Assembly: GCA_038062895.1 (NCBI GenBank) | Contig: JBBTWJ010000003.1 | Span: 114,448-178,447 of the forward strand | DNA length: 64,000 nucleotides | From: Patescibacteria group bacterium | Lineage (GTDB): Bacteria > Patescibacteriota > Microgenomatia > UBA10105 > UBA927 | Direction of reading: 5' to 3' | In this document: positions 1 through 64,000 of the stretch, in pieces | How the letters are laid out: each line of letters opens with the position of its first letter | Numbering within the stretch: the stretch's first letter is position 1 | The notes under the pieces: model-generated | Seen by the model: only the letters and a program-made list of their open reading frames with translations | Database searches by the model: none | Told to the model about the DNA's origin: nothing | Translations under genes and position numbers: made by a program

Positions 1-1094
1 TTCCCATCTTTGGTTTTATAGCGGATCTTTAATCTTCTCGCCTGAAAATCGCCCATGATGGAATTACTCATCGTTTCTCCGTATGCCTGACGGCCCGGCA
101 TCCAGGTCTCGATGTCATACTTTTTCACCTGCGGTTCACCCATATCACCGGTACACATGAGAAGCACGCGGTACGGTAACTCTAAATCCTGAAGAATTTC
201 CTCTGCGTTAGCCAATAACTCCTCATGAAGAGTAAAAGAGTTGTTCATATCATTTTTTGAGATAATTACTTGTTCAATTTTACTAAATTGGTGCAGCCGA
301 TAAACTCCCTTTGTATCTTTTCCGTAACTTCCGGCTTCGCGCCGGAAACAGGGCGAAAAAGCGACGAACTTTTTCGGAAGTTCCTTTTCATTGAGCACTT
401 CATCACTAAAATATGCGGTCACAGGTACTTCTGCGGTGCCTGCCAAATACACATCGTCTTTTTCCAGATGATAGACTTCTTCCCTACCCCAGGGAAACTG
501 GCCGTTGCCAAACAGCGTGAATCCTTTTACAAGACTGGGTGCAATGAGCGGCGTGTATCCTTTTTTGATAAGCTTCTGAAACGTGTAGAATAATACGGCA
601 AATTCCATCTGCGCGGCTTCGTTTTTGAGAAAATAGGCACGCCTGCCCCCGACTTTAGCCCCCCGTTCAAAATCAATTAGATCGAGTTTGGTTGCCAGCT
701 CAATATGGTCTTTGACAACAAAATCAAATTCCGGAACTTTACCCCACGTCTTTATTGTTTTATTGCCGCTGCTATCCTTTCCCACCGGTACGCTCTTATC
801 CGGCACATTGGGAACGGTAAGCATAAGCTCGTTGAAAGATTCTTCGACTGTTCGCAATTCCTGCTCCAATGCCTTCATCTCCTGTTTCAGCACCCGACCC
901 GTTTGCCGTTCCTCTTCTGTGGTCGCCTTTTCCGCCTTGTTGCGCTTTGCTCGAATTACCTCGGTCTTACCGATCAGCTTGCGTCGCTTTTCGTCAAGCT
1001 CTAGCAGTCGATCCCACTCCACCTCGCGGTTCTTATTTTTCGCCGCTTGCTTACAAAGCTCCAAATTTTCCCTGATAAATTTGATATCCAACAT
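1..1094 (-). CDS. serS: seryl-tRNA synthetase (C-terminus runs off the window start)
   Basis: Minus-strand translation shows an N-terminal coiled coil starting MLDIKFIRENLEL and the class II motif FSPCFRREAGSYGKDTKGVYRLHQF; start ATG is at 1092-1094; the + ORFs at 270-1128 are antisense artefacts. Confidence 0.85.
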   Translation of the reverse strand, partial: MLDIKFIRENLELCKQAAKNKNREVEWDRLLELDEKRRKLIGKTEVIRAKRNKAEKATTEEERQTGRVLKQEMKALEQELRTVEESFNELMLTVPNVPDKSVPVGKDSSGNKTIKTWGKVPEFDFVVKDHIELATKLDLIDFERGAKVGGRRAYFLKNEAAQMEFAVLFYTFQKLIKKGYTPLIAPSLVKGFTLFGNGQFPWGREEVYHLEKDDVYLAGTAEVPVTAYFSDEVLNEKELPKKFVAFSPCFRREAGSYGKDTKGVYRLHQFSKIEQVIISKNDMNNSFTLHEELLANAEEILQDLELPYRVLLMCTGDMGEPQVKKYDIETWMPGRQAYGETMSNSIMGDFQARRLKIRYKTKDG

Positions 1095-1122
1095 ATTTTC
1101 TTCAATTTATTGTACACCAAAG

Positions 1123-1761
1123 CTATAACGCATGCATAGAAAGATCAACGTTTAGTCCTCCCAAGTGCTTACTGTCCCCAAGGCTCACGAGCGTTATTTT
1201 GTCTTTTGTAACGCTAACCTCTGTAATTGCGGTAGGTTGCAGATGGAATTTCCAAATTTTGTTCAATTTCCGGTTGAGAATCCGCGCAACGATAATACGG
1301 ATGATATTATCATGACTTACAACAAGCGTATCAGCGCTTACATTTTGACAAAATAGCTGCCACCATCCTAAAACGCGCTTCTGTGTATCCAAAAAATGTT
1401 CCCCTCGTGGAAATTTAGTAGATGAAGGAAACCGTGTCCATTTTTTATATATCCATGGCCATGTATTTTTAATAACATCCTTATGTTTCCCCTCCCAATC
1501 TCCGTGATTCGTTTCGATTATTTGTGGTTCGACCTGGACAGGCAGGTGTTTATTGAGAGCGACAATTGTTGCCGTTTGCAAAGTTCGTTTCAGAGGACTC
1601 GCGATGACATGCGAAAAAGAAACGCGTTCAAAGCATTGCGCCAGCGCTTGTGCCTGCTTTGTACCACGTACGGATAATTCCGTATCGTATGTTTGCCCTT
1701 GATATATGCCTTGGGCATTTGCTAATGACTCTGCATGTCGAACAAGATATATTTTTGCCAC
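1123..1761 (-). CDS. histidine phosphatase family protein (phosphoglycerate mutase-like)
   Basis: RHAES catalytic motif near the N-terminus; GTG start preceded by AAGGAGGTG. Confidence 0.7.
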   Translation of the reverse strand: MAKIYLVRHAESLANAQGIYQGQTYDTELSVRGTKQAQALAQCFERVSFSHVIASPLKRTLQTATIVALNKHLPVQVEPQIIETNHGDWEGKHKDVIKNTWPWIYKKWTRFPSSTKFPRGEHFLDTQKRVLGWWQLFCQNVSADTLVVSHDNIIRIIVARILNRKLNKIWKFHLQPTAITEVSVTKDKITLVSLGDSKHLGGLNVDLSMHAL

Positions 1762-1767
1762 AAAAAA

Positions 1768-1808
1768 ACACCTCCTTTTTTATGAAAAGACGAGGTGTCT
1801 CGTGGTGC
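1768..1808 (-). terminator. hairpin plus T-run on the minus strand that overlaps the phosphatase RBS
   Basis: Minus strand reads ACACCTC-loop-GAGGTGT followed by TTTTTTTT. Confidence 0.3.
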
Positions 1809-2024
1809 CACTTTTCTTTGCTACATTGTTGCCATTGTAGCCTTATTAACTGCTCCATCTATCATTTAACAGATGACACAGTTTTTTTCTATAACGGGAA
1901 ATCCCGTCTTCTCTTCACCAAGTCCGTAACTCGTTTTCGAGAAGCAGCTCTATCGAGGGAAAGTTCGATATATAAACGCCTTTATTTACTTGTTAATACA
2001 AGTATTGTATCAAACACTACGTAT

Positions 2025-2657
2025 TCACGTCAATAATCTCTTTAGTATCGGTTTAAGACGATCAAGCGCACGCTTGCGGTGGTTAAAGCGTTCAGTTTCC
2101 TCCGGCGTTAGCAGATCGTGGTCATAATACTTGTGAATCTCCGGTAAGAATAACAATGAACGGAAAGGAAATCCATGCGTACGATATTCTGATGATTTTT
2201 CTGCAACGACCCCGCGCGTTTGTTCTTCGACGGTCGTAACTTTCCCATCAGGAAAAACTAATGCGAGAACAAGACGAAGTTGTGCCCCGCGTCGGGCGCG
2301 GGGTAAACCCTGCAATTTCTCAAGAGTATATGAAATCAATTCTTCATCGGTATCTTCGCGATCCCCGTGAATCCACCGGTGCGATTTGACACCAGGCTCG
2401 CCACCAAGAGCGTCTATCTCAAACCCTCCGTCATCAGCAAGCGTAGGAAGGCCGGACTTCTGACAGTAGAACTTTGCCTTAAGAATCGCGTTTTCTTCAA
2501 ACGTACTGCCGGTTTCTTCCACTCCATCGGTTATCCCGATATCTTTTAAACCAATAAGTTCAATAGGAAGGTCTTCCAAAAATCTTTTAATTTCACTGAG
2601 CTTCCCAGGATTGGTTGTAGCAATGAGTAACTTTTTCATAGATGCGATACGAATCAA
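2025..2657 (-). CDS. rdgB: non-canonical purine NTP pyrophosphatase (RdgB/HAM1 family)
   Basis: N-terminal TTNPGKLSE and a Ham1-like fold. Confidence 0.8.
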   Translation of the reverse strand: MIRIASMKKLLIATTNPGKLSEIKRFLEDLPIELIGLKDIGITDGVEETGSTFEENAILKAKFYCQKSGLPTLADDGGFEIDALGGEPGVKSHRWIHGDREDTDEELISYTLEKLQGLPRARRGAQLRLVLALVFPDGKVTTVEEQTRGVVAEKSSEYRTHGFPFRSLLFLPEIHKYYDHDLLTPEETERFNHRKRALDRLKPILKRLLT

Positions 2658-2828
2658 CTAATCATACTAATACTACTAATAGAATCCTTAGAGAATATTC
2701 TTCGAGCATCAACGTCGAGGCGAACTACTCGTTTTGGCCTAAGATACTCAAGCCTAAAATGTTAGAATGAATTGCATACTCCAAACTTAATACAGTAAGC
2801 GTTGTGTGCGCGATGCCTGCTACTTTTA

Positions 2829-5114
2829 TCATGCCACAACCCCCATAAATTCAACCGTGCCGCCACAATATTCCACGATCTTCTCAACAGACTCATGGAG
2901 ACTGCGCGCAACTTGTTCTGATGTGATATCAAACACACCATCGACATTGATCCAAATATTTTTTGTCGCTTCCGTCACCATCGTGCGCTGGGCATCACGG
3001 AAGTTAAAATCGATATTATACCCGCCATCCTGATCATAATACGCAAGTTCCTTGGATGTGTATTTGGTCGCCCCGCTATCTCCAAGCAGTAATATTTCAT
3101 CTCCAACTCCCGCATATCGAAGTATGGTCGGAAACTTGACGGTATCGTAATCAAATGCACCGACCGATATCCGATGCTTCATGACAACGAGATTATATGC
3201 ATCCACACAGGTATTTATGGAATACAGTCCCTTACCCAATGCCACACGACGCAGTAAAGCCTCCGGAGAGGGACGCCGGGAATGCCAATCAATTCCCATT
3301 TCTTTATAGAGCTTACGATAACTTACGATCTCCGGATGCTGACCCAATTGTTCCGTCGTCAAACCCGCGAGAGATACAAGGAATTCTTTTTTTTCTGTTT
3401 CCAACTGTTCATTGAACTTTTGTATCTTTACGTCACGGATAAGCGCGATACCGATACTTGCCGAGGGATACCGCTCTTTTACCTTGGGATCGATCGAAAA
3501 TAAATCCGGTCTATCTATAGATTTCACTGATGACTGTTGTTTAGGTGATTGTGTTTTTTTGTTCAGCGTCAACCGTTCAACCATCACCTCAGTTGGAAAT
3601 TTTTTGAGTAACCACCCTGCCCGCGGCCCGTGCGGTTTATCCAGCGTGACCATATACAACGCATGAAATGCCTTTCCATGATCGATTTCATTTGTTTTTG
3701 CCAAGCGAAAAATTTCCGATTGCAACATTTCAGGATCATTTATTTTTGGCCAAATTATGGAAAGATCATTGAGAAACTTCCACTGTTCCTGGGATAATTC
3801 AATTTCATCAAATCGTTTCAAAGATATTTGATATCGATACTCATCCGGTGCATATTTACTTAACCAGACAGCTGTGTACGTTAAACGATCATTGAGAATA
3901 CGCTTCTCAAACTCACTCAATTGCGTACCTTTCACTGCTTCTAATTTACTCTGAAGGTCAACGTTAGGGAGCTGCCGATAATTAGCTATATCCCGAAATC
4001 TTGGTATAAATAATCCGGGAATTCGTGCGGGCACCTCTCCCGTTTGTGCATACTCAAACGCATGGGACAATTCTTCATCTTCCTCTTTGTTATACGCCTG
4101 CCAACAGCGATCATATTCATCAAAGAGATCCGGAATTGCCATCGTGCTCACAGGATCAAACTCAATTGCACGGTGGTAATCGGTTCTCGTGAAGAGAAAC
4201 CGCCCGATTGATGGAGGCAATAGCTTGGTAAGATCCCTCGCCTTGAGTCCTAACCCTTTTGATGAAGACATTTTTTTACCGCCGATAAGAATAAACTCGT
4301 ACGGCAAATTATAGGGGTTTGTAATATGGAATACTTCTTCACAAAGCGCTTTGGCAATATCGCGTGAACCACCAGCCGAGGAATGATCTTTTCCAGCGCC
4401 TTCAATCGTGACTCCGAGAACTTTCCAGTGTGCCGGCCAATCTACTTTCCACGGAAGCTTTCCGTTTCCATCAAAAGGGCTCACTGTACCGGTATGGCCA
4501 CATCCTTTCGTCCAAGTAACCATCGCCGGCTCACACGTATAAGAAACCATCTTACCGTCCCAACCATGCACCCGGGTCGTGCCCAGCTTCCCGCACTTCT
4601 CACAGATGACCTGGATGGGCATCCAGCCTTTCTCACGCTTTTTGCTCCCGCTTATACGCTGATAGATATCCTGTATCGTTTCCGAATTATCTAATGCTTC
4701 CCGGATAACTCCGTTAAACTTGCCTTCCCGGTACATATCCCAGGATGAAAGATACGTCGCCATCACTCCCATGCTCTTGAGCACCTGTTGAAAATCTTTG
4801 GTAAAATAATCGGCAAAACTCTCATACCCCTTTTCCGGAGACCGTGCGGTACGAAGGGGCTTACCCAACTCATCAGAGAGCGATGAAAGCTCGGGAGGTA
4901 ACCCGTCTATGGGATCGAAGTCGTTCAATACGTAGGTAAACGTCACGCTCTCGTTGGCTCGTTGAAGTGCCCGAAAAACCATATCATGTACGAGAGGTCC
5001 GCGAAGCGAGCCAATATGCGCAAACCCCGACGGGGTAAACATATCGTCCACCCAAAATGGCCGGTGGGCGCCGGAATCAATAATCTGTTTTGCAATTTTG
5101 TCTGCCCAAAACAT
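2829..5114 (-). CDS. lysK: class I lysyl-tRNA synthetase fused to a C-terminal B3/4 (tRNA-binding/editing-like) domain
   Basis: HIGS (HIGH-like) motif and the exact KMSSSKG signature of class I LysRS; the last ~230 aa resemble the PheT B3/4 domain. Confidence 0.85.
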   Translation of the reverse strand: MFWADKIAKQIIDSGAHRPFWVDDMFTPSGFAHIGSLRGPLVHDMVFRALQRANESVTFTYVLNDFDPIDGLPPELSSLSDELGKPLRTARSPEKGYESFADYFTKDFQQVLKSMGVMATYLSSWDMYREGKFNGVIREALDNSETIQDIYQRISGSKKREKGWMPIQVICEKCGKLGTTRVHGWDGKMVSYTCEPAMVTWTKGCGHTGTVSPFDGNGKLPWKVDWPAHWKVLGVTIEGAGKDHSSAGGSRDIAKALCEEVFHITNPYNLPYEFILIGGKKMSSSKGLGLKARDLTKLLPPSIGRFLFTRTDYHRAIEFDPVSTMAIPDLFDEYDRCWQAYNKEEDEELSHAFEYAQTGEVPARIPGLFIPRFRDIANYRQLPNVDLQSKLEAVKGTQLSEFEKRILNDRLTYTAVWLSKYAPDEYRYQISLKRFDEIELSQEQWKFLNDLSIIWPKINDPEMLQSEIFRLAKTNEIDHGKAFHALYMVTLDKPHGPRAGWLLKKFPTEVMVERLTLNKKTQSPKQQSSVKSIDRPDLFSIDPKVKERYPSASIGIALIRDVKIQKFNEQLETEKKEFLVSLAGLTTEQLGQHPEIVSYRKLYKEMGIDWHSRRPSPEALLRRVALGKGLYSINTCVDAYNLVVMKHRISVGAFDYDTVKFPTILRYAGVGDEILLLGDSGATKYTSKELAYYDQDGGYNIDFNFRDAQRTMVTEATKNIWINVDGVFDITSEQVARSLHESVEKIVEYCGGTVEFMGVVA

Positions 5115-5130
5115 ATACCTATATTATCAA

Positions 5131-5158
5131 AAAAATCCGGCGTCCGCCGGATTTTTTA
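5131..5158. terminator. bidirectional intrinsic terminator between the greA stop and the lysK start
   Basis: AAAAAATCCGGCG-TCC-GCCGGATTTTTT, a perfect hairpin flanked by A and T runs. Confidence 0.5.
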
Positions 5159-5175
5159 AAATTATGTAATAATTT

Positions 5176-5640
5176 TTATTCGATGTGGACTATCTTGTAA
5201 AGGATTTTACCCGCCGGTGCCTCTACTTCCACGCTATCTCCGGGCTTTTTCCCCATGAGGGCTTTACCCAGAGGAGACTCGTGGGAAATTTTCTTTTCCT
5301 TGGGATCTGCTTCCCACTCTCCTACTACGGTAAACATATCTTTCTTCCCGTTAACGTGAAGGGTGACTTTGCAGCCCACATCCACCTGTGTTTTACCGTG
5401 GCTCGTAACGACTTTGGCGCTATGAAGAATATCCTCAAGCTCGGCAATCCTACCATCTATGAACGCTAAATCCTGCTTGGCTGCTGCGTATTCACTGTTT
5501 TCCGAAAGATCCCCGAGGCTTCGGGCGTCAGAAAGCCGCGCCACAGCTACAGGACGCTTCGTTTTTACCAGCTCATCATACTCGGCTTTGAGTTCGTCGA
5601 GTCCTTCTTTGGTAAGCATCATTTTGTGATGTGGGTCCAT
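5176..5640 (-). CDS. greA: transcription elongation factor GreA
   Basis: LTKEGLDELKAEYDEL coiled-coil N-terminus and a C-terminal FKBP-like domain; the true start may be the internal MM at about 5619. Confidence 0.85.
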   Translation of the reverse strand: MDPHHKMMLTKEGLDELKAEYDELVKTKRPVAVARLSDARSLGDLSENSEYAAAKQDLAFIDGRIAELEDILHSAKVVTSHGKTQVDVGCKVTLHVNGKKDMFTVVGEWEADPKEKKISHESPLGKALMGKKPGDSVEVEAPAGKILYKIVHIE

Positions 5641-5702
5641 ATATCAAATTTGACAGCGCCGATTAGTGCGCTGTCGTACAGAGGAAGTTTACGGAAATTA
5701 CC

Positions 5703-5731
5703 TTGCCTTGTCAAGCATGAATTGATAGAAT
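5703..5731 (+). promoter_or_regulatory. sigma70-like promoter for tRNA-Glu
   Basis: TTGCCT-17 nt-TAGAAT ending about 12 nt before the tRNA 5' end. Confidence 0.35.
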
Positions 5732-5743
5732 CATCAAGTGCAC

Positions 5744-5817
5744 GCCGCCATCGTCTAGTGGCCTAGGACGGTTGATTCTCAATCAACAAACCGAGGGTTC
5801 GAATCCCTCTGGCGGCA
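5744..5817 (+). tRNA. tRNA-Glu (anticodon CTC)
   Basis: Cloverleaf with acceptor GCCGCCA/TGGCGGC, D-loop GTCTAGTGGCCTAGGAC, anticodon loop TTCTCAA and T-arm GGGTTCGAATCCC; no encoded CCA. Confidence 0.8.
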
Positions 5818-5908
5818 CTGAAGGGGTCCCCTGCACCAGTGATAAGCAGGGTGCAGAGCCACGTACTGAATTTTATTCTAGTACTGTGGCGACTCCCCTA
5901 CGCGCTAC

Positions 5909-7459
5909 TTAATTCAGGAGACCTAATTTGGCAAGACGCGATCTGATAGCGCCATTTTTTCTCTCGAATGTTTTAGACAAATCGCCCGTCGACCAACCTT
6001 TTGTATATAGATTCTTCAATTTCTCATCTTGTTCTTTGTCCCAAGGTCGGTAAGCGTTCGGATGTACTTCTCTAATTTTATCAAAACCCGTTCCACCATC
6101 GCTTTTCCCACCGCATCGGGCAATGAACTGCTTATGCATTGCCGCTATTTCCTCCCTTCCCATTTTAGTAAATGTATCGACTGTAGCCACCGACTGTGCT
6201 CTGAACGCCCCATCTTTGGCGACGATATCCGGATGCACCTGAAATGCGCGTTCGTTCCATCCGAGAATGTAGAGATCGGAAAGCCGCCGGATGCGCGAGA
6301 GCGCAACATATCCCTGACCAAATTCAAAAACGCCCGAGAGATCCACGACCGCCTTTTCCAATGTCATTCCTTGACTCTTATGTACTGTGATAGCCCAGGC
6401 CAGACGAAGCGGTAGCTGGGTAATCTGCGCCCGAATGGTACCGTTTTCTTCGACCGACCAATCCATGGGTTCAACGGTAATCTGTCGCCCGTTGCGTACC
6501 GTGACGATAGGATAGCCTTCCTCTTCATCAAATTCTCTAATCACCCCAAGCGTGCCGTTGACAAATCCTTCTTTGGGACTATTTTTCGTGAACATGACTG
6601 TGGCGCCAACTTTCAGAAGAAGCGTTTCAGGCGAAAGACACCCTTTTTTCAGGGCAGCTACCAACGCATCAGGACCTTGCGCGGACATGGGGAAACCACG
6701 CGGCTCGTCCGGAAGCTTCGCGAGCACCTCATCGTTGATGCGATCTACGTCTACGTTATGCGTGAATAGTTTCGGCGCGTTTTTCGGTACGGCTTGCGAA
6801 TGGGTTTTTCTCGCTTCAATCTGATGCAAGTGATCGATAGTGAACGCATTGCGCCGGATTGCTGAAAGTACGCCCAAAAAATCACGGTCGTCCTGTCGGT
6901 ATTGTTCGGTAAGGTAGCATACGGTTGGATTTGCCCCAATCCACGCAGAAGAATCATACGCGAATCGCGCTAATGATTTTTCAATGAGCGTGGCTTGTAC
7001 ACTTTGTTCTGTTTCTTTTTTTACCACTGGCGGCAGTTGAAAAAAATCACCGGAAAAAACTACCTGCATACCGCCAAACGGTTCCGGATGCTGTGTAATC
7101 TTACGAACTACCGCGTCAACCATGGAGAGCGTCTCGGGATTGAGCATGGATACTTCTTCGATGATAAGAACATTAGCCCGACGGACGCGCTTGGTAATAT
7201 ATTGACTGGATGCTATTTTTTGAAGATCGTGTTGAGAGAGCGTCGTTTTTATCCCTATCCCGCTCCATGAATGGATCGTCATCCCGCCGATATGGGTGGC
7301 CGCGATACCAGTTGAGGCCGTTATTGCCGGTTCAATACCCCGACCACGCAAATACGCTACATACTCGTTGATCGCATAGGTCTTGCCGCTTCCCGGCTCC
7401 CCGGTCAAAAAAACATTAGCGCCGGTTTTGAGTATGGCAAGTGCTTGAGATTGCGTCAT
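5909..7459 (-). CDS. PIF1/RecD-family ATP-dependent DNA helicase with a C-terminal HTH-like tail
   Basis: Walker A GEPGSGKT, AAA_30/UvrD_C_2-type layout, SF1B motifs. Confidence 0.75.
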   Translation of the reverse strand: MTQSQALAILKTGANVFLTGEPGSGKTYAINEYVAYLRGRGIEPAITASTGIAATHIGGMTIHSWSGIGIKTTLSQHDLQKIASSQYITKRVRRANVLIIEEVSMLNPETLSMVDAVVRKITQHPEPFGGMQVVFSGDFFQLPPVVKKETEQSVQATLIEKSLARFAYDSSAWIGANPTVCYLTEQYRQDDRDFLGVLSAIRRNAFTIDHLHQIEARKTHSQAVPKNAPKLFTHNVDVDRINDEVLAKLPDEPRGFPMSAQGPDALVAALKKGCLSPETLLLKVGATVMFTKNSPKEGFVNGTLGVIREFDEEEGYPIVTVRNGRQITVEPMDWSVEENGTIRAQITQLPLRLAWAITVHKSQGMTLEKAVVDLSGVFEFGQGYVALSRIRRLSDLYILGWNERAFQVHPDIVAKDGAFRAQSVATVDTFTKMGREEIAAMHKQFIARCGGKSDGGTGFDKIREVHPNAYRPWDKEQDEKLKNLYTKGWSTGDLSKTFERKNGAIRSRLAKLGLLN

Positions 7460-8499
7460 TTATTGTTTCTCTTTAACAATTTTTTCGCCAAGCGGTCAAA
7501 ATCTGATACGTAGTTTTTGTCCTGTATTTTTTTATATTTTTCATACTCAGCAAGGGCAAGAGTTTCTGCTACTTCATGGCTGATTCTTCCGGCGTCACCT
7601 AGAATTTGTCGCTCGTTAAATTTCAGAAAGGCGTTCAATCGTGATACCCAGTCCTTCATATACATGATAATCCCACGCTTTGCTTGCATTTCTGCATAGT
7701 CGAGGTACATAGTCACAATTCTGTTTAAGTGGTCAAGTTCTCTTTCATTCAAATAGTTTTTGGCGATCACGACATCTGACTCTCGAATGGTACCCTTTGG
7801 AGAATTTTTCCAAACAGTGAGCCCCATATATGACTTGGTACTATCAGCTCTTTCGTGTACTATCTCTGAGGCAGTTTTACCGGTGATGGCAAAGTGGAGT
7901 TTGTTTTGCACTGTTGCAAAAAATTGTTTGGTAATTTCTTCATCGGAATCATAATCAGCGCTGCACTGAGCGTAAATATCGGTAATTTTTTGATACATGC
8001 GCCTTTCGCTTGACCGTATATCTCGTATTCGTGCAAGCTGTTCCTCAAAATAATCCTTTCCAAAAATATTGTATGGGTCTTTTAGTTTCTCGTCATTCAT
8101 TGTAAATCCCTTGATGATATATTCTTTCAATCTTTCCGTCGCCCATATTCTAAATAGAGTCGCCTGCCGACTACTCACTCGATAACCAACAGAAAGAATA
8201 GCGTCAAGGTTGTAAAATTCCACATCTCTGGTAACCAGACGTTTCCCTTCATTTTGAACTTGTGCAATTTTTGCACTCGTTGAATTTTTGTCTAACTCGC
8301 CTTCCTGAAAAATGTTTTGAAGATGTTTGGTAACTACGCTTCTCTCCACACCAAAAAGATCGGAGATTTTTGCTTGCGTCAACCACACGGTTTCATCGCG
8401 CAAGAAAATCTCAACTTTTACCTGACCGTTTGGGGTAGTGTAAAGGAGAAACTCCGTAAAGCTATTATTTGGAACGATTTTTTTGTTGTTTTTTTTCAT
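7456..8499 (-). CDS. RhuM-family protein (DNA-binding protein typically clustered with restriction-modification loci)
   Basis: Strong match to the RhuM core (DLFGVERSVVTKHLQNIFQEGEL ... LSVGYRVSSRQATLFRIWATERLKEY); its start overlaps the helicase stop by 4 bp. Confidence 0.75.
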   Translation of the reverse strand: MKKNNKKIVPNNSFTEFLLYTTPNGQVKVEIFLRDETVWLTQAKISDLFGVERSVVTKHLQNIFQEGELDKNSTSAKIAQVQNEGKRLVTRDVEFYNLDAILSVGYRVSSRQATLFRIWATERLKEYIIKGFTMNDEKLKDPYNIFGKDYFEEQLARIRDIRSSERRMYQKITDIYAQCSADYDSDEEITKQFFATVQNKLHFAITGKTASEIVHERADSTKSYMGLTVWKNSPKGTIRESDVVIAKNYLNERELDHLNRIVTMYLDYAEMQAKRGIIMYMKDWVSRLNAFLKFNERQILGDAGRISHEVAETLALAEYEKYKKIQDKNYVSDFDRLAKKLLKRNNK

Positions 8500-8827
8500 A
8501 ACATAACATTACATCGAAAATAACCCGAAAGTCAATCGCTCAATATGTCCAGTTTAAAAAAATTCATCAGGGTAAAACGCTTGAAGAAGCTATGGATGAA
8601 TTATTTGGGACCACCAAAATTGGTGAGGGCATTGGAATGTTTGTGATATTTACGAACGGCACGGCATTCGCCCTCGCCCGTTTTCTTCACGAAGATATCT
8701 ATAGTAAATAGTAATGAAGTAAGCTAAACACAGGCACTCAAACTCATTCGATTAAAATTCAAATTGGATACTACAAAAAGAAGAGGTGCGAACCTAATTC
8801 ACCCGAAGGGTAGCCTAAACAAAACAA

Positions 8828-9316
8828 TTAGAGGTTGAATAAAAATCCGCCAAGAACCTCTTGGCCACCCAATTTTCTATACCACCCTGCTTGTTTATCT
8901 CCGTGTTTTACAACGAATTGCGTACTGCCATATCGTTTAGATAATTCCAGTGCAGTTTTTAGCAATACGGCTCCAACATGCTTTTTTCTGAAAGCCTCTA
9001 CGATATAAATACCATCATCATCTGCCAAGACGCGCAAATCCATGGCGGGAACAGCCAAGTCCGGTCGTTTTCTGATGATTGGAGATTCTAGTACACCGAA
9101 TTTCGTATCGGCGTTATTCATAAAGTCGCAAATTGCGATCGCCTGATCCGTAGCGTCGTATGCTGTTAACGCGATATATCTACGCTTACCTGGCACAACA
9201 TCGAACACGCTTGATTCTAATTCACCCGATTCTATTGGCAAGCGTGCACCACCATAGAAGCGCTCGATATTACTCAAGACAATAGGCGACTCGCGTGACA
9301 ATTCGTAGGAGCTCAT
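8828..9316 (-). CDS. GNAT-family N-acetyltransferase (tentative)
   Basis: GNAT motif-A-like RKKHVGAVLLKTALELSKRYG; size fits a single GNAT domain. Confidence 0.45.
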   Translation of the reverse strand: MSSYELSRESPIVLSNIERFYGGARLPIESGELESSVFDVVPGKRRYIALTAYDATDQAIAICDFMNNADTKFGVLESPIIRKRPDLAVPAMDLRVLADDDGIYIVEAFRKKHVGAVLLKTALELSKRYGSTQFVVKHGDKQAGWYRKLGGQEVLGGFLFNL

Positions 9317-9477
9317 GTCGGTGCTATTATCTCATACGGTGGGGAACAATTGTAATTTTTGGATGAGGCCAGAAGAGTTCTAATTTCGTCCCAACACCTG
9401 TACCGAAATACGTCTTGGTAGGCGATAAAAAAAATCCGATTGCGAAACTTACTCCTCCTCCATGATAAAATCTTCCC

Positions 9478-10422
9478 ATGTATCACCGCAGACGATATGA
9501 GCGTACAAAGGCTTCTCCCATAAAAAAATTCTTTTGGCTTGCTCTTGTCTTGGTAATCGTAATGCTCCTCGTTCGTGCGACCGGATCAAAACAAAATTCT
9601 TCCATTATCTCTCCCATTCCGGAGGAAACCAGCCAACCTGCTCAAGCGTTTGGAGGATTATTTACCAAGAAAAAAACACCGGAGGATCTCCGGACGAAAA
9701 TACAGGAACTAGTCAACAACCGACTGAAAAACTACTCTGTGTACGTAAAGGACTTAAATTCCCCCTTCACGATGGGCATCAACGAAACCATCATATACAC
9801 CGCCGCCTCGATCAATAAAGTCCCAATCATTGCCGCTCTCTACTACTACGCAGGCAAAGGCGAGATTGATCTAGATGAACGCATCACCATCCAAACGCGG
9901 GACATACAGGATTTCGGCACCGGCTCCATCCGCTATGACCCTCCGGGGATGGTCTATGCCATCAAAACACTTGCCAAACTCGCCATAGAGCAAAGCGACA
10001 ATACCGCAGCCTACGTCCTGGGCACCTACACCGTGGGGCTTGATAAAGTGCAGGCACTCATGGATCAGTGGGGGCTGACCCAAACGGATATGCTCAATAA
10101 TAAAACCTCCAATCATGATATGAGCATACTCTTTGAAAAAATCTATAAAGGAGAGTTGACCAACGCTGCATCCACCCAGGAAATACTCGCTTTCTTCAAA
10201 GACACGGACTTTGAAGACCGGATCCCCGCGTTGCTGCCAAAAACCGTCGCGGTCTATCACAAAATTGGCAATGAAATCGCCATCATGCATGACGCCGGTA
10301 TCGTGACGGACGGCAAGACCATCTACTACATCGGCATATTTACCAACGATATAACGGATGAGGAAGAGACGAAGAAGATAATCACGCAAGTTTCTAAATT
10401 AGTATATGACTACCTTCGCTGA
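9478..10422 (+). CDS. class A beta-lactamase-related serine hydrolase with an N-terminal membrane anchor
   Basis: SINK (SxxK), SDN and KIG (KTG-like) motifs in canonical order; hydrophobic N-terminus. Confidence 0.65.
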   Translation: MYHRRRYERTKASPIKKFFWLALVLVIVMLLVRATGSKQNSSIISPIPEETSQPAQAFGGLFTKKKTPEDLRTKIQELVNNRLKNYSVYVKDLNSPFTMGINETIIYTAASINKVPIIAALYYYAGKGEIDLDERITIQTRDIQDFGTGSIRYDPPGMVYAIKTLAKLAIEQSDNTAAYVLGTYTVGLDKVQALMDQWGLTQTDMLNNKTSNHDMSILFEKIYKGELTNAASTQEILAFFKDTDFEDRIPALLPKTVAVYHKIGNEIAIMHDAGIVTDGKTIYYIGIFTNDITDEEETKKIITQVSKLVYDYLR

Positions 10423-10505
10423 CGCACCCCGATACCAATATACGAACCAGCCTCGCTTAGACGCGAGTCTAGGCGGGTGAATACTAATGCAACGAATAAA
10501 CAGCA

Positions 10506-13007
10506 TTATGCATTGAGGTGAAGAGAGGGACGCATCGTGGGGAGTGACCGGACCTTTCTGACCGGTAACGGCTTGGTAAGCGCGATTTTAAGCACCTCGT
10601 CCATATGCTCCACAAAGTGAAATGACAGATCCTTGGTAACGCTCTTAGGAATGTCTTCCAGGTCCTTTTTATTATCTTTCGGCAATATGATTGTTCGGAT
10701 ACCGGCCCGATGAGCAGCAATCACTTTTTCCTTCACCCCGCCGATTTCCAGCACTCTACCCCGAAGCGTCACTTCGCCCGTCATGGCAATCGTCCGATGA
10801 ATCGGGATTCCGGTCACTGCTGATACAAGTGACGTGGTGATGGCGATACCCGCTGACGGACCGTCTTTCGGCACGGCTCCTTCCGGCACATGGATATGGA
10901 CATCAAGTTTTCCAAAAAACTTTTCATCCAGTCCAAGCTCCCGCCATTTGCTGCGCATCCACGAAAGCGCCGCGTGACCAGATTCTTTCATAACGTCTCC
11001 AAGCTGGCCGGTAAGCAAGAGACTCCCCTTCCCCGGCATGAGCGCGGTTTCGATAAAAAGAATCACGCCGCCTGCTTCTGTCCACGCAAGTCCGGTAGAC
11101 ATACCAACAGCATCTGTTTTTTCCGCTAAATACGACGAGAAACGGTACGGGCCTAAGTACTGGTGAAGATCTTTGGGACTCAACGGAAGCTTGCCTACGC
11201 CTTTACCGTTTTTTTCAGCGATCTTTTTGGCAACCTTCCGGTAGAGTTTGGCAATTTCGCGTTCCAAACTCCTGACTCCGGCTTCGCGCGTATACCGCCG
11301 AATGATAGTGAAAAACGTTTGACTGGTCAGGCTCACGACCCCCTTGGGGATACCATGTATCTCCCGTTGCTTTTCCATAATGAAATCACGGACGATATGA
11401 AATTTCTCTTCCTCCGTATACCCGGGGAAATGGATAATCTCAAGCCGGTCCCGCAACGCAGGCGGAATAGTATCCAGGATGTTACAGGTGGTGATGAAAA
11501 ATACGTCAGAGAGATCAAACGGCACATCCAGGTAATGATCGGAAAATGCATAGTTTTGCTCCGGATCCAGGGCTTCCAGAAGTGCCGCCGAGGGATCGCC
11601 ACGGAAGTCGTTGCCCACTTTGTCTATTTCATCCAGCATAAATACCGGATTTTTGGTTCCCGCCTGCTTAATGCCCTGGATAATGCGTCCAGGAAGGGCG
11701 CCCACATAGGTACGGCGATGGCCACGGATCTCTGCTTCATCGCGGATACCGCCCAAAGACATCTTCACGAACTTTCGACCAATAGACCGCGCAATTGATT
11801 TGCCAATCGAGGTCTTTCCTACGCCGGGAGGGCCGACGAAACAAAGGATCGTTGGCGCGGATTTCGCTTTGCGCACGAGTGTATCCGATACCTTTATGCT
11901 TTCCGTCTGGCCAGGTACCGATTCTTGCGGAATCACTGGTATTTCCTTACTCTCCATTTCTTCCTGTTTTTGCGCTGCTGCGCGAAGCTTCATGACTGCC
12001 AAATACTCGAGGATTCGTTCTTTGATCTTCGTCAACCCGTAGTGATCTTCATCAAGAATAGATTCGGCGGTCTTGATAACGACATCATTTGCAGTCGCTA
12101 CCGCCCACGGCAACTCAACGAGCCAATCCAAGTAGGTACGCACATACGAGGATTCAGGATTATACTGGGACATCTGTCCTAACCGCGAAAGCTCTTTCTC
12201 GGCTTTCACCCGGACCTCTTCCGGCATCCCAGCCTTTTTGATTTTATCCGCAAGCTCTTTCGTCTCTTTGTTGTCGCCGTCCTCGCCCAACTCTTTCTCA
12301 ATCGTCTTCATGCGCTCCCGCAAGACCTGTTCTCGAACATTTTTATCAAACTTTTCCTGGGTCTTACTGGCAATTTTTTTCTCTATCTCAAGAATTTTGA
12401 TCTCGTGGGCCAGATATACAATTTCTTTTTCCAAGCGCTCTCTGACTGAATTAATTTCCAACAATTCCTGCCGCTCGCCTGGTTTGATATCGATAATGCC
12501 TGCAATCTGGTAGGAAAGCTGGAGTGATCCAACCCCGGACATAATATTCATGAAGGTCAAAAAATCCATGGACTTACCCAAATTCACAGCTCGGCGCAGT
12601 TCGCCCGTGATATGGCGGGTCAATGCTTTCACGTCATCGTTCTCCTCAACAATATCTTCTTTGGGTATCACTCGGGCGACAAAAAATGGCTCTACCGCTT
12701 CAAAGCTTACTATCTCAACTTTGGCGATACCCCGCACCAGCGCATTAATCTCCCCTTCGTTTTTCATCATCTGTACGATTTCACCCACTGTGGCTGTGGT
12801 AAACAAATCTGTTGGCGTAGGGTCATTGACGTTGGGATTCTTCTGCATGGCCAAAACGACACGCTTGCCGGATGCTTGCGCGGCTTCAATTGCCGATACC
12901 GAACGGGATCTTCCGAATGTGAGGATCATTTCCGTACCGGGGTACACGATGCCATCCCGGATGGGAACGACGGGGAACATTTGTTGATTTTGCGATATGA
13001 TATCCAT
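10506..13007 (-). CDS. lon: ATP-dependent protease Lon
   Basis: Lon N-domain, AAA+ Walker A GPPGVGKTS, and a C-terminal protease domain with the catalytic region PKDGPSAGIA. Confidence 0.9.
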   Translation of the reverse strand: MDIISQNQQMFPVVPIRDGIVYPGTEMILTFGRSRSVSAIEAAQASGKRVVLAMQKNPNVNDPTPTDLFTTATVGEIVQMMKNEGEINALVRGIAKVEIVSFEAVEPFFVARVIPKEDIVEENDDVKALTRHITGELRRAVNLGKSMDFLTFMNIMSGVGSLQLSYQIAGIIDIKPGERQELLEINSVRERLEKEIVYLAHEIKILEIEKKIASKTQEKFDKNVREQVLRERMKTIEKELGEDGDNKETKELADKIKKAGMPEEVRVKAEKELSRLGQMSQYNPESSYVRTYLDWLVELPWAVATANDVVIKTAESILDEDHYGLTKIKERILEYLAVMKLRAAAQKQEEMESKEIPVIPQESVPGQTESIKVSDTLVRKAKSAPTILCFVGPPGVGKTSIGKSIARSIGRKFVKMSLGGIRDEAEIRGHRRTYVGALPGRIIQGIKQAGTKNPVFMLDEIDKVGNDFRGDPSAALLEALDPEQNYAFSDHYLDVPFDLSDVFFITTCNILDTIPPALRDRLEIIHFPGYTEEEKFHIVRDFIMEKQREIHGIPKGVVSLTSQTFFTIIRRYTREAGVRSLEREIAKLYRKVAKKIAEKNGKGVGKLPLSPKDLHQYLGPYRFSSYLAEKTDAVGMSTGLAWTEAGGVILFIETALMPGKGSLLLTGQLGDVMKESGHAALSWMRSKWRELGLDEKFFGKLDVHIHVPEGAVPKDGPSAGIAITTSLVSAVTGIPIHRTIAMTGEVTLRGRVLEIGGVKEKVIAAHRAGIRTIILPKDNKKDLEDIPKSVTKDLSFHFVEHMDEVLKIALTKPLPVRKVRSLPTMRPSLHLNA

Positions 13008-13008
13008 G

Positions 13009-13136
13009 CCAGGTAGTGAAAATTCGACTAATGATTGATAACCATGATCATCTAGTTAACCAAATATATTCAACTTGTATTAAACTTCCAGATAGATAGC
13101 ATCGCTTCGCGATGCGGTCGAATTTCTACTACCTGG
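13009..13136. repeat. inverted-repeat-bounded element, copy 1 (20-bp arms CCAGGTAGTGAAAATTCGAC / GTCGAATTTCTACTACCTGG around an 88-nt spacer)
   Basis: Arms are 18/20 complementary; the left arm sits 1 nt from the lon ATG; same arm family at 18564, 20336 and 53075. Confidence 0.55.
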
Positions 13137-13185
13137 TTGGCACTCAAGTATAACAAGTGCCAACAACCTCGTCAAGCGACAAAAC

Positions 13186-14049
13186 CTAGCGGAATTCGGA
13201 AAGAAGTGTATCCAAATCAAAGCTCCCAAGTGGTTGGTTTGCCAGCGGACCTGCGGCCAACGCCGGCTCACGATCTTCACTCGTCGGGGCTGCTTCCCGG
13301 TAAAACACACCGAGGGGAATCTTATCTCCCCATTCAAACGCTTTTTCAATAGCCGCGAGGCGATTATCGGGCACATACTTGACTGAATCGAGTTGGTACA
13401 ACCGAGTCCGATACCATTGATACGTATGGACGTGATTGAACGTGACGCATGGCTGCAAAATATCAAGAACGGAAAACCCCTTATGCTTGATCGCCTCGGC
13501 TATAAGCTTGGTGAGTCCCGGCATGTCACCGGCAAACCCACGCGCGACGAACGTCGCACCGGAAACCAGGGCTAACGCCAACGGATTAACCGGCGTATCC
13601 ACGACCCCCTCCGGGGTAGATTTCGTCTTGAGATGATCCTTCGCCGTGGGAGAGGCCTGTCCCGTCGTTAAGCCATACACCTGATTGTCATGGATGAGAA
13701 CCGTGATATCCGGATTCCGTTTCGCCGCATGGATAAAGTGATTACCTCCCTCGCCCAAACAATCACCATCTCCCGCAATGGCAATGACTGGAATCGTATG
13801 ATTGGCAAGCTTCGCGCCTTGCGCTATCGGCAATGACCGGCCATGAAGGCCTTCGACTCCATAGGTGCGCATCCAGGCGCTCATATTCCCATGACAGCCA
13901 ATCCCATAAACAAAAAGAGCGTCATCCGGGCCGATCCCAAGCTCAACCAATGCGTTTTTGAGTGCCATCCAGATACCGAAATCCCCACACCCCGGACACC
14001 AGGTTGGAAGGTAACCGGTTTTAAAACTGTCTGCAGTGATGGATGTCAT
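13186..14049 (-). CDS. korB: 2-oxoacid:ferredoxin oxidoreductase beta subunit (TPP-binding)
   Basis: CPGCGDFG thiamine-PP/FeS-proximal motif and the GDGD TPP-binding region. Confidence 0.85.
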   Translation of the reverse strand: MTSITADSFKTGYLPTWCPGCGDFGIWMALKNALVELGIGPDDALFVYGIGCHGNMSAWMRTYGVEGLHGRSLPIAQGAKLANHTIPVIAIAGDGDCLGEGGNHFIHAAKRNPDITVLIHDNQVYGLTTGQASPTAKDHLKTKSTPEGVVDTPVNPLALALVSGATFVARGFAGDMPGLTKLIAEAIKHKGFSVLDILQPCVTFNHVHTYQWYRTRLYQLDSVKYVPDNRLAAIEKAFEWGDKIPLGVFYREAAPTSEDREPALAAGPLANQPLGSFDLDTLLSEFR

Positions 14050-14052
14050 ATG

Positions 14053-14092
14053 GTTACTTAGTTACTTAGTTACTTAGTTAGTTGCTTGGTTA
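14053..14092. repeat. tandem octamer GTTACTTA x3 plus degenerate copies, abutting the korB start codon
   Basis: Read directly from the sequence in the korA-korB intergenic leader. Confidence 0.5.
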
Positions 14093-14122
14093 CATTTGCT
14101 TTGTGCAAAGTAACATACATTG

Positions 14123-15862
14123 CTAACGCACTCTCTCAATAATCTCCTCGGGCAAGAACGGTCTGCCATCGTATTTTAAGAGTTTTTCCGTAATATCGAT
14201 ACCCGTCTGTTGGCGGACAAGAGAAGCCAACTGTCCGGTAGCATTTTGTTCTATATCAATGATACGGGTGGATCCCGTCAAGAGCGAGGTAGCAGATTCT
14301 ACAGGGAACGGATAAAGCCACGGAAAATAAATAACTTTTGCTGATCCGCCACCCACATGAAAGTCCGTCATGTTCATCGCTTCCAAAACCGGCCCAAGTG
14401 TAGAACCCCATGTCACTATTGTCGTTTGGGCAGATGCATCACCGTGAACCACGGGCGGCATGATGACGTTCTTAATTGCACTAAGTTTCTTCAGACGCCT
14501 GTCTACCATGGCTTGGCGAATCCCAGCATCTTCCGATACCAGTCCCGTTTCATCGTGTTCGTAGGAATTTGCCATGTATTGCCCGCCCTTCATACCGGGG
14601 AAGCTACGGGCGGAAACCCCATCAGAAGCGCCCAAATCAAAGCGTTTATAACTCGTTTCACTTGGGTGTTCTCCCTGCGGCATCACCTTTCCCCGATCAA
14701 TGCTCACCGTGCCTTTCATTTTGCTTGTCAGCACGCACCACTGGCTTTCATTGAGATATTTATCCGTAAGCACAAAAACCGGCACATGAAATTGTTCTGC
14801 GAGTTCAAACGCTTTGATCGTGAGTTCATAGGCCTCTGTAGCATCAAACGGAGCTAACACAATCCTGGGAAACTCTCCATGCCCCGCATGAATAATAAAT
14901 CCAAGATCTCCCTGCTCGGTCCAGGTAGGCATACCAGTGGCAGGACCAACCCGCATCCCCATATCAATCACCAGCGGCACTTCTATCATCCCTGCCAAGG
15001 ATACCCCTTCGACCATGAGGGCGAACCCTCCGCCACTCGTGGCCACCATACTGCGGACACCACTCAACGCCGCACCGATAGCCATATTGATACCGGCAAT
15101 CTCATCTTCCGGCTGTTTATAGACAATTCCTAGTGATTTAGCGTGATCAGCCAGAAACGAAATAAGAGAATTGATGGGCGTCATGGGATAAATTGCCGCG
15201 AATTTAAGTCCCGCCCGTACCGCGCCTACTCCCACGGCCTCGCTGCCGTTTATGAGAAGATAATCCTCCTTCTTGAGAGGTACTTCAAGCGTAAGAGATG
15301 AAAAAGACGAGACCACGCCAGTCACCGCGTCAAATCCCGCGCGGGCAATATCGATGTTATGGTTGACGACCGCCTCACCCTTTTTCCCAAACTGATCACG
15401 GATGACGTCGGCTAAATACTCAAACGGTGCGCCAAGAAATGCAAAACTTGTTCCGAGTGCCACTGTGTTGCGCATGATCACGTCTCCACCTTTTTTTTGC
15501 ACTAATTCACGAAATGGAACCGGAACAAGAGAAACCCCTTTGGGTAATTCTTCACCCTTCCAATCATAATCATTCGGGTCAAAGACAAGAACCGTGCCTT
15601 CTGTCATGTCTTTTTTATGAAGCTCGACCGTCTCTTTATTGAGGGCAATCAAAATGTGAAGCGAACGATCTAGGGAATGAAACGGTTTTGTAGCAATCCG
15701 TACCGTCACCGCGTTATGCCCTCCGCGGATAAGTGAGGGGTATTCGTTGAGTGAAAATATATAATACCCGTGCCTGGAAAAAGCCCGGGCAAGCATCGTG
15801 CCGGAAGCCATGATACCAAATCCTGCTTCCCCCCCTATTTTCCATGTAATGGACTGTGCCAT
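14123..15862 (-). CDS. korA: 2-oxoacid:ferredoxin oxidoreductase alpha subunit (fused gamma-alpha domains)
   Basis: N-terminal WKIGGEAGFGI gamma-type domain followed by a POR alpha domain; ATG at 15862 preferred over the TTG at 15889. Confidence 0.85.
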   Translation of the reverse strand: MAQSITWKIGGEAGFGIMASGTMLARAFSRHGYYIFSLNEYPSLIRGGHNAVTVRIATKPFHSLDRSLHILIALNKETVELHKKDMTEGTVLVFDPNDYDWKGEELPKGVSLVPVPFRELVQKKGGDVIMRNTVALGTSFAFLGAPFEYLADVIRDQFGKKGEAVVNHNIDIARAGFDAVTGVVSSFSSLTLEVPLKKEDYLLINGSEAVGVGAVRAGLKFAAIYPMTPINSLISFLADHAKSLGIVYKQPEDEIAGINMAIGAALSGVRSMVATSGGGFALMVEGVSLAGMIEVPLVIDMGMRVGPATGMPTWTEQGDLGFIIHAGHGEFPRIVLAPFDATEAYELTIKAFELAEQFHVPVFVLTDKYLNESQWCVLTSKMKGTVSIDRGKVMPQGEHPSETSYKRFDLGASDGVSARSFPGMKGGQYMANSYEHDETGLVSEDAGIRQAMVDRRLKKLSAIKNVIMPPVVHGDASAQTTIVTWGSTLGPVLEAMNMTDFHVGGGSAKVIYFPWLYPFPVESATSLLTGSTRIIDIEQNATGQLASLVRQQTGIDITEKLLKYDGRPFLPEEIIERVR

Positions 15863-15870
15863 ATCTTTAA

Positions 15871-15906
15871 CAATACAACAACCTGACAATACAACAAATT
15901 GACAAT
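15871..15906. promoter_or_regulatory. direct repeats TGACAATACAACAA (two copies plus a half copy) in the 66-bp divergent region between korA and the ANL ligase
   Basis: CAATACAACAA at 15871-15881 and 15887-15897, TGACAAT again at 15900; the same AACAATAC unit recurs four times inside the ligase CDS. Confidence 0.4.
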
Positions 15907-15928
15907 TTCTGAAAGTGCATGAATTCTC

Positions 15929-18319
15929 ATGCGACGATCGACTACTATATATAGTATGAATGATCTACCGCGGGTCCGACTACCTGTAAACTCTGTCGAA
16001 GAATTACTCGCAAGTCACGCGGGTACATATGCTGATAAAGCGGCGCTCATCGCGGTTCACGTAGATACCGACGAGATCAATACGATTTCTTACCGCGAGC
16101 TGAACATCCTGGTCGGCCGGGCGGCAGCGTGGCTTTCCTCTCTGGGCATCAAGCGCGGTGACCGGTTTGCAATCCTCATGCCCAACGCTCCGGAAGTCAT
16201 AATCCTGGAACTGGCCGGTGCGATAATCGGGGCCGCAACGGTCCCGCTGGATTCCAAACGCGATACCATAGAACGCAAACTATTCAAATTAAAAGACACC
16301 GGCGCAAAAGCAATCCTTATCAAACAAGAGGAAAAATCTGCAGAAGAAAGAGAAACTCTTGCACAGGCATTACCGCATCTCACAATCCGCACATGGACCA
16401 CGTTTGGTGAATTTCAAACCATACTGACAGGGCCAGGCCCTGTCACTCACGCAAAGGGATCGCTTGAGGACTACTACGTGATCCTCTATACGTCAGGGAC
16501 AACCGCGCTTCCCAAAGGAGTCCTTCTTTCCACACGAGCGTGCCTGTTAAACGCTATGGGCATCCTACAGTGGCAACAATTTACTCACGATGATGTCTTT
16601 TCTATTGTGCTCCCGCTTCATCACATCAACTCGACAGAATTTAGTCTTGCTATGATACTCGCCGGCGGTACGATCGTTCTCAATTCCCGCTATAGCGCAA
16701 GCCACTTCTGGCAGGTAATCAACCGCTTCCGGATAACCAACACGAGTGTCGTTCCCACGATCCTCCACGATCTTCTTACCCGTGTCGATGAATTTATATC
16801 ATTACACCTGGATGTATCCTCACTTAAACGCATCTGTATCGGTTCAGCTCCTGTACTACCAGAAGAAACAATGCGATTCTACGATTCATTTAAGGTACGA
16901 GTCACTCAAGGATATGGCCAGACCGAAACTGCGCTGCGCGTGGCCGGTGTGCCGGTAGACACAAACGAAGAGACGTACCGCGAATTTGTCAAAAGCAACA
17001 CGATCGGTACCGAGCTTGCCAATAATCACCTCGCAATTATGGACGGGAATAATAATGAAAAGAACGAAAGCGAGGAGGGGGAAATATGCATAGCCGGCCC
17101 AATTCTCGCCGGTGGATACCTCAATAACCCGGAGGAATCAACAAAATCATTCAAAAATAGCTGGTTTCATTCCGGCGACCTCGGGTACTGGAAAATGATC
17201 GACGGCAAAAAATATTTCTTCATCATCGGGCGTATCAAAGAAATCATCATCAAAGGCGGAGTCAACCTCTCACCGTCTGCCATAGAAGATGCACTTCTCA
17301 AAGCATTTCCCCAAATCGATGAGGTGAGCGTCGTGGGATACCCGGATGCGCGTATGGGGGAAGAAATTGCAGCGGTTATAGTCTTGACAGGGTTGGACCC
17401 TGTCAAACAACAGGGCTCAACCCTAGCGGACAAATTTGTCCAATTAGTTTTAGATGCTGCTCAAAATGGAAAAATCTCCGGACTTTCCCGTTATGAGTCG
17501 CCCAAAAAGGTATTTATTGTCGATACCCTCCCGAAAACCTCGACCGGAAAAATCCAAAGAGTTGAGATAAAAAAAAGTGTTGCCACACGTATCAAAAGCG
17601 AGCACCCCCACCATTACTATGTCCGCACCATTGCTAATCATGAGACGGAAATCATGAAACAGGCTCTCAAGATAAATAACGCGCGGTTTCCGTTTATTCC
17701 ATCACTATTGGAGGAATTTATTGCTCGAACACAAAATGGGCTCTTTTTCGGTGTTTTTGATGAATCTGAAGGTCTGATCGGTTCTCTCTCCTGTATCAGG
17801 ACGAACCATACGATGATAGAAAAGGTCAAAACGTGGAATGAAGCAACCGCAGAGGGAACGCTCGCAAATCACGATCCCCACGGAGATACGCTTGCATGCG
17901 TGGCGATCTCTGTCAAAACAACATCGAACAATACAACAATACAACAATACAACAATACTAACGAAGATACATTACAACGCCTCGCAAAAAAATATATTAA
18001 AGAATACGTAAGTTTGGACAAAGATCACGTGCTAAATTTTCATAAACGATCCAAGGGAGGAATCCCTGGGGCTACGGTATGGAAAATTTTGGAAAACGGC
18101 AGACGGGAAGATAAAGAGGCCATAGGGTACAACGTCCTCATGAAGTATCCTACCATCGATGTATCCACAACTATTATCCGGAGTAACGCACCCTCTCCGG
18201 CAATTCTTCTCATCGAACACGCACTTCTTTACGCGAAAGAGCATGGAGTAAAAGATGTCATTGCGTTCTCCCGTCCTTCGGGGTTTCGAAAATATCTGGC
18301 AGAAAAACTACGGATATAA
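15929..18319 (+). CDS. ANL-superfamily adenylate-forming enzyme (acyl-CoA synthetase-like) fused to a ~250-aa C-terminal GNAT-like domain
   Basis: A3 YTSGTTALPKG, A5 GYGQTE, A7 YHSGDLGYW, A8 GRIKEIIIKGG, A10 PKTSTGKIQR; the C-terminal domain ends ...AILLIEHALLYAKEHG, which is acyltransferase-like. Confidence 0.7.
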   Translation: MRRSTTIYSMNDLPRVRLPVNSVEELLASHAGTYADKAALIAVHVDTDEINTISYRELNILVGRAAAWLSSLGIKRGDRFAILMPNAPEVIILELAGAIIGAATVPLDSKRDTIERKLFKLKDTGAKAILIKQEEKSAEERETLAQALPHLTIRTWTTFGEFQTILTGPGPVTHAKGSLEDYYVILYTSGTTALPKGVLLSTRACLLNAMGILQWQQFTHDDVFSIVLPLHHINSTEFSLAMILAGGTIVLNSRYSASHFWQVINRFRITNTSVVPTILHDLLTRVDEFISLHLDVSSLKRICIGSAPVLPEETMRFYDSFKVRVTQGYGQTETALRVAGVPVDTNEETYREFVKSNTIGTELANNHLAIMDGNNNEKNESEEGEICIAGPILAGGYLNNPEESTKSFKNSWFHSGDLGYWKMIDGKKYFFIIGRIKEIIIKGGVNLSPSAIEDALLKAFPQIDEVSVVGYPDARMGEEIAAVIVLTGLDPVKQQGSTLADKFVQLVLDAAQNGKISGLSRYESPKKVFIVDTLPKTSTGKIQRVEIKKSVATRIKSEHPHHYYVRTIANHETEIMKQALKINNARFPFIPSLLEEFIARTQNGLFFGVFDESEGLIGSLSCIRTNHTMIEKVKTWNEATAEGTLANHDPHGDTLACVAISVKTTSNNTTIQQYNNTNEDTLQRLAKKYIKEYVSLDKDHVLNFHKRSKGGIPGATVWKILENGRREDKEAIGYNVLMKYPTIDVSTTIIRSNAPSPAILLIEHALLYAKEHGVKDVIAFSRPSGFRKYLAEKLRI
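17927..17958. repeat. tandem octamer AACAATAC x4 inside the ANL-ligase CDS (encodes SNNTTIQQYNNT)
   Basis: Four perfect 8-nt units; 32 nt is not a multiple of 3 yet the frame is intact. Confidence 0.6.
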
Positions 18320-18562
18320 TTGTTTGCCGGTTTCATCCGTAATGAAAATTGCCATAACGGGACAACCTTTGGCAGCCTCGAGGAGCGTCTCATCGGTTTC
18401 CCCATCTACCGTATCTAAAATTATGGCTTTCGCTTCATCATCCAGTGCCCAAGCTTTGGGCGCAATAGCAATACACGTCGCCGCTCCAATGCAGAGGCTC
18501 CTATCGATCCGCATCGTCAGCTTGCGAATCTTCCGTTTCACTTTTGGGTCGTTATCATCCAT
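18308..18562 (-). CDS. small single-cluster ferredoxin
   Basis: CIGAATC ... CP cysteine pattern; start set at the ATG that sits 1 nt from an inverted-repeat arm (MDDNDPKVKRK...) rather than the longer listed ORF. Confidence 0.6.
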   Translation of the reverse strand: MDDNDPKVKRKIRKLTMRIDRSLCIGAATCIAIAPKAWALDDEAKAIILDTVDGETDETLLEAAKGCPVMAIFITDETGKQLYP

Positions 18563-18563
18563 G

Positions 18564-18698
18564 CCAAGTAGTGAAATTTCGATCTTTGCCTTACGCGTCA
18601 AAATTTCAGTATCCTCTAATTATAAATCAGTATCATTGAATTCCAAATAGGTCATTCGATATGGCAAAGATAAAGCGTATCGAAATTCTACTACCTGG
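18564..18698. repeat. inverted-repeat-bounded element, copy 2 (arms CCAAGTAGTGAAATTTCGAT / ATCGAAATTCTACTACCTGG)
   Basis: Left arm 1 nt from the ferredoxin ATG; right arm 12 nt from the sufU stop. Confidence 0.5.
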
Positions 18699-18710
18699 CA
18701 TGATGTGATT

Positions 18711-19124
18711 CTATATGGACTGAATGGCTTTGTGCAAGACCTCAAGGGAAAGCGTCGCACACTTGACGCGGGACGGCGTCAGTGTTGTTCCGAGCATACG
18801 TTCAATATCTTGCATCGTCATTTTTTTGAGTGAAGCAAACCCCATGCCCTTCACTTTTTCCGTCAACATGGAAGCACTGGCCTGACTGATCGCACAACCA
18901 TCACCGGAGAAGCGGATATCATCAATTGTGACGCCTGACGCCTGACCCGCTTCGCCTGAGATTGAGCGAGGCGAGCGCCTGACGCACAATTCAATAACGA
19001 TCCGGTCGCCGCAGGTCACGTTGCCCTCCTCCATCACAATATCCGGCTTATCGAGGTGGCCGAAGTTACGGGGATGCTTATAATGATCGAGGATTACGTC
19101 GCGATAGAGATCCATATTAAGCAA
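18711..19124 (-). CDS. sufU: SUF FeS-cluster sulfur-transfer/scaffold protein SufU
   Basis: DHYKHPRNFG, CGD, GDGCAISQASASMLTE and RVKCATL match B. subtilis SufU. Confidence 0.85.
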   Translation of the reverse strand: MLNMDLYRDVILDHYKHPRNFGHLDKPDIVMEEGNVTCGDRIVIELCVRRSPRSISGEAGQASGVTIDDIRFSGDGCAISQASASMLTEKVKGMGFASLKKMTMQDIERMLGTTLTPSRVKCATLSLEVLHKAIQSI

Positions 19125-20334
19125 ACAATTTCTTAACTTTCTCTAATCCTTCTACCAGAGCGTCTACGTCCGACTTCGTGGTGTAGACGTAAAAAGAAGC
19201 GCGGGCGGTCGCCGGTATGTGTAAATATTCATGGAGAGGCATGGCGCAGTGGTGCCCGGCCCGGATACATACATTATCCTCATTTAATAGTTGGGCGATG
19301 TCATGGGCATGGCTGCCTTTCATCGTGAAAGCAATAACACCCCCGCGGTCTTTTGCCTTGGGGGGACCAATCACAGAAACGCCCTTGATCGTAGCCAAGC
19401 CTTTAAGCGCGTAGTCGGTAATCTCTACTTCATGACTGCGCACCGCATCCATACCTATACTTGTAAGGTAATCAACTGCCGCACCCAACCCAATGACCCC
19501 CGCAATATGCGGAGTCCCGGCTTCAAATTTATGCGGCGGTGCGGCAAAAACCGTCCGATCCGCATGGACCTCTTTGATCATCTCGCCGCCATATTGATAG
19601 GGAGCAAATTCCTCCAGCAATGCACGGTGTGCCCAGAGGACACCGACGCCGGTGGGACCGAGCATCTTATGGCTTGAAAATGCAACCGCGTCCGCCCCCC
19701 AATCTTTTACATTTATCTTCATATGCGGCACAGCCTGGGCTGCATCAACAAGAACAAGACAATTGGGATTAATGCGCTTGGCAATCCGGCTAATTTGCCG
19801 TATTGGGTTGATGGTACCCAGGACATTGGATACGGCGGTAATGGCAAGGAGCTTTGTTTTTTTCGTAACAAGCTTTTCTAAATCCTTTATGTTGAGTACT
19901 CCGGAGGCATCAATGTTCCAAATCCGAAACGGCACACCAAATCCCAACGCCAATTGTTGCCATGGAACAAAGTTGGAATGATGCTCCATGATGCTCGTAA
20001 CCAACTCACCCCCGTGAAGATTCATGCGCGAGAGGGCGTTCATGACCACGTTAAGGGATTCTGATGCATTGCGGGTAAATACTATCTCATCGGAAGAAAA
20101 AGCGCCGATAAAACGCGCCACCTTGTCGCGTGCTTTTTCAAACTCTTCCGTGGCTTCCTCGCTTGTCGTATAAATACCACGGAATACATTAGCACAATAG
20201 GTGGTGTAATACTCTTCTTCTTTGGCTATCACCTGATCGGGCTTGAGCGACGTGGCAGTCGAGTCCAGATAGACCAACCGCTTTCCGTTTATCTTCCTTT
20301 TCAATTGAGGAAAATCCCTGCGAAGATCTTTCAT
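19117..20334 (-). CDS. sufS: cysteine desulfurase SufS
   Basis: Class V aminotransferase fold with the SufS-type RAGHHCA motif. Confidence 0.9.
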   Translation of the reverse strand: MKDLRRDFPQLKRKINGKRLVYLDSTATSLKPDQVIAKEEEYYTTYCANVFRGIYTTSEEATEEFEKARDKVARFIGAFSSDEIVFTRNASESLNVVMNALSRMNLHGGELVTSIMEHHSNFVPWQQLALGFGVPFRIWNIDASGVLNIKDLEKLVTKKTKLLAITAVSNVLGTINPIRQISRIAKRINPNCLVLVDAAQAVPHMKINVKDWGADAVAFSSHKMLGPTGVGVLWAHRALLEEFAPYQYGGEMIKEVHADRTVFAAPPHKFEAGTPHIAGVIGLGAAVDYLTSIGMDAVRSHEVEITDYALKGLATIKGVSVIGPPKAKDRGGVIAFTMKGSHAHDIAQLLNEDNVCIRAGHHCAMPLHEYLHIPATARASFYVYTTKSDVDALVEGLEKVKKLFA

Positions 20335-20335
20335 A

Positions 20336-20467
20336 CCAGGTAGTAGAAACTCGATATATTTTTTTTCAACATAAAAAAATATAGAATCCTTATAATCTTT
20401 ACAAAATATTATATACCCTCATAGTCTGCTCCTGGACCAACTCAACAATCGAGTTTTCACTACCTGG
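20336..20467. repeat. inverted-repeat-bounded element, copy 3 (arms CCAGGTAGTAGAAACTCGAT / ATCGAGTTTTCACTACCTGG)
   Basis: Left arm 1 nt from the sufS ATG; right arm directly abuts the Rieske-gene stop codon. Confidence 0.55.
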
Positions 20468-20779
20468 TCATATCGCAATCAATATATCATTTTCTTCTAC
20501 TTTCACGGAATAACTTTTTACATCCACGACCGCGGGCAAACTCATAACCTTGCCGTTGGTGACGTCAAACTGTGCGCCGTGGCAGCCGCAGGTAACGACG
20601 CTGCCATCTATAAATCCTTCACTCCCCAACGAACACTGCGCATGGCTGCACGTATCGTCTATGGCAAAAAACTCGCCGTCAACATGAGCAACGGCAATTG
20701 GCTTTCCGCCGACCATAACCGTTTTCATGCTTCCCGACGGAATATCATTTACGGAAAGCGCTTTTATAAAATCCGCCAT
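20468..20779 (-). CDS. Rieske [2Fe-2S] domain protein
   Basis: CSH-x16-CGCH Rieske ligand boxes. Confidence 0.8.
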   Translation of the reverse strand: MADFIKALSVNDIPSGSMKTVMVGGKPIAVAHVDGEFFAIDDTCSHAQCSLGSEGFIDGSVVTCGCHGAQFDVTNGKVMSLPAVVDVKSYSVKVEENDILIAI

Positions 20780-21399
20780 AATGATTTTCTGATCTTTTCC
20801 TGGCTTATTGTATCAGAAACCGTAGAAATTGCAGCTTCGAAAAATCCCTCAATCAACAGTTGTGTCGCCGCCGCCCTCGAAAGCCCGCGGCTGGCAAGAT
20901 ACCATAACTCATCTTCACTCGGCTTTCCCGTGGTAGAACCATGCGTACAGCGTACATCGTTGGCTAAAATCTCAAGCGCAGGTTCGCTTCTGGCGTGCGC
21001 ATCTGGAGAAAGCATAAGGTTTTCGTTTTTTTGGTATGCATCAGTCTTTTGCGCGGACTCCTCTACCCGAATGACTCCGTCATAGGAAAACTGCACCTGA
21101 TCAAAAAGTGCGGCTTTTACTAATAGATTGCTCGTCGTACCCGCGGCCTCGTGAATTTGTTCTGTATGAATCAAAATCCGGTGATCACCCCGCCCCACGA
21201 CAAGACCGACAATATTTGCCGAGGCTCCCCGACCGGACAGGCGAACCCGCACGGCGATTTCCATATCTGCTTTTTGCGTGACCATCAAGATAAGGTCAAG
21301 GTGTTCGTTTTCTAGCACAGCATATTCGTATGAGGCTTTGCTTCTACTTATTTCCTGAATAATTGTTTTCGTTTGACTATTGTGAATTTGAGCGTTCAT
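20764..21399 (-). CDS. sufD: SufD-like FeS assembly protein (short form)
   Basis: SufB/SufD C-terminal beta-helix region (LANDVRCTHGSTTGKPSEDELWYLASRGL). Confidence 0.7.
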   Translation of the reverse strand: MNAQIHNSQTKTIIQEISRSKASYEYAVLENEHLDLILMVTQKADMEIAVRVRLSGRGASANIVGLVVGRGDHRILIHTEQIHEAAGTTSNLLVKAALFDQVQFSYDGVIRVEESAQKTDAYQKNENLMLSPDAHARSEPALEILANDVRCTHGSTTGKPSEDELWYLASRGLSRAAATQLLIEGFFEAAISTVSDTISQEKIRKSLWRIL

Positions 21400-21517
21400 A
21401 TTTCTAACCGACTGAGCCTTCTCCCAAACCTGCCTTACTTGCTCCCGTGCTCTACGTGCACGCGTCGCAAGAGCGGCGATTCGGGACTTCGTCCTTCGAT
21501 AAACTCAGGACTCGCAT

Positions 21518-24130
21518 TTATCCAACACTTCCCTCCATTTGTAATTGAATAAGTCTATTTAATTCGACGGCGTACTCGAGCGGGAGTTCTTTGACGATGG
21601 GCTCGATAAATCCATTAACAATCATGGACTCTGCCTGTGCTTTGCCAATCCCGCGGCTTTCAAGATAAAATAGTTGTTCATCCCCGATTTTAGAAACTCT
21701 CGCCTCATGCTCGATCGACACATCCTGCTCATCTATCTTCATCGTGGGATAGGTATCGGAGCGCGAAGCAGCATCGAGCAGTAATGCGTCACAAACGACT
21801 TTACTTTTGCTGTTGGTGGCACCCGGGATTACTTGTACCAGCCCCCGGTACGACGTTCTCCCCCCGCCCCGGCTTATGGATTTGGAAATAATCTGTGATG
21901 TGGTTTCCGGCGCCAAGTGCACTACTTTCCCTCCTGCATCTTGATGTTGCCCTGCTCCGGCATAAGCAATCGAAAGGATTTCTCCGCGTGCTTTTCTCCC
22001 CACTAAATAGACGCTCGGGTACTTCATGGTGAGTTTGGAATTATGAACGATGAAGCCTTGTGAAATGAAATTGCCTGTCCCCTCAACTTCGATATCCCAT
22101 GTAGGAATCAGATCGGAGGACTGCTTAGAAACTACAACTGGCACTATCTCAACAGTGTTATGTAATGTAATGCTTGAGCGCCCGACGAGTCTATGCATTT
22201 GAAGTTTTTTTGTCGATCGCCCTAGTATTTGTTTACGCATACCCGTACTCACGAAGTTCGCAAATCTATAATCTATCGGAAAATCCAGCCTATACGCGCC
22301 ATGCGCGATAGATGACACACCTAAAATACGAACTCGTTTTGGTTGGCTGAATTCGACATGAAGTCGAGATGTAATTCCGAGCGTTACGAGAAGTGACGCA
22401 ATATCTTCCAAAAGCGGTCGATTGACCGATTTAATATGAAATCGGTCATCAATGTTCCCGTCGGCATCCAAGTAGCCTGCGATAAATGATAACCGTTGCG
22501 ACTGGGGAAGCGACCACACCCATTGAGGAACACGCTTAGTCGCTGCGGTACCTAAAAATCCGTTAAGGCGAAAAAGCTCTGTAATCTCTTTACTGCTCCA
22601 AGCGAGATGGTGACCATCGGATCGTTCGGTAGGTGCAATATTCGTCAACGTCCGCATACAACTCATTAAGCGTTCCCTTGCTCTATCTTGGCGAGGCGTC
22701 GAGAAACCAACTTTCGCCCAACGAATAACTCCTTTTGTTTTTCCAAAGCGCAAATCTATGTTGCCATCGCCAATCCAATACCCGAATAACCACATCATTG
22801 CATCATCTGTATGTGCTATTTTTATCATCCTGGCTGCTCTTATACGTGTCATTTTCAATGATGAAGCATACTGATTATATGATTCAAACGTTGTAATCAA
22901 CCCGGGCATCTTCAGTGAATATTGAGCACCATAATCAATAGAAACACGGGGAACAATTGCTTTTTTTAGCTGATCAGCACGGACGTATGCCAGTCGGTAC
23001 CGTCCGAGCTTCTTGGGTTTTTGGACATCGTATATATATGAATAAAATGGATGGTTAGCAGTAACTCTTAGTGTTCGTTTTCCGATGGAAACCGTATGTA
23101 CAGGTTGACGACCGGAAAAACGCTTCGCTTTTACTTTTTGGAAGCAGAGTATTCCTTTTTGGTCATCATAGGAGAGAACTTTATCACCTAACGCAAGAGA
23201 CTCAATTGTTTTCACTCCTTCGGGAGTAGTCACTGTCGAACCCTCTGCTAAACAACCTAAATTTCCGTCGACCCATTCCATGACGCCTTCCTCTTCTACC
23301 CGCGCGCGCTTGGTGACCAGGTTATAGACATTGGTACTCCAATTTTGGATGGTGGTGTAACGGACCCGCGCTCCCTTTTTCACAATGATCTCAACCACTG
23401 CGCTATGGAGTGAATCTGTCGTGTAAATGGGAGCGGTGCATCCTTCGACGTAATGGACGAAGCTCCCCTCCTCGGCAATGATGAGGGTGCGCTCGAACTG
23501 TCCCATGTTGGCCGCATTGATACGGAAATACGCCTGAAGCGGCAAGTCCACGCGTACGCCTTTGGGCACATACACAAATGAACCTCCGGACCAAACTGCG
23601 CTATTGAGCGCAGCAAATTTATTATCTCCGGGAGGAATAATGGTGCCAAAGTACTGTTTCACAATCTCCGGATGCTCACGAAGTCCCGAATCCATATCCA
23701 AAAAAATGACCCCTTTTTTGCTAAGCGTTTCATGAATACTTTTGTACACAACTTCCGACTCATACTGTGCGCTGACCCCCGAAAGAAATTTCTTTTCCGC
23801 CTCCGGAATGCCAATCCGGTCATACGTATCACGGATTTCTACCGGAAGATCCTCCCAGCGCGATGCACGTTTTTCCGTCGGATTAATATAGTAGTAGATA
23901 TCATCAAAATTGATAGTCGTGAGATCTCCCCCCCACGCGGGTAAGGGTTTGCGGAAAAATTGATCAAGCGCTTTCAGCCGGAACTGCCGCATCCAGGGAG
24001 GGTCATTTTTCCGTACGCTCAATTCTTCAACAACGGTGCGGTCGAGCCCTTTTTTTGATTTAAATACGTAATTTTCCGGCTTGCGGAAACCATATTTGTA
24101 ACTACCGTTTACTGGTTTAAATTGGAGCAT
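21518..24130 (-). CDS. sufB: FeS-cluster assembly protein SufB interrupted by a 405-aa intein
   Basis: Exteins total 465 aa and read as canonical SufB (...EWVDGNLG / SKLTMKYPSVYL...); the inserted segment starts with Cys and ends with His-Asn, followed by Ser. Confidence 0.9.
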   Translation of the reverse strand: MLQFKPVNGSYKYGFRKPENYVFKSKKGLDRTVVEELSVRKNDPPWMRQFRLKALDQFFRKPLPAWGGDLTTINFDDIYYYINPTEKRASRWEDLPVEIRDTYDRIGIPEAEKKFLSGVSAQYESEVVYKSIHETLSKKGVIFLDMDSGLREHPEIVKQYFGTIIPPGDNKFAALNSAVWSGGSFVYVPKGVRVDLPLQAYFRINAANMGQFERTLIIAEEGSFVHYVEGCTAPIYTTDSLHSAVVEIIVKKGARVRYTTIQNWSTNVYNLVTKRARVEEEGVMEWVDGNLGCLAEGSTVTTPEGVKTIESLALGDKVLSYDDQKGILCFQKVKAKRFSGRQPVHTVSIGKRTLRVTANHPFYSYIYDVQKPKKLGRYRLAYVRADQLKKAIVPRVSIDYGAQYSLKMPGLITTFESYNQYASSLKMTRIRAARMIKIAHTDDAMMWLFGYWIGDGNIDLRFGKTKGVIRWAKVGFSTPRQDRARERLMSCMRTLTNIAPTERSDGHHLAWSSKEITELFRLNGFLGTAATKRVPQWVWSLPQSQRLSFIAGYLDADGNIDDRFHIKSVNRPLLEDIASLLVTLGITSRLHVEFSQPKRVRILGVSSIAHGAYRLDFPIDYRFANFVSTGMRKQILGRSTKKLQMHRLVGRSSITLHNTVEIVPVVVSKQSSDLIPTWDIEVEGTGNFISQGFIVHNSKLTMKYPSVYLVGRKARGEILSIAYAGAGQHQDAGGKVVHLAPETTSQIISKSISRGGGRTSYRGLVQVIPGATNSKSKVVCDALLLDAASRSDTYPTMKIDEQDVSIEHEARVSKIGDEQLFYLESRGIGKAQAESMIVNGFIEPIVKELPLEYAVELNRLIQLQMEGSVG
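22040..23254 (-). mobile_element. intein with a LAGLIDADG homing-endonuclease domain inside sufB (residues 293-697)
   Basis: N-terminal CLAEGSTV splicing block, two LAGLIDADG motifs (LFGYWIGDGN and IAGYLDADGN), C-terminal ...FIVHN followed by +1 Ser. Confidence 0.85.
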
Positions 24131-24253
24131 AAGACATTAGAAATTCGTTCATCGATATTCGAAATTCGTAATAGAAATTCGAATTATAATAGAAAATCGA
24201 TTCTCTGTTATCTAATTTCGATAACGAATTTCCGGTTTCGATACATCGAAATT
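24131..24253. repeat. palindrome-rich intergenic element (GAAATTCG / CGAATTTC / TTCGATAACG units) between sufB and sufC
   Basis: Shares the blocks ATTCGTAATAGAAATTCGAA, TTTCGATAACGAATTTC and TATTTTCGA with the secF-secD intergenic element at 49181-49279. Confidence 0.5.
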
Positions 24254-25090
24254 CTATTTTCGAGATTGATAACCAGAATATCCTTCCTTCTCTATCTTCT
24301 TGGCGAGCTGGGCCGGGCCTGTTTTCACAATTTTCCCATCAACGAGAATGTGTACGACGTCCGGAGTGACGTAACGGAGAATCCGATTATAGTGGGTGAT
24401 AATGATGACCCCGGTTTTTTGTTTCCGTAGGATATCAATTCCTTTGCCAACCACACGCAGTGCGTCAACATCCAGTCCGGTGTCTATTTCGTCAAAAATA
24501 GCAATCTTCGGAGCCAACACTAATGCTTGGAGCATTTCCACTTTCTTCTTCTCCCCTCCGGAAAACCCATCATGAATGCTCCGCGATAAAAATGACTCAT
24601 CCAACCGAAGCGCACGGGCATGCTGTTTCACCAAAGAAGAAAATTCGGATAACCCCATGCCATTTGCTTGCCATCGCCGGGCAAGGACCGGATTTTGAAC
24701 GACGTGTTGCGCTTGTTCTATGGAAGGATGAATCTGTTGATATGCAGTCCGTAATAACTGCATCACGCTTATCCCGAGGATGGCTATTGGCGATTGGATG
24801 GCAAGATAGAGCCCTGCTTTCGCCCGTTCTTCAGTGGGCAACGAAATAATTTTTTTGTTTCCGATTGTGATTTGTGATTTGTGATTTGTGATTTGATAAG
24901 AGGGGTGTCCCATGAGCGCATAGGCAAACGTCGATTTTCCGCTTCCATTGGGCCCCATAATCACATGCACCTGTCCTGCGGCAACATCTAGAGAGATACC
25001 TTTTAATACCTCTTTCCCTTCCACTGAAGCATAAAGGTTGCCAACGTGAAGAGTTGAAGTTATATTTTTTGTTTTGGTAGATTTTTTCAT
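24254..25090 (-). CDS. sufC: FeS assembly ATPase SufC
   Basis: ABC ATPase motifs GPNGSGKST and LSGGEKKK; start at the ATG with AAGGAGG 7 nt upstream (25090), not the longer ORF. Confidence 0.9.
   Translation of the reverse strand: MKKSTKTKNITSTLHVGNLYASVEGKEVLKGISLDVAAGQVHVIMGPNGSGKSTFAYALMGHPSYQITNHKSQITIGNKKIISLPTEERAKAGLYLAIQSPIAILGISVMQLLRTAYQQIHPSIEQAQHVVQNPVLARRWQANGMGLSEFSSLVKQHARALRLDESFLSRSIHDGFSGGEKKKVEMLQALVLAPKIAIFDEIDTGLDVDALRVVGKGIDILRKQKTGVIIITHYNRILRYVTPDVVHILVDGKIVKTGPAQLAKKIEKEGYSGYQSRK
24866..24893. repeat. tandem heptamer TGTGATT x4 inside sufC (encodes QITNHKSQIT)
   Basis: Four perfect 7-nt units; 28 nt in an intact reading frame. Confidence 0.6.
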
Positions 25091-25479
25091 TGGGTAACCT
25101 CCTTGAGAGAAATTTCTTCCAGCCGCTCTTTCATACTTACGGATAGTCTGGCCCGAATATGCTGTGGCAAACAAGATGTATTCACGGGACAAGTGATACG
25201 TGAGGAATTTGACTCGTCCGAATTGGTTTGAAAAGCGGAAATAATTTCCCACATAGATATGGTTTCCGGCTTACGCGCTAATATATAACCACCTCCGATG
25301 CCTTCCTTGCTCTCCACGAGACCAGACGCTTTGAGCGACCGGACAATCTTTTTGAGAAACAAAAGCGAAACGCCATGGCGCCTGCTTATGGCAATAAGAG
25401 AACGCGGCTGCGTGCCACGAATACAAGCGAGCTCGCCCATGAGAAGTAGTCCATAGTGTTCGTTTTTTTGGAAATGCAT
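25087..25479 (-). CDS. Rrf2-family transcriptional regulator (IscR/SufR-like)
   Basis: N-terminal Rrf2 HTH (ACIRGTQPRSLIAISRRHGVSLLFLKKIVRSLKASGLVES) and a C-terminal cysteine pair CPVNTSC; overlaps the sufC start by 4 bp. Confidence 0.75.
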   Translation of the reverse strand: MHFQKNEHYGLLLMGELACIRGTQPRSLIAISRRHGVSLLFLKKIVRSLKASGLVESKEGIGGGYILARKPETISMWEIISAFQTNSDESNSSRITCPVNTSCLPQHIRARLSVSMKERLEEISLKEVTQ

Positions 25480-25539
25480 ACTAACTGATACTTGCGGAGT
25501 ATCAGTTTATCGTATTTACAATTCCGGGTCAACGGGGAT

Positions 25540-26154
25540 TTATAGACTATCGCGGACAACATCATTTTTTCCCATGAAGTACTCTTTCGTGCCTTCCATG
25601 TGGAGCATAAAATATTCCTGGTCTATAACCGTCGTAATCTCATCATCCGGTACTCCCCGCCAGGGTACTCCAAACGACTCTTTCGGCAACTGCCCGTCCC
25701 GAACTGCGCGAACTACTGTGCTGGCCGGCACGCAGGCATAATATAATGTAGGTTCGACTCTGTCCCCAACCATCTTCTCAAGCCGCTTAAACCAAAACTC
25801 ATCATATTTGAACGCCCGGATACGAAACTTTTTTTGAAGCCCTTCAAGCCACGATACATATTTTTGGTACGCATAGGTCGTGGCAAAGCACGTCTTAATA
25901 TGATCCGGATCGTTGTTAACCCCTGTTTTATCAAAGGTAATAACGACGTTAGGAAGCGTAAGCTCCATAGCACGGTAGATCGGATCCTCAAGCGTCCCCG
26001 GCGTAAGGGTGGCGAGCTTGCCGTTGGCATGACCCGCATCCGTAGCACAAAAACGTATGATCTCCCAACCGGCTTTCGTATATTTAGCGACCGTGCCGCT
26101 GACGGCAAATGATTCATCATCCGGATGAGCAAAAACAAGAAGCATCTTTTTCAT
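25540..26154 (-). CDS. PIG-L/LmbE-family N-acetylglucosaminyl deacetylase
   Basis: AHPDDE zinc-binding motif near the N-terminus. Confidence 0.8.
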   Translation of the reverse strand: MKKMLLVFAHPDDESFAVSGTVAKYTKAGWEIIRFCATDAGHANGKLATLTPGTLEDPIYRAMELTLPNVVITFDKTGVNNDPDHIKTCFATTYAYQKYVSWLEGLQKKFRIRAFKYDEFWFKRLEKMVGDRVEPTLYYACVPASTVVRAVRDGQLPKESFGVPWRGVPDDEITTVIDQEYFMLHMEGTKEYFMGKNDVVRDSL

Positions 26155-26219
26155 AAAATAAAAACCCCATTGTCTCGAAAAGGTTACTTATAGTACCTTA
26201 TTTCGTGCTCATCAAGCAA

Positions 26220-26423
26220 TTATTTAGTCGTCGACACTTGTGCAATTTCCCGTTTAAGATCGGCCACAATTGCCCGAAGGACCATCACTTCGTTGTGACG
26301 CATTTCCGACAGACCACTTTCGTGGACCACGCCGCGATACCGCTTCATTTTGCCGGCAAGCTTGGCTTCGTAATGATCAAGTTTAATCTTTAGGTCATCT
26401 ATTTTTTGTGCGTTGTCTATCAT
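26220..26423 (-). CDS. hypothetical small coiled-coil protein
   Basis: ORF only; overlaps the divergent methyltransferase start region. Confidence 0.2.
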   Translation of the reverse strand: MIDNAQKIDDLKIKLDHYEAKLAGKMKRYRGVVHESGLSEMRHNEVMVLRAIVADLKREIAQVSTTK

Positions 26424-26437
26424 GTTACAATCGTAGC

Positions 26438-27319
26438 ATGATAACAATCCCAATAGAATACCCTGACGATTGGACAGATTACGAACTCATCGATAGCGGT
26501 GATGGCACGAAACTCGAACGGTTTGGGGACTATGTCGTCGCAAGACCTGATCCCCGGGTGCTTTGGAAACCAAATAAATCTCCCGAAATCTGGAACAATG
26601 CCCATGCACACTATGTTCGTACAACGAACACCGAAGGGCATTGGAATATAAAAACCCCTCCCCCACCCCAATGGCTCATACACTATCATGATATGACGTT
26701 TCGTCTGGAACCGACGGTTTTTAAACACATCGGCATATTTCCGGAACAAGCAATAAACTGGGTGTGGCTTGAAAAAATTATAGCAAAACAACCGCTTTCC
26801 ATTCTCAATCTTTTTGCCTATACCGGAGCTGCATCTGTAGCCGCAGCCCGCGCCGGAGCCCGGGTCACGCACCTGGATAGCGTAAAAAGTGCTCTTACCT
26901 GGGCCAATGAGAATGCAAAACTCAACACGATACCCCAACATCAAATTCGATGGATAGAGGATGACGCGATGAAATTTGTCCTTCGGGAGGCCAAACGCAA
27001 AAATATGTATGATGGCATCATCCTGGACCCTCCCCGGTTTGGCCGCGGGAGCCGCGGCGAAGTGTGGAAACTTCTGGACGATCTACCCCGGCTTTTGTGC
27101 GAATGTGAAAGCATCCTTTCTCCTCATGCTCAATTTTTACTCGTCAATGCCTATACCGCGGACATCTCCGCGGTAGCTCTCGGGCAATTAGTAACATCCG
27201 CATTACAATCAAGGGGTGGATCCGTGTCATACGGCGAACTTGCGCTCAAAGAGTCCGGGGATAATGGCCGACTTCTCCCTAACGGCATTTTCGCGCGGTG
27301 GACTGCCCACAACATTTAA
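26438..27319 (+). CDS. class I SAM-dependent RNA methyltransferase (RlmI/YccW-like)
   Basis: SAM-binding LNLFAYTGAASVAAARAGARVTHLDS and catalytic DPPRF motif; start set at MITIPIEYP. Confidence 0.7.
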   Translation: MITIPIEYPDDWTDYELIDSGDGTKLERFGDYVVARPDPRVLWKPNKSPEIWNNAHAHYVRTTNTEGHWNIKTPPPPQWLIHYHDMTFRLEPTVFKHIGIFPEQAINWVWLEKIIAKQPLSILNLFAYTGAASVAAARAGARVTHLDSVKSALTWANENAKLNTIPQHQIRWIEDDAMKFVLREAKRKNMYDGIILDPPRFGRGSRGEVWKLLDDLPRLLCECESILSPHAQFLLVNAYTADISAVALGQLVTSALQSRGGSVSYGELALKESGDNGRLLPNGIFARWTAHNI

Positions 27320-28485
27320 CCGATATGATTTTTTTCGTGCAAAAAGATTTTCCGGTAAAATAACAGTGGAATGAGTAATGCCAGATTTGTAATAATGAGT
27401 GCGGTGCGCGCGTCAAACCGGTCAGCCAAGACGCCAAGAGTGATAGAGGTTATACCAAATACGATGCCTCCGGCAAATGCATTGAGTGAGCTCATGGTAG
27501 CCCGCTCCTTTTGGGCAAATTCCTTTTGAAGGAGCGAATTCATAGCGACAGTTCCCGCGCCGAAAACAACTGACGTACTATTCATAAGAATTGGCGAGAC
27601 AACGGTGGGAAACAGTAACGCCGTCAAATTAACGATTCTATTGGAAATAATTTCAATATTAAGCACCCGCAATGGTTTAATCTTATCGATGAGCCTACCG
27701 CTGTAATAAAATCCCATCGCGGCCCCCACATTAGCAAGCGCGGACACGACACCAATCGCCCACAGCGGCCAAAGGGTGCTAAAAAACGCCGAACGCAAAA
27801 AATATCCCGATTCGCCAAGGCCGAACCGCAGCGCCGAAGCCACGGTTAACAGACGAAGTCTGTAGTTCTTTTTGAATTGTCCGAGCGCTTCACGAAGAAG
27901 TACCACCAAGCTTACGTGACGCCCGGAGGTCCGGGACGGTTCAACGATAAAACAAGCGATGACAAGCGCGCCGACTTGAGGGATGACGGATGCCCACATC
28001 ACCAGAGTATAGGACCAGGCCGCCATGAAGCCTCCCGTCGCTGCAGCAAGGGCGAGGGCAATTTGAAACATAGAGCTTGTTCTGCCTAAATACGTGTGGT
28101 ACTCATTTTCTTTTCCTATTTCCCTCAATGTGTCATGAAGCAATGCATCGTTATTGCCACTATAAAATGCCCGTGACAACCCTTGTAGAAGCGCGCCAGC
28201 CGCAAGCCACCAATACGAACCGCCGATAGCATAAAGTACCACACAAAGAACGGAACATGCCGCACCTAAAATCGTTGTCTTCTTTCTCCCGACCATATCC
28301 GAAACGATACCGGTAGGAATCTCAAAAATGGCCGAGGACACATAGGCCAACGAGAAAATACTCATCCCTAACGCAAACGAGCCGGTGACACGGGCAAAAT
28401 AAAGAATAGCAACCGGTGCAAAAAATATGAAGTCGGTGCAAAAATTATGCCACGATAAAAGTCTGATATTACGCGCAATGGGCAT
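27316..28485 (-). CDS. MFS transporter
   Basis: 12-TM hydropathy pattern and an MFS signature near GRKKT. Confidence 0.8.
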   Translation of the reverse strand: MPIARNIRLLSWHNFCTDFIFFAPVAILYFARVTGSFALGMSIFSLAYVSSAIFEIPTGIVSDMVGRKKTTILGAACSVLCVVLYAIGGSYWWLAAGALLQGLSRAFYSGNNDALLHDTLREIGKENEYHTYLGRTSSMFQIALALAAATGGFMAAWSYTLVMWASVIPQVGALVIACFIVEPSRTSGRHVSLVVLLREALGQFKKNYRLRLLTVASALRFGLGESGYFLRSAFFSTLWPLWAIGVVSALANVGAAMGFYYSGRLIDKIKPLRVLNIEIISNRIVNLTALLFPTVVSPILMNSTSVVFGAGTVAMNSLLQKEFAQKERATMSSLNAFAGGIVFGITSITLGVLADRFDARTALIITNLALLIPLLFYRKIFLHEKNHIG

Positions 28486-28508
28486 AGGGAGAGTATACCA
28501 TCGATCTG

Positions 28509-29342
28509 TTATTGGGGCGAAAAGGAGCGATCCTGCGGCGACTTGAGGTAATTTCCGGGTGTCGAAACGCGCTGACCGGACTTTTGTTCGAGCTCCCGCT
28601 TGGCGTTTCCGGCAATAGTTCCTCCTTGGCGGGCTGCCTGCTTATTTTTGGGGAAACCCTGCGAATTTTTTCCTCTGGTAATTCTGGTCGTTGATGCTTC
28701 GCCGAGCATGGTAAAAATAAGTTCCAAGTCGTCCATGTGATCGCGAAGATTTTCACGAGCGAGCCCTTTGAATTTTTTATATTCGGAAGGAGTCATGCCA
28801 AATGTGGCTTGAGATATCTCCGCGGTAAGAATAGCATACTCGCGGTCTCCACCAACGTCACGATGCTTCCATTCATCGGTGAGCTCCTCACGAATCGCGA
28901 TCCCGCGAATCCGCTTCTCAATCCAGCTGTCGGAATATCCTTTAGCTTTATAAAGTGCTCTCGTTCGTTTTGTCGCCAATTCCGGATCTTCAATTTCTTG
29001 TACCCGCTCATACCCTACGCGAGCAAGCCAACGCTTAAACGGTTCGGCTTTAGGGGAAGGAATAGATTGGATAATACGAAAGACGCCTTCCGTATTTGCA
29101 CAATCTGTTTCATATTTTTTACCGTCAGAAGCTTCTAATTTCAGTTGTCTACAAATTGTAGACAACTCAATTCCCTCACTTGCATGAACTCTGGTTTTCA
29201 TTGCATTCCAATATACACGGGGTTTATTACTATCCGTCAAAGCTTCTACTACATCTACAACAGAAAAATACCATTCATTCTGATAAATAATCTTTCGAAC
29301 TCTCTTGCCTTTAAAAATAGCAACCTTCGTCGATATGTCCAT
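28509..29342 (-). CDS. Bro-N domain / DinD-like (DNA-damage-inducible protein D family) protein
   Basis: N-terminal Bro-N-like block (IFKGKRVRKIIYQNEWYFSVVDVVEAL) and a C-terminal KilA-C-like region. Confidence 0.5.
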   Translation of the reverse strand: MDISTKVAIFKGKRVRKIIYQNEWYFSVVDVVEALTDSNKPRVYWNAMKTRVHASEGIELSTICRQLKLEASDGKKYETDCANTEGVFRIIQSIPSPKAEPFKRWLARVGYERVQEIEDPELATKRTRALYKAKGYSDSWIEKRIRGIAIREELTDEWKHRDVGGDREYAILTAEISQATFGMTPSEYKKFKGLARENLRDHMDDLELIFTMLGEASTTRITRGKNSQGFPKNKQAARQGGTIAGNAKRELEQKSGQRVSTPGNYLKSPQDRSFSPQ

Positions 29343-29426
29343 GCCATCGTTGTATCAGCTTTATGATCCTAACGCAAGGAAAAATAGCCCTTGCATATTA
29401 AGAGATAACAATGGTAATCTGGGCGT

Positions 29427-29957
29427 ATGGCAGATGCTCCCGAAATGTGTCCGAAGTGCGGTGCTCCCCTAGGGGACATCGTCGAAACAGCCTCCGGCAA
29501 AAAACTCCAACGGTGTACGAAGGGATCCTGGAATGCTCAAACCAAAAAGAATGAAGGGTGTGACTATGTAAAATGGCTCATGGTCGAACCAAAACCATTG
29601 GATGAAAAATGCCCCAAGTGCGGATCGCCGCTCGTCCTGCAGGTTACCCGTTTTGGTAAAAAAATGAAAAAATGTTCGATGGGCGGCTGGGATAAAGAAA
29701 CCAAAAAACCCACCGGATGTGATTACATAGAATGGATCAACGGTACCACGGAGCCACTCAAGGAAGCGTGTCCGGAATGCGGCAAACCTTTAGTGCTCTT
29801 CACCACAAGCGCCGGAAAGCGAATGATCAAATGCTCAACCGCAGGATGGGATAAAGCGGCACGCCAAGCGACCGGCTGCGCGTACGTGCAATGGCTCAAG
29901 CCCGGAGAAATGGTCAACAATGGTGAAGAAGGCCTCCCCCCCGATCCGGATCAATAA
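29427..29957 (+). CDS. protein made of three tandem C4 zinc-ribbon repeats (topoisomerase-type zinc-finger-like)
   Basis: Three ~55-aa units, each with CP(K/E)CG-x-PL ... C(T/S)xGxW ... GC(D/A)Y(V/I)xWL. Confidence 0.6.
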   Translation: MADAPEMCPKCGAPLGDIVETASGKKLQRCTKGSWNAQTKKNEGCDYVKWLMVEPKPLDEKCPKCGSPLVLQVTRFGKKMKKCSMGGWDKETKKPTGCDYIEWINGTTEPLKEACPECGKPLVLFTTSAGKRMIKCSTAGWDKAARQATGCAYVQWLKPGEMVNNGEEGLPPDPDQ

Positions 29958-30029
29958 AATAATTTCTTGCCATATAAAAAACTCACACTCTTGCGTTTAT
30001 AACGCAATCTATACTACTCTTAAATAGAG

Positions 30030-30764
30030 ATGACAAAAAGATCGCATAGAAAACCTGCAAAGAAAGCTGCTCATACGACGCGTCATAAAACAGTGCGGTA
30101 CCGCCTCACTCTCTACAGCCTGACCATGGCTATCGGTGCCCTCATATATATAGGAACCCCGATGGTGCTCAAGACGCCGCCCCCTTGTGCAAACTCAAAA
30201 AGCTGTACCAGTGACCTCGTGGAAAAAATTGAGAATGGCGCGGCAGGCGTATTTGAAGGTCGAAGCGTGGTCGTGCCGAACATTAACCTTGCCTTGGATA
30301 AGGCGCATCCAACCGTGCTTGGCACAGCTATTCCCTCCGGGGACAAGCATATTTATGTAGACCTTTCCACGCAAATTTTGTACGCGTATGAAGGAACGTC
30401 TAAAATCTTTCAAACATTTGTTGCAACAGGAAGATGGGGCAAAACCCCTACCGGGAACTTTAACATCTGGACGAAATTACGGTCGACCCGCATGTCCGGC
30501 GGGTCGGGAGCGGACTACTACAACCTACCCAATGTGCCTTTTGTGATGTATTTTTATGGGGACTTCGGTCTTCACGGCGCATATTGGCATGACAATTTTG
30601 GGTATACGATGAGTCACGGATGTGTGAACATGCGTCAGATTGATGCAGAAGTCATCTTTAACTGGTCTGACGGGCCAACGAAAGGACAACTTGGGACACC
30701 AGTGTCGACCTGTGATTCGTTTACTGAACCGAATATCTGTACGCAAGAAAATCCTGTGAAATAA
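30030..30764 (+). CDS. L,D-transpeptidase (YkuD domain) with an N-terminal anchor
   Basis: Catalytic SHGCVNM and the preceding conserved beta-sandwich region. Confidence 0.8.
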   Translation: MTKRSHRKPAKKAAHTTRHKTVRYRLTLYSLTMAIGALIYIGTPMVLKTPPPCANSKSCTSDLVEKIENGAAGVFEGRSVVVPNINLALDKAHPTVLGTAIPSGDKHIYVDLSTQILYAYEGTSKIFQTFVATGRWGKTPTGNFNIWTKLRSTRMSGGSGADYYNLPNVPFVMYFYGDFGLHGAYWHDNFGYTMSHGCVNMRQIDAEVIFNWSDGPTKGQLGTPVSTCDSFTEPNICTQENPVK

Positions 30765-30770
30765 CATGCT

Positions 30771-31421
30771 ATGACGATAACGAAAAAAATGCGTATCGAA
30801 ATCTTTATTTGTATTTGCGCTCTCATCGCAGTGAGCGGCTATTCCGTGTTGCGCGTCAAATATTCAAATTCCGGACACCTTTCCAGAGTTATAATAGCCG
30901 GAGAGACTCTTCGTACAACACTTCCCGTCGTCACGAATCCAATTGTAAAGGTAGATACGGCATCACAACCTACTCCGGACGGCAAGAAAAAATTACTGAT
31001 GGAGGCAACGCATAAAAAAGATACTTCCACGTACGTATTTACGACAAGCGATGGGTCAGGCGGAAACATAGAGCCTTTGTTTACCACGACGGTTCAGGCA
31101 TCTGCCTCGGCTACAGAAGGCCTGAATATACCATTTAATACCTGGTCTCCGGATAATAAATATTTGTTCATTCAAACAAATGACGGGGATGCCTGGGTAT
31201 TTAATGCGACAGGAGAAGAAATAGTCACTGGTCAGCGCTATTTTGATGTACGAGATTTATTTAATGCCGCCGGGAAAAAGGATACCTATAAGGTAACCAC
31301 GGGATGGGCTTCTGAAACTCTCCTCATCGTCAACACGCTTGCTCCGGACAAAACAAAAGGAAGCTCCTACTGGTTCGAGGTTCCCTCAAAAGCTATCATC
31401 CAACTCTCTTCACAGTTCTAA
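30771..31421 (+). CDS. hypothetical secreted/membrane-anchored protein
   Basis: Signal/anchor-like N-terminus; no recognisable domain. Confidence 0.45.
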   Translation: MTITKKMRIEIFICICALIAVSGYSVLRVKYSNSGHLSRVIIAGETLRTTLPVVTNPIVKVDTASQPTPDGKKKLLMEATHKKDTSTYVFTTSDGSGGNIEPLFTTTVQASASATEGLNIPFNTWSPDNKYLFIQTNDGDAWVFNATGEEIVTGQRYFDVRDLFNAAGKKDTYKVTTGWASETLLIVNTLAPDKTKGSSYWFEVPSKAIIQLSSQF

Positions 31422-31494
31422 AACCTAAAAAAATCATTATGGCTTTCTTACCGATAGAATTTCAGGTGCGTCGGGAATATAATTGCACTAGACC

Positions 31495-32370
31495 ATGATA
31501 GGAATCATATTTGCACTGCTTTGCGCTATATTTATAGGATTTTCCCAGATATCTCTTCGCAAAAGTTATAAGAAATTTCCTCCTTCTATCGCTTTTTTGT
31601 TTGACTCAATTTTTGGTTTATTGATTTGGGTTCCACTTGCCTTCTTTATGGGAATCTCTGGAACCGTAAACTGGGGACGTGCGATATTTTTTGCGATTGT
31701 TTCAGCCATCCTTTCTGAAGCCATTGTTTTTTACGCCTTATCACACGGAACATTGACTGTTACCGCTACAGTACTCGCAACATATCCAGTTTATACAGTT
31801 ATCTTTTCAAGACTGTTTAATAATGAAGTCCTCTCTGTTCAGATAACACTCTTTGTGATTCTAGCGATCTTGGGAAGCATAATCGCCAGCTTACCTGACA
31901 AAATCAAAACATCTGAAATAAAATTAAGCAAAGGAATCATGTGGCCATTCATCGCAGCCGTCTGCATTGGACTTTCAGATACTATTTCAAAGGGTTATAT
32001 TAATAGGTCGGGAAACTTTAGTTTCTTATTTTCACTAGGGTTTGTCCAGATTCCCATAGCGTTGGCTTACTTAAAAATTGAGAAACAATCCCTAATCAAA
32101 TCAATTGAAGGTGTCACAAAACGACTAAAGGAATATAAATTCGCATTACTAGGTGGTTTGTTCAATATTGTTGGAACTGGATTTCTGTGGTTAAGTTTTT
32201 CCTACGCTCCGGCTTCAATAGTCTCACCCATAACGGGGACTAGCGGGGCATTAACTGTAATCCTATCAAGACTCTTACTGAAAGAGAAAATCACGAAAAT
32301 AAAATATTTGGGAATTATATTTGCTTTTATTGGAATAATAGGGATAACCGTTTTGCGGACAAATTATTAG
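31495..32370 (+). CDS. DMT/EamA-family transporter
   Basis: Ten-TM pattern with duplicated EamA halves. Confidence 0.75.
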   Translation: MIGIIFALLCAIFIGFSQISLRKSYKKFPPSIAFLFDSIFGLLIWVPLAFFMGISGTVNWGRAIFFAIVSAILSEAIVFYALSHGTLTVTATVLATYPVYTVIFSRLFNNEVLSVQITLFVILAILGSIIASLPDKIKTSEIKLSKGIMWPFIAAVCIGLSDTISKGYINRSGNFSFLFSLGFVQIPIALAYLKIEKQSLIKSIEGVTKRLKEYKFALLGGLFNIVGTGFLWLSFSYAPASIVSPITGTSGALTVILSRLLLKEKITKIKYLGIIFAFIGIIGITVLRTNY

Positions 32371-32391
32371 AGACTCCGTCAATGGAACTGA

Positions 32392-33063
32392 CTAGTCTTC
32401 TATCACTCGACCGCCGAGGTCAGCAAAATCAGATTGCAGGGGCTTAGCATATATTATAGATCCTTTTCCATGAAAAATCTCAATAGTCCGCCCCAGGATC
32501 GCTGCCAATCTCATAGAGCCTGATCCGTTGGCCTCATCCTCCGGTATACCCCAATCCGGTGCAAATGTTCGTGCTCGGATGAGTCCCCTATGTTCATCTA
32601 TCCATGCCCAAATCAATGAGTGTTTAATGGTTTTAGTTTCTGATTCACTAAGACGCTCAACTTCGATCGGATTTTTCCGTTGTACATATTTCCAAGCCGG
32701 CAGCGTTGTTAGAGCCGCGCGGATCCATGTTTTGCCATCATCCATCCACGTTTTAATTGTACCTCCTTCACAAACAAGGGAATCAATTGGTTTATCGCCC
32801 GTTTTGTTCATGAACCACGCTGCGCCGACCATCGCATGACCCGCAAAGGGAACTTCGCTCCTAGGATTAAAGATGCTCACGCTACCGACGCTTACGTCAT
32901 TAATAAATACAGATTCACTGTAACCAAGATCCGTGGCGATCCGTTGACGATCATTTAAAACGATTTTCTTCCCTTCATCTTGTATGATTCCAACGGAATT
33001 GCCAAATTTTCCAACTTGGTTCACAAATACACGGAGGGTATGTATATTTAGGTGATTAGCCAT
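32392..33063 (-). CDS. PhzF-family isomerase-like protein (short)
   Basis: N-terminal LRVFVNQVGKFGNSVGII and C-terminal EANGSGSMRLAAIL blocks typical of PhzF. Confidence 0.65.
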   Translation of the reverse strand: MANHLNIHTLRVFVNQVGKFGNSVGIIQDEGKKIVLNDRQRIATDLGYSESVFINDVSVGSVSIFNPRSEVPFAGHAMVGAAWFMNKTGDKPIDSLVCEGGTIKTWMDDGKTWIRAALTTLPAWKYVQRKNPIEVERLSESETKTIKHSLIWAWIDEHRGLIRARTFAPDWGIPEDEANGSGSMRLAAILGRTIEIFHGKGSIIYAKPLQSDFADLGGRVIED

Positions 33064-33139
33064 ACTTAGTTATTATCTTGCGAATCTCATTGGTCTCGAA
33101 CCATTTAATCCGATAATTGCTACTCGAACAAGTTTGAGC

Positions 33140-33964
33140 TCATTTCAACTTACCTTCTATAACTTTTTTAAATAACCAGTCTATAAATCCTAAGTCTTCA
33201 AATATGTAATCAGCCATTAAAAATGGTTGAGCTACTCGCTCACCTGAGTGTGCCCTAAAGGGATGAATAATATTATTACGTATGCCATCACGCATTTCCT
33301 CCTCATAGTCCGTAAAATCAATTCCAGGATTATCTTTTTTAAGATATTCTCCTATTAAATCTATGACTTTATTTCTAGCATCTTTTCCTGAAAAACCATT
33401 TTTGAATTTTAAATGCTCAACTATAGCCTCATAAGCAATAAATGTATTATTGTAAGTTTCCTCTGCAAACAAGGAACTTGTATTTAATAAAATATAAGCC
33501 TTATAGAGGCACGCGCCAGCACGAACAAATAAATTATTTTTGTAGTCAAATTTCGTAACCAATTTTTTAACGTCATCTTCATCTATATCACGCTTATAGA
33601 AATGATATCCTCCATCGTTTGTATATTCGCAATATTTGTAGACTAATTGCATGCAGTCATCACGTGTAGGAAATTTATCCACCTTTTTTGTTTTATAGAA
33701 TGGTCCAAATCTTCGTACAACTGGTGTTAGTGCTCCCTCAACTAAATGCTCGCTTTCTAACTGAGCATGTCTCAATGCAGTAATAAATGGTATTTCTGAT
33801 CGAGTTACCCACGACATTTCTTGTTCAAGCCAATCGTCACTCTTTTTGATTTCAGTAATAATACCAGCACTATGAAATTGAGCCAGATAATAACAGTTTT
33901 TGACTTTAAAGATTCCTTCCAAGTGTGAATGTTTATTACTAAGTGGGGTAATTTTAATTAACAT
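33140..33964 (-). CDS. hypothetical protein in an AT-rich islet
   Basis: ORF with no recognisable motif; much lower GC than the flanks. Confidence 0.45.
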   Translation of the reverse strand: MLIKITPLSNKHSHLEGIFKVKNCYYLAQFHSAGIITEIKKSDDWLEQEMSWVTRSEIPFITALRHAQLESEHLVEGALTPVVRRFGPFYKTKKVDKFPTRDDCMQLVYKYCEYTNDGGYHFYKRDIDEDDVKKLVTKFDYKNNLFVRAGACLYKAYILLNTSSLFAEETYNNTFIAYEAIVEHLKFKNGFSGKDARNKVIDLIGEYLKKDNPGIDFTDYEEEMRDGIRNNIIHPFRAHSGERVAQPFLMADYIFEDLGFIDWLFKKVIEGKLK

Positions 33965-34092
33965 ATTTTAGACCTCGATCATGAAAGTCTAGTTACATGT
34001 CTGCCAATCTTATCTGAGTGGGCCAGTCAAGGCCCGTTTAGTCATTAAAGAATAAGAACGGGAAACCCAAACCTCGAATCATTTAACGGTAG

Positions 34093-34824
34093 CTATACTA
34101 TTCGTTTCCAACGCTTAAACGCTTTAACATCAGAAGAGTTTAATTTAAACCACTCACCTTTAATACATTTAGAAGAAAATCTTTTGTGCCAATAATCTTC
34201 TATGTGTACCATGTCATCTGTTTTTATTGTGTGTATGTAATCGAAATATTCTATCTGGTTTAAATTATGATCATTACGCCGTTGGTCTAAATTTTTGGCT
34301 CTACCAATTCTATAATGTTTGCCTCGTTTACCTAAATACACAAATCCGCTCTCTATCTTGTCATCCTCAGAAGTTTCATTTTCATTTTCATATTTTCCCA
34401 AAATTGAATTGCAAATATTTACTATATCATTGTACCCTCGTCGGCCTTCAACATATTCGAGAATTGTTAATGGCAAACCATCCTTAGTCTGACCAAGTCG
34501 ATTATAAAAAGTTGCTGAGGCGGGGAATCTAGAATTTTGACGGCGTTTAAAATCTAACTCATCTCTACTTGGCCATTTCCCTATTTCACGAATTAATTTG
34601 ATAAATTCGTCACATAAATCTTTCTTAGAGTATTTTGTTTTATCAAAATCTTGGGGAGTTAATCCGGCCTCACGCTGAATATCGGTAATTTTTGTCCAAT
34701 AGGTAATCCAATCCCATTTTGGTATTCTCAATTCTTCTCTTATTATTTTTTCACTTGGAGTACGTCCACCATTCTCCTTAGCCCATTTTCGGATTTCCTT
34801 TAAAATATCTTCTTTTGTCAACAT
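34093..34824 (-). CDS. N-terminal repeat plus C-terminal T5orf172 (GIY-YIG-like) domain protein
   Basis: Two N-terminal repeats (LKEIRKWAKENGGRTPS / FIKLIREIGKWPSRDEL) reminiscent of homing-endonuclease-associated repeats; C-terminus GFVYLGKRGKHYRIGRAKNL...GEWFKL matches the T5orf172 pattern. Confidence 0.5.
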   Translation of the reverse strand: MLTKEDILKEIRKWAKENGGRTPSEKIIREELRIPKWDWITYWTKITDIQREAGLTPQDFDKTKYSKKDLCDEFIKLIREIGKWPSRDELDFKRRQNSRFPASATFYNRLGQTKDGLPLTILEYVEGRRGYNDIVNICNSILGKYENENETSEDDKIESGFVYLGKRGKHYRIGRAKNLDQRRNDHNLNQIEYFDYIHTIKTDDMVHIEDYWHKRFSSKCIKGEWFKLNSSDVKAFKRWKRIV

Positions 34825-34916
34825 ATTTTTAATACATACGTCTAATTATAATTTAAAGCGTCCAATCGTGCTGCAGTGCTAGTGCCCTTTCGAGTATTTT
34901 CGAATCGATTATAGTC

Positions 34917-35189
34917 TTAAGCGTTCTTGAGCGCTATTTTATCATCATTTATCAACAATTCTTTCTTAATCCGTGACCACGTCTTTAATTGAGCCTCTCG
35001 TTTCATTGCTTCTGCCCGGGATATAAAACTTTCCTGATAAACAAGCTCAAAGGAATTGAAGAAACGTACATATTTAGCTGATTTACTTCCTTTAGTGCGA
35101 TGCTCTTCCAATCGTCGGATGAGATTGTTCGTTTGACCAGTATAAAAGGTATTCGAAGAGGTAAGGAGAATATAGACGGAATAAGACAT
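34917..35189 (-). CDS. small GIY-YIG nuclease-family protein (YhbQ/UPF0213-like)
   Basis: VYILLTSSNTFYTGQTNNLIRRLEEH GIY-YIG core. Confidence 0.75.
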   Translation of the reverse strand: MSYSVYILLTSSNTFYTGQTNNLIRRLEEHRTKGSKSAKYVRFFNSFELVYQESFISRAEAMKREAQLKTWSRIKKELLINDDKIALKNA

Positions 35190-35300
35190 ATCAGTTCATC
35201 CCTCGACTCTGGTTCGACTTCGCTCACCATTCGCTCGAGAAGTGCGACATTGATATTTCTGCCCCTCGATTACACTCGGGGTCTTCGCTTCGCTTCGAGC

Positions 35301-35369
35301 TGGGAGACCTGGATTCGAACCAAGATAAACGGATTCAGAGTCCGTTGTCCGACCATTAGACGATCTCCC
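35301..35369 (-). tRNA. tRNA-Gln (anticodon CTG), slightly short D-arm
   Basis: Minus strand GGGAGAT...ACGGA-CTCTGAA-TCCGT...CTTGGTTCGAATCCAGG-TCTCCCA; the T-arm is identical to E. coli tRNA-Gln. Confidence 0.6.
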
Positions 35370-35421
35370 AAAATTTAATCTACGAACCTACAAATGAAAA
35401 ATCTACAAATAACATACAAAT

Positions 35422-36282
35422 TCACTCCGGTAGGGTGATTATACCAGCTTTTGAGCGGGTGATTAAGCCGTCGGCCTCCAAACCCTGAAGGATGGATTGT
35501 AAAAAAGAGGCGGGTTTCGCGTATTTCTTTTTAAACTCTTTGATAAGGTTGCTTTCCTTTGCTTCCCCTTCCCGCAGGCGGTCAATAATGCGGCCGCGGT
35601 AAAATCGATTGGAGTCACGGAAAGGAATGGAAGTCCTTCGACTCACTTTGGTCAAAGACCCTGAGCGAGCGCGGACGAGTCGAAGGGCTCCGTAGTCCAT
35701 GAGGGCCTGGTGCCATTCCCAGGATTTACCGGGGGGTATCAGTTGACGGGCAATATCTTCAATTTCCTTTTCCAAGGCCCGGCCCTGCCTCGCCGGCAGG
35801 CGGGCTTGTGCCTGTTTGGGAAAAAAGAAGTGAGTGATGATCTGACGGATGTTTGTATCGACGAGCGGGACTTCCTTCTCGTAAGCGAATACTAATAGTG
35901 CTCGAGCAGTGTATGTACCCAGGCCAGGAAGCTTATTTAATAGTTCACAGTTCATAGGAAAATGACCGTTATATTGATCACAAATAATTTTTGCAGTCCT
36001 GTGGAGATACAATGCGCGGCGGTTATACCCCATCCCCTTCCAGACGCGAAGGACATCAGCGGGAGTAGCTTGAGCAAGATCACAAACCGTCGGAAATCGT
36101 TCGATAAACTCCGCATACTTTGGGAGGACCCGAAGTACTTGCGTCTGCTGGAGCATGACTTCTGACACCATGATCCGGTAGGGATCGCGCGTCCGGCGCC
36201 ATGGGAGGTCACGGCGGTGCGTTTTCCACCACAAAAAAATCTTTTGATGGAAAGAGATAATTTGTTTTTTGGATAGCTTCAT
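35422..36282 (-). CDS. HhH-GPD family DNA glycosylase (MutY/Nth-like, no FeS cysteines) with a C-terminal extension
   Basis: LPWRRTRDPYRIMVSEVMLQQTQV and the helix-hairpin-helix LPGLGTYTARALL. Confidence 0.75.
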   Translation of the reverse strand: MKLSKKQIISFHQKIFLWWKTHRRDLPWRRTRDPYRIMVSEVMLQQTQVLRVLPKYAEFIERFPTVCDLAQATPADVLRVWKGMGYNRRALYLHRTAKIICDQYNGHFPMNCELLNKLPGLGTYTARALLVFAYEKEVPLVDTNIRQIITHFFFPKQAQARLPARQGRALEKEIEDIARQLIPPGKSWEWHQALMDYGALRLVRARSGSLTKVSRRTSIPFRDSNRFYRGRIIDRLREGEAKESNLIKEFKKKYAKPASFLQSILQGLEADGLITRSKAGIITLPE

Positions 36283-36321
36283 GATGCGTCGTTATTATAC
36301 TCTGGATTCCAACGCTCGAGG

Positions 36322-36446
36322 GAATAACAAACGTGAATATACGGGAATGTACGGGAAATTAAAAAAATTAAAGAGATATTAGGAGTACTTACGAGAAATT
36401 AAGAGAAATTAGGAGAGGATTAAGGATTAAGGATAACAGATAACAA
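36322..36446. repeat. purine-rich degenerate direct-repeat patch (ACGGGAAWWTACGGGAA / GAGAAATTAAGAGAAATTAGGAGAGGATTAAGGATTAAGGATAAC)
   Basis: Longest member of a strand-biased intergenic family also seen at 41531, 44988, 48259, 61420, 62230 and 63200. Confidence 0.45.
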
Positions 36447-36448
36447 AA

Positions 36449-36847
36449 CTAAAGGCTTTGAAGATCGGCCGTAAACTCTGAAGAATTGCCGGACTCAAGG
36501 GTCGTGCCGGAAAGGTCCTTCTCGATATCCGCAACCGTATCTGATGCAGTGAGTGTGGGCGTAGACGTCGGTATGGACGCATCAAACCCCTGGTTGGGTT
36601 TGTTCTCCAAATTGACAAGACTTGGTGGCGTTTTAGCGACAGTTTCCACCGGTTTCTGCGCCCCGGCATAGAAAAAATACGCGCCTCCACCAACGATGAC
36701 GACGCCAAGAACCACGGCAAGCCATAACAATCCTGATACTTTTTTAGGCGGATTCGGCGGCACCACAACGCTATCTGATCCCATCATCGATGACACATCC
36801 GAAGGAACGGGTTCTAAAGGTATGGTTGGTGGTACTTGTTCTGCCAT
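36449..36847 (-). CDS. hypothetical single-TM protein
   Basis: ORF with a central hydrophobic helix; overlapping alternative-frame ORFs not called. Confidence 0.4.
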   Translation of the reverse strand: MAEQVPPTIPLEPVPSDVSSMMGSDSVVVPPNPPKKVSGLLWLAVVLGVVIVGGGAYFFYAGAQKPVETVAKTPPSLVNLENKPNQGFDASIPTSTPTLTASDTVADIEKDLSGTTLESGNSSEFTADLQSL

Positions 36848-36852
36848 AATTA

Positions 36853-37593
36853 TTACTGCGTGACACTGCTTCCCGTAGCGCTTGGTGTCGTTGTCCGGCT
36901 TGCGGTAACGACTGTTTTAACCTCACCATAAAGCTTTTGCACGGCGTCCCTCGCTGCCTGCACCGTCCGTAGCACTGCCTGAAGATCAGATTCCAATTGT
37001 TTAACCATCGCACCGACTTCATTTTTTGCTGTCGTATCATCCGTCACCGTTACCTGATATATCTTCTCTTTCTGTACATCAACCGCTGATTGTGCAGTGG
37101 CAATAGCGGTCCGCGCCGTGGTGATTGCAGTTTCTATGCTGGTAACGTTTTTCCCTTCGGCTTTGGCTTTTTCGGTACGGGAGACTATCTTATCCAATAC
37201 CGTGGAAAGCCGATCAAGAACATTTTGAAAGTGCTCGACTCTCCGTTTATTGACGTTCCTCAAATTTTCCTGAACACGTTCAACGACTTGCTTCTTCTTG
37301 GCATCGCGCATAGCGGTAACTTTGGCTTTTATTTCTTCCCGTTTGGTCTCAACCATGGATTTAACTTCTTTGCGCTTGGCCTCACGAGTCGCTTCACGGG
37401 TATTTTTGAGCTCTACCCATCGTTCTTTGATAGCAGTGCGAACTTCTGCACGATTTTCTTTGATAGTTTCTTTGACTGCCTCGCGGCTTGCAGCGTTTTC
37501 CGTACGAAGCTCATTGACCGTGGTTGCGGCCATGACCGGAGTCGTCATCAAGAGAAAGGCTATCGAAGCAATAAAGATTGGACGAGAACTCAT
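36853..37593 (-). CDS. secreted coiled-coil/low-complexity protein
   Basis: Signal peptide followed by a K/E/R-rich heptad-like sequence. Confidence 0.45.
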   Translation of the reverse strand: MSSRPIFIASIAFLLMTTPVMAATTVNELRTENAASREAVKETIKENRAEVRTAIKERWVELKNTREATREAKRKEVKSMVETKREEIKAKVTAMRDAKKKQVVERVQENLRNVNKRRVEHFQNVLDRLSTVLDKIVSRTEKAKAEGKNVTSIETAITTARTAIATAQSAVDVQKEKIYQVTVTDDTTAKNEVGAMVKQLESDLQAVLRTVQAARDAVQKLYGEVKTVVTASRTTTPSATGSSVTQ

Positions 37594-37647
37594 ATAATAT
37601 ATAGTTACATGGAGCGCTATGATCTGTCAACCCCTTCTGTTCTGATC

Positions 37648-38700
37648 TTACTCTGTCCATTCGGGAACTACTGCGGGAACGAGAGCCAAAAATCCGTTAT
37701 CTCCTTCAAATACAAATACCGGCTGCAAATACATCTGCGGATCAAAGCTGTCGTAATACCCTAAATACACTTGCCGAATAACCACATTAGTGGCGGCGTT
37801 AGTAGGTTTTCGTGCAATATATCCCCTCCCCCCTTTCAGCTCTTCCCATGCCTGCGCACTCGGTTTAAGCGCATAGGTACCAATCGTTTCATAATCAATA
37901 GGCCAAAGCGTGAAAGCAAACTGTAGAATCCTTTTTTTGCTATCTTTGGATCCGGAAAAAATAAACACTGCCTGTCCCTCATCGGGGAAGGGGGTAATAA
38001 GTTTCATTCCGCTCACGTTCCTCCGAAAAAAATCCACCCGCACCGCGTCCGCTTGCGAAAGGCTCGTCGTAACCCCAAGTTTATCGCCCGACAACTTAAG
38101 AAAACTCACCTTGCTCGTCCCCTGTGCCAAATCCGGCCCGTACAGGGTAAACGTCTGCAGCATGGCTTTCGTTTCTGAAACTGCCTGGTCCACACCCGGG
38201 AGGTTCCGCTCGGAAAAAAGTCCCGTATCCTGCTCAAATCCGTAGCGCAGAATAAAATTATTGGATACGATATCATACCGCAATCGCCTAAGCGGGGCGA
38301 CCGCATCCTCAAACCGATAAATTGCTTTGGTTTCCTCGATAGGATCGGGATTAAGTCCCAGACGCACCGCAAATTCCTGGGTCCGGCTAAGAGCTAAAAG
38401 GTTGGCTGCTGGCTTAGGCATGAAATACACGGCCGCCGATTGGGAGGCCACGGGAACCGCGCCTTCGATGGTTTCCAAGCGGTAGGTAAATTGCTCCGGA
38501 GGTGAACTTTCCGGAAATTTAACTGCAGGAAGCTTACCAAAACGGAAATTAGGAGGCTGAGGTTTAGGCGGAAATACTTGAAGCCAGACCACGACAAATA
38601 CACTCCAAAAAAGCCGCAAAACTATGTAAAAGATGACCCCAAGTATCATCCAGTTAATCGTCCGGCGTGTATAGTAGGCGGTTTCGGTTAAATTTGCCAT
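37648..38700 (-). CDS. hypothetical membrane-anchored protein
   Basis: N-terminal TM segment; no recognisable domain. Confidence 0.5.
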   Translation of the reverse strand: MANLTETAYYTRRTINWMILGVIFYIVLRLFWSVFVVVWLQVFPPKPQPPNFRFGKLPAVKFPESSPPEQFTYRLETIEGAVPVASQSAAVYFMPKPAANLLALSRTQEFAVRLGLNPDPIEETKAIYRFEDAVAPLRRLRYDIVSNNFILRYGFEQDTGLFSERNLPGVDQAVSETKAMLQTFTLYGPDLAQGTSKVSFLKLSGDKLGVTTSLSQADAVRVDFFRRNVSGMKLITPFPDEGQAVFIFSGSKDSKKRILQFAFTLWPIDYETIGTYALKPSAQAWEELKGGRGYIARKPTNAATNVVIRQVYLGYYDSFDPQMYLQPVFVFEGDNGFLALVPAVVPEWTE

Positions 38701-38734
38701 ATGTGATTAGCACATGATTGTCAAACCTGATGAG

Positions 38735-38748
38735 CACGTGATCACGTG
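38735..38748. promoter_or_regulatory. perfect 14-bp palindrome CACGTGATCACGTG in the divergent region upstream of gltX
   Basis: Flanked by further CACATG/CATGTG half-sites; a CACGTG-centred 30-bp palindrome also lies upstream of era. Confidence 0.35.
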
Positions 38749-38841
38749 TTGATCATGTTTATTTTTATCAAGTGCTTATCTATTCCATAGTAACAGAATA
38801 TGGTGAAAAAGTGGTAAAATCAACATGATTAGATAACCACC

Positions 38842-40230
38842 ATGAAACATATACGAACAAGGATCGCACCCTCACCGACCGGCGAAAACCTCCACATCGG
38901 CAACGCGTATACGGCGCTCATCAACTACGTGGTCGCCAAACAAAACAATGGACAGTTCATCATCCGCATCGAAGACACGGACCGGACACGATTTGTGGAA
39001 GGTTCTGAAACCAGAATATTAGCGTCGCTTGATTGGCTGGGTATTGCCCATGATGAAGGACCGGATATCGGAGGACCTCACAAGCCATATCGCCAGTCGG
39101 AGCGCCTAGAGATATATAAAAAATTTGCGGAAGAGCTTGTGGAGAAAGGACATGCATATTACTGTTTTTGCAGCCCGGAGCGGCTTGCCCAGATGAGGAA
39201 GGACCAGGAATCCCGACACGAACCGCCAATGTATGATGGAAAGTGTAGAACAAACAGCAGACAGCAGATAGCAGACAGCAGAGAAAACGGAGAAAAATTC
39301 GTTATTCGCTTAAAGGTGCCGGATGAGGGCACGACAACATTTACCGATCTGATCCGGGGAGAAATTTCTTTTGAAAATAAACTCATCGATGATCAGGTTA
39401 TCCTCAAGTCCGATGGGTTTCCTACCTACCACCTGGGCGTAGTTGTCGATGACCATCTCATGGAAATCTCCCACATCATCCGCGGCGAGGAATGGATTTC
39501 ATCGACTCCCAAACACATCCTCCTCTATCAATTTTTCTCATGGGAACTACCGATTTATGCCCATATGCCGCTCTTACGAAACACCGATAAAAGCAAACTC
39601 TCTAAACGAAAAAATCCCGTATGGGCATCCTGGTATAAGGAGCAGGGATTTCTGCCGAAGGCGGTCGTCAATTATCTAGCTACCATGGCATGGGCACATC
39701 CGGAAGGAAAAGAACTATTTTCCGTTGACGAAATGATACAGGTGTTTGATCTCAAAAATATCCAGACCACCGCGCCGATCTTTGATATTGAAAAATTACG
39801 GTGGATGAATGGGGAGTATCTAAGAAGGAGTCAAAAGTCAAAAGTCAAAAGTCAAATCTATAATTTTTATAACGGAAAATATGAGGAGGATATGATAGAC
39901 AAAACAGTCCCTCTCATTATAGAACGGATAAAAACGCTTGCAGAATATGAGGCGATGGCAGGATTTTTCTTTGAACGACCAAAGGAGTTAGAGCGACCGA
40001 TTAACGAGGCGTTATTGAAGATAACAAAGGAAGCGCTTGCATCCTGCGATTGGAATCATGAAGCTATGGAAAAAGCCATCCGGGAAGCCACGAATAAAGC
40101 GGGAATGAAGGTGAGGGACGTATTTATGGAGCTTCGTGTCGCCGTGACCGGTAAAACCGTCGGGCCACCGCTCCTGGAATCATTGGAAATATTGGGCAAA
40201 AAAGAAACTTTACTTCGTCTAAAAATATGA
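38842..40230 (+). CDS. gltX: glutamyl-tRNA synthetase
   Basis: PSPTGENLHIGNAYTAL (HIGH region), the LSKRK KMSKS-type motif, and a C-terminal anticodon-binding domain. Confidence 0.9.
   Translation: MKHIRTRIAPSPTGENLHIGNAYTALINYVVAKQNNGQFIIRIEDTDRTRFVEGSETRILASLDWLGIAHDEGPDIGGPHKPYRQSERLEIYKKFAEELVEKGHAYYCFCSPERLAQMRKDQESRHEPPMYDGKCRTNSRQQIADSRENGEKFVIRLKVPDEGTTTFTDLIRGEISFENKLIDDQVILKSDGFPTYHLGVVVDDHLMEISHIIRGEEWISSTPKHILLYQFFSWELPIYAHMPLLRNTDKSKLSKRKNPVWASWYKEQGFLPKAVVNYLATMAWAHPEGKELFSVDEMIQVFDLKNIQTTAPIFDIEKLRWMNGEYLRRSQKSKVKSQIYNFYNGKYEEDMIDKTVPLIIERIKTLAEYEAMAGFFFERPKELERPINEALLKITKEALASCDWNHEAMEKAIREATNKAGMKVRDVFMELRVAVTGKTVGPPLLESLEILGKKETLLRLKI
39255..39282. repeat. tandem heptamer CAGCAGA x4 (one copy TAGCAGA) inside gltX (encodes NSRQQIADSR)
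   Basis: Read directly; 28 nt in frame. Confidence 0.55.
39829..39856. repeat. tandem heptamer AGTCAAA x4 inside gltX (encodes SQKSKVKSQI)
   Basis: Four perfect units; 28 nt in frame. Confidence 0.6.
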
Positions 40231-40637
40231 AAACCCGCGTCGTCGTTGCCGTGATTATCGAAAAAGGCCAAAAAATCTTACTCGGCAGAAAACCACCGGA
40301 TATCGGTCCGTACCCCAATACGTGGGTATTACCCGGAGGTGGAGTAAATTTGGAGGAAGAATCGCTCACCGATGCGATGCATCGGGAAATCAAAGAAGAA
40401 ACTAAAATCGAAGGGGGAACATTACGAAGACTCTCCTTTGATGAGGATTACGAACCGGATAAACATGGCGAGATGACCCATTATGTATTCCTGACCTACA
40501 GACTGAAATGTAAACAGGATGATGTGATTGCAGGAGATGATATCAGCCGGTTAGAGTGGATAAATAAAAAAGATCTTACGAAAATCCCGCTGGCAAGACC
40601 ATCAGTGAAACTCTTTAAGGAATTAGGCTGGATATAA
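40227..40637 (+). CDS. NUDIX hydrolase
   Basis: Nudix box GGGVNLEEESLTDAMHREIKEETKIE; overlaps the gltX stop by 4 bp. Confidence 0.8.
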   Translation: MKTRVVVAVIIEKGQKILLGRKPPDIGPYPNTWVLPGGGVNLEEESLTDAMHREIKEETKIEGGTLRRLSFDEDYEPDKHGEMTHYVFLTYRLKCKQDDVIAGDDISRLEWINKKDLTKIPLARPSVKLFKELGWI

Positions 40638-40639
40638 TT

Positions 40640-41515
40640 CTACACAGTATCCATCCAATGAGAGTTTGTTTCGACGGTAAGCTCTAAATATACCTTCTTA
40701 TTGGTCGCCGTTTCCAGTTCCTTGCGGGCGGCCATGCTGATTTCCTTGATCATGACGCCGCTTTTTCCGATGATCATGGATTTATACCGGTCCGCGGACG
40801 TGAGGATGCGGGCTTTTACATAGAGCACTCCGTTATCCCGGACAATGACATCATCAACAACTGCCGTCACGGAATACGGGACTTCGCGCCGTAAAAAAAG
40901 AAATGCTTTCTCCCGTATGATTTCAGAAAGAAACGTCTTGCTGTCGATATTCAAGCCCGGCTGCGGTAAATCGCCGGTCTCTATCATGGGTTTACCTTCC
41001 GGAAGAAATTCAAAAATCACCTGAAGAAGCTTCCCTAAGTGCTTCCTTTCAAGCGCGGAAACTTCAACCACTGCATCAAACTCCTCCTCCATAAATTTGT
41101 ACTGCACGATGTAGGTAGGCTTTATGACGTCAATCTTATTAATAACCAGTAATTTATGACCCTTAAACTTGCGCACTAACCCAAATGTCTTGTTTTCCTC
41201 CAAATCCCGCTCCCGCGTGTGATCGACCAGATAAATCACCAAATCAAGCTCTTTATTAATCTGGCTCTCGGCCTCCAGGTTGATCCGGCGCGCGAGTTGG
41301 TCTTTGACCTTCCCCACGACTCCGGGGGTATCGACAAATATAATCTGTCCACGGTCATCCTCGTATACGGCCTGGATGGCAAACCGGGTGGTCTGCGGCT
41401 TAGGCGAGGTAATGGAGACCTTATGGCCTAAAATATTATTGAGAAGAGTCGATTTACCTGAATTAGGACGGCCTATGATAGCAACGACTCCGGCTTTTTG
41501 AGGTATTGGTTCCAT
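40640..41515 (-). CDS. era: GTPase Era
   Basis: G1 GRPNSGKST, G3 DTPG, G4 NKID and a C-terminal KH domain; start placed at MEPIPQKAG, because the listed ORF extends through a TTG over an upstream repeat patch. Confidence 0.8.
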   Translation of the reverse strand: MEPIPQKAGVVAIIGRPNSGKSTLLNNILGHKVSITSPKPQTTRFAIQAVYEDDRGQIIFVDTPGVVGKVKDQLARRINLEAESQINKELDLVIYLVDHTRERDLEENKTFGLVRKFKGHKLLVINKIDVIKPTYIVQYKFMEEEFDAVVEVSALERKHLGKLLQVIFEFLPEGKPMIETGDLPQPGLNIDSKTFLSEIIREKAFLFLRREVPYSVTAVVDDVIVRDNGVLYVKARILTSADRYKSMIIGKSGVMIKEISMAARKELETATNKKVYLELTVETNSHWMDTV

Positions 41516-41612
41516 GAAGAGCATTGTATCATAAGGATAATCCATAGAGGATTTTAGAGGAATTTGAAGGCGTTTAGGGGCTTTGGGGAATTTGGGGGAT
41601 TTAATCTGCGCG

Positions 41613-41642
41613 GACAAAATAAACCACGTGGTTTATTTTGTC
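41613..41642. promoter_or_regulatory. perfect 30-bp palindrome GACAAAATAAACCAC|GTGGTTTATTTTGTC centred on CACGTG, upstream of era and downstream of the carboxypeptidase gene
   Basis: Read directly; 15/15 arm complementarity. Confidence 0.4.
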
Positions 41643-41679
41643 TATAATTAAGATTTCGCGTTCCTACAATGGATATGCG

Positions 41680-42648
41680 CTATTGCAGGCTCAGGGTTTC
41701 CCAATGATGATTACCAAAAACCCAATCGATGAGTTTTGTCGTATCGGCAAACCGGTCTTTACTTTTAAGCACTACAATGATGACACGGTGATTCCCGCGC
41801 TCAACGAGGGTCACCAGATTCTCCCCCGACTCTTCGGTCCATCCGGTTTTGATCCCTCCAACGCCGGGAATTTTTCCCAACAACTGATTGACGTTGGTGA
41901 GCGAATGAAAATACGTGTGCGTCACGTCTGAAATCGTGATCTGCGGGATAGCGACAATCTTGGCGATTGTTTTATTTGATAAGGCAACTCCTGCAAGCCT
42001 CGCCAAATCCATGGGCGTCATCTTGTGTGCAGGATCATCAAACCCGACGGGGTTGGTAAAATGTGATTGAGTCAGATGTAAAGCTTTTGCTTTTTCATTC
42101 ATAGCCAGAACAAATGCCTCTACCCCGCCCGGATAGTTCTCGGCCAATGCATACGCCGCATCGTTACCGGATTGAATGAGCGCACCATACAGCAGGTTTT
42201 CGACTGTTATGCGCTCCCCCGCAACAAGCTTCATACTCGCCCCATCATTCTGTAATGTTTTCACCGTCATGACATCGTCAAGGACAAAAGAATCTAAAAT
42301 AACCAGAGCCGTCAAAATCTTCGTCGTGGAGGCCGGAGAAAACGACTCATAACTATTGCGCTGATACAGGACGACTCCGGAGTCCACATCCTCTATGACT
42401 ATCCCACCGGCAGAAACATCGCCCCCGGGAAACACGCCGGTCACATTGGTAGGATACGGGGCAATCGAAGGCATGGGAAACGGTATAGTAAATGCACTCG
42501 GCATAACCCCCGGAGCAATCATCAATAAACGATTATGTCCCGGATACCAGAGAAAAAATCCGGCAAGGATGAGAAGATAGAGGATCTTATGCCATGAACG
42601 GGCGAGCCACTCATGAGCATGTTGATTGACCGGTTTTTCTTTGGGCAT
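41680..42648 (-). CDS. D-alanyl-D-alanine carboxypeptidase (peptidase S11, PBP5-like)
   Basis: SPASTTK (SxxK), SGND and KTGWT motifs. Confidence 0.8.
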   Translation of the reverse strand: MPKEKPVNQHAHEWLARSWHKILYLLILAGFFLWYPGHNRLLMIAPGVMPSAFTIPFPMPSIAPYPTNVTGVFPGGDVSAGGIVIEDVDSGVVLYQRNSYESFSPASTTKILTALVILDSFVLDDVMTVKTLQNDGASMKLVAGERITVENLLYGALIQSGNDAAYALAENYPGGVEAFVLAMNEKAKALHLTQSHFTNPVGFDDPAHKMTPMDLARLAGVALSNKTIAKIVAIPQITISDVTHTYFHSLTNVNQLLGKIPGVGGIKTGWTEESGENLVTLVERGNHRVIIVVLKSKDRFADTTKLIDWVFGNHHWETLSLQ

Positions 42649-42651
42649 GAA

Positions 42652-44049
42652 TTATTCCTTTTTTGGTCGCACGGAAATTCCCAGCTCAATGAGCTGCTCG
42701 GAAGTGGCGGCACTCGGTGCGTCCATAACGGAAATCTGACCGGAGGCACTGGCTGGATACGCCATAACCTCCCGTACGCTTGGCTCGCCAAGGATAGCCA
42801 TAAGGAATCGGTCAATGCCCGGCGCAATACCGCCGTGAGGCGGAACGCCATAGGTGAAAGCGGTAAGCATATGGGCAAACTGGGATTTTTGCTTATCGGT
42901 AAATCCGATGAGATCAAACACTTTTTCCTGTATCTCTTTTTGGTGAATCCTGATGCTCCCCCCACCTACCTCGTAGCCGTTGAGAACCAAATCATGTTGT
43001 AGACCCCTTACTTTGAGAGGATCGATCTCCAGAAGCCCTATGTCATCCGGGTGGGGCGACGTAAACATATGATGGGACGGGGCAAACTTGGCTTTCCCGG
43101 ACCCGTGATAAAAATCCTCTTGAGACTGCTCGGTAAAGAGCGGAAAATCTATGGTCCAGGAAAACGCGAGTTCGTTGGGATCTTTTTTGTCTTTGCGCAG
43201 ATCCGGCTTATCCGTGCCATACTTAGCTTTGGCTTCGGCATGGGGAATGCGCGGCCAGGGTGATTGGGAAATATGTTTCTCCGGAAAAAGCTCGATGACG
43301 AGCTTGGTAAATAAATCTTCGGCGATGGTCATGATGTCATTTTGCGTAATGAAGGACATTTCCATATCAAGCTGCGTAAACTCACCGTACGCGCGGTCAT
43401 GCCTCGGGTCTTCATCCCGGAAACAGCGCGCGATTTGGAAGTACCGCTCGAATCCCGCGACCATAAGAAGCTGTTTGTATTGCTGCGGGCTCTGGGGAAG
43501 CGCGTAAAACTTGCCCTTCTGGAGACGCGACGGCACGATGAAGTCCCGTGCCCCTTCCGGCGTGGTCTTGGTTAATATAGGTGTTTCTATCTCGACAAAA
43601 TCATGTCCGCTCAAATAATTGCGGATAAACATCGTCATTTTTGAGCGCATCCGAAGATTCCGGTTCATCCGCGGCCGGCGCATATCCAGATACCGATATT
43701 TGAGCCGGATTTCTTCATTAATTTCGAGCCCATCCGTATCGATGGGAAACGGAAGCTCACGGGCTTTGGATACAATTTTTAACTCTTTCACTTCCACCTC
43801 AACCGTGCCGGATTCTAATTTGGGATTAATCATGGATGCCGGACGCTCCTTCACTAGTCCCACGACTTCGATAACGTCTTCAGGACGGGCATCCCCTTTA
43901 TCCTTGGTCGATACCAATTGCACGATGCCAGAACGGTCCCGGAGATCCAAAAACATGATCTTCCCGTGGTCGCGCCGTGCCCCGACCCAACCCTGAAGGA
44001 GCACTTCCTGACCGACTTTTTCTGTAATCTCCCGTGCAAGTGTACGCAT
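42652..44049 (-). CDS. aspS: aspartyl-tRNA synthetase, bacterial type without the GAD insertion domain
   Basis: OB-fold N-terminus, motif 2 FRDEDPRHDR and motif 3 GGIAPGIDRF; at 465 aa the length implies no GAD domain. Confidence 0.9.
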   Translation of the reverse strand: MRTLAREITEKVGQEVLLQGWVGARRDHGKIMFLDLRDRSGIVQLVSTKDKGDARPEDVIEVVGLVKERPASMINPKLESGTVEVEVKELKIVSKARELPFPIDTDGLEINEEIRLKYRYLDMRRPRMNRNLRMRSKMTMFIRNYLSGHDFVEIETPILTKTTPEGARDFIVPSRLQKGKFYALPQSPQQYKQLLMVAGFERYFQIARCFRDEDPRHDRAYGEFTQLDMEMSFITQNDIMTIAEDLFTKLVIELFPEKHISQSPWPRIPHAEAKAKYGTDKPDLRKDKKDPNELAFSWTIDFPLFTEQSQEDFYHGSGKAKFAPSHHMFTSPHPDDIGLLEIDPLKVRGLQHDLVLNGYEVGGGSIRIHQKEIQEKVFDLIGFTDKQKSQFAHMLTAFTYGVPPHGGIAPGIDRFLMAILGEPSVREVMAYPASASGQISVMDAPSAATSEQLIELGISVRPKKE

Positions 44050-44229
44050 ACCATTTATTCTATGGTCAATTTACCATCTTGACAAGAAGGAGATTCTAAT
44101 GCTATAAACGATATCTAACCTATGCAAACTAACGGTCACCAAATTATCAACGTCCTCCTTATTAAGCTCCGATTCGGGGCGAGGGGTCGTGTGGTGACTG
44201 CATAAAAATAAATTTATAAATCACACGAA

Positions 44230-44253
44230 CCCCGCCAATAAGCGGGGTTTTTT
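44230..44253 (+). terminator. intrinsic terminator (CCCCGC-CAATAA-GCGGGG plus T6) on the + strand
   Basis: Perfect 6-bp GC stem and a T-run; preceded by a second long hairpin (GGGTCGTGTG ... CACACGAACCC). Confidence 0.5.
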
Positions 44254-44419
44254 GATGTGTTGCTTTGCAAGCGAATTCCTATTCGCGAGCTTAGCAACCA
44301 TCAATCCGCCAGAGTGCGCTCTTTACGCCGTGTACGAATAGTACTGAAAAGGCGTAAAGGAAGCTCAGGCGGATAGTGACGAGGACGTAGCCCTCGGGAA
44401 CGGCAAGCGGTCTACTGGG

Positions 44420-44653
44420 ATGATGGGAGAAACTATGAACGTGGACTCAGCACAAAGAATTGCAATGAACAGATTCATTGGACAAACTGATGAAGTCTTT
44501 CTTGAGGCAGTAAGAACATTACACAAAGCGGGTGAGTCATTCCCGTTGGATGGAGCCATACTTGATCCAAAACAGGAATTTATAATCACTGACGCTAATA
44601 TATTTGCCGTCAGAACTGCACATGGATTAATTTTTGTTCGTGATGAAACGTAA
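44420..44653 (+). CDS. hypothetical small protein
   Basis: ORF only; first of two adjacent small + strand ORFs. Confidence 0.3.
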   Translation: MMGETMNVDSAQRIAMNRFIGQTDEVFLEAVRTLHKAGESFPLDGAILDPKQEFIITDANIFAVRTAHGLIFVRDET

Positions 44654-44680
44654 ACCATAAGATGGATTCGTCAATCATGG

Positions 44681-44920
44681 ATGCATGAAAAAGAGCTACG
44701 AGAGGAGGTGTTAAATAATATAGAAACTATCTCTACTTTAACATTTTATCCGAGGGGAACAGGCGAAATAGTATGTTATTCGCCAGAAGACGTCGCTCGA
44801 GCAGGAATAGCTGTTTTCCCTGACTCATTAAACGTAACTTTTGGACCTGATGCAGGTCAAAGATATCAAGAAGCAAGAGGACTTATATACGAACCGGAAG
44901 AAACCGCAGTAGTTAGTTAA
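44681..44920 (+). CDS. hypothetical small protein
   Basis: ORF only. Confidence 0.3.
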   Translation: MHEKELREEVLNNIETISTLTFYPRGTGEIVCYSPEDVARAGIAVFPDSLNVTFGPDAGQRYQEARGLIYEPEETAVVS

Positions 44921-44987
44921 TCGTTTAAAAAGCATTATATGCGTATACTTTCAATCATAATTGAGAGGGGTACTGCTTTTGAAATCA

Positions 44988-45030
44988 ATAGAGGATTTTA
45001 AAGGAATTTAGAGGAGTTTAGAGGAATTTA
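44988..45030. repeat. purine-rich repeat patch (TTTAGAGGAATTTAGAGGAG)
   Basis: Same family as 36322-36446. Confidence 0.4.
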
Positions 45031-46785
45031 GACTTGGATATCTTTCACTTTCAACTGCAATTTGGAACTGCCGTTCCAGGTGTTCATATCGATGGTGTAG
45101 GCAAGATCAACGGATTGACCGGATTGGAGCTGACCGAACAGACTTCCTAAGTTAAAAGCAATCGCGTCAAATGAAGACTGGATCTCCGCCTTCGCGGGGA
45201 TGACAGAGGGAACGGCGGGGATAATAGACGAAGAAACACGGAGTTTCAAGTGCTTGCCAGTGGCCCCGACGAGGCGGGCTTCCGTCACCTTCACACCTCG
45301 TGTCGCAAAAACAGGCTCTGGGTTGCCAAAACCAAAAGGTTGGAGTTGTCCAAGCGCCTCGTATAGCTCCGGCGTGACAAAATCCAACGGAATCTCTGCG
45401 TCAACTTTAAGAGAGCGCATGAGCTGATCTTCACCAATTTCCTTTTCCGCTAATTTCTCAAGTCTCTCTTGAAGCACCGCAATATTTTTGGTTTCCACCG
45501 TAAATCCAGCTGCCATCGGGTGACCGCCAACGTCAACAAGAATATCGCTGCAAGACCGGATCGCCTCCACGATATTAAAGCCGCTGATAGACCGTGCGGA
45601 TGCCTTACTCATAAGCTCGCCTTTGCTCACGACGATCGCGGGGAGGTAGTATTCCTCCATGAGTCTTCCGGCTACTAATCCGATGACACCGGGGTTGTAG
45701 GAATCGTGAGAGACGAAAATTAATTTCTTTACATGACTTAAGGCCAGGCCTTCCAAGGCTAAGGCCTGGCCTTTAAGAAATGATGAAACGAGACTTCTGG
45801 CATGCACCACTGTTTCTTCCGTCAGTTTCTGCCGGTCGCGATTGGTCATCCCTAACTTCTCGGCAAGCAGGCTCGCTTTATCTTTTTGGTTCGTACAAAG
45901 GAGGCGGAGGGCATCCATGGCATGTTCGAGCCTCCCCATAGCGTTCAAACGGGGACCTAGCATATGAGAAACAGCGTAGACATCAAGAACGCCTTTCGTG
46001 ATACCCGCGTCCGCCATAAGTGCTTCCAATCCCACACGTTTTGTCTGATTCATAGCTGCCAATCCATACTTGACGATCGAGCGGTTAGGGCCTGTGAGCG
46101 GCACGAGGTCCGCGATAGTACCGAGAGCGGCGAGAGCCGCGAAGTCATTGTTATTCGTTAGTTCGTTACTTCGTGACTTCGCCAATAATTCTTTGGTGAC
46201 GAACCAGGAAACGCCGGAACCGGAAAGCTTCGTCGTATGAACGATCGTACAGTCCGGGAGCGTCTCGGGCTTGACGTGGTGGTCCGTGATGATGACGTCA
46301 ATCCCCTTTTCCCGGGCATAAGCCACTTTTTCCCATGCCGTAATCCCATGATCGACCGTAATGATGAGCGTCGGGTCAAACTGCGCGCCTACTGCGTCTA
46401 TTCCTTTTATCGACAATCCGTACCCTTCCTCTACCCTATGGGGAATATAGGGCATAACCATCGCCCCCAAGCTATGGAGCGCCTCCCACATGATAGCGCC
46501 TGCGGTGATACCGTCTGCGTCGTAATCTGCGTAGACGACGATGGATTCTTTGTCACGAATAGCCTTCCGGATACGCGTCAGGGCTTGGGATAGTGATGCC
46601 TTATCTATTCCGACATCTTTAGGTGTAAGACCAGAAGGATCAGAGGGGTTGAGAAAAAGATTGATATCATTTTTTGTCGATAGTCCCCTGTTCTCCAATA
46701 AAATCTTGACAATGTTTTCAACTTTTCCAGCCATAGGCTGGTCCGCCTTTGGCGGAAACTTATGTATAATTTCCCATTTCTTCAT
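45028..46785 (-). CDS. recJ: single-stranded-DNA-specific exonuclease RecJ
   Basis: DHH motifs (VYADYDADGITAGAIM, DHH, GGH) and a DHHA1 domain. Confidence 0.9.
   Translation of the reverse strand: MKKWEIIHKFPPKADQPMAGKVENIVKILLENRGLSTKNDINLFLNPSDPSGLTPKDVGIDKASLSQALTRIRKAIRDKESIVVYADYDADGITAGAIMWEALHSLGAMVMPYIPHRVEEGYGLSIKGIDAVGAQFDPTLIITVDHGITAWEKVAYAREKGIDVIITDHHVKPETLPDCTIVHTTKLSGSGVSWFVTKELLAKSRSNELTNNNDFAALAALGTIADLVPLTGPNRSIVKYGLAAMNQTKRVGLEALMADAGITKGVLDVYAVSHMLGPRLNAMGRLEHAMDALRLLCTNQKDKASLLAEKLGMTNRDRQKLTEETVVHARSLVSSFLKGQALALEGLALSHVKKLIFVSHDSYNPGVIGLVAGRLMEEYYLPAIVVSKGELMSKASARSISGFNIVEAIRSCSDILVDVGGHPMAAGFTVETKNIAVLQERLEKLAEKEIGEDQLMRSLKVDAEIPLDFVTPELYEALGQLQPFGFGNPEPVFATRGVKVTEARLVGATGKHLKLRVSSSIIPAVPSVIPAKAEIQSSFDAIAFNLGSLFGQLQSGQSVDLAYTIDMNTWNGSSKLQLKVKDIQV
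46154..46185. repeat. tandem octamer TTCGTTAS x3-4 inside recJ (encodes SRSNELTNNN)
   Basis: TTCGTTAG TTCGTTAC TTCGTGAC TTCGCCAA read directly. Confidence 0.5.
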
Positions 46786-46857
46786 AGTTCGATTTCACTC
46801 ACTATGACCCAGAGCATAGTCGAAGGGTCATGGGCTCTATGATATCATAAGGCCATT

Positions 46858-48255
46858 ATGATCCTTCCAAGGGATGCACAATCCATCATTGATACCCTCA
46901 AAAAAGCAGGGTTTGAAGCGTATGCCGTAGGCGGATCAGTGCGGGATACAATCATGGGCAAACCCACAAAGGGATGGGACTATACAACGAATGCAACACC
47001 CGAAGAAATTCTTGCTCTCTTCCCGGATAGTTTTTATGACAACCAATTTGGAACGGTAGGCGTAAAAATTTACGAATCGCCTTCTGCTCGCCCGATTCCC
47101 GGAATCAAAAAGATAGATTCCGGGAATCTTACAGTTTCTGATATCTATGAAATTACAACGTACAGAAGCGAGAAGGGATACGCGGACCGCCGCCACCCGG
47201 ATACGGTTCGCTGGGGGGTAACCATTGAGGAAGATCTTGCGCGCCGCGACTTCACCATCAACGCAATTGCGTGGGACGGGAAACGACTCATCGATCCCTA
47301 CGGCGGACAAAAGGATATTACCGCAACAATCATCCGAGCAGTCGGAGATCCCAAGGAACGCTTCGCCGAAGATGCCCTCCGCATGATGCGGGCGGTCAGA
47401 CTGGCAGCGGAGCTCGGATTTAGCATCGACGAATCTACACTCGCGGGAATACAAGCTAATGCTCACCTTCTGGTCAATATATCTATGGAGCGCGTCCGCG
47501 ACGAACTCCTCAGGATTCTCGCCGCACAGTTCGCCTCTGATGCCATACTCGTGCTCAAGGCCACAGGCCTCCTCACCATAATTCTCCCGGAATTTGACGA
47601 GGCATTTGCAACTCCCCAAAAAAGCCCGAAGCGCCACCACATCTACGATGTGGGAACCCACTCCGTGATGGCCATGAAATACTGCCCATCAGCCGATCCG
47701 GTCGTAAAGCTTGCGACCCTCCTTCACGACATTGGGAAACCAAAAACGTTTCATAAAGACGAGACGGGACTCATCACGTTTTATAACCACGAAGTGGCGG
47801 GGACAAGAATGGTACGAAAGATTGTTGAACGCCTCCGTCTATCTAAAAAACAATCCGACCTGGTACTTACCCTCGTCCGGTGGCACCAGTTTAGTGTCGA
47901 CGAACGGCAAACCGATGCGGCCATACGGCGGTTCATCCGCCGCGTCGGAAAAGAAAATTTGGATGCGATGCTGGCTCTGCGTATCGGAGACCGGTTGGGC
48001 GGCGGAGCGCAGGAGACTTCCTGGCGGCTGGAACTTTATAAAAAACGACTCGTGGAAGTGCAAAAACAACCCTTTACGGTCCATGATCTTCTCGTCAACG
48101 GTCATGACGTGATGGCCGAACTTGGAGTGAAACCCGGACCGATCATCGGAACACTACTTGACCAATTGTTTGCCGAGGTCGAAGCAGGAACGCTGGTTAA
48201 CGAACGGGAAGCGTTGCTCACGCGAATGAGAGAGTTGAAATCTACGATCAACTAA
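46858..48255 (+). CDS. cca: CCA-adding tRNA nucleotidyltransferase (PolyA_pol head plus HD domain)
   Basis: GGSVRD nucleotidyltransferase motif, an RxxR tRNA-NT region and a C-terminal HD domain (HD...D). Confidence 0.85.
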   Translation: MILPRDAQSIIDTLKKAGFEAYAVGGSVRDTIMGKPTKGWDYTTNATPEEILALFPDSFYDNQFGTVGVKIYESPSARPIPGIKKIDSGNLTVSDIYEITTYRSEKGYADRRHPDTVRWGVTIEEDLARRDFTINAIAWDGKRLIDPYGGQKDITATIIRAVGDPKERFAEDALRMMRAVRLAAELGFSIDESTLAGIQANAHLLVNISMERVRDELLRILAAQFASDAILVLKATGLLTIILPEFDEAFATPQKSPKRHHIYDVGTHSVMAMKYCPSADPVVKLATLLHDIGKPKTFHKDETGLITFYNHEVAGTRMVRKIVERLRLSKKQSDLVLTLVRWHQFSVDERQTDAAIRRFIRRVGKENLDAMLALRIGDRLGGGAQETSWRLELYKKRLVEVQKQPFTVHDLLVNGHDVMAELGVKPGPIIGTLLDQLFAEVEAGTLVNEREALLTRMRELKSTIN

Positions 48256-48258
48256 AAC

Positions 48259-48296
48259 AACGGGAGATTACGGGAATATACGGGAAGTTAAGGGAG
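48259..48296. repeat. purine-rich repeat patch (ACGGGAGATTACGGGAATATACGGGAAGTTAAGGGAGA)
   Basis: Same family as 36322-36446; sits in the convergent cca/secF gap. Confidence 0.4.
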
Positions 48297-49172
48297 ACGT
48301 ATTTTTCTTTTCTCCCACCTATCCCACAAAATCAGGATCGGGGTGGCGACAAACGGCGATGAGTACGTACCCGAAACCGTCCCGATGAGGAGTGCCACGA
48401 CAAACCACCGAACCGACCCCCCTCCCATAAGGATGAGAGCCAAAAGCATGAACATGATAGTAAATGAATTTGTAAGCGACCGGCCCATTGTTTCGGTGAG
48501 TGCCCGGTCGGCAAGCTCATCAAACCGTGTCTTTTCATCTCTCCTTCGATATTCACGAATACGGTCAAACACCACGATCGTATCGTGAACCGAAAAGCTC
48601 ATGGTGGTCAGAAATGCCGTCACAAATAACGTATCAACTTCCACTCCCCGCAATACCCCTAAAAGTGAAAATACACCGAGAACCACCAAAAGGTCATGGA
48701 GGAGAGCAATAATAGCGGACACTCCGAACTTGATATTTTTGAAGGCATACGCGACATAGGCCAAAATACAAAAAATGGCAAGCACTGCAGCCACAACTGC
48801 TTTTCCCAAAAGTTCGCTTCCTAACACGGGACCGACCGTTTCGTTGCGCAAGATAGTCGCCGTACTACTGGATTCCCGTTCTACCATTTGTGAAAATCCG
48901 GCGACATTATCGCTTCCTTCGGGCTTGATACGCAGAAGATACGTATTGCTTCCGGAACTAAGAATACTCGCAATCGGTAGGTCCTGCTTTCGGGCAACAT
49001 CAGTCAAAATATTTTCCGGGACCGGCCGATCAAATGAAAACTCCAGAAGCGTCCCCCCAGTAAAATCGATAGATGGCCGAAGACCGTAACGGACGATCGA
49101 ATAAACGCCCGGCACAAGAATCAACCCTGAAATGAGGGCGTAGAGCCAAAGATATTTAGAAAATCTAATCAT
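48288..49172 (-). CDS. secF: protein translocase subunit SecF
   Basis: Six-TM SecF layout with conserved periplasmic-loop motifs. Confidence 0.9.
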   Translation of the reverse strand: MIRFSKYLWLYALISGLILVPGVYSIVRYGLRPSIDFTGGTLLEFSFDRPVPENILTDVARKQDLPIASILSSGSNTYLLRIKPEGSDNVAGFSQMVERESSSTATILRNETVGPVLGSELLGKAVVAAVLAIFCILAYVAYAFKNIKFGVSAIIALLHDLLVVLGVFSLLGVLRGVEVDTLFVTAFLTTMSFSVHDTIVVFDRIREYRRRDEKTRFDELADRALTETMGRSLTNSFTIMFMLLALILMGGGSVRWFVVALLIGTVSGTYSSPFVATPILILWDRWEKRKIRLP

Positions 49173-49180
49173 ATAGCATT

Positions 49181-49279
49181 AGGATATTCGAAAGTCGTTA
49201 TAACGAAATTTGAGATTCGTAATAGAAAGTCGAAATACGATTTTCGATAACGTATTTCTATTTTCGAAACAACGAATTT
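49181..49279. repeat. palindrome-rich intergenic element (second copy) between secF and secD
   Basis: Shares the blocks GATATTCGAAAGTCG, ATTCGTAATAGAAAGTCGAA, TTTCGATAACGTATTTC and TATTTTCGAAA with 24131-24253. Confidence 0.5.
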
Positions 49280-50656
49280 CTATTTTCCATTTATTGATTT
49301 CTCTCTATACAGCACTCTCACCAATGTCCTGGTAACAATAATACCGGTAAATAGTCCCACAATCACCCCAATAAATAAGGTGAGGGCAAAACCCCGCACC
49401 ATACCGGATGAGGGCAAAAATTGCCAGTTTCCGGGATTATAAAGGATGAGAGCCGTAAGGATCGTGGTAATGTTGGCATCCCTGATACTGTCCCACGCAC
49501 GCCCGAATGCCTGTTCCATCGCAATCCCCATGGGCTTCCCGCGCCGGCGCTCTTCTTTATACCGCTCAAATATAAGAATATTGCTGTCTACCGCCATGCC
49601 GATTGAAAGAATAAATCCCGCGATACCAGGAAGCGTCAGCGTCACCGGGATGATACGAAAGAGAGCAAATGTCACAAGTCCATACACCACAAGCGCAAGA
49701 TCCGCTAACAATCCAAGTTTCCCATATTGGGCAATCATAAAGATGGCAACAACAGAAAGACCGATGAGTCCCGCGCGTATGCTTTTGGTAACCGATGCCG
49801 CCCCAAGACTTGCCCCAATCGTGCGCTTCTCGACGACATTCACTGGTACCGGAAGAGCTCCGGCGGCAAGCTGGAGTGAAAGATTTTTCGCCTGATCGAC
49901 TGTGAATCCTCCCGTGATAACGGCTCTCCCATCGGTAATGGCAGTATTTACCCGCGGCCAGGTAAGCGGTTCATCATCCAGAAAAATAGCCAGACTGCGG
50001 TTGACGAGACGGGCTGTGGCCGAAGCAAACTTCGTGGCTCCCTCGCCGCTAAACTCAAGCGCCACTTGAGGAGCTCCCGTATCGCTTCCGAAATCAAGTT
50101 GGGCACTCTTCAAATCTTTGCCGGTGATGTGAACAGATGTCGTATTTGTGAGACTGGGTATCACGTATGCCGCTCCGGTCGCGGCTGCCGGATCAATAAA
50201 TTCCCGAAACTCAAGACTTGCCGTTTGTCCGATAAGGGCAACGGCCGACTCCACATCCGTCACTCCCGGAAGCTCGACGATAACCCGATAGGAATCTGAC
50301 GACTTGGACGTCTGTACGACCGGCTCACTGACCCCAAAAAAATTAACACGCCTATCGATAACTTGCCGGGAAGACTCTAATGCGTCATCCCGCTGCGAAA
50401 CAGGAATACCGGTCATATCTGCGTTAAGGACGATATGTGTCCCTCCGGAGAGATCCAAACCCAGATGCGTTTTGAACTGTTTCTGAATGTGAATATTAGC
50501 GGCATTAATGTTTATCTCCGGAGGGTTGATCGTGACATCAATGTGCTGACCAAAGAGCGTCTTCTGTATCCGAAAATTTTCCGGAAGATCAATAGCCGCA
50601 ACCACAATAGTCAGGAGGATTATGAAAAAAAATACCCGCTTGGGATTATGAAACAT
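49280..50656 (-). CDS. secD: protein translocase subunit SecD
   Basis: SecD periplasmic domain and a C-terminal six-TM bundle. Confidence 0.9.
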   Translation of the reverse strand: MFHNPKRVFFFIILLTIVVAAIDLPENFRIQKTLFGQHIDVTINPPEININAANIHIQKQFKTHLGLDLSGGTHIVLNADMTGIPVSQRDDALESSRQVIDRRVNFFGVSEPVVQTSKSSDSYRVIVELPGVTDVESAVALIGQTASLEFREFIDPAAATGAAYVIPSLTNTTSVHITGKDLKSAQLDFGSDTGAPQVALEFSGEGATKFASATARLVNRSLAIFLDDEPLTWPRVNTAITDGRAVITGGFTVDQAKNLSLQLAAGALPVPVNVVEKRTIGASLGAASVTKSIRAGLIGLSVVAIFMIAQYGKLGLLADLALVVYGLVTFALFRIIPVTLTLPGIAGFILSIGMAVDSNILIFERYKEERRRGKPMGIAMEQAFGRAWDSIRDANITTILTALILYNPGNWQFLPSSGMVRGFALTLFIGVIVGLFTGIIVTRTLVRVLYREKSINGK

Positions 50657-50680
50657 GTTGAATATTGTAACACGCGTGGA

Positions 50681-51274
50681 TTATAGTCCGTCAACGAGTT
50701 CTTCCTCATCTCCCACTACCATGACACGCGAACCGGTGAGAATGCCAATGACAAACGGATCACGACGGCGCTTGCGAAAAAGAAATTCTTCCTCCGTCAT
50801 CACGGTATAGTTAAGCTCACGTCCCCGCTTGGTTTCTTCGAGTTTAACAAGCTGCCCAAGCTCCGGAAGAACGACCGTGCCTACGACAAGAAGATCAACG
50901 TCATTTGAGCCCCGACTAGGCAAACCGCGCAGGAATCTGCCGGAGAGCATAACAAACTTGATCTTGCCCAATTTCGGCCGGTGTTTATAAATATCCCATC
51001 CGAGTCCATTAGTTTTTCCGATAAGCTCGATAAGCTCAAAATACAAAGGGTAATCTTTACGGAACATGTAAAAAAGACGGTTGGCACGGGCTTCCTTCGT
51101 CACCATGCCGGCTTTTTCCATGTGCGCGAGCTCCCGGCGCACGGCGTTGATCTCCTCATCAACCTTGCGCACGATATCCCGCACGTGAAAAATAGTACCC
51201 GGATGAGAAAGAAACAGGGACAACATCTTCACCCTGACTCTGGAGATAATTAAGTCTTCTAGTATCATATTCAC
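50681..51274 (-). CDS. winged-helix HTH fused to a minimal nucleotidyltransferase-fold domain
   Basis: N-terminal wHTH; C-terminal GSNDVDLLVVG (the GS-x-D-x-D motif of the Pol-beta superfamily). Confidence 0.55.
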   Translation of the reverse strand: MNMILEDLIISRVRVKMLSLFLSHPGTIFHVRDIVRKVDEEINAVRRELAHMEKAGMVTKEARANRLFYMFRKDYPLYFELIELIGKTNGLGWDIYKHRPKLGKIKFVMLSGRFLRGLPSRGSNDVDLLVVGTVVLPELGQLVKLEETKRGRELNYTVMTEEEFLFRKRRRDPFVIGILTGSRVMVVGDEEELVDGL

Positions 51275-51301
51275 TCCCTTCGGGGCAGAAGAAGAAATAC
51301 C

Positions 51302-52480
51302 TTATTTTTTAATCGGTGTTCCGATGGGCAACATTTCTATCCACAATTGACCACGATTGAGTTCAATTTCTTTTCCACCTGCGTCGTAAAACTTCATCCG
51401 TGCATTTCGCGTGGCTTTTTTCCAGGTAATAGGAATTTCCTTCCCATCCTGCCAGAGAAACCCCGTACCCGATCCAATATTTTCGTATAAAAGGTGCGCG
51501 TGTTGGTCAACCGGCCCGGTCTCTTTGGCAAACATAATAACGACCGCTTTTGCCGTCAACTGTTGTTTGGTTTCAAGATCCGTATGAGCCGCGCTACCGT
51601 TAAACCGTTTGTACATATTTGTGGCCGGATCGAAGTCCCATCGTACCCCGTACTCCTTTTCGTATCCTTTCCAGGCGACAAAACTTCCTGAAAATGAAGC
51701 ACTACGATCTCCCTCCTTCGCATCATCTTTAAACTTCCATGACTCAAAGGATTTATCCCATGTGACGCCCTTCGTATCCACGTTCGTCCAACCACGCTCG
51801 CTTGCCAACTTATAGAGCTTATCGGTAAAACAGACCATGGTATGTTCTGTCGCCACGGGATGATCCAAACGATCATAGTTCCTATAACACGTCGGGAAGG
51901 AAATGCCGAACTGATCCATATCTTTCACTTTCCATGTTTCGATCTGACACAATGCTTTCGCCCGCTCATCCACGGTGCCATCCTCGCAGCGTCCTGCACC
52001 ACCGACATGGTTGTAGAGAGCATCATACTCAAGAACCCACGGCAAGAAATACGTCCGTGCGCTTCGCACCGGCGCAAGCGTCACCGGAGCGGCTGCTGCC
52101 CCACAATAAAATACTCCCATGAACCGGGAAATGCCACCCTCTGCAACGGTTTCATACACAACATCCGCCGATGATAGTCCTGACTGGGGCCTGGCTTCTG
52201 CATGATTCTCGATCATGACGGCAAGTGGTCGACGCTTCTCCCACGTCTCCCGCTCGGGTTTGGTGAAATACATGCCATTAATCGGACACAACTCCGACTT
52301 AGGAAGACTCGGGTCAACCGCAAAATGACCTTGCGGTCCTTTGGATGCTGACTCTTGAGTGCTTGAATCCGCTTGCGCCCGGCTTCCCATCCATGAAAAA
52401 ATACCAAAGGAAAGACCGGTGGCGATCAGATACAATGCAAGACCAACAACGCTCATCATTAAGTATTTCTCTTTTTTCAT
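51302..52480 (-). CDS. DUF3048-domain protein (YerB-like) with an N-terminal anchor
   Basis: RPLAVMIENHAEARPQSGLSSADVVYETVAEGGISRF block. Confidence 0.65.
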   Translation of the reverse strand: MKKEKYLMMSVVGLALYLIATGLSFGIFSWMGSRAQADSSTQESASKGPQGHFAVDPSLPKSELCPINGMYFTKPERETWEKRRPLAVMIENHAEARPQSGLSSADVVYETVAEGGISRFMGVFYCGAAAAPVTLAPVRSARTYFLPWVLEYDALYNHVGGAGRCEDGTVDERAKALCQIETWKVKDMDQFGISFPTCYRNYDRLDHPVATEHTMVCFTDKLYKLASERGWTNVDTKGVTWDKSFESWKFKDDAKEGDRSASFSGSFVAWKGYEKEYGVRWDFDPATNMYKRFNGSAAHTDLETKQQLTAKAVVIMFAKETGPVDQHAHLLYENIGSGTGFLWQDGKEIPITWKKATRNARMKFYDAGGKEIELNRGQLWIEMLPIGTPIKK

Positions 52481-52959
52481 TTTTCTCCTATCGCCTGTTT
52501 GACGGCAGACAACTCCTCTTTGGATAATTCAATATCTTTGCCTTTTCCTTTCGTAATCTGTTTTACGTACCAGCGGTTACCGCTTCTGGCGTAGAGCGAG
52601 GTCATGACCACGCCATCGCTTTCGCCATCCAGAATCGCCATCGTAAAACTCTGCGATCCACCAGTATCAGAAAACGGGTTATACCGGACAATGCCGATTC
52701 GCTGTATATGACCCCTCCCGTCTACTTCCAACTGATCGACTGCTTTTTCTGCCCTTGTTGTACGAATTTTAAGACTTTGAAACTCTGTCAAAAGTCCGTC
52801 CAGAACCTGACTTAATGTCGTACCGCTCACTCCGCGTATAAGACGGTTATAATGGACTTGGAGCTTGGCAACAATATATGTTAACGCGCAAAATCCCAAT
52901 ATCAAGAGAGCTAATAATCCGATAATCAAACTTTCATTGAGCACCACTGTATTGATCAT
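52477..52959 (-). CDS. DUF4446-family membrane protein
   Basis: N-terminal TM segment plus the conserved RYNPFSDTGGSQSFTMAILD block. Confidence 0.6.
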   Translation of the reverse strand: MINTVVLNESLIIGLLALLILGFCALTYIVAKLQVHYNRLIRGVSGTTLSQVLDGLLTEFQSLKIRTTRAEKAVDQLEVDGRGHIQRIGIVRYNPFSDTGGSQSFTMAILDGESDGVVMTSLYARSGNRWYVKQITKGKGKDIELSKEELSAVKQAIGEK

Positions 52960-53074
52960 CTTACGATTACCGATAAAGAATTGTCAATCATGAATTGAAC
53001 CGACAAGTTGACAAAGTTACTTCGGCCGTGTTACGCTCGTGGACACTTGAGGCTAAATAGCTTTGATGACCATG

Positions 53075-53206
53075 CCAGGTAGTAGAAATTCGACCGCGTG
53101 CTGTGCACGCAAAAACTCCTGGCGATAACTGTACATAAAAAATCGGTAAGAAAAGACAACAAACGGCAATAATAAATACGGGAGTTGTCGAATTTTCACT
53201 ACCTGG
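53075..53206. repeat. inverted-repeat-bounded element, copy 4 (arms CCAGGTAGTAGAAATTCGAC / GTCGAATTTTCACTACCTGG)
   Basis: Right arm 1 nt from the ATG of the + strand ORF at 53208; left arm followed on the minus strand by C-ATG and a 6-codon ORF. Confidence 0.55.
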
Positions 53207-53207
53207 T

Positions 53208-53498
53208 ATGCCGAAAAAAACAAAGAAAGAAAAAATCATCGCCCAGTACCGCAGAAAACTCCAGGGGCTACACGAAACAGTCCCCGCGAGTACAGTATTG
53301 AAGCAGTCCACGAGACTAACACAAACTCCTTCCTCCTCTCCCTTCGTGTATCAGGCAAAGACAAACGATTCTCATGGCACCGTTACCGCTATACAACCCA
53401 TAGACCAGGCAATCCGAAAAGATTTAGTGAAAACACTTATGTTAGCGGCAATTGCAATCGGAGGAGAAATAGTGCTATCGGTGATGATGGGGAAATAG
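53208..53498 (+). CDS. hypothetical small protein with a C-terminal TM helix
   Basis: ORF; ATG abuts the inverted-repeat arm. Confidence 0.4.
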   Translation: MPKKTKKEKIIAQYRRKLQGLHETVPASTVLKQSTRLTQTPSSSPFVYQAKTNDSHGTVTAIQPIDQAIRKDLVKTLMLAAIAIGGEIVLSVMMGK

Positions 53499-53509
53499 GC
53501 TACGCAAGT

Positions 53510-53771
53510 CAAGTCCTGCCCGCCGCAACTTACCTTTCGCCGAAGTCAGATTTCTACTGCGGCTCAAGGAGCGTTTGCTTGGCGGGCCTAAGAAACACTA
53601 AACTCATTCATATTCGTTAAGTGGATTGATGAAAAAAAGAATATTGCCCGCCTACGTTTCCTTTGCGGCTTTTCAGTACTATTCGTACACGCCGCAAAGA
53701 GCACGTGAGCGGCGGGCTTAAGAAACACTAAACTCATTCACATTCGTTAAGTGTTTCTAAAGGAGGTGAAA
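53510..53771 (+). repeat. tandem duplication (two ~131-nt units) forming the leader of the small zinc-ribbon gene
   Basis: 43-nt near-identical blocks GGCGGGCYTAAGAAACACTAAACTCATTCAYATTCGTTAAGTG at 53583-53625 and 53714-53756; each unit also has a GCCCGCC ... GGCGGGC inverted pair. Confidence 0.5.
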
Positions 53772-53777
53772 TAAATT

Positions 53778-53921
53778 ATGGCAAGCATGTATTGTGTAAA
53801 ATGTCGCGCAAAGAGAGAAGATCCAGCTGCAGTAAAAGTCACCATGAAAAATGGTAAACCGGCAATGAAAGGAAAGTGTCCTGTGTGTGGAACCGGTATG
53901 TATAAAATCGGAGCAGCATAA
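53778..53921 (+). CDS. 47-aa zinc-ribbon protein (DUF5679-like)
   Basis: Not in the ORF track because it is under 60 aa; strong RBS AAAGGAGGTG; sequence MASMYCVKCRAKRED...GKCPVCGTGMYKIGAA with a CxxC ... CxxC pattern. Confidence 0.55.
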   Translation: MASMYCVKCRAKREDPAAVKVTMKNGKPAMKGKCPVCGTGMYKIGAA

Positions 53922-53940
53922 TATTTTTTGAACTATAAAG

Positions 53941-53974
53941 AAACTCCGTCCTTCCGGCGGGGTTTCTTTTTTTT
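53941..53974 (+). terminator. intrinsic terminator after the zinc-ribbon gene
   Basis: AAACTCCG-loop-CGGGGTTT followed by CTTTTTTTTT. Confidence 0.5.
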
Positions 53975-53980
53975 CAACCA

Positions 53981-55513
53981 CTAGACTACCCGTTCATGTC
54001 CCCTATATTGCAACGCTTCTGCAACATGCGCTGTAGCGATCATCCCATCCCCGAAAAGATCAGCAATGGTCCGGGCAATCTTCACGACCCGATAGTAACT
54101 CCGGGCACTAAGCCCGAGCTCTCCCACCGCACTACGCAAGAATGCCTGCACGTTGCCATCCAACGGACAGAGCTCTTTGACCATTCTGTTGGACATCTCT
54201 GCATTGGAGGCAATGGAGTACTTACTCAAACGCTTCGTTTGTCTGTTCCGTGCCGTCTGTACACGGGCACGAATGATGGCAGAAGATTCCGCTTGCCCGG
54301 GGCTATCAAACGTAAGCTTTTCCACTTTCACCGCCGGCACGTGCATCACAAGATCAATCCGGTCCATAATCGGACCGGAAATGCGCTTCTCGTAACGGCT
54401 CACTGTTCCGGGAAGGCATGTACAACGCTTCGTCTCACTTCCATGATTGCCGCATGGACAGGGATTAGCCGCTCCCACGAGCATGAACTTGGCCGGGTAC
54501 TGTACCGTACCGGCTGCCCGAGAAATGCTCACGATACCATCTTCCATGGGTTGACGCAGTGCCTCTAAAACATGCCGGGGAAACTCCGGAAACTCGTCCA
54601 AAAACAAAACCCCGCGGTGAGCAAGAGATATTTCTCCCGGCATGGGATGGGCGCCGCCGCCGATGAGCCCAATGCGAGACGTCGTGTGATGCGGTGCACG
54701 AAATGGCCGGAATTTGAAAACGGAGGTCCCTAAGGGAAGATTGCCGGTGACGGAATAAATCTTCGTCACCGCGAGCGCTTCCTCTTGGGTCATCGTCGGA
54801 AGAATGGAGGGAAGCGTACGCGCAAGAAGCGTCTTCCCCGCTCCCGGAGGCCCCTGCATAAATACATTATGCCCGCCGGCTGCAGCAATCTCCAGTCCCC
54901 TCTTGACGTATTCCTGACCGTGAATTTCTGCCATATCAAATTCAAAATTTTCCTCGTCGGTAAGAACGTCAAACGGAACATAAGGATGTGGAGTAATGGT
55001 GGCAAGGCCCATGAGGTGTTGAAAAAGAGCCATGAGTGATGGCGTGGGATACACATCCAATCCTTTTATGATGGCTGCTTCTTTCGCATCAATGACGGGC
55101 AAAAAAATAGCCCCTGATTGTTGTTCTTTCGCAAGAAGGCCAATGGAAAGGACGCCATTGGTGTGCCGAAGCGTCCCGTCAAGGGAAAGCTCACCCAAAT
55201 ACATACTATCCTGCGCAGGTTGTTTGATCTGTCCGGATGCGACGAGAATACCCAACGCAATAGGCAAATCATACGCGGGTCCGACTTTGGGTAAATCTGC
55301 GGGAGCCAAATTGACGGTGATTCTCTTAGCGGGAAACTCGGCGCCACTATTTTTAATGGCCGAGCGAACGCGTTCACGGCTTTCTTCTACTGCTTTATCC
55401 GGAAGGCCGACAATAGTAAACGAAGGAAGACCTTGAGAAGCAATATCCACCTCTACGATAACGGGCACAGCATCAAGCCCAACTACCGCCCCGGATAGTA
55501 CCTTCGCGAGCAT
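53981..55513 (-). CDS. comM: YifB/ComM-family Mg-chelatase-like AAA+ ATPase
   Basis: N-terminal Lon-protease-like domain, Walker A GPPGAGKT, and a C-terminal Mg-chelatase subunit ChlI-like region. Confidence 0.85.
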   Translation of the reverse strand: MLAKVLSGAVVGLDAVPVIVEVDIASQGLPSFTIVGLPDKAVEESRERVRSAIKNSGAEFPAKRITVNLAPADLPKVGPAYDLPIALGILVASGQIKQPAQDSMYLGELSLDGTLRHTNGVLSIGLLAKEQQSGAIFLPVIDAKEAAIIKGLDVYPTPSLMALFQHLMGLATITPHPYVPFDVLTDEENFEFDMAEIHGQEYVKRGLEIAAAGGHNVFMQGPPGAGKTLLARTLPSILPTMTQEEALAVTKIYSVTGNLPLGTSVFKFRPFRAPHHTTSRIGLIGGGAHPMPGEISLAHRGVLFLDEFPEFPRHVLEALRQPMEDGIVSISRAAGTVQYPAKFMLVGAANPCPCGNHGSETKRCTCLPGTVSRYEKRISGPIMDRIDLVMHVPAVKVEKLTFDSPGQAESSAIIRARVQTARNRQTKRLSKYSIASNAEMSNRMVKELCPLDGNVQAFLRSAVGELGLSARSYYRVVKIARTIADLFGDGMIATAHVAEALQYRGHERVV

Positions 55514-55529
55514 AGTGAGAAATCAGAAG

Positions 55530-55949
55530 TTACCAATCGCGGCCGCCGGAGTTATCTCCTCCCCGGAATCCACCACGATCTCCACCCCGGTGTCCACCTC
55601 CACCTCCACCACCGTATCCACCTCTATTTCCACCTCCACCACCGCCTCGGTATCCACCGCCACCGCCGCCGCCCTGATAGCCACCACCACCGGTCCGCGG
55701 CTCCATGGGTCTGGCTTCATTTACGATCACGGGACGACCGTCGAGCTGCTTGCCATTCCACATCTCTATCCCTTTGTTGGCTTCTTCCTGGGTCGCCATT
55801 TCCACGAATCCAAATCCTTTGGACCGTCCGGTCATGCGATCTATGATAACTTTGGCTGATACCACTGTTCCCGCCTGTGCAAACGCATCAGCAAGAGACT
55901 GATCCGTGATGTTATACGATAAACTACCGACGAATAATTTATTTGCCAT
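55530..55949 (-). CDS. RRM-type glycine-rich RNA-binding protein
   Basis: RNP2 LFVGSL and RNP1 KGFGFVEM plus a C-terminal GGG/RGG tail. Confidence 0.8.
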   Translation of the reverse strand: MANKLFVGSLSYNITDQSLADAFAQAGTVVSAKVIIDRMTGRSKGFGFVEMATQEEANKGIEMWNGKQLDGRPVIVNEARPMEPRTGGGGYQGGGGGGGYRGGGGGGNRGGYGGGGGGGHRGGDRGGFRGGDNSGGRDW

Positions 55950-56070
55950 AACTCTCCTTCTTAAATATATGCGGAACGCGCCTACGTCCCTATCTAAGCT
56001 GGTAGCATACCAGAAATGAACACGAACAGAAAGAGGCAGTTTTTTAGCGCCTTCATGATATAATCTCTAT

Positions 56071-56633
56071 TGCACATTGGTATCCGGACGCTCGCCCTCC
56101 ATAGCTTGCCATTCGCCTTACCTACTATTCGTAGCGCGGCTCATGGTGCGCTTATTGGCGGGAGGAAAGTCCAGACAGCAGAATGCAGGGGACTGCGCGC
56201 AAGCGCTGATCCCGCCTTAGGGCGGGACTGGTGATCCTGAGATGAAAATCAAAGGAAACGATTCCCGAACTGACGGGATGAGAGAGCCACAGAGACGATC
56301 ATCAACCTGTAGCCTGACGGCTATGGTCGATGGGTGAAACGCGTCCTCCTACGTTCCGCTTTGCGGAACTATGGCGGACAAAGGCAATCCCACCCGCTGC
56401 AACCGGCGAATACACCGCCACTACGACGCATTCCGGAACCCCCGCGACTTGCGGGGTGCGGTGTGAAGTTTACGGGCATCCCGCGTACCGGGATTAGCCA
56501 CGTTTGACGTGGCTTAAGAGAAATGAGCGACTAACCCGCCTGCGCGATAGAGCTACGGCGAGGTGAACCCGTCTTGGCGATAACGCTACGGCGAGATGAA
56601 ACAGAATCTGGCTTATGAGATGCCAGTGTGCAC
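56071..56633 (+). ncRNA. rnpB: RNase P RNA (bacterial type, expanded)
   Basis: P4 halves GGAGGAAAGTCCAGAC ... ACAGAATCTGGCTTA, GGGTGAAACG (CR-II), a 14-bp P1 (TGCACATTGGTATC / GATGCCAGTGTGCA) and an upstream TATAAT at 56059-56064; ends are approximate. Confidence 0.65.
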
Positions 56634-56639
56634 TAAAAA

Positions 56640-56659
56640 CCCCGCCAAGCGGGGTTTTT
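56640..56659 (+). terminator. intrinsic terminator after rnpB
   Basis: CCCCGC-CAA-GCGGGG-TTTTT. Confidence 0.6.
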
Positions 56660-56692
56660 AGTCTACCCATAATGATCTATTTATCAATTCCT

Positions 56693-58315
56693 ATGTTACT
56701 GGAAGCTACCAACATATCTAAAACTATCGGGCCAAAGGATCTTTTTAAGGATCTCACGTTTACGATCGATACTGGGGAAAAAATTGCCCTCATCGGGCGT
56801 AATGGGCAAGGCAAAACGACCATACTCAAAATTTTAGCGGGAGAAGATACCGATTTTGACGGGACGGTCATAACCCGAAAGAATCTCCTCGTTACACTCA
56901 CCAAACAAGAGCATATTGAAGATACCCAACAGTCCGCACTGACGTACATTCTGAAAAGTGTCCCTGATTACTATACACTCGAAAAAATACTTCATGATTT
57001 CCAGCAAGGGCTTCTCACGGATATTCATCACTACTCTGAAGCGTTGGAACGATTTACCCAAAAAGGATATTTCTATAGTAAAGACTTCATTCTTAGAACA
57101 CTTCTCGGCTTCCAAATTTCCAATGATCAAGCGCATTTTCCTCTCTCCAAGCTCTCGGGTGGAGAAAAACGGTATGTAGAGCTGACCCGACTCATGTATT
57201 CACGATCTGATCTTTTCTTAATCGACGAACCGACGAATCATATGGATTATTTGGGAAAAGAACAATTTATTTCCTGGATGCAAGAGACACGCGAAAGCAT
57301 TGTCGTGGTAACGCACGACCGGGATGTATTACGGCATGTGACAAAAATAATCGAATTAAAAGACAAAAAACTTTCTCTCTATCATGGAAACTATGATCAG
57401 TATCTTGCTCAAAACGCATCACAAACCACCAATTCCGTCAAACAGTACTCCGACCAATTAAACCGTCTGAAAGAAGCGAAAAAACGCGTAGAATGGGGTC
57501 TCCAGATGCGGGCAAAAAGCAAAGAATGGAAGACACGGTATGATCACTGGCTTCGGGACTGGGAAAAAATTAAATCGGAAACAGTGAAACCATCCTTCTG
57601 GATCGATCAGAATTCTGCCGAATTACTCGATAAAGAAGTACTAGATTCCTATCATAAGTTTAAAGAAAAAAATATTTCGATCGCGATCCACACCAATAAA
57701 GAACGGACCAGCGATCTCGTCTCGGTGAAAAACCTCACGTTAGGATATAGCGCACCCCTATTTTCACCATTAACTTTTTCGATTAAAAATAGTGACCGTG
57801 TTTTTATTAAAGGAAAAAACGGTGCCGGAAAAAGCACGCTCGTTCGAACAATCCTTTCACTCTGGAAGCAAGAGATTCCCAACGTCAAACAAATGACCGG
57901 CACCATCACACTGGGCACGAGCCTGCGTATCGGTGAATATGAACAAGAAATAAGTGAAAAATATCTTTTTATGTCCCTGGAAGAAGCAGTCCTCCTGAAC
58001 TATTCTGAATTGGGAATCCCCATGGAAGACCAGCAACTAAAACGTTTACTGGCCCAATATTTATTTGATCCAATTATCGATGGACGACAAAAAATAATCA
58101 ATCTTTCCGGCGGCCAAAAAGCCCGCTTTCAACTCATGAAGATGTTCGCCGCAAAACCAAATCTCCTTATACTCGACGAGCCGACCAATCATCTGGATTT
58201 ACCCTCGATTGAAGAACTGGAAAAGGCACTAGCCGCCTTTGGCGGAGGAATTCTGTATATCTCTCATGATACATACTTCATACAGCACTTGGGAGGAGAG
58301 ATTATAGAACTATAA
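56693..58315 (+). CDS. ABC-F family ATPase (two ABC cassettes)
   Basis: Two Walker A sites (GRNGQGKTT, GKNGAGKST) and two signatures (LSGGEKRY, LSGGQKAR); start placed at MLLEATNISK because the longer listed ORF overlaps rnpB. Confidence 0.85.
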   Translation: MLLEATNISKTIGPKDLFKDLTFTIDTGEKIALIGRNGQGKTTILKILAGEDTDFDGTVITRKNLLVTLTKQEHIEDTQQSALTYILKSVPDYYTLEKILHDFQQGLLTDIHHYSEALERFTQKGYFYSKDFILRTLLGFQISNDQAHFPLSKLSGGEKRYVELTRLMYSRSDLFLIDEPTNHMDYLGKEQFISWMQETRESIVVVTHDRDVLRHVTKIIELKDKKLSLYHGNYDQYLAQNASQTTNSVKQYSDQLNRLKEAKKRVEWGLQMRAKSKEWKTRYDHWLRDWEKIKSETVKPSFWIDQNSAELLDKEVLDSYHKFKEKNISIAIHTNKERTSDLVSVKNLTLGYSAPLFSPLTFSIKNSDRVFIKGKNGAGKSTLVRTILSLWKQEIPNVKQMTGTITLGTSLRIGEYEQEISEKYLFMSLEEAVLLNYSELGIPMEDQQLKRLLAQYLFDPIIDGRQKIINLSGGQKARFQLMKMFAAKPNLLILDEPTNHLDLPSIEELEKALAAFGGGILYISHDTYFIQHLGGEIIEL

Positions 58316-58333
58316 TCTGCGCTGGAGGAACGC

Positions 58334-59305
58334 TTACTTCTGTGTGGGGAAAAGAAATGCGCGAAGGATAGACTGAAGCACTAAAACCACCGGAACTGCC
58401 AATACCGCACCGACCACGCCTGCAAGCCTCCCCCCGACCATAAGGGCAAATATCGTCACTATAGGAGAGAGTCCCACACTTTTTTTAAGAACTAAAGGAA
58501 CAAAAATATTGTTTTCTACTTGCTGTACGATAAAATAGAGAGCCACGACGGAAAGCGCTAAGAATGGCGACACGGTCAGGGCCACCAATACCGCGGGTAC
58601 TGCAGAGATAATGGGGCCGATCATCGGCACGATTTCCAACGTTCCGGCGATAATGGCAAGCGGCAGTGCAAATTCCACATGGAGGATAGTAAGACCTATA
58701 TAGACGCAAACCCCGATAAGCGTCATGAGGAATATCTGCCCGTTTACCCAAGAACCCAAGCGTGATTCAATTTCTGCAAGTGTGCCAGTGACGCGGGCAG
58801 CCGCTTCTTCACCCATCGTTTGACCAAGCATACTTTCCAGCTTTTTGCGTTCAAGCAGGAAATAAAAGGCAAAGACTAAAACGGTGAGTGTCGTCAAAAG
58901 ATTAGAAAATATCCCGACAGTCAGCTTCACGATATTTTCACTAATGGGGGCAATCTGTTGAGACAGAGACCGCACGTCGATATTCCAGTACGGGAGTACT
59001 TTTTCTAAAAATGTCGGGAGTTCCTGGATAAATTTGGTTGATTGGATGACCAGCGTCGGCACTGCACCGGCAAACGATATCCCGAAAAATCCAAACACTA
59101 TGGCATATATAAGGAGAATCGCGAGCACCTTCGGAATCCGAGCCCACGAAAGCCAATCAACCAACGGCCGCAAAGCCGTCATGAGGATGAATGCGATAAA
59201 TACAAGAAACAGGATATCTTTAATCTGAAACAATACCCAGAGGGCAAGAAGGAAAATAACGGTAAAAATGATGGTTTTATGGGATATTTCGATTTTAGAA
59301 GTCAT
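58334..59305 (-). CDS. AI-2E-family transporter (PerM/YdiK-like)
   Basis: Eight-TM layout and the conserved C-terminal PF01594-like region. Confidence 0.8.
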   Translation of the reverse strand: MTSKIEISHKTIIFTVIFLLALWVLFQIKDILFLVFIAFILMTALRPLVDWLSWARIPKVLAILLIYAIVFGFFGISFAGAVPTLVIQSTKFIQELPTFLEKVLPYWNIDVRSLSQQIAPISENIVKLTVGIFSNLLTTLTVLVFAFYFLLERKKLESMLGQTMGEEAAARVTGTLAEIESRLGSWVNGQIFLMTLIGVCVYIGLTILHVEFALPLAIIAGTLEIVPMIGPIISAVPAVLVALTVSPFLALSVVALYFIVQQVENNIFVPLVLKKSVGLSPIVTIFALMVGGRLAGVVGAVLAVPVVLVLQSILRAFLFPTQK

Positions 59306-59366
59306 ATTTTACTTTAAATAGCAAATAGCAAACTCGCTAATACATTTTACAGTTACAAGTTATCTG

Positions 59367-60269
59367 CTAACTAGTATACCATTCCTTCACAAGCGCTTCT
59401 ACCTCACGTTGATACTGTCCGTTTGTTATGTCAAACCAATGGATAGATGTATCCTTGCGAAACCAGGTGAGTTGGCGTTTGGCATACGAGGACTCTTGAG
59501 TAGTCCATTGCTCAATCGCATCATCCTCGCGCAATTGTCCGGAAACTACTCCCCGGACAATCGTAAGACCCAAGGACGTGGCAGCAGGCAGCATGGTATC
59601 GTCAAGCGTTTTCCCAAGTAATCTCACTTCCTCCACAACACCTTGTGTAAACCTTGCTCTCACGCGCGCCTTAATATTGTCACGAAGTTTATCAAGCGAT
59701 GCGGTCAATCCGATCCATAACACGTCAAACGTGGGGGCATGATCCTGACTCTTTTGATGGCCAGTATTCCATGTGGCCACTTCTATCGCACGCACAAGCC
59801 TCCGGGGATTATTTCGGTCAGAGGTGTTCATATTCCCCCACTTCTTGGGATCAAGGGAAAGAAGGATCTTCTGAAGCTGGGAAACTGACTGTAAATAAAG
59901 TGTCGTCCGTAACGACGGGTTTTGAGGAATAGCAGCCGTATCAATAGATTTGATAACTGATCGGATATAGAGTCCCGTTCCTCCGACGAGAATCGGTAAA
60001 TTTCCTCGTATATGGATATCATCGATGATTCCCCTCGCGAATTGTTGATACTGTGAAACGCTATAATGTTCATGCGCCTCAACGAGATCAACAGCCCAAA
60101 TCTTCGTACCATCAATTGGCAAGTCTTTGCCAGTAAGAATATTTAGCCCCTTATAGACATGACGGGAGTCAGCTCCGACAAGTTCACCATTAAACTTTTT
60201 TGCCAGATCGGATGCAATCCTGGTTTTGCCCGTCGCCGTCGGACCACAAATGATGAGAAGCTTATTCAT
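59367..60269 (-). CDS. miaA: tRNA dimethylallyltransferase
   Basis: P-loop ICGPTATGKT plus ADSRHVYKGLNILT. Confidence 0.9.
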   Translation of the reverse strand: MNKLLIICGPTATGKTRIASDLAKKFNGELVGADSRHVYKGLNILTGKDLPIDGTKIWAVDLVEAHEHYSVSQYQQFARGIIDDIHIRGNLPILVGGTGLYIRSVIKSIDTAAIPQNPSLRTTLYLQSVSQLQKILLSLDPKKWGNMNTSDRNNPRRLVRAIEVATWNTGHQKSQDHAPTFDVLWIGLTASLDKLRDNIKARVRARFTQGVVEEVRLLGKTLDDTMLPAATSLGLTIVRGVVSGQLREDDAIEQWTTQESSYAKRQLTWFRKDTSIHWFDITNGQYQREVEALVKEWYTS

Positions 60270-61390
60270 TGATATGTCCCAGCACGCAGATTTGTTTTGT
60301 TTATAAGCTCTTCAAGAATCTGCCACCGGCGTTTCTTCTCTGCGTGGGGAACATCGTCGGTATAGACTTTATGGGCTGCTGTCATTGGGCGGTCGGAATA
60401 CATCGCAACGTAGGCTTTGGTAAAGCCCACAGTTTCGGCCAACGTCACTGTATTTTGAAATTGCTCATCCGTTTCCCCGGGAAATCCCACAATAATATCC
60501 GTGCTGATCGTAACATTTGAGATTTGCTTTTTGAGTTTTGAGATGAGAGCAATATATTCTTCGCGGGTATACCACCGGTTCATACGACGCAACACCTCGT
60601 TATCCCCGGATTGCACCGGCAAATGAATGTGACGGGAAATTTTTGGGTTATCGGCGATGACCTTGATGAGCGTGTCGGAAAAGTCCCAAGGATTGCTGGA
60701 GATAAAATCAATCTGCGTCAGTCCATCGATCTTACAAATTTCCTCAAGAAGGTATGGGAACAATGTGGGAATCCGAAGTCTTCCCAAATGCTTGACGTAG
60801 GTAACTTTTTGATCTTTGTCGTTTTTTAAATCTGCTCCATAGGAATTGACGTTTTGGCCGACCAGAGTGACATAGGGAATCCCGCGACTGACAATCTCCC
60901 GGCACTCACGGATGATATCGTCAAACGGACGGCTGACTTCCCTCCCTCGTGTCATCGGCACGACGCAGAAGGTGCAGAAATTATTGCACCCGTTGGTGAT
61001 GGGAACTAACGCATGATGATTATTTGTTCTGATCGGTGCGTGATCAAAACCGACTTCTTCAATGGGAAGAAATTCATCCACTGTGGGCATTTTCTTTTTG
61101 AGGGCCTCAAGCATCTTGCCGGTTTTTTCCCGGGCTGCCATACCCACCATACAACCAGTGACGACAATTTTAAGCTTCCGCCCCTTTTGCTTGGCGAGCG
61201 ACAAATTATAGACTAATCCGTAGATACGATCTTCCGCTTTTTGACGGATCATGCAGGTGTTGATCACCACGTCATCAGCAGAACGGATCGACTTGGCTTT
61301 GGTAAACCCACGCGACTCGTAGTAGCTTGCTATCCGCTCACTATCTGCCTCATTGGCAGCGCAGCCGAACGTGACAATCCAGTATTTCAT
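60266..61390 (-). CDS. miaB: MiaB/RimO-family radical-SAM methylthiotransferase (short, likely MiaB next to miaA)
   Basis: N-terminal MTTase cysteines (FGCAANEADSE, NTCMIRQKAE, TGCM) and radical-SAM CNNFCTFC; overlaps miaA by 4 bp. Confidence 0.8.
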   Translation of the reverse strand: MKYWIVTFGCAANEADSERIASYYESRGFTKAKSIRSADDVVINTCMIRQKAEDRIYGLVYNLSLAKQKGRKLKIVVTGCMVGMAAREKTGKMLEALKKKMPTVDEFLPIEEVGFDHAPIRTNNHHALVPITNGCNNFCTFCVVPMTRGREVSRPFDDIIRECREIVSRGIPYVTLVGQNVNSYGADLKNDKDQKVTYVKHLGRLRIPTLFPYLLEEICKIDGLTQIDFISSNPWDFSDTLIKVIADNPKISRHIHLPVQSGDNEVLRRMNRWYTREEYIALISKLKKQISNVTISTDIIVGFPGETDEQFQNTVTLAETVGFTKAYVAMYSDRPMTAAHKVYTDDVPHAEKKRRWQILEELINKTNLRAGTYQ

Positions 61391-61419
61391 GAGTTATATT
61401 GTATCACGAGGTGGACAAA

Positions 61420-61459
61420 CGGAAGATTAAGGGAATTTAGGGGATGTTAGAGGAATTTA
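61420..61459. repeat. purine-rich repeat patch (GGAAGATTAAGGGAATTTAGGGGATGTTAGAGGAATTTA)
   Basis: Same family as 36322-36446. Confidence 0.35.
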
Positions 61460-62206
61460 TGTAAGAATGAATTTTTCGATGACGGTTGCAACACCATCTT
61501 CATCAACAGACGGCGCGATGAAATCGGCGATGGCCTTAAGTTCCGGAACTGCATTTCCCATGGCTATCTTTAACCCGCACGCGGAAAGGAGGGGATAATC
61601 ATTGTAGCTATCACCGACGCCGATAATCTCATCCGTATGTATCTTCAACAGTTCCGCAATCCTTACCACCGCATGGAGCTTCGTTGCCAGAGCGTTCGTC
61701 ACCGATACCCAAAATAGGCCTTTTTTAAACGACGGGTTTTTATGTACCGCGATACCGGAAACTCTCGTCAAATGTTGTATAAGTTCGTCCGCGACAGACT
61801 CAGCTAAATCAGGCATTGCTAAATCGGTGAGTAATTCCGACCACGATCCCCCTGTGTACTCATGTTCTGTTTCTCCTTCACCAATAAGAACCACATTAGG
61901 TTTGAATTGCCTGATGATGCCATATGCCTGATCAGCAAGCGTACGATCCAAGGAAATCGTATCGATGATGACGGCGCGACCTGCATCATACAGCTGCGTC
62001 GAATCGTGGACGGAACACAAACTTCGAAGTCCCAATTCACTAATCACGCGCTTGGCGATAAATAGCGGTCTTCCCGTAGCGACACAGACATGTATCTTAT
62101 TTTGCGCTTTACCAATGGCCGCCAATACCCGATCGCTGGGATGAGAATCCAACCCCAATGGAATGGTGGTACCGTCCAAATCAAGAATAAGCGCTTTGTA
62201 TTTCAT
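61457..62206 (-). CDS. Cof-type HAD-IIB hydrolase
   Basis: DLDGT motif I and GDSYND motif IV. Confidence 0.8.
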   Translation of the reverse strand: MKYKALILDLDGTTIPLGLDSHPSDRVLAAIGKAQNKIHVCVATGRPLFIAKRVISELGLRSLCSVHDSTQLYDAGRAVIIDTISLDRTLADQAYGIIRQFKPNVVLIGEGETEHEYTGGSWSELLTDLAMPDLAESVADELIQHLTRVSGIAVHKNPSFKKGLFWVSVTNALATKLHAVVRIAELLKIHTDEIIGVGDSYNDYPLLSACGLKIAMGNAVPELKAIADFIAPSVDEDGVATVIEKFILT

Positions 62207-62229
62207 AACGGCATTGTATCACAGGAAAA

Positions 62230-62268
62230 AACGGGAGCGTATGGGGATATACGGGAAATTAAAGGGTA
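62230..62268. repeat. purine-rich repeat patch (AACGGGAGCGTATGGGGATATACGGGAAATTAAAGGG)
   Basis: Same family as 36322-36446. Confidence 0.35.
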
Positions 62269-62273
62269 ACAAT

Positions 62274-63158
62274 CTATTCCTTGCCAACAATCACTTGAGC
62301 GTCGTAAGAGGAATCGGAGGGTAAATCTGCCGACGAAGTGCCCAGCGTATAATTTTCGGATACATCCTTTTTCAAAAGCTCAAGATATGCTTCTTTATCC
62401 GCTTTGACGTGCACTTCTGTCTTTTTATACGTATATTCATCGGTGTTGCCCGTCGCAGACACGGTGTAGCCTTTTTCCTCTAAAAATGTCTTTGCTTTGC
62501 CGGCCGATCCGGATGTACCGCCGCCATTTAAGATTTGTAGGGTAATATCACTTCGTGCGGCTGCCGCTGGCGTAGGAATAGGCGTCGGAGATGGTGTAGG
62601 CGTTGGCGTGGGTTTGGCAAAAAACGCCGGGACTTTGGGTAGGCCACTTGCCACAACTAAAAGCGTACCTCCCGTCAAAAGGGCCACACCGATAATAATG
62701 ACTGCCCAAAGGAATACCGGAGCAGCTCCGATCCGCTTTTGCTCGGTGATATCCGGGATGACCTCGGGAGAAGGTTCTTTGGTAAAAAGCTCCGAAAGCA
62801 TTTCTTTGTCTTCTTCTTGTTTACCTGAGGAAATCGGGGTCCCCGGCACGTCTTCAACCGGGATCGTTTCTCCGTTTTCCGGTTCAGCATGAAGCGCAAC
62901 ATCGGCCTTCTCCTCGTCCTCTTTGTGTTCTTCCTGAATTTCCTCAACCACCTCCTCTATCTCTTCCGCCTTTTCTTTGATGGTTTCCAGCGCTTCCGAT
63001 GAGACATCCACTCCATCGTTGACTGGTAATTCTTCTACGACTTGCGTAACGAATTGAGGCTGGGAAGGTTTGGTGTCCACGGGTGTTTCGCCGTGCGTTT
63101 CCGTTGATATCGCCTTTTCTCTTTTTGCCGACGCTTTGCGTTTGGTAGCCATGAACAT
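62274..63158 (-). CDS. membrane protein with an acidic N-terminal region, a TPTP linker and a C-terminal LytR_C domain
   Basis: C-terminal ITLQILNGGGTSGSAGKAKTFLEEKGYTV... matches the LytR C-terminal domain; a single TM helix precedes the P/T-rich linker. Confidence 0.6.
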   Translation of the reverse strand: MFMATKRKASAKREKAISTETHGETPVDTKPSQPQFVTQVVEELPVNDGVDVSSEALETIKEKAEEIEEVVEEIQEEHKEDEEKADVALHAEPENGETIPVEDVPGTPISSGKQEEDKEMLSELFTKEPSPEVIPDITEQKRIGAAPVFLWAVIIIGVALLTGGTLLVVASGLPKVPAFFAKPTPTPTPSPTPIPTPAAAARSDITLQILNGGGTSGSAGKAKTFLEEKGYTVSATGNTDEYTYKKTEVHVKADKEAYLELLKKDVSENYTLGTSSADLPSDSSYDAQVIVGKE

Positions 63159-63199
63159 AGTATTGCAGAAATTGCCACGGGGTTCAAGCCCACGTAAAT

Positions 63200-63236
63200 C
63201 CCTTAAGGGAAATTAAGGGAGCTTAAGGGAAATTAT
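63200..63236. repeat. purine-rich repeat patch (CCTTAAGGGAAATTAAGGGAGCTTAAGGGAAATTA)
   Basis: Same family as 36322-36446. Confidence 0.4.
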
Positions 63237-63242
63237 GAGATG

Positions 63243-64000
63243 CTAACTTGAGGCGGAGGAGTATTGAAAAAGAGCGTAGTGCCATGCTTTGAGACACAAG
63301 ACAAAAAACAATAAACCGAGGGCAATAGAAAAAATCACCATCCATGGAGATAATAATCCCATGAGCGCTTTAGCCGGAAACGTCATCATGACCCCGACCG
63401 GAATGACAAACGTCATGGTCGTCCGTAGTGGTTCATGATACACATCCATGGGAATCCTTCCCATACTCACCACATCGCGAAAAATCATAATCGCATGATC
63501 TACCTCTGTGGCGAGTATGCCTAACGCCAACACGAGGATATGAAATCCTGTAGAAATGATCAATCCGTTGATAAGAAGGATAAAATAAAATACCACATTG
63601 ACCCATGAAACATCTCCCAATCTTCCTCCGGTATAGATAACGGCTGCGATATAGAGAGGAAGCATGCCTAAATCCAAAGGGTCGGCCCCACCGACGAGCA
63701 CACGGAGCAACGGGTTCATGGGTTTGATGAGGGCAAAATCAAAATCTCCGCTGACGATGAGAGACCGGAAACGATACACTTCGCGGAAAAATAGTTGGGC
63801 GATGGTATCGACAAGGGAAAAAGATAAATAGAAAAAAACCATTTGATTGACCGTATATCCGGCAAGCGTCTCGGTTCGAGAAAAAACGGTAAGGAGAAAA
63901 ATCAGAAAAAATAGAAAACGCAAAAATTTACCGACAAAAAATACACCTGCATTAAACCGGCTGACGAGCGAGATCATAAAAGAACTCACGGTCAGCATCC
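63243..64000 (-). CDS. ABC-2-type polytopic membrane permease (N-terminus may lie beyond the window end)
   Basis: Six or more TM segments in an ABC-2-like arrangement; runs to the window edge. Confidence 0.5.
   Translation of the reverse strand, partial: MLTVSSFMISLVSRFNAGVFFVGKFLRFLFFLIFLLTVFSRTETLAGYTVNQMVFFYLSFSLVDTIAQLFFREVYRFRSLIVSGDFDFALIKPMNPLLRVLVGGADPLDLGMLPLYIAAVIYTGGRLGDVSWVNVVFYFILLINGLIISTGFHILVLALGILATEVDHAIMIFRDVVSMGRIPMDVYHEPLRTTMTFVIPVGVMMTFPAKALMGLLSPWMVIFSIALGLLFFVLCLKAWHYALFQYSSASS

Follow-up and report, generated by a model that had tools for sequence, protein, structure and literature searches.

A Conserved Stand-Alone Array of Three Putative Long-Loop Zinc Ribbons in Microgenomates Bacteria, a Candidate Single-Stranded Nucleic-Acid Binder

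Introduction

The zf-GRF fingers (PF06839; GRF-like, PF23549) of proteins such as APE2, NEIL3, and TOP3-alpha are zinc ribbons that bind single-stranded DNA (ssDNA). The C-terminal ribbons of Escherichia coli topoisomerase I (TopoI) likewise bind ssDNA, and do so without sequence specificity (PMC4678816). In TopoI ribbons the bases of ssDNA stack on aromatic residues that flank the third cysteine, Cys3 (PMC9369019, PMC4678816), and in the E. coli enzyme the stacking aromatics are F616 and Y728 (PMC4678816). E. coli TopoI also contacts RNA polymerase (RNAP) through its zinc domain and its C-terminal domain, and a free 14-kDa C-terminal fragment of TopoI, which consists of zinc-less ribbon-like domains and contains no four-cysteine ribbons, co-purifies with RNAP (PMC9352719). 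E. coli YrdD (b3283, COG0551), named a “putative DNA topoisomerase,” has been reported to bind ssDNA in a zinc-dependent manner (PMC4678816).

Here we describe a gene for a protein of three tandem zinc-ribbon repeats, found in a 64,000-nucleotide stretch of DNA from a Patescibacteria group bacterium (contig JBBTWJ010000003.1; hereafter the window). An earlier reading of the window, made from the sequence only, had likened the repeats to the C4 zinc fingers of topoisomerase I and had pointed out that they are stand-alone and triplicated; the architecture is confirmed, and it has a precedent in E. coli YrdD. A search of the literature turned up no publication on the protein from Microgenomates or the candidate phyla radiation (CPR) at large.

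Results

The gene runs from an ATG to a TAA codon on the plus strand (positions 29427 to 29957, stop codon included) and is complete, as judged from the list of open reading frames and from the sequence. Its product has 176 amino acids, a mass of 19 kDa, and a pI of about 8.5, and contains 12 cysteines and no histidine. The cysteines, at residues 8/11/30/45, 62/65/83/98, and 115/118/136/151, fall into three sets that are all in register, with the spacing C-x2-C-x18-C-x14-C in repeat 1 and C-x2-C-x17-C-x14-C in repeats 2 and 3. The repeats are 40 to 55% identical to one another, and their alignments reach z values of 18.6 to 27.9 against 1,000 shuffles, none of which came near the real score. 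The ORF is thus as the sequence-only reading had it, a 176-aa protein of three tandem four-cysteine units, and the motifs quoted there, CP(K/E)CG, C(T/S)xGxW, and GC(D/A)Y(V/I)xW, are accurate, save that repeat 2 ends in WI and not in WL.

Repeat 1 (positions 29442 to 29579, plus strand; residues 6 to 51) contains Cys8, Cys11, Cys30, and Cys45 and has alignment z values of 18.6 to 23.5 against shuffles. In a 66-sequence alignment its invariant residues are C8, P9, C11, C30, W35, G44, C45, and W50, and beta strands are predicted at residues 14 to 20, 26 to 30, 34 to 36, 41 to 43, and 48 to 51. Repeat 2 (positions 29601 to 29738, plus strand; residues 59 to 104), with Cys62, Cys65, Cys83, and Cys98, is the best conserved of the three and also the most basic (TRFGKKMKKCS). 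Its N-terminal part is invariant at E60, K61, C62, P63, C65, T74, R75, F76, G77, and K78, and its C-terminal part at K81, C83, G86, W88, C98, and W103 (same 66 sequences). Repeat 3 (positions 29760 to 29897, plus strand; residues 112 to 157) carries Cys115, Cys118, Cys136, and Cys151. The net charges of the three ribbons are +2, +4, and +4, that of repeat 3 being counted over residues 108 to 158.

Beyond a variable linker lies a short acidic C-terminal motif, G-E-E-x-L-P-P (positions 29922 to 29942, plus strand; residues 166 to 172), in which E167 and L170 are invariant and G166, E168, P171, and P172 are kept in at least 90% of the 66 sequences. The last 18 residues (159 to 176) have a net charge of −5 and contain neither Lys nor Arg, and the tail is predicted to be disordered (pLDDT <50).

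Searched against 5.8 billion protein clusters, the protein gave ~1,943 homologous 90%-identity clusters, and all 12 cysteines and six tryptophans are invariant in the 66-sequence alignment; the ORF is therefore a real small gene. The best 120 of the ~1,943 homologs are all 164 to 210 amino acids long and 70 to 85% identical. When 1.84 billion 50%-identity representatives were searched exhaustively with HMMER, a single full-length one was recovered (P0121, 71% identity), so that the family amounts to one 50% cluster. Scans of genomes and metagenomes gave 109 and 412 related loci, respectively, and flanking sequences were fetched for 160 of 189 related loci from the two kinds of scan. The homologs with an informative label belong to Gottesman-, Levy-, Shapiro-, Collier-, Davies-, Woese-, Ames-, and Roizmanbacteria, all CPR of the Microgenomates type, and the closest matches, at 95% identity, are from Gottesmanbacteria. 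The family seems to be confined to Microgenomates. A phage origin was rejected: no tblastn match was found in 50,697 phage records, and predicted viral structures gave no significant match to the protein.

Homologs are labelled [quoted passage not shown] or COG0551 by NCBI and JGI, and several are labelled “ssDNA-binding Zn-finger/Zn-ribbon topoisomerase 1” by JGI. As to the labels of the assemblies themselves, several TPA assemblies named “uncultured Gammaproteobacteria/Pseudomonadales” bear the same gene and are evidently mislabelled.

The pairwise identity of the protein has a median of 70.5% and a minimum of 60% over 75 loci. When the same genome pairs were compared, it proved better conserved than every neighboring family compared, among them a likely GltX (glutamyl-tRNA synthetase; 40%), an ABC ATPase (67%), and an RRM protein, which reached 81% versus 85% for the zinc-ribbon protein. 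A given repeat varies less from genome to genome than the three repeats differ among themselves, which indicates that the triplication is older than the group's radiation and that each repeat is under constraints of its own.

The likeness to topoisomerase ribbons was examined with profiles. The whole protein matches the Pfam family Zn_ribbon_Top1 (PF01396) with 37.2 bits, above the cutoff of 32, and so the repeats do answer to a zinc-ribbon HMM. Taken singly, repeats 2 and 3 score 27.3 and 18.0 bits, both under the cutoff of 32, and repeat 1 alone has no Zn_ribbon_Top1 match at E ≤ 0.1. The PF01396 matches span profile positions 1 to 21 of 39, the best being that of residues 59 to 78 in repeat 2 (positions 1 to 20), and a full 39-position match that includes the second knuckle, C-S-x-Y-P-x-C, was obtained for none of the repeats. 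When a profile of 71 variant units was aligned by hhalign with 49 canonical Top1 units, taken from YrdD and various TopA proteins, the probability was 97.7% and the E value 1.7e-12, over columns 1 to 28 only. These columns run from Cys1 to just beyond Cys3, so that homology to Top1 ribbons covers the first two-thirds of the repeat.

Past this point the two kinds of unit diverge. Canonical units read G-x-F-x-x-C-S-x-Y-P-x-C, with an invariant Pro and with Cys3 and Cys4 about five residues apart, whereas the units here read G-K-K-(L/M)-x-(K/R)-C-(S/T)-x-G-x-W, followed by a 14-residue loop and G-C-x-Y-(V/I)-x-W. The second knuckle thus carries an insertion of ~9 residues relative to the canonical one, and the canonical invariant Pro is absent. 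The positions of the stacking aromatics are occupied by L27, M80, and M133 before Cys3 and by G33, G86, and A139 after it; because both positions hold such residues, Leu/Met and Gly/Ala, the canonical ssDNA-binding mode is not kept residue for residue. Every repeat has an invariant Trp at Cys3+5, which may substitute for the stacking aromatics, and a Y-x-x-W beyond Cys4. The proposed match to topoisomerase I C4 fingers accordingly stands for the first half of the repeats, whereas the second knuckle is remodelled and the stacking aromatics are missing.

A structure model of moderate confidence (pLDDT 73, pTM 0.43), in which the mutual orientation of the ribbons is undefined, predicts an antiparallel beta-sheet zinc-ribbon fold that resembles domains D5 to D7 of E. 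coli TopoI, with an additional small hairpin in the Cys3−Cys4 stretch. The sole significant fold matches of the model are to the zinc-ribbon array of E. coli topoisomerase I, and the top Foldseek matches are TopoI chains out of RNAP−TopoI complexes. A single-repeat profile run against PDB sequences matched no solved domain over its full length; the PDB matches of this profile to CPxCG knuckles (e.g., those of designed C2H2 fingers) were rejected as spurious.

Upstream of the gene we found a putative promoter (positions 29391 to 29420, plus strand), with TTGCAT at 29391 to 29396, an 18-nt spacer, and an extended −10 element, TGgTAATCT, at 29412 to 29420. The extended −10 element ends 6 nt upstream of the ATG, and there is no Shine−Dalgarno (SD) sequence. 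A TAnnnT motif that ends 4 to 9 nt before the ATG is present in 132 of 143 homologs versus 40% of the other genes of the same loci, the extended form TGnTAnnnT in 95 of 143 versus 16%, and an SD-like sequence in 9 of 143 versus 17%, in all of which counts the loci are related, so that Fisher p-values overstate the significance. The promoter-like element was detected solely via the comparison of homologous upstream regions; a generic sigma-70 promoter scan did not call the site, and a terminator scan and Rfam gave nothing around the gene. The conserved promoter-like element abutting the ATG and the scarcity of SD-like sequences suggest that the zinc-ribbon gene is probably its own transcription unit with a leaderless mRNA.

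Among 50%-identity representatives, HMMER also recovered distant homologs in which one or two copies of the long-loop ribbon lie at the C terminus of other proteins. Type IA topoisomerases with the long-loop ribbon are P0147 (from a Mollicute contig), P0152, P0208, and P0209, and TopA proteins with similar ribbons occur on a Firmicute-like contig (P0227), in the Mollicute (P0147), and in jumbo phages (P0261). The long-loop ribbon is also carried by two ERF-family annealing proteins (P0168 and one other) and by one Rad52-family protein, and further ribbon proteins match the PHROGs recombinase, endonuclease VII, and exonuclease. In addition, there are ~45 small single-ribbon proteins, the N termini of which are mostly unannotated. 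DNA is the substrate of every identifiable fusion partner, and for most of them it is single-stranded. Because ERF/Rad52 annealing proteins and type IA topoisomerases carry this ribbon variant as a fusion, the role in nucleic-acid binding or DNA transactions that the sequence-only reading had proposed is plausible.

The rest of the window is ordinary chromosome and encodes a class I LysRS, Lon, SufB, PFOR, Pif1, RecJ, a ComM-like gene product, and MFS and YkuD proteins. Clustering of 1,448 neighboring ORFs from 81 loci (80 genome loci and the window) revealed no family that accompanies the zinc-ribbon gene as an operon partner. The most frequent neighbor family within 10 kb occurs in 18 of 76 loci, and a small GIY-YIG protein leads within 3 kb (11 of 76 loci); the commonest immediate neighbor is present in 6 of 73.

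Discussion

By analogy with the characterized ribbon proteins, we lean somewhat toward the view that the protein is a zinc-dependent, sequence-independent binder of single-stranded nucleic acid, most likely ssDNA, whose tail docks a partner. Each ribbon would hold one Zn(II) via its four cysteines, as homology and the predicted fold suggest, and ssDNA would lie along the row of three basic ribbons, by analogy with the C-terminal ribbons (D5 to D9) of E. coli TopoI and with YrdD. The contacts would be made by the invariant G-K-K-(L/M)-x-(K/R)-Cys3 strand and by the invariant Trp, which would replace the canonical stacking aromatics. The acidic tail may dock a protein partner or fold back onto the basic ribbons in the manner of SSB. 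Judging from the upstream sequence, the gene would be transcribed alone, from the extended −10 promoter, into a leaderless mRNA. In favor of a binder we count the Top1 homology, the fusions to DNA enzymes, the charge layout of ribbons and tail, the conservation, and the independent expression; against it, we count the missing stacking aromatics, the half-repeat Top1 match, the moderate model, and the uninformative genomic context. Conservation this strong could also stem from contact with a protein partner and not with nucleic acid.

Such conservation would be in keeping with RNAP as the partner, given how conserved RNAP is. If the protein were an RNAP-associated factor, its ribbons would bind RNAP and perhaps the non-template strand, and it would serve in transcription or R-loop control. 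This view gains from the origin of the top Foldseek matches in RNAP−TopoI complexes, from the RNAP contacts of TopoI and the co-purification of its 14-kDa fragment (PMC9352719), and from weak similarities to the RNAP-binding ribbons of Elf1, TFIIS, Rpb9, and TFS4. We nevertheless think it unlikely, as Elf1, TFIIS, and Rpb9 match only in the generic way of zinc ribbons, at low Z values (2.6 to 3.5), and the genomic context offers no link to rpo or nus genes; GreA is adjacent in one lineage only and is not a recurrent neighbor.

The protein would instead be a C-terminal module of TopA acting in trans if TopA were split, and it would then supply an ssDNA-holding domain to a Microgenomates TopA that would have no zinc ribbons of its own or too few, docking on TopA or its substrate. 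The closest structural matches are indeed the C-terminal ribbons of TopoI, the ribbon variant directly follows the TopA catalytic core in the four type IA topoisomerases named above, and conservation at the level of a core gene would suit an essential partner. Moreover, E. coli yrdD sits after smf(dprA)-smg, where the Firmicute-like contig has dprA-topA, and from this topA-like position it appears that ribbon-only genes can derive from topA. We consider a split TopA decidedly unlikely, however. The gene never adjoins a topoisomerase gene, and no TopA gene was found in the window or in a total of ~2 Mb of sequence flanking 160 Microgenomates loci. Furthermore, the family is old and uniform, unlike the product of a recent gene split, and the part of the E. 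coli TopoI ribbon region that was examined has no equivalent of the acidic tail.

Three predicted Zn sites in only 176 amino acids could also serve a protein-interaction scaffold, a zinc buffer, or a ribosome-associated protein, with no role in nucleic-acid binding. The protein is highly conserved and its gene has a strong promoter-like element, as is typical when a protein is abundant, and a ZIP zinc transporter is encoded one or two genes away in four loci (L001, L003, L014, and L061). This proximity is limited to a few related loci, though, and a general linkage to ZIP transporters was rejected, as besides L001 and L003 it is seen in 2 of 80 genome loci. Given also that the identifiable fusion partners of the ribbon variant are all DNA enzymes, and that an invariant Lys and Trp in each repeat suggest a ligand-binding surface over metal storage, we regard these roles as very improbable.

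The gene next to the zinc-ribbon gene (positions 28509 to 29342, minus strand) encodes a Bro-N protein (PF02498, E = 3e-15). The sequence-only reading had the zinc-ribbon gene follow a Bro-N/DinD-like gene and took the adjacency as a hint of a DNA-related role. The order holds in coordinates, but the two genes are divergent, 84 bp apart, with Bro-N on the minus strand; the Bro-N domain is real, but similarity to E. coli DinD is not significant (BLASTP, E = 0.91), and there is no NCBIfam hit. Nor is the gene pair conserved: of 80 other loci, 5 have a Bro-N homolog within ~3 kb of the gene, variously placed and in every case on the opposite strand, and the divergent arrangement of the window recurs in one close relative (L009) but not in L008, which encodes a 95% identical zinc-ribbon protein and has no Bro-N homolog. 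With no Bro-N homolog beside the gene in most relatives, the adjacency loses its value as a hint. A functional partnership of the two proteins in a DNA-damage or phage antirepressor module, suggested by their divergent proximity in the window and in L009, is effectively refuted by this lack of co-occurrence, and the housekeeping, non-prophage surroundings and the lack of matches in phage records argue against it as well.

As regards the single-stranded nucleic-acid binder that we prefer, what was already known comprises the domain type, the ribbon-only architecture, and the domain-based naming by NCBI and JGI. What is new, as far as sequence comparison can tell, is a long-loop ribbon variant in which two features that define canonical Top1 ribbons are missing, together with an apparent restriction to Microgenomates, conservation at the level of core genes, a conserved tail, and a putative leaderless-type promoter. 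Modest as this is alone, it provides a well-defined target, a small and easily expressed protein that is among the most conserved of a large uncultivated lineage. The testable prediction is that each chain holds three Zn, binds ssDNA via basic and Trp surfaces, and docks a partner through its tail. It is a bold and rather unlikely extension that this is a core, Microgenomates-wide protein which takes over, or adds to, a function found in cis elsewhere, either as a TopA C-terminal domain in trans or as a single-strand-binding or nucleoid protein peculiar to the lineage, with GEE-x-LPP as the means of recruiting partners. If true, ribbon-array proteins that bind ssDNA would make up a new functional class, one that is essential to a large branch of the CPR.

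Comparison with Known Systems

In general layout the protein resembles bacterial SSB, with a basic body that would bind nucleic acid, joined by a flexible linker to a short C-terminal motif, acidic-hydrophobic and conserved. It has no OB fold and no sequence similarity to SSB, and the analogy is one of layout only.

The ribbons of E. coli TopoI are closer. Both proteins have three tandem ribbons with a CP-x-CG first knuckle, a hairpin, and a G-basic-x-hydrophobic-x-x-Cys3 strand; in the protein described here, however, no topoisomerase core is attached, and Cys3 and Cys4 are separated by 14 residues instead of about five.

E. coli YrdD resembles the window protein in size (180 versus 176 amino acids) and in consisting of tandem CxxC...C...C ribbons of the TopoI type only, with the catalytic domain absent. 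YrdD matches PF01396 with 180 bits and three full-length matches, whereas the protein described here reaches 37 bits and matches over about half the profile length only. The BLASTP alignment of the two is local (E = 1e-6, 33% identity over 78 columns, 17 gaps), and its gaps, of 9 to 10 residues each, are sited between Cys3 and Cys4. YrdD alone has canonical F-x-x-C-S-x-Y-P-x-C knuckles and four ribbons, and it lacks the GEE-x-LPP acidic tail; its gene lies in the context smf-smg-yrdD-tsaC, whereas that of the window has no conserved context. YrdD and the window protein are analogous architectures, not orthologs.

GRF-type ribbons come near the repeats at their other end. The whole protein scores exactly the cutoff of 27 against the GRF-like ribbon family PF23549, and single repeats match that family with E values of 0.04 to 0.06; PF06839 is absent from the single-repeat matches, and the repeat profile retrieved no solved GRF chains. 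The consensus first knuckle of GRF ribbons is C-x-C/H (PMC9369019), in contrast to C-x2-C in all three repeats here. Before Cys3, the NxGRxF of GRF ribbons corresponds to G-K-K/R-L/M, in which the Gly and a basic residue are kept and the Phe is replaced, and after Cys4, F-F-x-W corresponds to C-x-Y-V/I-x-W, in which one aromatic and the Trp are kept. As the ending is GRF-like, yet the first knuckle is C-x2-C and neither PF06839 nor a solved GRF chain was recovered, we treat the unit as a distinct, putative long-loop subfamily of the Top1/GRF ribbon superfamily. Such a subfamily would bridge Top1-type and GRF-type ribbons, and it may help to annotate phage and Mollicute topoisomerases as well as ERF/Rad52 annealing proteins.

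Genes around the zinc-ribbon gene

The gene for the Bro-N protein (28509-29342, minus strand; 277 aa) has homologs with 49 to 76% identity at five other Microgenomates loci (L009, L025, L065, L080, and L081), all of them situated amid housekeeping genes. It looks like a resident chromosomal gene, not phage cargo. The C-terminal 170 residues of the protein gave no match to Pfam or NCBIfam models.

The SufB gene (21518-24130, minus strand) encodes an 870-aa protein with an insertion that harbors a LAGLIDADG homing-endonuclease domain and is probably an intein. The orthologs of L009 (871 aa) and L011 (882 aa) also carry the insertion, while that of L008, the zinc-ribbon protein of which is 95% identical to that of the window, is 472 aa long and lacks it; the insertion is therefore polymorphic between close relatives. 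Elsewhere in the window (2829-5114, minus strand), a class I lysyl-tRNA synthetase (PF01921) and a C-terminal B3/4 domain (PF03483), the usual home of which is the PheRS beta subunit, form one 761-aa fusion protein.

Start regions and taxonomic labels of the Microgenomates loci

Among the other genes of loci L008 to L087, a TAnnnT hexamer ending 4 to 9 nt before the called ATG was found for ~40% and a Shine-Dalgarno (SD)-like sequence for only 17%, with ATG positions taken from crude longest-ORF calls. In this Microgenomates lineage, initiation may commonly be leaderless or SD-independent.

Many TPA metagenome bins named "uncultured Gammaproteobacteria" or "uncultured Pseudomonadales" hold the Microgenomates-specific zinc-ribbon gene, and its neighbors in these bins are Microgenomates-like too. 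The Gammaproteobacteria and Pseudomonadales labels of these records, which include L009, L014, L016, L019, L022, and many other genome contig loci, appear to be wrong.

Other carriers of the long-loop ribbon

A single long-loop ribbon is found in each of P0156, P0172, P0182, P0187, and ~40 more protein representatives of 130 to 230 aa (alignment A2). The domain N-terminal to the ribbon in these ~45 proteins is mostly left without annotation by any Pfam or PHROG model; a few of the proteins have an ERF or Rad52 domain in its place. P0220 (235 aa) also possesses three ribbons, but their unit, C-(S/P)-K-C-N...G-T-C-(D/S)-F-I-(E/Q)-W-K, is shorter. It is apparently an independent array, outside the Microgenomates family, in which the long-loop variant is repeated in tandem.

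Stand-alone ribbons are known from E. coli YrdD, an array of Top1-type zinc ribbons with no catalytic domain. In the E. coli smf-smg-yrdD-tsaC locus (L007), yrdD lies downstream of smf (dprA), with smg alone between them. On a Firmicute-like contig with the order dprA-topA-trmFO-xerC (L088), a full-length topA directly follows dprA. These two arrangements suggest that yrdD may derive from a topA 3′ end, either as its remnant or as a duplicate of it.

Follow-up and report, generated by a model that had tools for sequence, protein, structure and literature searches.

A large part of bacterial diversity belongs to the Patescibacteria (CPR). Their interactions with phages are barely known. Most of them lack CRISPR-Cas, and classical defences are thought to be scarce in the group (PMC12455944). 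Three kinds of described system bear on the locus reported here. In the published description of HEPN domains, the motif closes helix 3 and its Arg is followed by a polar residue, helix 2 contributes acidic residues, and an insert often separates helices 2 and 3 (PMC3710099). DRT4 is a single-gene anti-phage defence system (PMC12783706). T5orf172 genes in phages are regarded as homing endonuclease genes (HEGs) (PMC10448857).

The window, a 64-kb stretch of a Patescibacteria MAG that represents an uncultured bacterium from groundwater, contains an AT-rich stretch beside tRNA-Gln with genes for proteins of 90, 243 and 274 amino acids. We favour, with moderate confidence, a reading in which these are three modules: a resident UPF0213 gene, a homing-type selfish gene of the T5orf172 kind, and a 274-aa HEPN effector carried as cargo. 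The AT-rich stretch would then be a small hotspot of laterally acquired genes downstream of tRNA-Gln in a Gottesmanbacteria-like genome.

Composition and gene content beside tRNA-Gln

GC content is 0.32–0.35 in every 500-bp window over 33000–34999 and 0.43–0.52 in the flanks. A preliminary description had placed a sharp drop at about 33100–35200, and the windowed GC and third-position GC (GC3) profile bears this out: composition is non-uniform, and the 2-kb window from 33101 is the GC minimum of the 64 kb (0.342, against a mean of 0.466; sd 0.031; z about −4). The lowest GC and GC3 among the 60 window genes belong to the 274-aa gene (GC 0.327, GC3 0.244, z −3.4) and the 243-aa gene (GC 0.336, GC3 0.262, z −3.2), and the 90-aa gene has 0.374 for both values; the reference for the per-gene z is the average of the window genes (GC 0.469, sd 0.041; GC3 0.478, sd 0.068). 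Amino-acid content does not explain the drop in GC, because synonymous sites show it most strongly.

The three minus-strand open reading frames lie exactly at the coordinates first given for them (33140–33964, 34093–34824 and 34917–35189). The features of the locus, all on the minus strand, are as follows.

35422–36282 (−), HhH-GPD (EndoIII/MutY-like) glycosylase gene (Pfam HhH-GPD, E 2.1e-19)
35299–35370 (−), tRNA-Gln, anticodon CTG (ARAGORN; Rfam tRNA at 35300–35370, 59.5 bits)
34917–35189 (−), 90-aa stand-alone GIY-YIG protein of UPF0213 (YhbQ/YazA) type (Pfam GIY-YIG, E 2.7e-15)
34037–34902 (−), T5orf172 module: the 243-aa gene with about 80 nt upstream and about 56 nt downstream (blastn to L099)
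34492–34815 (−), two 'homing endonuclease associated repeat' units, residues ~4–111 (Pfam HNH_repeat, PF18780)
34108–34347 (−), T5orf172/MUG113 domain of the GIY-YIG superfamily, residues 160–239 (Pfam)
33144–34064 (−), HEPN-like gene module: the 274-aa gene with about 100 nt upstream (blastn to L004)
33539–33964 (−), N-terminal alpha/beta domain, residues 1–142 (AF2 model)
33143–33538 (−), C-terminal HEPN-like four-helix domain, residues 143–274 (AF2 model)
33263–33280 (−), RNNIIH, R229–H234 (translation)
32392–33063 (−), PhzF-like gene with native-like GC (Pfam PhzC-PhzF, E 3.8e-19)

The tRNA-Gln next to the three genes is confirmed by both ARAGORN and Rfam, its 3′ end points toward the AT-rich stretch, and it is the sole match of the Rfam scan. 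Promoter and terminator counts in the scan are no higher than in shuffled sequence. The gene order p350–GltX–HhH-GPD–tRNA-Gln is common to about 50 relatives, in which the 243-aa, 274-aa, PhzF and EamA genes are absent within 8 kb of the locus. The proposed comparison of synteny at tRNA-Gln thus identifies the 243-aa and 274-aa genes as accessory genes, not core genes. The HhH-GPD gene, judged by its synteny with p350 and GltX, is the conserved core-side border of the locus, the PhzF-like gene is the right-hand border of the variable slot, and tRNA-Gln is a site of variable gene content in the relatives; in most of 44 related loci, tRNA-Gln(CTG) lies near HhH-GPD and the surrounding genes vary.

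Horizontal acquisition, suggested in the preliminary description from composition, tRNA adjacency and domains, is upheld for the two AT-rich genes by their absence from the ~50 relatives and by the unequal similarity of the T5orf172 gene (91%) and PhzF (74%) to a sister contig. A classical tRNA-integrated island was rejected: the open reading frames between 30000 and 36300 include no recombinase or integrase, and the 22-nt tRNA 3′ end, with up to 3 mismatches allowed, occurs once in the window, a repeat search being likewise empty, so that the suspected direct repeat of this end is absent from the window. The image of a single islet gives way to one of three modules with separate histories.

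Of these modules, the UPF0213 GIY-YIG gene would be an older, patchily conserved resident of the locus. The 90-aa protein matches UPF0213 structures in the PDB (1zg2, E 1.1e-10, residues 1–81; 1ywl, E 8.2e-8), and homologues follow tRNA-Gln in two relatives (L029, 66% identity; L025, 55%). Its GIY-YIG domain had been recognized correctly (E 2.7e-15), but its assignment to mobile or defence cargo is not supported: it is of ordinary UPF0213 type and occurs after tRNA-Gln in some relatives as well.

The T5orf172 gene and the slot beside it

The 243-aa protein has two stretches matching HNH_repeat PF18780 (29.2 bits; cutoff 26), whose columns are conserved in alignment A4, and a C-terminal domain matching MUG113 (46.2 bits, E 6.8e-12; cutoff 22.3) and T5orf172 (33.4 bits, E 6.7e-8; cutoff 20). 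The two N-terminal repeats and the C-terminal T5orf172 domain of the preliminary description are therefore present according to Pfam, but the repeats are PF18780 and not of the 'HEARO-type' once supposed. They are presumed, from the domain match, to be the DNA-binding part of the protein. The T5orf172 domain carries GFVYL...YRIG...R182...E209...GEWF; all 33 homologues keep G160, G174, R182, E209, Y211 and W212, and conservation of Y163 and Y171 is 90% or higher.

This module is also present in L099, a sister contig of 5.2 kb. Positions 55–920 of L099 align with 34902–34037 of the window at 90.6% nucleotide identity (blastn), and the T5orf172 proteins share 94% amino-acid identity, whereas PhzF is only 74% identical in nucleotides and 70% in amino acids. 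Third codon positions agree at 0.857 in the T5orf172 gene and at 0.571 in PhzF. The nucleotide identity of the T5orf172 gene (91%) against that of adjacent PhzF (74%), in one sister contig, points to recent lateral transfer of the former; the gene would have passed from one lineage to another as a block of about 870 bp.

At least 560 copies of T5orf172-family genes occur in metagenome contigs. Their neighbours are not conserved and often have housekeeping roles; Pfam assigns them mostly to diverse housekeeping genes. By its domains and this sporadic distribution the 243-aa gene is homing-endonuclease-like, with homing itself putative. It may be a free-standing selfish gene that combines two N-terminal DNA-binding repeats with a C-terminal nuclease of the GIY-YIG superfamily. 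In a crude PADLOC comparison of 82 immediate neighbours with 82 distal genes, no clear excess of defence genes was found beside T5orf172-family genes: 63 families were matched for the neighbours and 70 for the distal genes, these being counts of families and not of members, with many of the control matches to generic enzymes.

In L099 the gene order is T5orf172, Drt4 and PhzF, so that the slot of the 274-aa gene is filled by a different gene. Drt4 is full length (PADLOC, E 1.3e-111). A known defence gene thus stands at the same flanked position in a relative, as expected of a defence hotspot; this is one example on a single contig.

This arrangement also bears on whether the T5orf172 and 274-aa proteins form one two-gene system of nuclease and HEPN effector, the three genes being one functional island. 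Both genes lie side by side, point the same way and have a similarly AT-rich composition, and HEPN-type neighbours occur beside T5orf172-family genes in a few loci (Hypoth_Ymh and Aga_HEPN, among 82 neighbours). L099, however, pairs the same T5orf172 gene with DRT4; all six other contexts of the 274-aa family lack a T5orf172 homologue (tblastn), about 60 other T5orf172-family loci lack a 274-family gene, and the homology boundaries of the two modules are distinct, meeting at ~34037–34064. We regard a two-gene system as highly improbable, and rejected it on the independent distribution of both genes.

A bolder extension of the three-module reading is that the 274-aa family is a new single-protein HEPN anti-phage system, mainly of Patescibacteria, with a novel sensor, and that the T5orf172 gene is the driver or recombination anchor by which defence cassettes of one gene each (HEPN in the window, DRT4 in the sister strain) are swapped at the tRNA-Gln hotspot. 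We consider this improbable as it stands; if true, it would mean that a nuclease shuffles defence cassettes among ultra-small bacteria devoid of CRISPR.

Fold, motif and contexts of the 274-aa protein

The 274-aa protein has no match in Pfam, PADLOC (E up to 1), PHROGs, NCBIfam or PDB sequences. Profiles of its family have no match in the PDB, 10 remote relatives have no Pfam domain, and two single neighbour proteins with a HEPN motif (L121, L102), compared with profile A3 by hhalign, give an uninformative probability below 1%. Two remote members have sub-threshold matches to HEPN_Apea (E 0.02), HEPN_Cthe2314 (E 0.3) and Cas13-ApeA (E 0.0033).

The AF2 model of the protein is confident (pLDDT 90.3, pTM 0.90). 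In it the C-terminal domain is a bundle of four helices, with a helical segment inserted between helices 2 and 3, and its top structural match is the HEPN fold. For the N-terminal domain the structure search yielded no fold match; this domain may be a novel alpha/beta fold with a role in sensing or regulation. The protein had been described as without recognizable motif, which is incorrect: residues 229–234 are RNNIIH, located at the end of helix 217–233 (helix 3), with the polar Asn following the Arg. All 42 homologues have R229 and H234, and conservation of N230 among them is 90% or higher; in a set of 43 sequences that reaches down to relatives at ~17–21% identity, the same holds for R229, H234 and P235, each conserved to at least 90%. 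Further invariant residues of the family are R148, K155 and E168. The last of these lies in helix 2 (167–189), in which E179 is at least 90% conserved and the exact Ex3[KR] spacing is not seen. The motif position, the Asn, the acidic helix 2 residues and the insert match the published description of HEPN domains (PMC3710099). As modelled, the 274-aa protein is a HEPN-like fold with a conserved motif.

The C-terminal domain would be a metal-independent RNase, and the protein is predicted, like other single-HEPN proteins, to act as a homodimer. The gene would be a single-gene cargo in which an N-terminal sensing or regulatory domain is joined to a C-terminal HEPN domain with an intact R-N-x-x-x-H, and a trigger would release RNA cleavage by the protein.

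It is also conceivable, but unlikely in our estimate, that the HEPN-like helices of the 274-aa protein have no nuclease role, or that the protein is a lineage-specific housekeeping factor for RNA processing or regulation, its low GC resulting from the fast evolution of an orphan gene. This would accord with the lack of a sequence-level match to any characterized family, and some HEPN domains are indeed non-catalytic binding domains (PMC3710099). Such domains typically lose Rx4-6H (PMC3710099), however, and here the Arg and His are nearly invariant down to ~17–21% identity. The family is small, unannotated and found mainly in Patescibacteria of the Microgenomates group. Its distribution also argues against this alternative: it is extremely sparse, with 46 clusters among 1.84 billion representatives, and at the present locus the gene is absent from the ~50 relatives.

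Genomic contexts divide along similar lines. Members lie beside a serine recombinase and an XRE regulator (L001), a serine recombinase and a KAP NTPase (L005), IS110 and TraG/TrwB (L007), an integrase, a relaxase and ParA (L098), and a pPIWI-associated nuclease and a radical SAM protein (L097). Mobile-element or defence hallmarks are thus present in five of the seven contexts, and DRT4 occupies the sister slot, all of which speaks against a housekeeping role. In L004, where positions 7900–8821 are 82% identical in nucleotides to 34064–33144 of the window (blastn), the gene stands alone between RuvX and YceG, a purely housekeeping context that would suit such a role. Upstream of the 274-aa gene, the closest homologue is the only one with which the adjoining 100 nt show conservation. 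Viral or plasmid relatives were absent from the IMG/VR scan, from BFVD and from tblastn searches of phage and plasmid records.

The same contexts bear on a toxin–antitoxin role. The HEPN fold and motif, and the frequent location of family members on integrative or conjugative elements, would be compatible with a HEPN/MNT-type toxin–antitoxin or addiction toxin that stabilizes its carrier elements instead of defending against phages. In L001, a 292-aa protein encoded 4 nt upstream has a weak nucleotidyltransferase-like match (PAP_NTPase, E 0.054; PDC-S32, E 4.9e-4). But no partner gene is conserved across the seven contexts, the L004 gene has none between RuvX and YceG, and in the window the gaps to the T5orf172 gene (128 nt) and to PhzF (76 nt) contain no small open reading frame; the fused N-terminal domain could instead regulate the protein in cis. 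We rate a toxin–antitoxin role as quite unlikely.

Most likely the protein functions alone as an effector of anti-phage or abortive-infection type, in the manner of Abi or ApeA, or in a wider sense as a conflict or exclusion toxin on mobile elements. An earlier guess of an Abi-like effector gains from the HEPN fold, the Rx4H motif and the presence of DRT4 in the same slot of L099; the defence phenotype, like nuclease (RNase) activity, dimerization and the trigger, is something that we only infer.

If these assignments are true, the locus provides a candidate HEPN effector family whose N-terminal domain is novel and whose protein, at 274 aa, is of a convenient size for heterologous hosts, evidence that a near relative of this CPR genome has a bona fide DRT4, and a clean cassette replacement beside a recently transferred homing-endonuclease-like gene, which bears on how defence genes are exchanged without integrases in streamlined genomes. 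Should the HEPN or defence assignment fail, the locus would reduce to an ordinary collection of selfish and orphan genes.

Comparison with known systems

The 90-aa protein matches the UPF0213 proteins BH0048 and EF2693 over nearly its full length and shows no notable difference from them; the GC content of its gene is intermediate.

The 243-aa gene resembles the phage T5orf172 HEGs of ICP1 and T5-like phages, in which the nuclease domain likewise occupies one end of the protein and repeated DNA-binding modules the opposite end, and which are likewise free-standing, beside conserved genes and at the boundaries of exchanged DNA (PMC10448857). It differs from them in being chromosomal in Patescibacteria, its only phage match being a weak domain match, and in having PF18780 repeats in place of CapR, DUF723 or DUF4397 zinc fingers.

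For the 274-aa protein, HepT/MNT, RnlA/LsoA, AbiV, the AbiA C-terminal domain and Csm6 share the four-helix HEPN fold, and in HEPN toxins, too, Rx4H closes helix 3, a polar residue follows the Arg, and helix 2 has acidic residues. The protein has the bundle, the motif and the acidic helix 2 residue of this class but no sequence-profile match. Unlike HEPN/MNT pairs, the gene has no adjacent nucleotidyltransferase (antitoxin) gene in the window, its neighbours being the T5orf172 gene and PhzF. With ApeA, an anti-phage HEPN system made of a single gene, the protein shares the expected action as a homodimer and the absence of a partner gene (bioRxiv 10.64898/2026.03.20.713152). ApeA, however, is ~600 aa long; the protein described here has 274 aa and no PADLOC or Pfam ApeA (HEPN_Apea, PF18739) match, and it would fall outside that family. 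Its N-terminal domain, moreover, has no detectable fold relative, and its family is centred on Microgenomates-group Patescibacteria.

DRT4, which is present in L099 and not in the window, is a 518-aa reverse transcriptase unrelated to the HEPN-like 274-aa protein, but it occupies the same slot between the T5orf172 gene and PhzF and is likewise a single-gene AT-rich cassette.

Composition and genomic setting of the tRNA-Gln locus

The lowest-GC 2-kb window of the 64 kb begins at 33101 (GC 0.342 vs. a mean of 0.466, sd 0.031), and GC is 0.32–0.35 in every 500-bp window of 33000–34999 vs. 0.43–0.52 in the flanks. By these profiles and by per-gene GC and third-codon-position GC (GC3), the sharp drop noted in the preliminary description holds up, and no other drop in the window is as strong. 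The coordinates of the ORFs and of tRNA-Gln(CTG) were likewise confirmed, and the locus reads as follows:

31495–32370 (+), EamA transporter gene
32392–33063 (−), PhzF gene
33140–33964 (−), gene of the 274-aa protein
34093–34824 (−), gene of the 243-aa T5orf172 protein
34917–35189 (−), gene of the 90-aa GIY-YIG protein
35301–35369, tRNA-Gln(CTG)
35422–36282 (−), HhH-GPD gene

Among 60 non-overlapping ORFs, the 274-aa gene (GC 0.327, GC3 0.244, z −3.4) and the 243-aa gene (GC 0.336, GC3 0.262, z −3.2) are the two extreme outliers, and the 90-aa gene is intermediate (GC 0.374). Because the effect is carried by third codon positions, amino-acid content is not its cause. A 347-aa ORF at 7456–8499 (−) is a weaker second outlier (GC 0.388, z −2.0). 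AT-richness extends to the EamA gene (GC 0.368, z −2.4), which ~50 relatives lack at this locus; a sister contig (L099) has two EamA genes here, one with GC 0.356, and given these data the variable region may reach past the islet, to about 30–31.5 kb.

A ‘Patescibacteria group bacterium’ MAG has a hypothetical protein with exactly the sequence of the 274-aa protein, and contigs from the Hainich H41 metagenome also carry the same locus. The HhH-GPD gene adjoining the tRNA led to ~50 related genomes, of which most are Gottesmanbacteria. A p350–GltX–...–HhH-GPD block is conserved in these relatives, usually with tRNA-Gln(CTG) just downstream, and the genes after the tRNA vary between genomes; this makes the neighbourhood a variable hotspot, with the AT-rich genes belonging to its accessory content. 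This bears out the proposed horizontal acquisition, as homologues of the 243-aa and 274-aa genes, and also of the PhzF and EamA genes, are missing within 8 kb in the ~50 relatives. In several relatives (L017, L034, L052), the genes at this spot are homologues of window genes at 19–28 kb. In a close relative (L018:9314–10621), a gene for a 332-aa Fic-domain protein with a HPFDDGNGRVGR motif lies between two oppositely oriented copies of tRNA-Gln(CTG); this is another insertion at the same tRNA. Related contigs L013, L018, and L029 end ~0.2–0.8 kb from tRNA-Gln, which suggests assembly breaks from strain-level variation at the hotspot. A classical integrative island was rejected because neither an integrase nor a repeat of the tRNA 3′ end, which the preliminary description had proposed to look for, was found at the locus.

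A 154-aa gene at 5176–5640 (−), which adjoins tRNA-Glu (5744–5818), seems GreA-like from its L018 homologue. In many relatives its homologues are immediate neighbours of HhH-GPD and tRNA-Gln. The position of the window gene, 30 kb away, indicates that the ancestral neighbourhood has been rearranged.

Modules of the islet and the slot beside PhzF

The domains assigned to the 243-aa and 90-aa proteins were recovered by Pfam, and the repeats of the former, previously called HEARO-type, are instead PF18780 (‘homing endonuclease associated repeat’). The 243-aa family comprises 221 clusters in a word search and at least 560 metagenome-contig matches, all of ~242 aa, with a conserved GIY-YIG-like core (G160, Y163, Y171, G174, R182, E209, GEWF); where NCBI names it, it is a ‘GIY-YIG nuclease family protein’, mostly of Patescibacteria. 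No solved structure was found for the family, and no phage copy beyond a weak domain match. At ~60 loci its neighbours are heterogeneous, many being housekeeping genes (ribonucleotide reductase, tRNA synthetases, metabolic enzymes) and a few being mobile-element or conflict genes (two integrases, Drt4, SoFic, Aga_HEPN, Hypoth_Ymh, PIN_2, and an LmuA-like/Mrr_cat protein). PADLOC families matched numbered 63 for the neighbours vs. 70 for 82 distal control genes, with no clear excess, and we do not, therefore, propose these genes as general markers of defence slots. The LmuA-like/Mrr_cat protein (384 aa, L093:3699–4853) matches PADLOC LmuA at E 3.9e-10, and a 532-aa Schlafen-AlbA_2/HATPase_c_4 protein (L100:2976–4574; PADLOC pAgo-associated models, E 4.4e-17) lies ~2.2 kb from another T5orf172-family gene.

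The sister contig (5.2 kb) encodes a 94% identical T5orf172 protein and, after it, a reverse transcriptase of 518 aa; PhzF and EamA genes come next. Its positions 55–920 are 90.6% identical at the nucleotide level to window 34902–34037, a unit consisting of the gene with ~80 nt upstream and ~56 nt downstream, whereas PhzF is just 74% identical; at third codon positions, the T5orf172 gene has an identity of 0.857 and PhzF one of 0.571. The discordance implies a unit far younger than its surroundings, which points, on this single short contig, to lateral transfer or conversion. Given this discordant divergence, its architecture, its copy number, and its insertion beside conserved genes, the 243-aa gene fits a free-standing homing-endonuclease-like selfish gene. 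Phage T5orf172 genes have been read as homing endonuclease genes located at boundaries of exchanged DNA (PMC10448857).

Another contig (L004) encodes a protein 85% identical to the 274-aa protein, with 82% nucleotide homology over window 33144–34064 (the gene and ~100 nt upstream); the insertion there separates RuvX from YceG, both housekeeping genes. The L099 and L004 homology blocks abut at about 34037–34064, and the 274-aa gene, to judge from this one short contig, would be a unit of its own. The 90-aa protein is an ordinary UPF0213-type stand-alone GIY-YIG protein (PDB 1zg2, E 1.1e-10), with homologues after tRNA-Gln, among housekeeping genes, in L029 (66% identity) and L025 (55%); L099 apparently lacks this gene because its sequence upstream of the T5orf172 unit resembles that after tRNA-Gln in L013 and L018. 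By these homology borders and the distribution of the GIY-YIG gene, the supposed single islet resolves into three modules. Two of these, the T5orf172 and UPF0213 genes, belong to known kinds and are unremarkable examples of them.

The slot between the T5orf172 unit and PhzF holds the 274-aa gene in the window and the reverse transcriptase in L099. The latter (989–2545; Logan SRR22387768; GC 0.307), on a Patescibacteria-like contig, matches PADLOC Drt4 over its full length (E 1.3e-111), and experiments have established DRT4 as an anti-phage system of one gene (PMC12783706).

A small UPF0213-like GIY-YIG gene lies immediately upstream of a T5orf172-family gene, as in the window, at L111:4337–4576, L115:1369–1605, and L095:4235–4438, and within 1–3.5 kb in three more loci, a roughly three-fold local excess on small numbers. 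An 870-aa SufB/SufD-family protein (window 21518–24130, −) has LAGLIDADG_3 between two SUFBD_core matches (precomputed Pfam; gene L008 19835 onward). It probably contains an intein that carries a homing endonuclease, which would be a further selfish nuclease in the window. A 277-aa protein with Bro-N, a phage or mobile-element-associated domain, is encoded at 28509–29342 (−), beside a gene for a 176-aa protein of three 159-nt tandem zinc-ribbon-like repeats (29427–29957, +); Parcubacteria contig L096 has a similar Bro-N gene near T5orf172-family and GIY-YIG genes.

Family and predicted structure of the 274-aa protein

A word-indexed search gave 48 clusters, all named just ‘hypothetical protein’, from Roizman-, Shapiro-, and Woesebacteria and other Patescibacteria; they contain no Pfam domain. 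A profile search of 1.84 billion representatives yielded just 46 proteins at E ≤1e-3 (13 of these at E ≤1e-10), the remote relatives being ~17–21% identical and free of Pfam domains, some of them 350–430 aa long, with an R-x4-H-P motif kept. An AlphaFold2 model from 42 sequences is confident (pLDDT 90.3, pTM 0.90) and predicts an N-terminal alpha/beta domain (1 to ~142) and a C-terminal helical domain. R229-N-N-I-I-H234 does not vary within the family, and its conservation in the remote set is at least 90%; R148, K155, and E168 are invariant there. The model places the motif where the third core helix (217–233) ends and the next loop starts.

A polar residue after the Arg, conserved acidic residues in helix 2, and a helical insert between helices 2 and 3 are all present, as described for HEPN domains by Anantharaman et al. 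(PMC3710099). Structure and motif thus agree with the HEPN superfamily, and every sequence-profile comparison fell short of it: two remote members match HEPN_Apea (E 0.02) and HEPN_Cthe2314 (E 0.3), and one matches the PADLOC Cas13-ApeA model (E 0.0033), all sub-threshold. The protein is not a member of ApeA, HepT/MNT, RnlA, AbiV, or any PADLOC family. On the model, the family is best described as a putative, undescribed HEPN family with a novel N-terminal domain, mainly of Microgenomates-group Patescibacteria. The preliminary description had seen no motif here, which RNNIIH contradicts, and a possible novel Abi-like effector, which the HEPN-like model and DRT4 in the slot support.

Genomic contexts and possible role of the 274-aa family

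Seven distinct contexts of the family were read.

Contexts of 274-aa family genes
Window: T5orf172 unit upstream, PhzF downstream
L001–L003: serine recombinase, XRE regulator; two unknown genes directly upstream
L005/L006: serine recombinase, AAA_25, 1095-aa KAP NTPase
L007: IS110 transposase directly upstream; TraG/TrwB-like genes
L098: tyrosine integrase directly upstream; relaxase, DUF87, ParA
L097:1–2375 (Shapirobacteria): pP_pnuc_1 (pPIWI-associated nuclease) gene, then radical SAM (SPL-like) gene; 4-nt overlap with the 274-family gene; may be an operon of conflict genes
L004: between RuvX and YceG

Searches of viral contigs, of phage and plasmid records, and of BFVD yielded no relatives. 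That the T5orf172 and HEPN genes form a joint system is highly improbable, as they are distributed independently, with no T5orf172 gene in any of the six other contexts. In the Roizmanbacteria contig L001, a 292-aa protein (7118–7996) precedes the 274-family gene by a 4-nt gap and has weak nucleotidyltransferase-like matches (PAP_NTPase, E 0.054; PADLOC PDC-S32, E 4.9e-4), so that HEPN–NTase pairing may occur in this lineage. This upstream gene would suit a HEPN-type addiction toxin of mobile elements, a reading that we consider distinctly unlikely because no conserved partner gene was found across the seven contexts. A non-catalytic or housekeeping HEPN-like protein with no conflict role is also unlikely, given the invariant motif, the sparse distribution of the family, and its contexts.

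With moderate confidence, we favour a hotspot in which small selfish and conflict genes would accumulate after tRNA-Gln, the 274-aa gene being a mobile, one-protein HEPN RNase effector that its fused novel N-terminal domain presumably controls. RNase activity, dimerisation, a trigger, and a phenotype would then be expected of the protein. A role in defence is suggested mainly by the DRT4 cassette in the same slot of the sister genome (one short contig).

CPR bacteria are thought to be defence-poor (PMC12455944). Against that background, three results are of use: a testable 274-aa candidate effector, the occurrence of DRT4 in a close relative, and a clean exchange of cassettes next to a nuclease gene that moved recently. 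These findings leave current understanding in place, and the function of the 274-aa protein is one that we infer; its proposed mode of working would be shared with ApeA and single-gene Abi proteins.

Follow-up and report, generated by a model that had tools for sequence, protein, structure and literature searches.

In a 64,000-nt stretch of DNA from a Patescibacteria group bacterium (hereafter the window), a 47-aa zinc-ribbon gene of the DUF5679 family is preceded by two similar units in tandem, which raises the question of whether these units form a regulatory device belonging to that gene. A first-pass annotation had read them as a duplicated leader, possibly a riboswitch or attenuator, or as duplicated promoter-operator units. 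The reading favored here, held at about even odds (probability roughly 0.5), is that both units belong, as neighboring copies, to a family of structured repeats dispersed between genes in Microgenomates (CPR/Patescibacteria), and that this repeat would serve generically in the processing or stability of 5' leaders. The repeat consists of a long irregular hairpin, H1, and a second hairpin, H2, that often adjoins it.

The tandem leader and the DUF5679 gene

The two units precede the DUF5679 gene with its strong Shine-Dalgarno (SD) sequence and terminator, and the features of this region are as follows.

53208–53498, plus strand: 96-aa ORF with a hydrophobic C-terminus (ORF list; gene call in L199 and L200)
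53515–53592, plus strand: H1 copy u1 (unit 1), an irregular hairpin of ~78 nt (covariance model R1, 75 bits, E=4e-17), made up of P1 (53518–53524/53581–53587), P2, a 3x3 internal loop (UUA/AGC), P3 and an apical hairpin of the GUAGAUUUCUAC type
53588–53623, plus strand: truncated H2 after u1, from the sequence, an alignment and comparison with the H2 consensus
53624–53642, plus strand: A-rich linker between the units, from the sequence
53643–53722, plus strand: H1 copy u2 (unit 2; covariance model R1, 86.7 bits, E=3.7e-20), with P1 at 53646–53652/53711–53717
53718–53761, plus strand: H2, an inverted repeat with a predicted fold, 12-layer outer stem UUAAGAAACACU / AGUGUUUCUAAA
53762–53769, plus strand: Shine-Dalgarno sequence GGAGGUGA, 8 nt 5' of the ATG at 53778
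53778–53921, plus strand: DUF5679 zinc-ribbon gene, 47 aa, CxxC...CxxC, very basic (Pfam PF18930)
53937–53976, plus strand: intrinsic terminator of the DUF5679 transcript (terminator scan: 14-pair stem 53937–53969, then a T-run)

The identification of the small coding sequence as a DUF5679 zinc ribbon was borne out by a match to PF18930 with E=2.3e-16 (60.1 bits, cut-off 27). It has 538 homologues, the 120 of these listed being 74–95% identical, and Cys6, Cys9, Cys34 and Cys37 are invariant. The ORF is called as a gene in five contigs (L199–L203). NCBIfam holds no model for DUF5679, a search of solved structures returned no significant relative and a weak zinc-ribbon likeness to aS34 and eS27 (E of at least 0.02), and a full-text literature search yielded incidental mentions only. 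The strong ribosome binding site is present as described, with GGAGGTGA also found 5' of DUF5679 in nearly all of 80 related loci, and so is the clean intrinsic terminator, which drives all of the weak Rfam matches around 53937–53976. Most of the 80 related loci also carry a small ORF directly 5' of DUF5679 that is equivalent to the 96-aa ORF, for which Pfam and NCBIfam contain no match. The 96-aa ORF and DUF5679 are probably co-transcribed. A scan of the plus strand revealed no sigma-70-like promoter within or 5' of the two units, the linker included, and a terminator scan found none between the leader and the DUF5679 ATG.

The near-identical 43-nt blocks that end the two units were confirmed at 53581–53623 and 53711–53753 (41 of 43 positions identical), as were the GCCCGCC...GGCGGGC inverted pairs, which form P1 of each unit. 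The blocks lie within a wider direct repeat (53560–53623 and 53690–53753, 83% identity, spacing 130 nt). The first block consists of the 3' strand of the u1 P1 and the truncated H2, which retains the 5' strand and apex and has lost most of the 3' strand of its outer stem. While the two tandem units are real, the idea of a duplicated leader holds only in part. The 3' 43-nt block is all that u1 and u2 share. Inside the hairpins they agree at only 60%, while each reaches 84% identity with copies from unrelated contigs (L128/L129 in the case of u1), and the pair is not a simple recent duplication. Furthermore, the same 279-nt leader occurs without change in an independent replicate assembly (L200), which comes from another sample and matches at 99.67% over 4.8 kb, and the duplication is therefore not an assembly artefact.

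Folding of the units, proposed as a check, gives irregular hairpins, and the features of the leader are far beyond chance (z=-5.0 for the fold of unit 2; covariance-model E-values of 4e-17 and 3.7e-20). The apical hairpin of u2 is of the GUAC-UAUUC-GUAC type, and the differences between u1 and u2 in P2 and P3 are compensatory. H2 is bordered directly 5' by P1 of u2 and directly 3' by the SD, which is unpaired in both the minimum free energy and centroid folds. The proposed Rfam check, run against Rfam 15 at the gathering threshold and at E<=10, returned no family over 53510–53770 and one chance match to a miRNA model. Three local readings of the leader were also rejected. A leader peptide encoded by a 31-aa ORF running through unit 2 (53626–53721) was dismissed, as other H1 copies have no such ORF context. 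A promoter inside H1, with the apical TACTAT as its -10 box, would have no -35 at usable spacing, and the hexamer is missing in one subtype. Pairing with the SD is limited to a 6-nt UCCUUU/AAAGGA match that is buried in the H1 stem, and the folds leave the SD free.

Structure and distribution of the H1-H2 family

Across the family, H1 is a hairpin of ~78 nt with a G+C-rich P1 of 7 bp, a variable P2, the conserved 3x3 loop, a P3 in which UC/UC is mismatched and a small hairpin at the apex. It is rod-like with very few conserved unpaired bases, and its asymmetric internal loops (UUA/AGC and UC/UC) are conserved in nearly all copies. By inspection, K-turn, loop-E and T-loop readings of the internal and apical loops do not agree with the consensus sequences of H1. 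The H1 consensus reads uuUG-YCCGCC on its 5' side and GGCGGR-cuuAAG on its 3' side; sequence conservation in part of P1 and P3 is inflated, as the metagenome copies were retrieved by a pattern that fixes these positions. H2 often follows H1 without a linker, and its 12-layer outer stem contains a conserved A.A mismatch.

The pairing is strongly supported by covariation. Among just 6 seed copies, 14 of 22 H1 pairs covary. A larger set of 79 distinct copies has 93.6% paired cells, compared with 35–42% when partner columns are slid; double changes occur in 16 of the 22 pairs, and the observed values were reached in none of 500 shuffles. For the H2 outer stem, 99.5% of cells in the family alignment are paired, with covariation in 7 of 11 pairs. 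The pairing is almost exclusively Watson-Crick. There are no G:U pairs in the H2 stem (0 of 209 cells), and H1 P1–P3 contain 11 G:U against 28 A.C, whereas tRNA stems on the same contigs contain 19 G:U against 1 A.C. Splitting this strand test by sense and antisense context revealed no orientation-dependent wobble signature. The near absence of G:U is not typical of an RNA selected on the modelled strand and suits an inverted-repeat DNA element.

A covariance model search of the window found four H1 copies at three loci; the two outside the leader are listed below with the gene that contains one of them.

44299–44377, minus strand: H1 copy c3 at an unrelated locus (86.2 bits, E=4.9e-20)
56091–56168, plus strand: H1 copy c4, helix P3 of RNase P RNA (50.9 bits, E=6.6e-11)
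56072–56630, plus strand: unannotated type-A RNase P RNA gene, P1 at 56075–56084/56619–56628

On the same strand, c3 is followed by an H2-like hairpin (44303–44253) and a two-way terminator-like hairpin (44249–44228), and the three-hairpin fold has z=-7.2. The downstream aspS has its own promoter at 44085–44057. As between the two leader units, the differences between u2 and c3 are compensatory. The window copies are 60–76% identical in their interiors, and each is closer (82–84%) to copies on other contigs. Such within-genome divergence together with compensatory change speaks for a structure constrained over a long time and against a burst of recent copying.

Beyond the window, a metagenome scan located H1 in at least 118 contigs, and the repeat is widespread, undescribed in the literature searched and found before many unrelated genes, chiefly housekeeping ones, and stable RNAs. 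Among the matches listed, the genes that follow H1 fall into more than 20 unrelated families, and tmRNA, tRNA and 16S rRNA follow it as well. These matches place H1, with or without H2, before genes for S21, S12, S2, NusA, GroES, DnaK, HU, Hsp20 and thioredoxin. Pfam confirmed the downstream genes for S21 (4 contigs), NusA (4 contigs), S12, GroES, DnaK, HU, Hsp20, thioredoxin, LexA and YbaB, and the stable RNAs are tmRNA in 3 contigs, tRNA-Ser in 2 and 16S rRNA in 5. At DUF5679 itself, H1 is present at only 4 of 81 loci, the outcome of the proposed check on conservation of the leader upstream of DUF5679 homologues. Three contigs (L201–L203) encode the identical protein without H1, and comparison of the window with L004 at this locus reveals a different H1 subtype and a conserved H2. 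The occurrence of H1 before many unrelated genes and stable RNAs indicates that it is not a switch dedicated to DUF5679. Of the earlier proposal of a cis-regulatory RNA, then, the structured-RNA-like character of the units stands, with compensatory changes even between them, while the dedication to this gene does not.

The position of the element relative to its neighbors is also constrained. Among the matches listed, an SD and ORF within 110 nt read in the sense direction in 29 cases and away in 7, and the spacing to the SD and ORF is sharply bimodal, at 9–18 nt and 48–60 nt. Promoter-like sites are enriched 3.4-fold upstream of H1 in these matches, with a peak in which the -10 box ends 10–19 nt 5' of P1 (11 observed, 1.7 expected). 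The 3' end of H2 adjoins the first base of tmRNA and of tRNA-Ser among the matches listed, and elsewhere adjoins either an SD or the SD-less ATG of nusA and rpsL (CUAGU|AUG). Not all copies conform to this pattern. About 12–16 H1 copies are antisense inside co-directional gene arrays. Conserved antisense copies follow 16S or separate 23S from 5S, other copies are placed before a promoter, and L147 has one between SD and ATG. Tandem arrays occur in the window and in L136, L121, L095 and L186. Several H1 subtypes can be present within one genome, both orientations are seen across contigs, and presence or absence at orthologous loci is sporadic.

Possible roles of the repeat

Consistent with these placements, the most probable role of H1-H2 would be that of "punctuation" in RNA, serving processing, stability or insulation. 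At the DUF5679 locus, the elements lie between the 96-aa ORF and the DUF5679 cistron and would be co-transcribed with both, and H2 stops exactly at the start of the SD and leaves it free. The module may set or shield the 5' end of the RNA that follows it, either through cleavage at its 3' boundary or as a protective 5' hairpin, and may affect expression. No ligand sensing is apparent, and the module is generic, standing 5' of many highly expressed genes and of stable RNAs. CPR/Patescibacteria have tiny, tightly packed genomes in which RNA control and processing are almost unknown, and here a structured cassette of ~125 nt recurs before ribosomal proteins, chaperones, NusA, tmRNA, tRNA and 16S rRNA. 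If functional, H1-H2 would act as a signal of general use in expressing or processing the genes on which CPR bacteria draw most, and would also account for the SD-less starts of essential genes.

RNA punctuation, in which the boundaries of repeated structures match processed ends, is known from phage T7 RNase III sites, mitochondrial tRNA punctuation and plant mitochondrial t-elements. Similar to these signals, H1-H2 is a repeated structured element between functional RNAs, and the 3' end of H2 coincides with the 5' end of tmRNA or tRNA or with the start of a translated unit, though cleavage is only inferred here; unlike tRNA-type punctuation, H1 and H2 have no recognizable tRNA T-loop. A bolder proposal based on these boundaries, considered unlikely at present, is that H1-H2 would be a new bacterial punctuation module whose 3' boundary is cleaved, setting the 5' ends of tRNA, tmRNA, rRNA and housekeeping mRNAs in CPR, including leaderless nusA and rpsL mRNAs, with the tandem copies at DUF5679 as one instance of a genome-wide system. 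The cleaving agent in this proposal may be the RNA itself, or a dedicated or tRNA-processing nuclease.

The main rival to a processing or stability module, less probable but a serious contender, is an interspersed palindromic DNA repeat, selfish or neutral, akin to REPIN/REP, MITE, ERIC or Correia elements. The hairpin of such a repeat would be kept by a transposase or recombination machinery that recognizes folded single-stranded DNA, or by gene conversion between arms or copies; its place beside the DUF5679 SD would merely be tolerated, and any RNA effect would be incidental. The Watson-Crick-only pairing, in which A.C is no rarer than G:U, fits this explanation, as do the two orientations, the tandem arrays and multiple subtypes, the sporadic presence at orthologous loci and the identical-protein contigs without H1. 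So does apparent entry into tolerant sites, namely helix P3 of RNase P RNA (2 of 17) and the SD-ATG gap in L147, and there are signs of conversion, since the leader copy and the RNase P P3 copy of L004 share an identical 27-nt apex and, at the DUF5679 locus, the H1 subtype differs between the window and L004 while H2 is conserved. The sense bias and the very tight spacing to SD or start, however, count against a selfish repeat, as do the promoter enrichment just upstream and the recurrence of the same housekeeping genes on divergent contigs in the matches listed. Within-genome copies are also 60–76% identical rather than near-identical. The flanks of ~120 copies displayed no target-site duplication, with no close empty-site pair to define the ends. 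A tblastn search of 0.93 Mb for a Y1 transposase returned nothing at E<0.3, although it is a weak test because its IS200 TnpA query was approximate. Viral contigs yielded no H1 matches, and a phage origin was rejected on this basis.

Among described repeats, REPs and REPINs are short extragenic imperfect palindromes composed of two inverted arms and a spacer that are reported to persist for millions of years (PMC3116915, PMC3337134, bioRxiv 10.1101/2022.05.22.493013), and they are recognized by a GTAG or CGTC tag at one end (PMC3733652). Like REP, REPIN and BIME elements, H1 is a long imperfect hairpin with two inverted arms and a spacer, kept by compensatory change, and it occurs in multiple copies, four at three loci in the 64-kb window, with both orientations and tandem pairs seen across contigs. 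Unlike the RAYT-mobilized REPs and REPINs, the ends of H1 carry no GTAG or CGTC tetranucleotide and no RAYT was seen (in the weak search above), and unlike REPIN populations its copies within one genome have diverged. The marked sense bias, the fixed spacing to SD or mature 5' ends and the attachment of a second, unrelated hairpin are further differences. H1-H2 also occurs in CPR bacteria, for which a search of the literature on structured RNAs and interspersed repeats found no description of such repeats. Were H1-H2 selfish, it would be the first long-lived interspersed repeat family described in a streamlined CPR genome, as far as the literature searched, and an example of repeat co-option into rRNA flanks and RNase P. 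Correia/NEMIS elements of Neisseria, ERIC/IRU of enterobacteria and BOX/RUP of pneumococcus are MITE-like and co-transcribed into mRNA leaders (PMC3184786, PMC3049150, and general background). H1-H2 resembles these intergenic palindromes of ~100–150 nt, which form stable RNA hairpins often 5' of genes and can alter RNase III processing or stability. It differs in having no recognized terminal inverted repeats with target-site duplication, in the conserved asymmetric loops inside H1, in building a helix of RNase P RNA, and in its place right beside start codons that have no SD and beside the 5' ends of tRNA and tmRNA.

A distinctly less probable explanation is that H1 serves as a binding platform, a "P3-like" module, for a trans-acting protein common to many transcripts and RNase P RNA. 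Such a protein could be the RNase P protein, RNase III or the basic DUF5679 zinc ribbon itself, in which case the copies before DUF5679 would act in autoregulation or titration. The conservation of asymmetric internal loops, the identity of H1 with RNase P P3 in the window and L004, and the very basic, highly conserved DUF5679 protein are all consistent with this idea, and two tandem sites could bind cooperatively. On the other hand, RNase P RNAs do not generally share this feature, since just 2 of the 17 related ones have an H1-like P3; the loops shown by antisense copies would be different, most DUF5679 genes have no H1, and no solved structure or family ties DUF5679 to RNA binding.

Glycine and other riboswitches occur in tandem, and H1 units similarly are conserved, structured, tandem and directly 5' of a coding region. 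A ligand- or signal-sensing riboswitch or attenuator, duplicated and specific to DUF5679, is nevertheless rejected as very improbable, given the 4 of 81 loci, the unrelated genes, tRNA, tmRNA and rRNA that also follow H1, the absence of any Rfam match even at E<=10, the free SD with no expression platform, alternative terminator or SD-sequestering fold, and rod-like hairpins with few conserved unpaired bases and no multi-helix ligand pocket. Riboswitch-like hairpins in CPR intergenic regions consequently call for a family-wide check before they are assigned to an adjacent gene. Equally improbable are promoter-operator DNA units in which the inverted repeats are sites for a dimeric repressor: the Watson-Crick-only symmetry and the heat-shock genes groES, dnaK and hsp20 downstream recall CIRCE-type operators, but the plus strand has no promoter-like site in or before the units, H1 recurs elsewhere, the arms are 25–30 nt with conserved asymmetric mismatches, the stem sequences vary freely while pairing, which is a poor fit to a sequence-specific operator, and copies lie inside RNase P RNA or adjoin tRNA and tmRNA.

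An unannotated RNase P RNA gene

The analysis of H1 also points to an RNase P RNA that is absent from the annotation. The region 56072–56630 matches Rfam RF00010 with 25.2 bits (E=5.5e-6). This falls short of the gathering score of 100, but the alignment contains every conserved block: GAGGAAAGUCC (J3/4-P4), AGCCACAGA, GGGUGAAA, AAGGCAA and ACAGAAnCnGGCUUA. The two ends of the gene pair as P1, and a TATAAT lies at 56059–56064. CPR RNase P RNAs that score below threshold have been reported (PMC8172020). Related loci contain 16 syntenic RNase P RNAs, and because only 2 of 17 (the window and L004) have an H1-type P3, a general mimicry of RNase P P3 by H1 was ruled out.

Cyanobacterial STRR repeats occupy helix P12 of RNase P RNA. 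H1 is similar in being a dispersed repeat in a peripheral RNase P RNA helix of one lineage only, and different in occupying P3 rather than P12 and in forming a structured hairpin, whereas the STRR repeats are heptanucleotides in tandem. In the window, c4 is directly followed by GGAGGAAAGUCC, and its ortholog in L004 (3246–3323) is 98% identical in the interior.

The DUF5679 leader and its two hairpin units

The 47-aa ORF that the first-pass annotation took for a small zinc-ribbon gene is a real DUF5679 gene, as it matches the Pfam family with E=2.3e-16, has 538 database homologues (the 120 listed are 74–95% identical) and carries four cysteines that are invariant in these homologues. The homologues place the organism in the Microgenomates group of CPR bacteria, near Gottesmanbacteria. 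The strong ribosome-binding site and the intrinsic terminator (a 14-pair stem followed by a T-run) recognized around it are confirmed, as are the near-identical blocks of two tandem units, each of which holds a GCCCGCC...GGCGGGC inverted pair.

From the 96-aa ORF stop (53498) to the 47-aa ORF start (53778), plus strand: intergenic leader with unit 1 (53515-53592) and unit 2 (53643-53722)
53581-53623 and 53711-53753, plus strand: 43-nt blocks, identical at 41/43 positions
53718-53761, plus strand: second hairpin (H2), adjoining unit 2 without a linker, its last base directly 5' of the Shine-Dalgarno (SD) sequence
8 nt 5' of the ATG at 53778, plus strand: SD sequence, GGAGGTGA

A repeat finder extends the blocks to a 64-nt repeat with 83% identity and 130-nt spacing. 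An assembly artefact is ruled out as the origin of the duplication, since a replicate assembly made from a different sample (L200; 99.67% identity over 4.8 kb) has an identical 279-nt leader. L199 shows 100% identity and probably represents the source contig.

Each unit folds into a long irregular hairpin, H1 (z=-5.0 for unit 2). H1 comprises a G+C-rich 7-bp stem (P1), a stem of 4-5 bp (P2), a 3x3 internal loop between P2 and P3 (5'-UUA/UUC opposite 5'-AGC), a stem P3 with a UC/UC mismatch in most copies, and a 4-bp apical hairpin. The two units show compensatory differences in P2 and P3. H2 has a 12-layer outer stem (UUAAGAAACACU/AGUGUUUCUAAA) that includes an A.A mismatch. Unit 1 retains only the 5' two-thirds of H2, which explains the 43-nt block common to both units. 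The description of a duplicated leader holds for this 3' block. The H1 interiors are only 60% identical to one another, and each matches copies on unrelated contigs at 84% identity. The pair is thus a mosaic of two subtypes with a common duplicated 3' block, and not a simple recent duplication. The DUF5679 terminator stem (53937-53969; AAAGAAAC...GUUUCUUU, with CGGCGGGG) contains AGAAAC/GUUUCU and CGGCGGG words common to H2 and the leader P1, a sharing that may be chance.

The pairing is under constraint. Standard pairs fill 93.6% of H1 pair cells in 79 distinct copies, versus 35-42% with the 3' partners slid. Two-sided changes occur at 16 of 22 H1 pairs and 0/500 shuffles attain the observed covariation, evidence that rests on the unfixed pairs (P2, upper P3 and P4) because the metagenome search pattern had part of P1 and P3 fixed. 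Pairing in the H2 outer stem reaches 99.5% among sequences selected for pairing, with genuine partner swaps and covariation at 7 of 11 pairs.

Distribution and genomic contexts of the module

Specificity of the leader for DUF5679 is not borne out. No Rfam 15 family matches it, even at E<=10. At most of 80 DUF5679 loci in GTDB genomes a small ORF stands immediately before the gene, the SD is the same and no leader is present; H1 occurs at only three (L004, L005 and L021), a variant of it at L045, and H2 alone at L060 and L061. Three contigs (L201-L203) encode the identical 47-aa protein without H1 or H2. A covariance model built from six H1 copies finds four in the window, the two units and the following:

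44299-44377, minus strand: H1 copy (c3), 86 bits
56091-56168, plus strand: H1 copy, 51 bits

A degenerate pattern scan places H1 on at least 118 metagenome contigs, the first 80 of which contain 82 copies confirmed by the covariance model; viral contigs yielded none.

An SD and ORF follow within 110 nt in the sense direction at 29 of 88 unique H1 copies, and only 7 read away on the opposite side. Distances from H1 to the SD cluster at 9-18 nt (H1 straight before the SD) and 48-60 nt (H1 and H2 before it). Pfam-confirmed downstream genes encode S21 and NusA (four contigs each), S12, GroES, DnaK, HU, Hsp20, thioredoxin, LexA and YbaB; S2 was identified by eye only. The last base of H2 is directly followed by tmRNA (L100, L111, L159) or tRNA-Ser (L155, L092), and 16S rRNA is preceded by H1 and a simple hairpin, often as a tandem pair (L136, L121, L158, L091, L184). 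The ATG of nusA (L169, L189, L198, L084) and of rpsL (L123) adjoins the module without an SD (CUAGU immediately followed by AUG). L114 likewise has an essential-gene ATG adjoining the module without an SD. Such starts suggest processed leaderless mRNA or unusual initiation.

Promoter-like sites are 3.4-fold enriched in the 90 nt upstream of H1, peaking with a -10 box that ends 10-19 nt before P1, and many copies therefore lie at the very 5' end of a transcript. Some copies lie upstream of a promoter. About 12-16 are antisense inside co-directional gene arrays, and antisense copies are conserved after 16S (L103, L142, L102) and between 23S and 5S (L138, L150, L139). On contig L147 (~2757-2866), H1 is inserted between an SD (GGAGGTGA) and the gene's ATG; the hairpin would draw the two to normal spacing, a split SD arrangement as in phage T4 gene 38.

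Several neighboring features were also observed. In L138 (1450-6680), the 23S leader pairs with the 23S trailer (1453-1468 with 6420-6435), and this 23S contains a LAGLIDADG-type ORF (5471-5959) as well as three group I introns. Inverted copies of H1, hairpin and GAAAGUGGYACCC, seen on separate contigs, seem to flank 16S and could form the processing stem. Near c3, two plus-strand small ORFs, 44420-44653 (77 aa) and 44681-44920 (79 aa), look protein-like, with no match in Pfam or NCBIfam; the start of the first lies 57 nt from c3, on its 5' side, and this ORF is directed away from it. At 44049-44085 (minus strand), a good aspS promoter (TTGTCA-17-TAGAAT) ends only 7 nt before an ATG without an SD, and the mRNA is probably leaderless. 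A strong terminator (44227-44258) lies ~130 nt past a TTGACA...TATAAA promoter-like site (~44085-44115, plus strand, by eye). A small RNA is possible at ~44120-44262 (plus strand), between aspS and c3, where Rfam gives weak terminator-driven matches only.

Nature and proposed role of the repeat

The reading we favor, at a probability of about 0.5, is that both units are copies of a structured, dispersed repeat, which the host employs as a 5' leader or intercistronic module of a generic kind. At the DUF5679 locus, where no promoter-like site is seen before unit 1 or unit 2, the units would be transcribed together with the upstream ORF, and the leader RNA is predicted to form two very stable hairpins and H2 while the SD stays free. 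Mature tmRNA and tRNA 5' ends, SD-less start codons and SDs all fall at the 3' edge of H2. The most economical inference covering these cases makes the edge a site of RNA processing, or at a minimum an insulating boundary; H1 would then supply a hairpin for protection or recognition close to the 5' end. Leader transcription, cleavage and any effect on DUF5679 expression are likewise inferred.

The main competing explanation, a selfish or neutral palindromic repeat tolerated at these positions, is less probable. The strongest argument for such a REPIN/MITE-like DNA element is the near absence of G:U pairs, which is the signature of inverted-repeat complementarity: H2 has 0 in 209 cells and H1 P1-P3 have 11 G:U versus 28 A.C, compared with 19 G:U and 1 A.C in the acceptor and T stems of 47 tRNAs on the same contigs. 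This scarcity is unaffected by splitting copies into sense and antisense contexts. Evidence against a purely selfish repeat comes from the sense bias, the fixed spacing, the enrichment of promoters, its repeated presence beside the same housekeeping genes across divergent contigs, and the divergence, in place of near-identity, of copies within one genome. No Y1 transposase was found in the 0.93 Mb searched, a weak test. A protein-binding platform common to many transcripts is improbable, and a DUF5679-specific riboswitch or a promoter-operator duplication, as first suggested, very much so. The gene-specific reading fails, and its replacement is broader and testable.

Among known kinds of element, the nearest are REP/REPIN and those MITE-like repeats that are co-transcribed as part of leaders (Correia, ERIC, BOX/RUP). 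In contrast to REP, H1 has no GTAG/CGTC tag, its copies within one genome lack high identity, and no RAYT was seen (a weak test in 0.93 Mb). Unlike either group as described, the module is a two-hairpin cassette, its edge adjoins functional 5' ends, and it is used in rRNA flanks and in P3 of RNase P RNA. Literature searches found no description of the H1/H2 repeat.

RNase P RNA and helix P3

56072-56630, plus strand: type-A RNase P RNA, unannotated, in the ORF-free gap between an RRM-protein gene and an ABC-F gene

The H1 copy at 56091-56168 is helix P3 of this RNA and is directly followed by GGAGGAAAGUCC. Every conserved block aligns with RF00010, at 25 bits, under the gathering score; such sub-threshold scores are on record for RNase P RNAs of CPR bacteria (PMC8172020). 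The inferred 5' end is preceded, at 7-9 nt, by a TATAAT box. Among 17 RNase P RNAs adjoining DUF5679 loci, an H1-type P3 occurs only in the window and its close relative L004, so the repeat entered or converted P3 in one lineage; in the others, P3 is an unrelated helix that rises from a similar GCCCNCC/GGCGGG base. The same count rules out H1 as a general P3 mimic. In L004 the P3 copy has a 27-nt apex identical to that of the copy in the DUF5679 leader, and between the window and L004 the H1 subtype at the DUF5679 locus differs while H2 is conserved, a pattern that suggests exchange between copies.

At 56615-56630, the ABC-F ORF with its listed start (56615) runs over the RNase P RNA 3' end (P1 3' strand), and the true start codon is probably further downstream; in the gene calls of L199 it lies about 300 nt later. 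Typical Patescibacteria loci (DUF5679, CPR-type RNase P RNA) are present in many MAG records from binchicken co-assemblies (L005, L007-L009, L012 and many others) under the title 'uncultured Gammaproteobacteria bacterium', and these titles look like mislabels.
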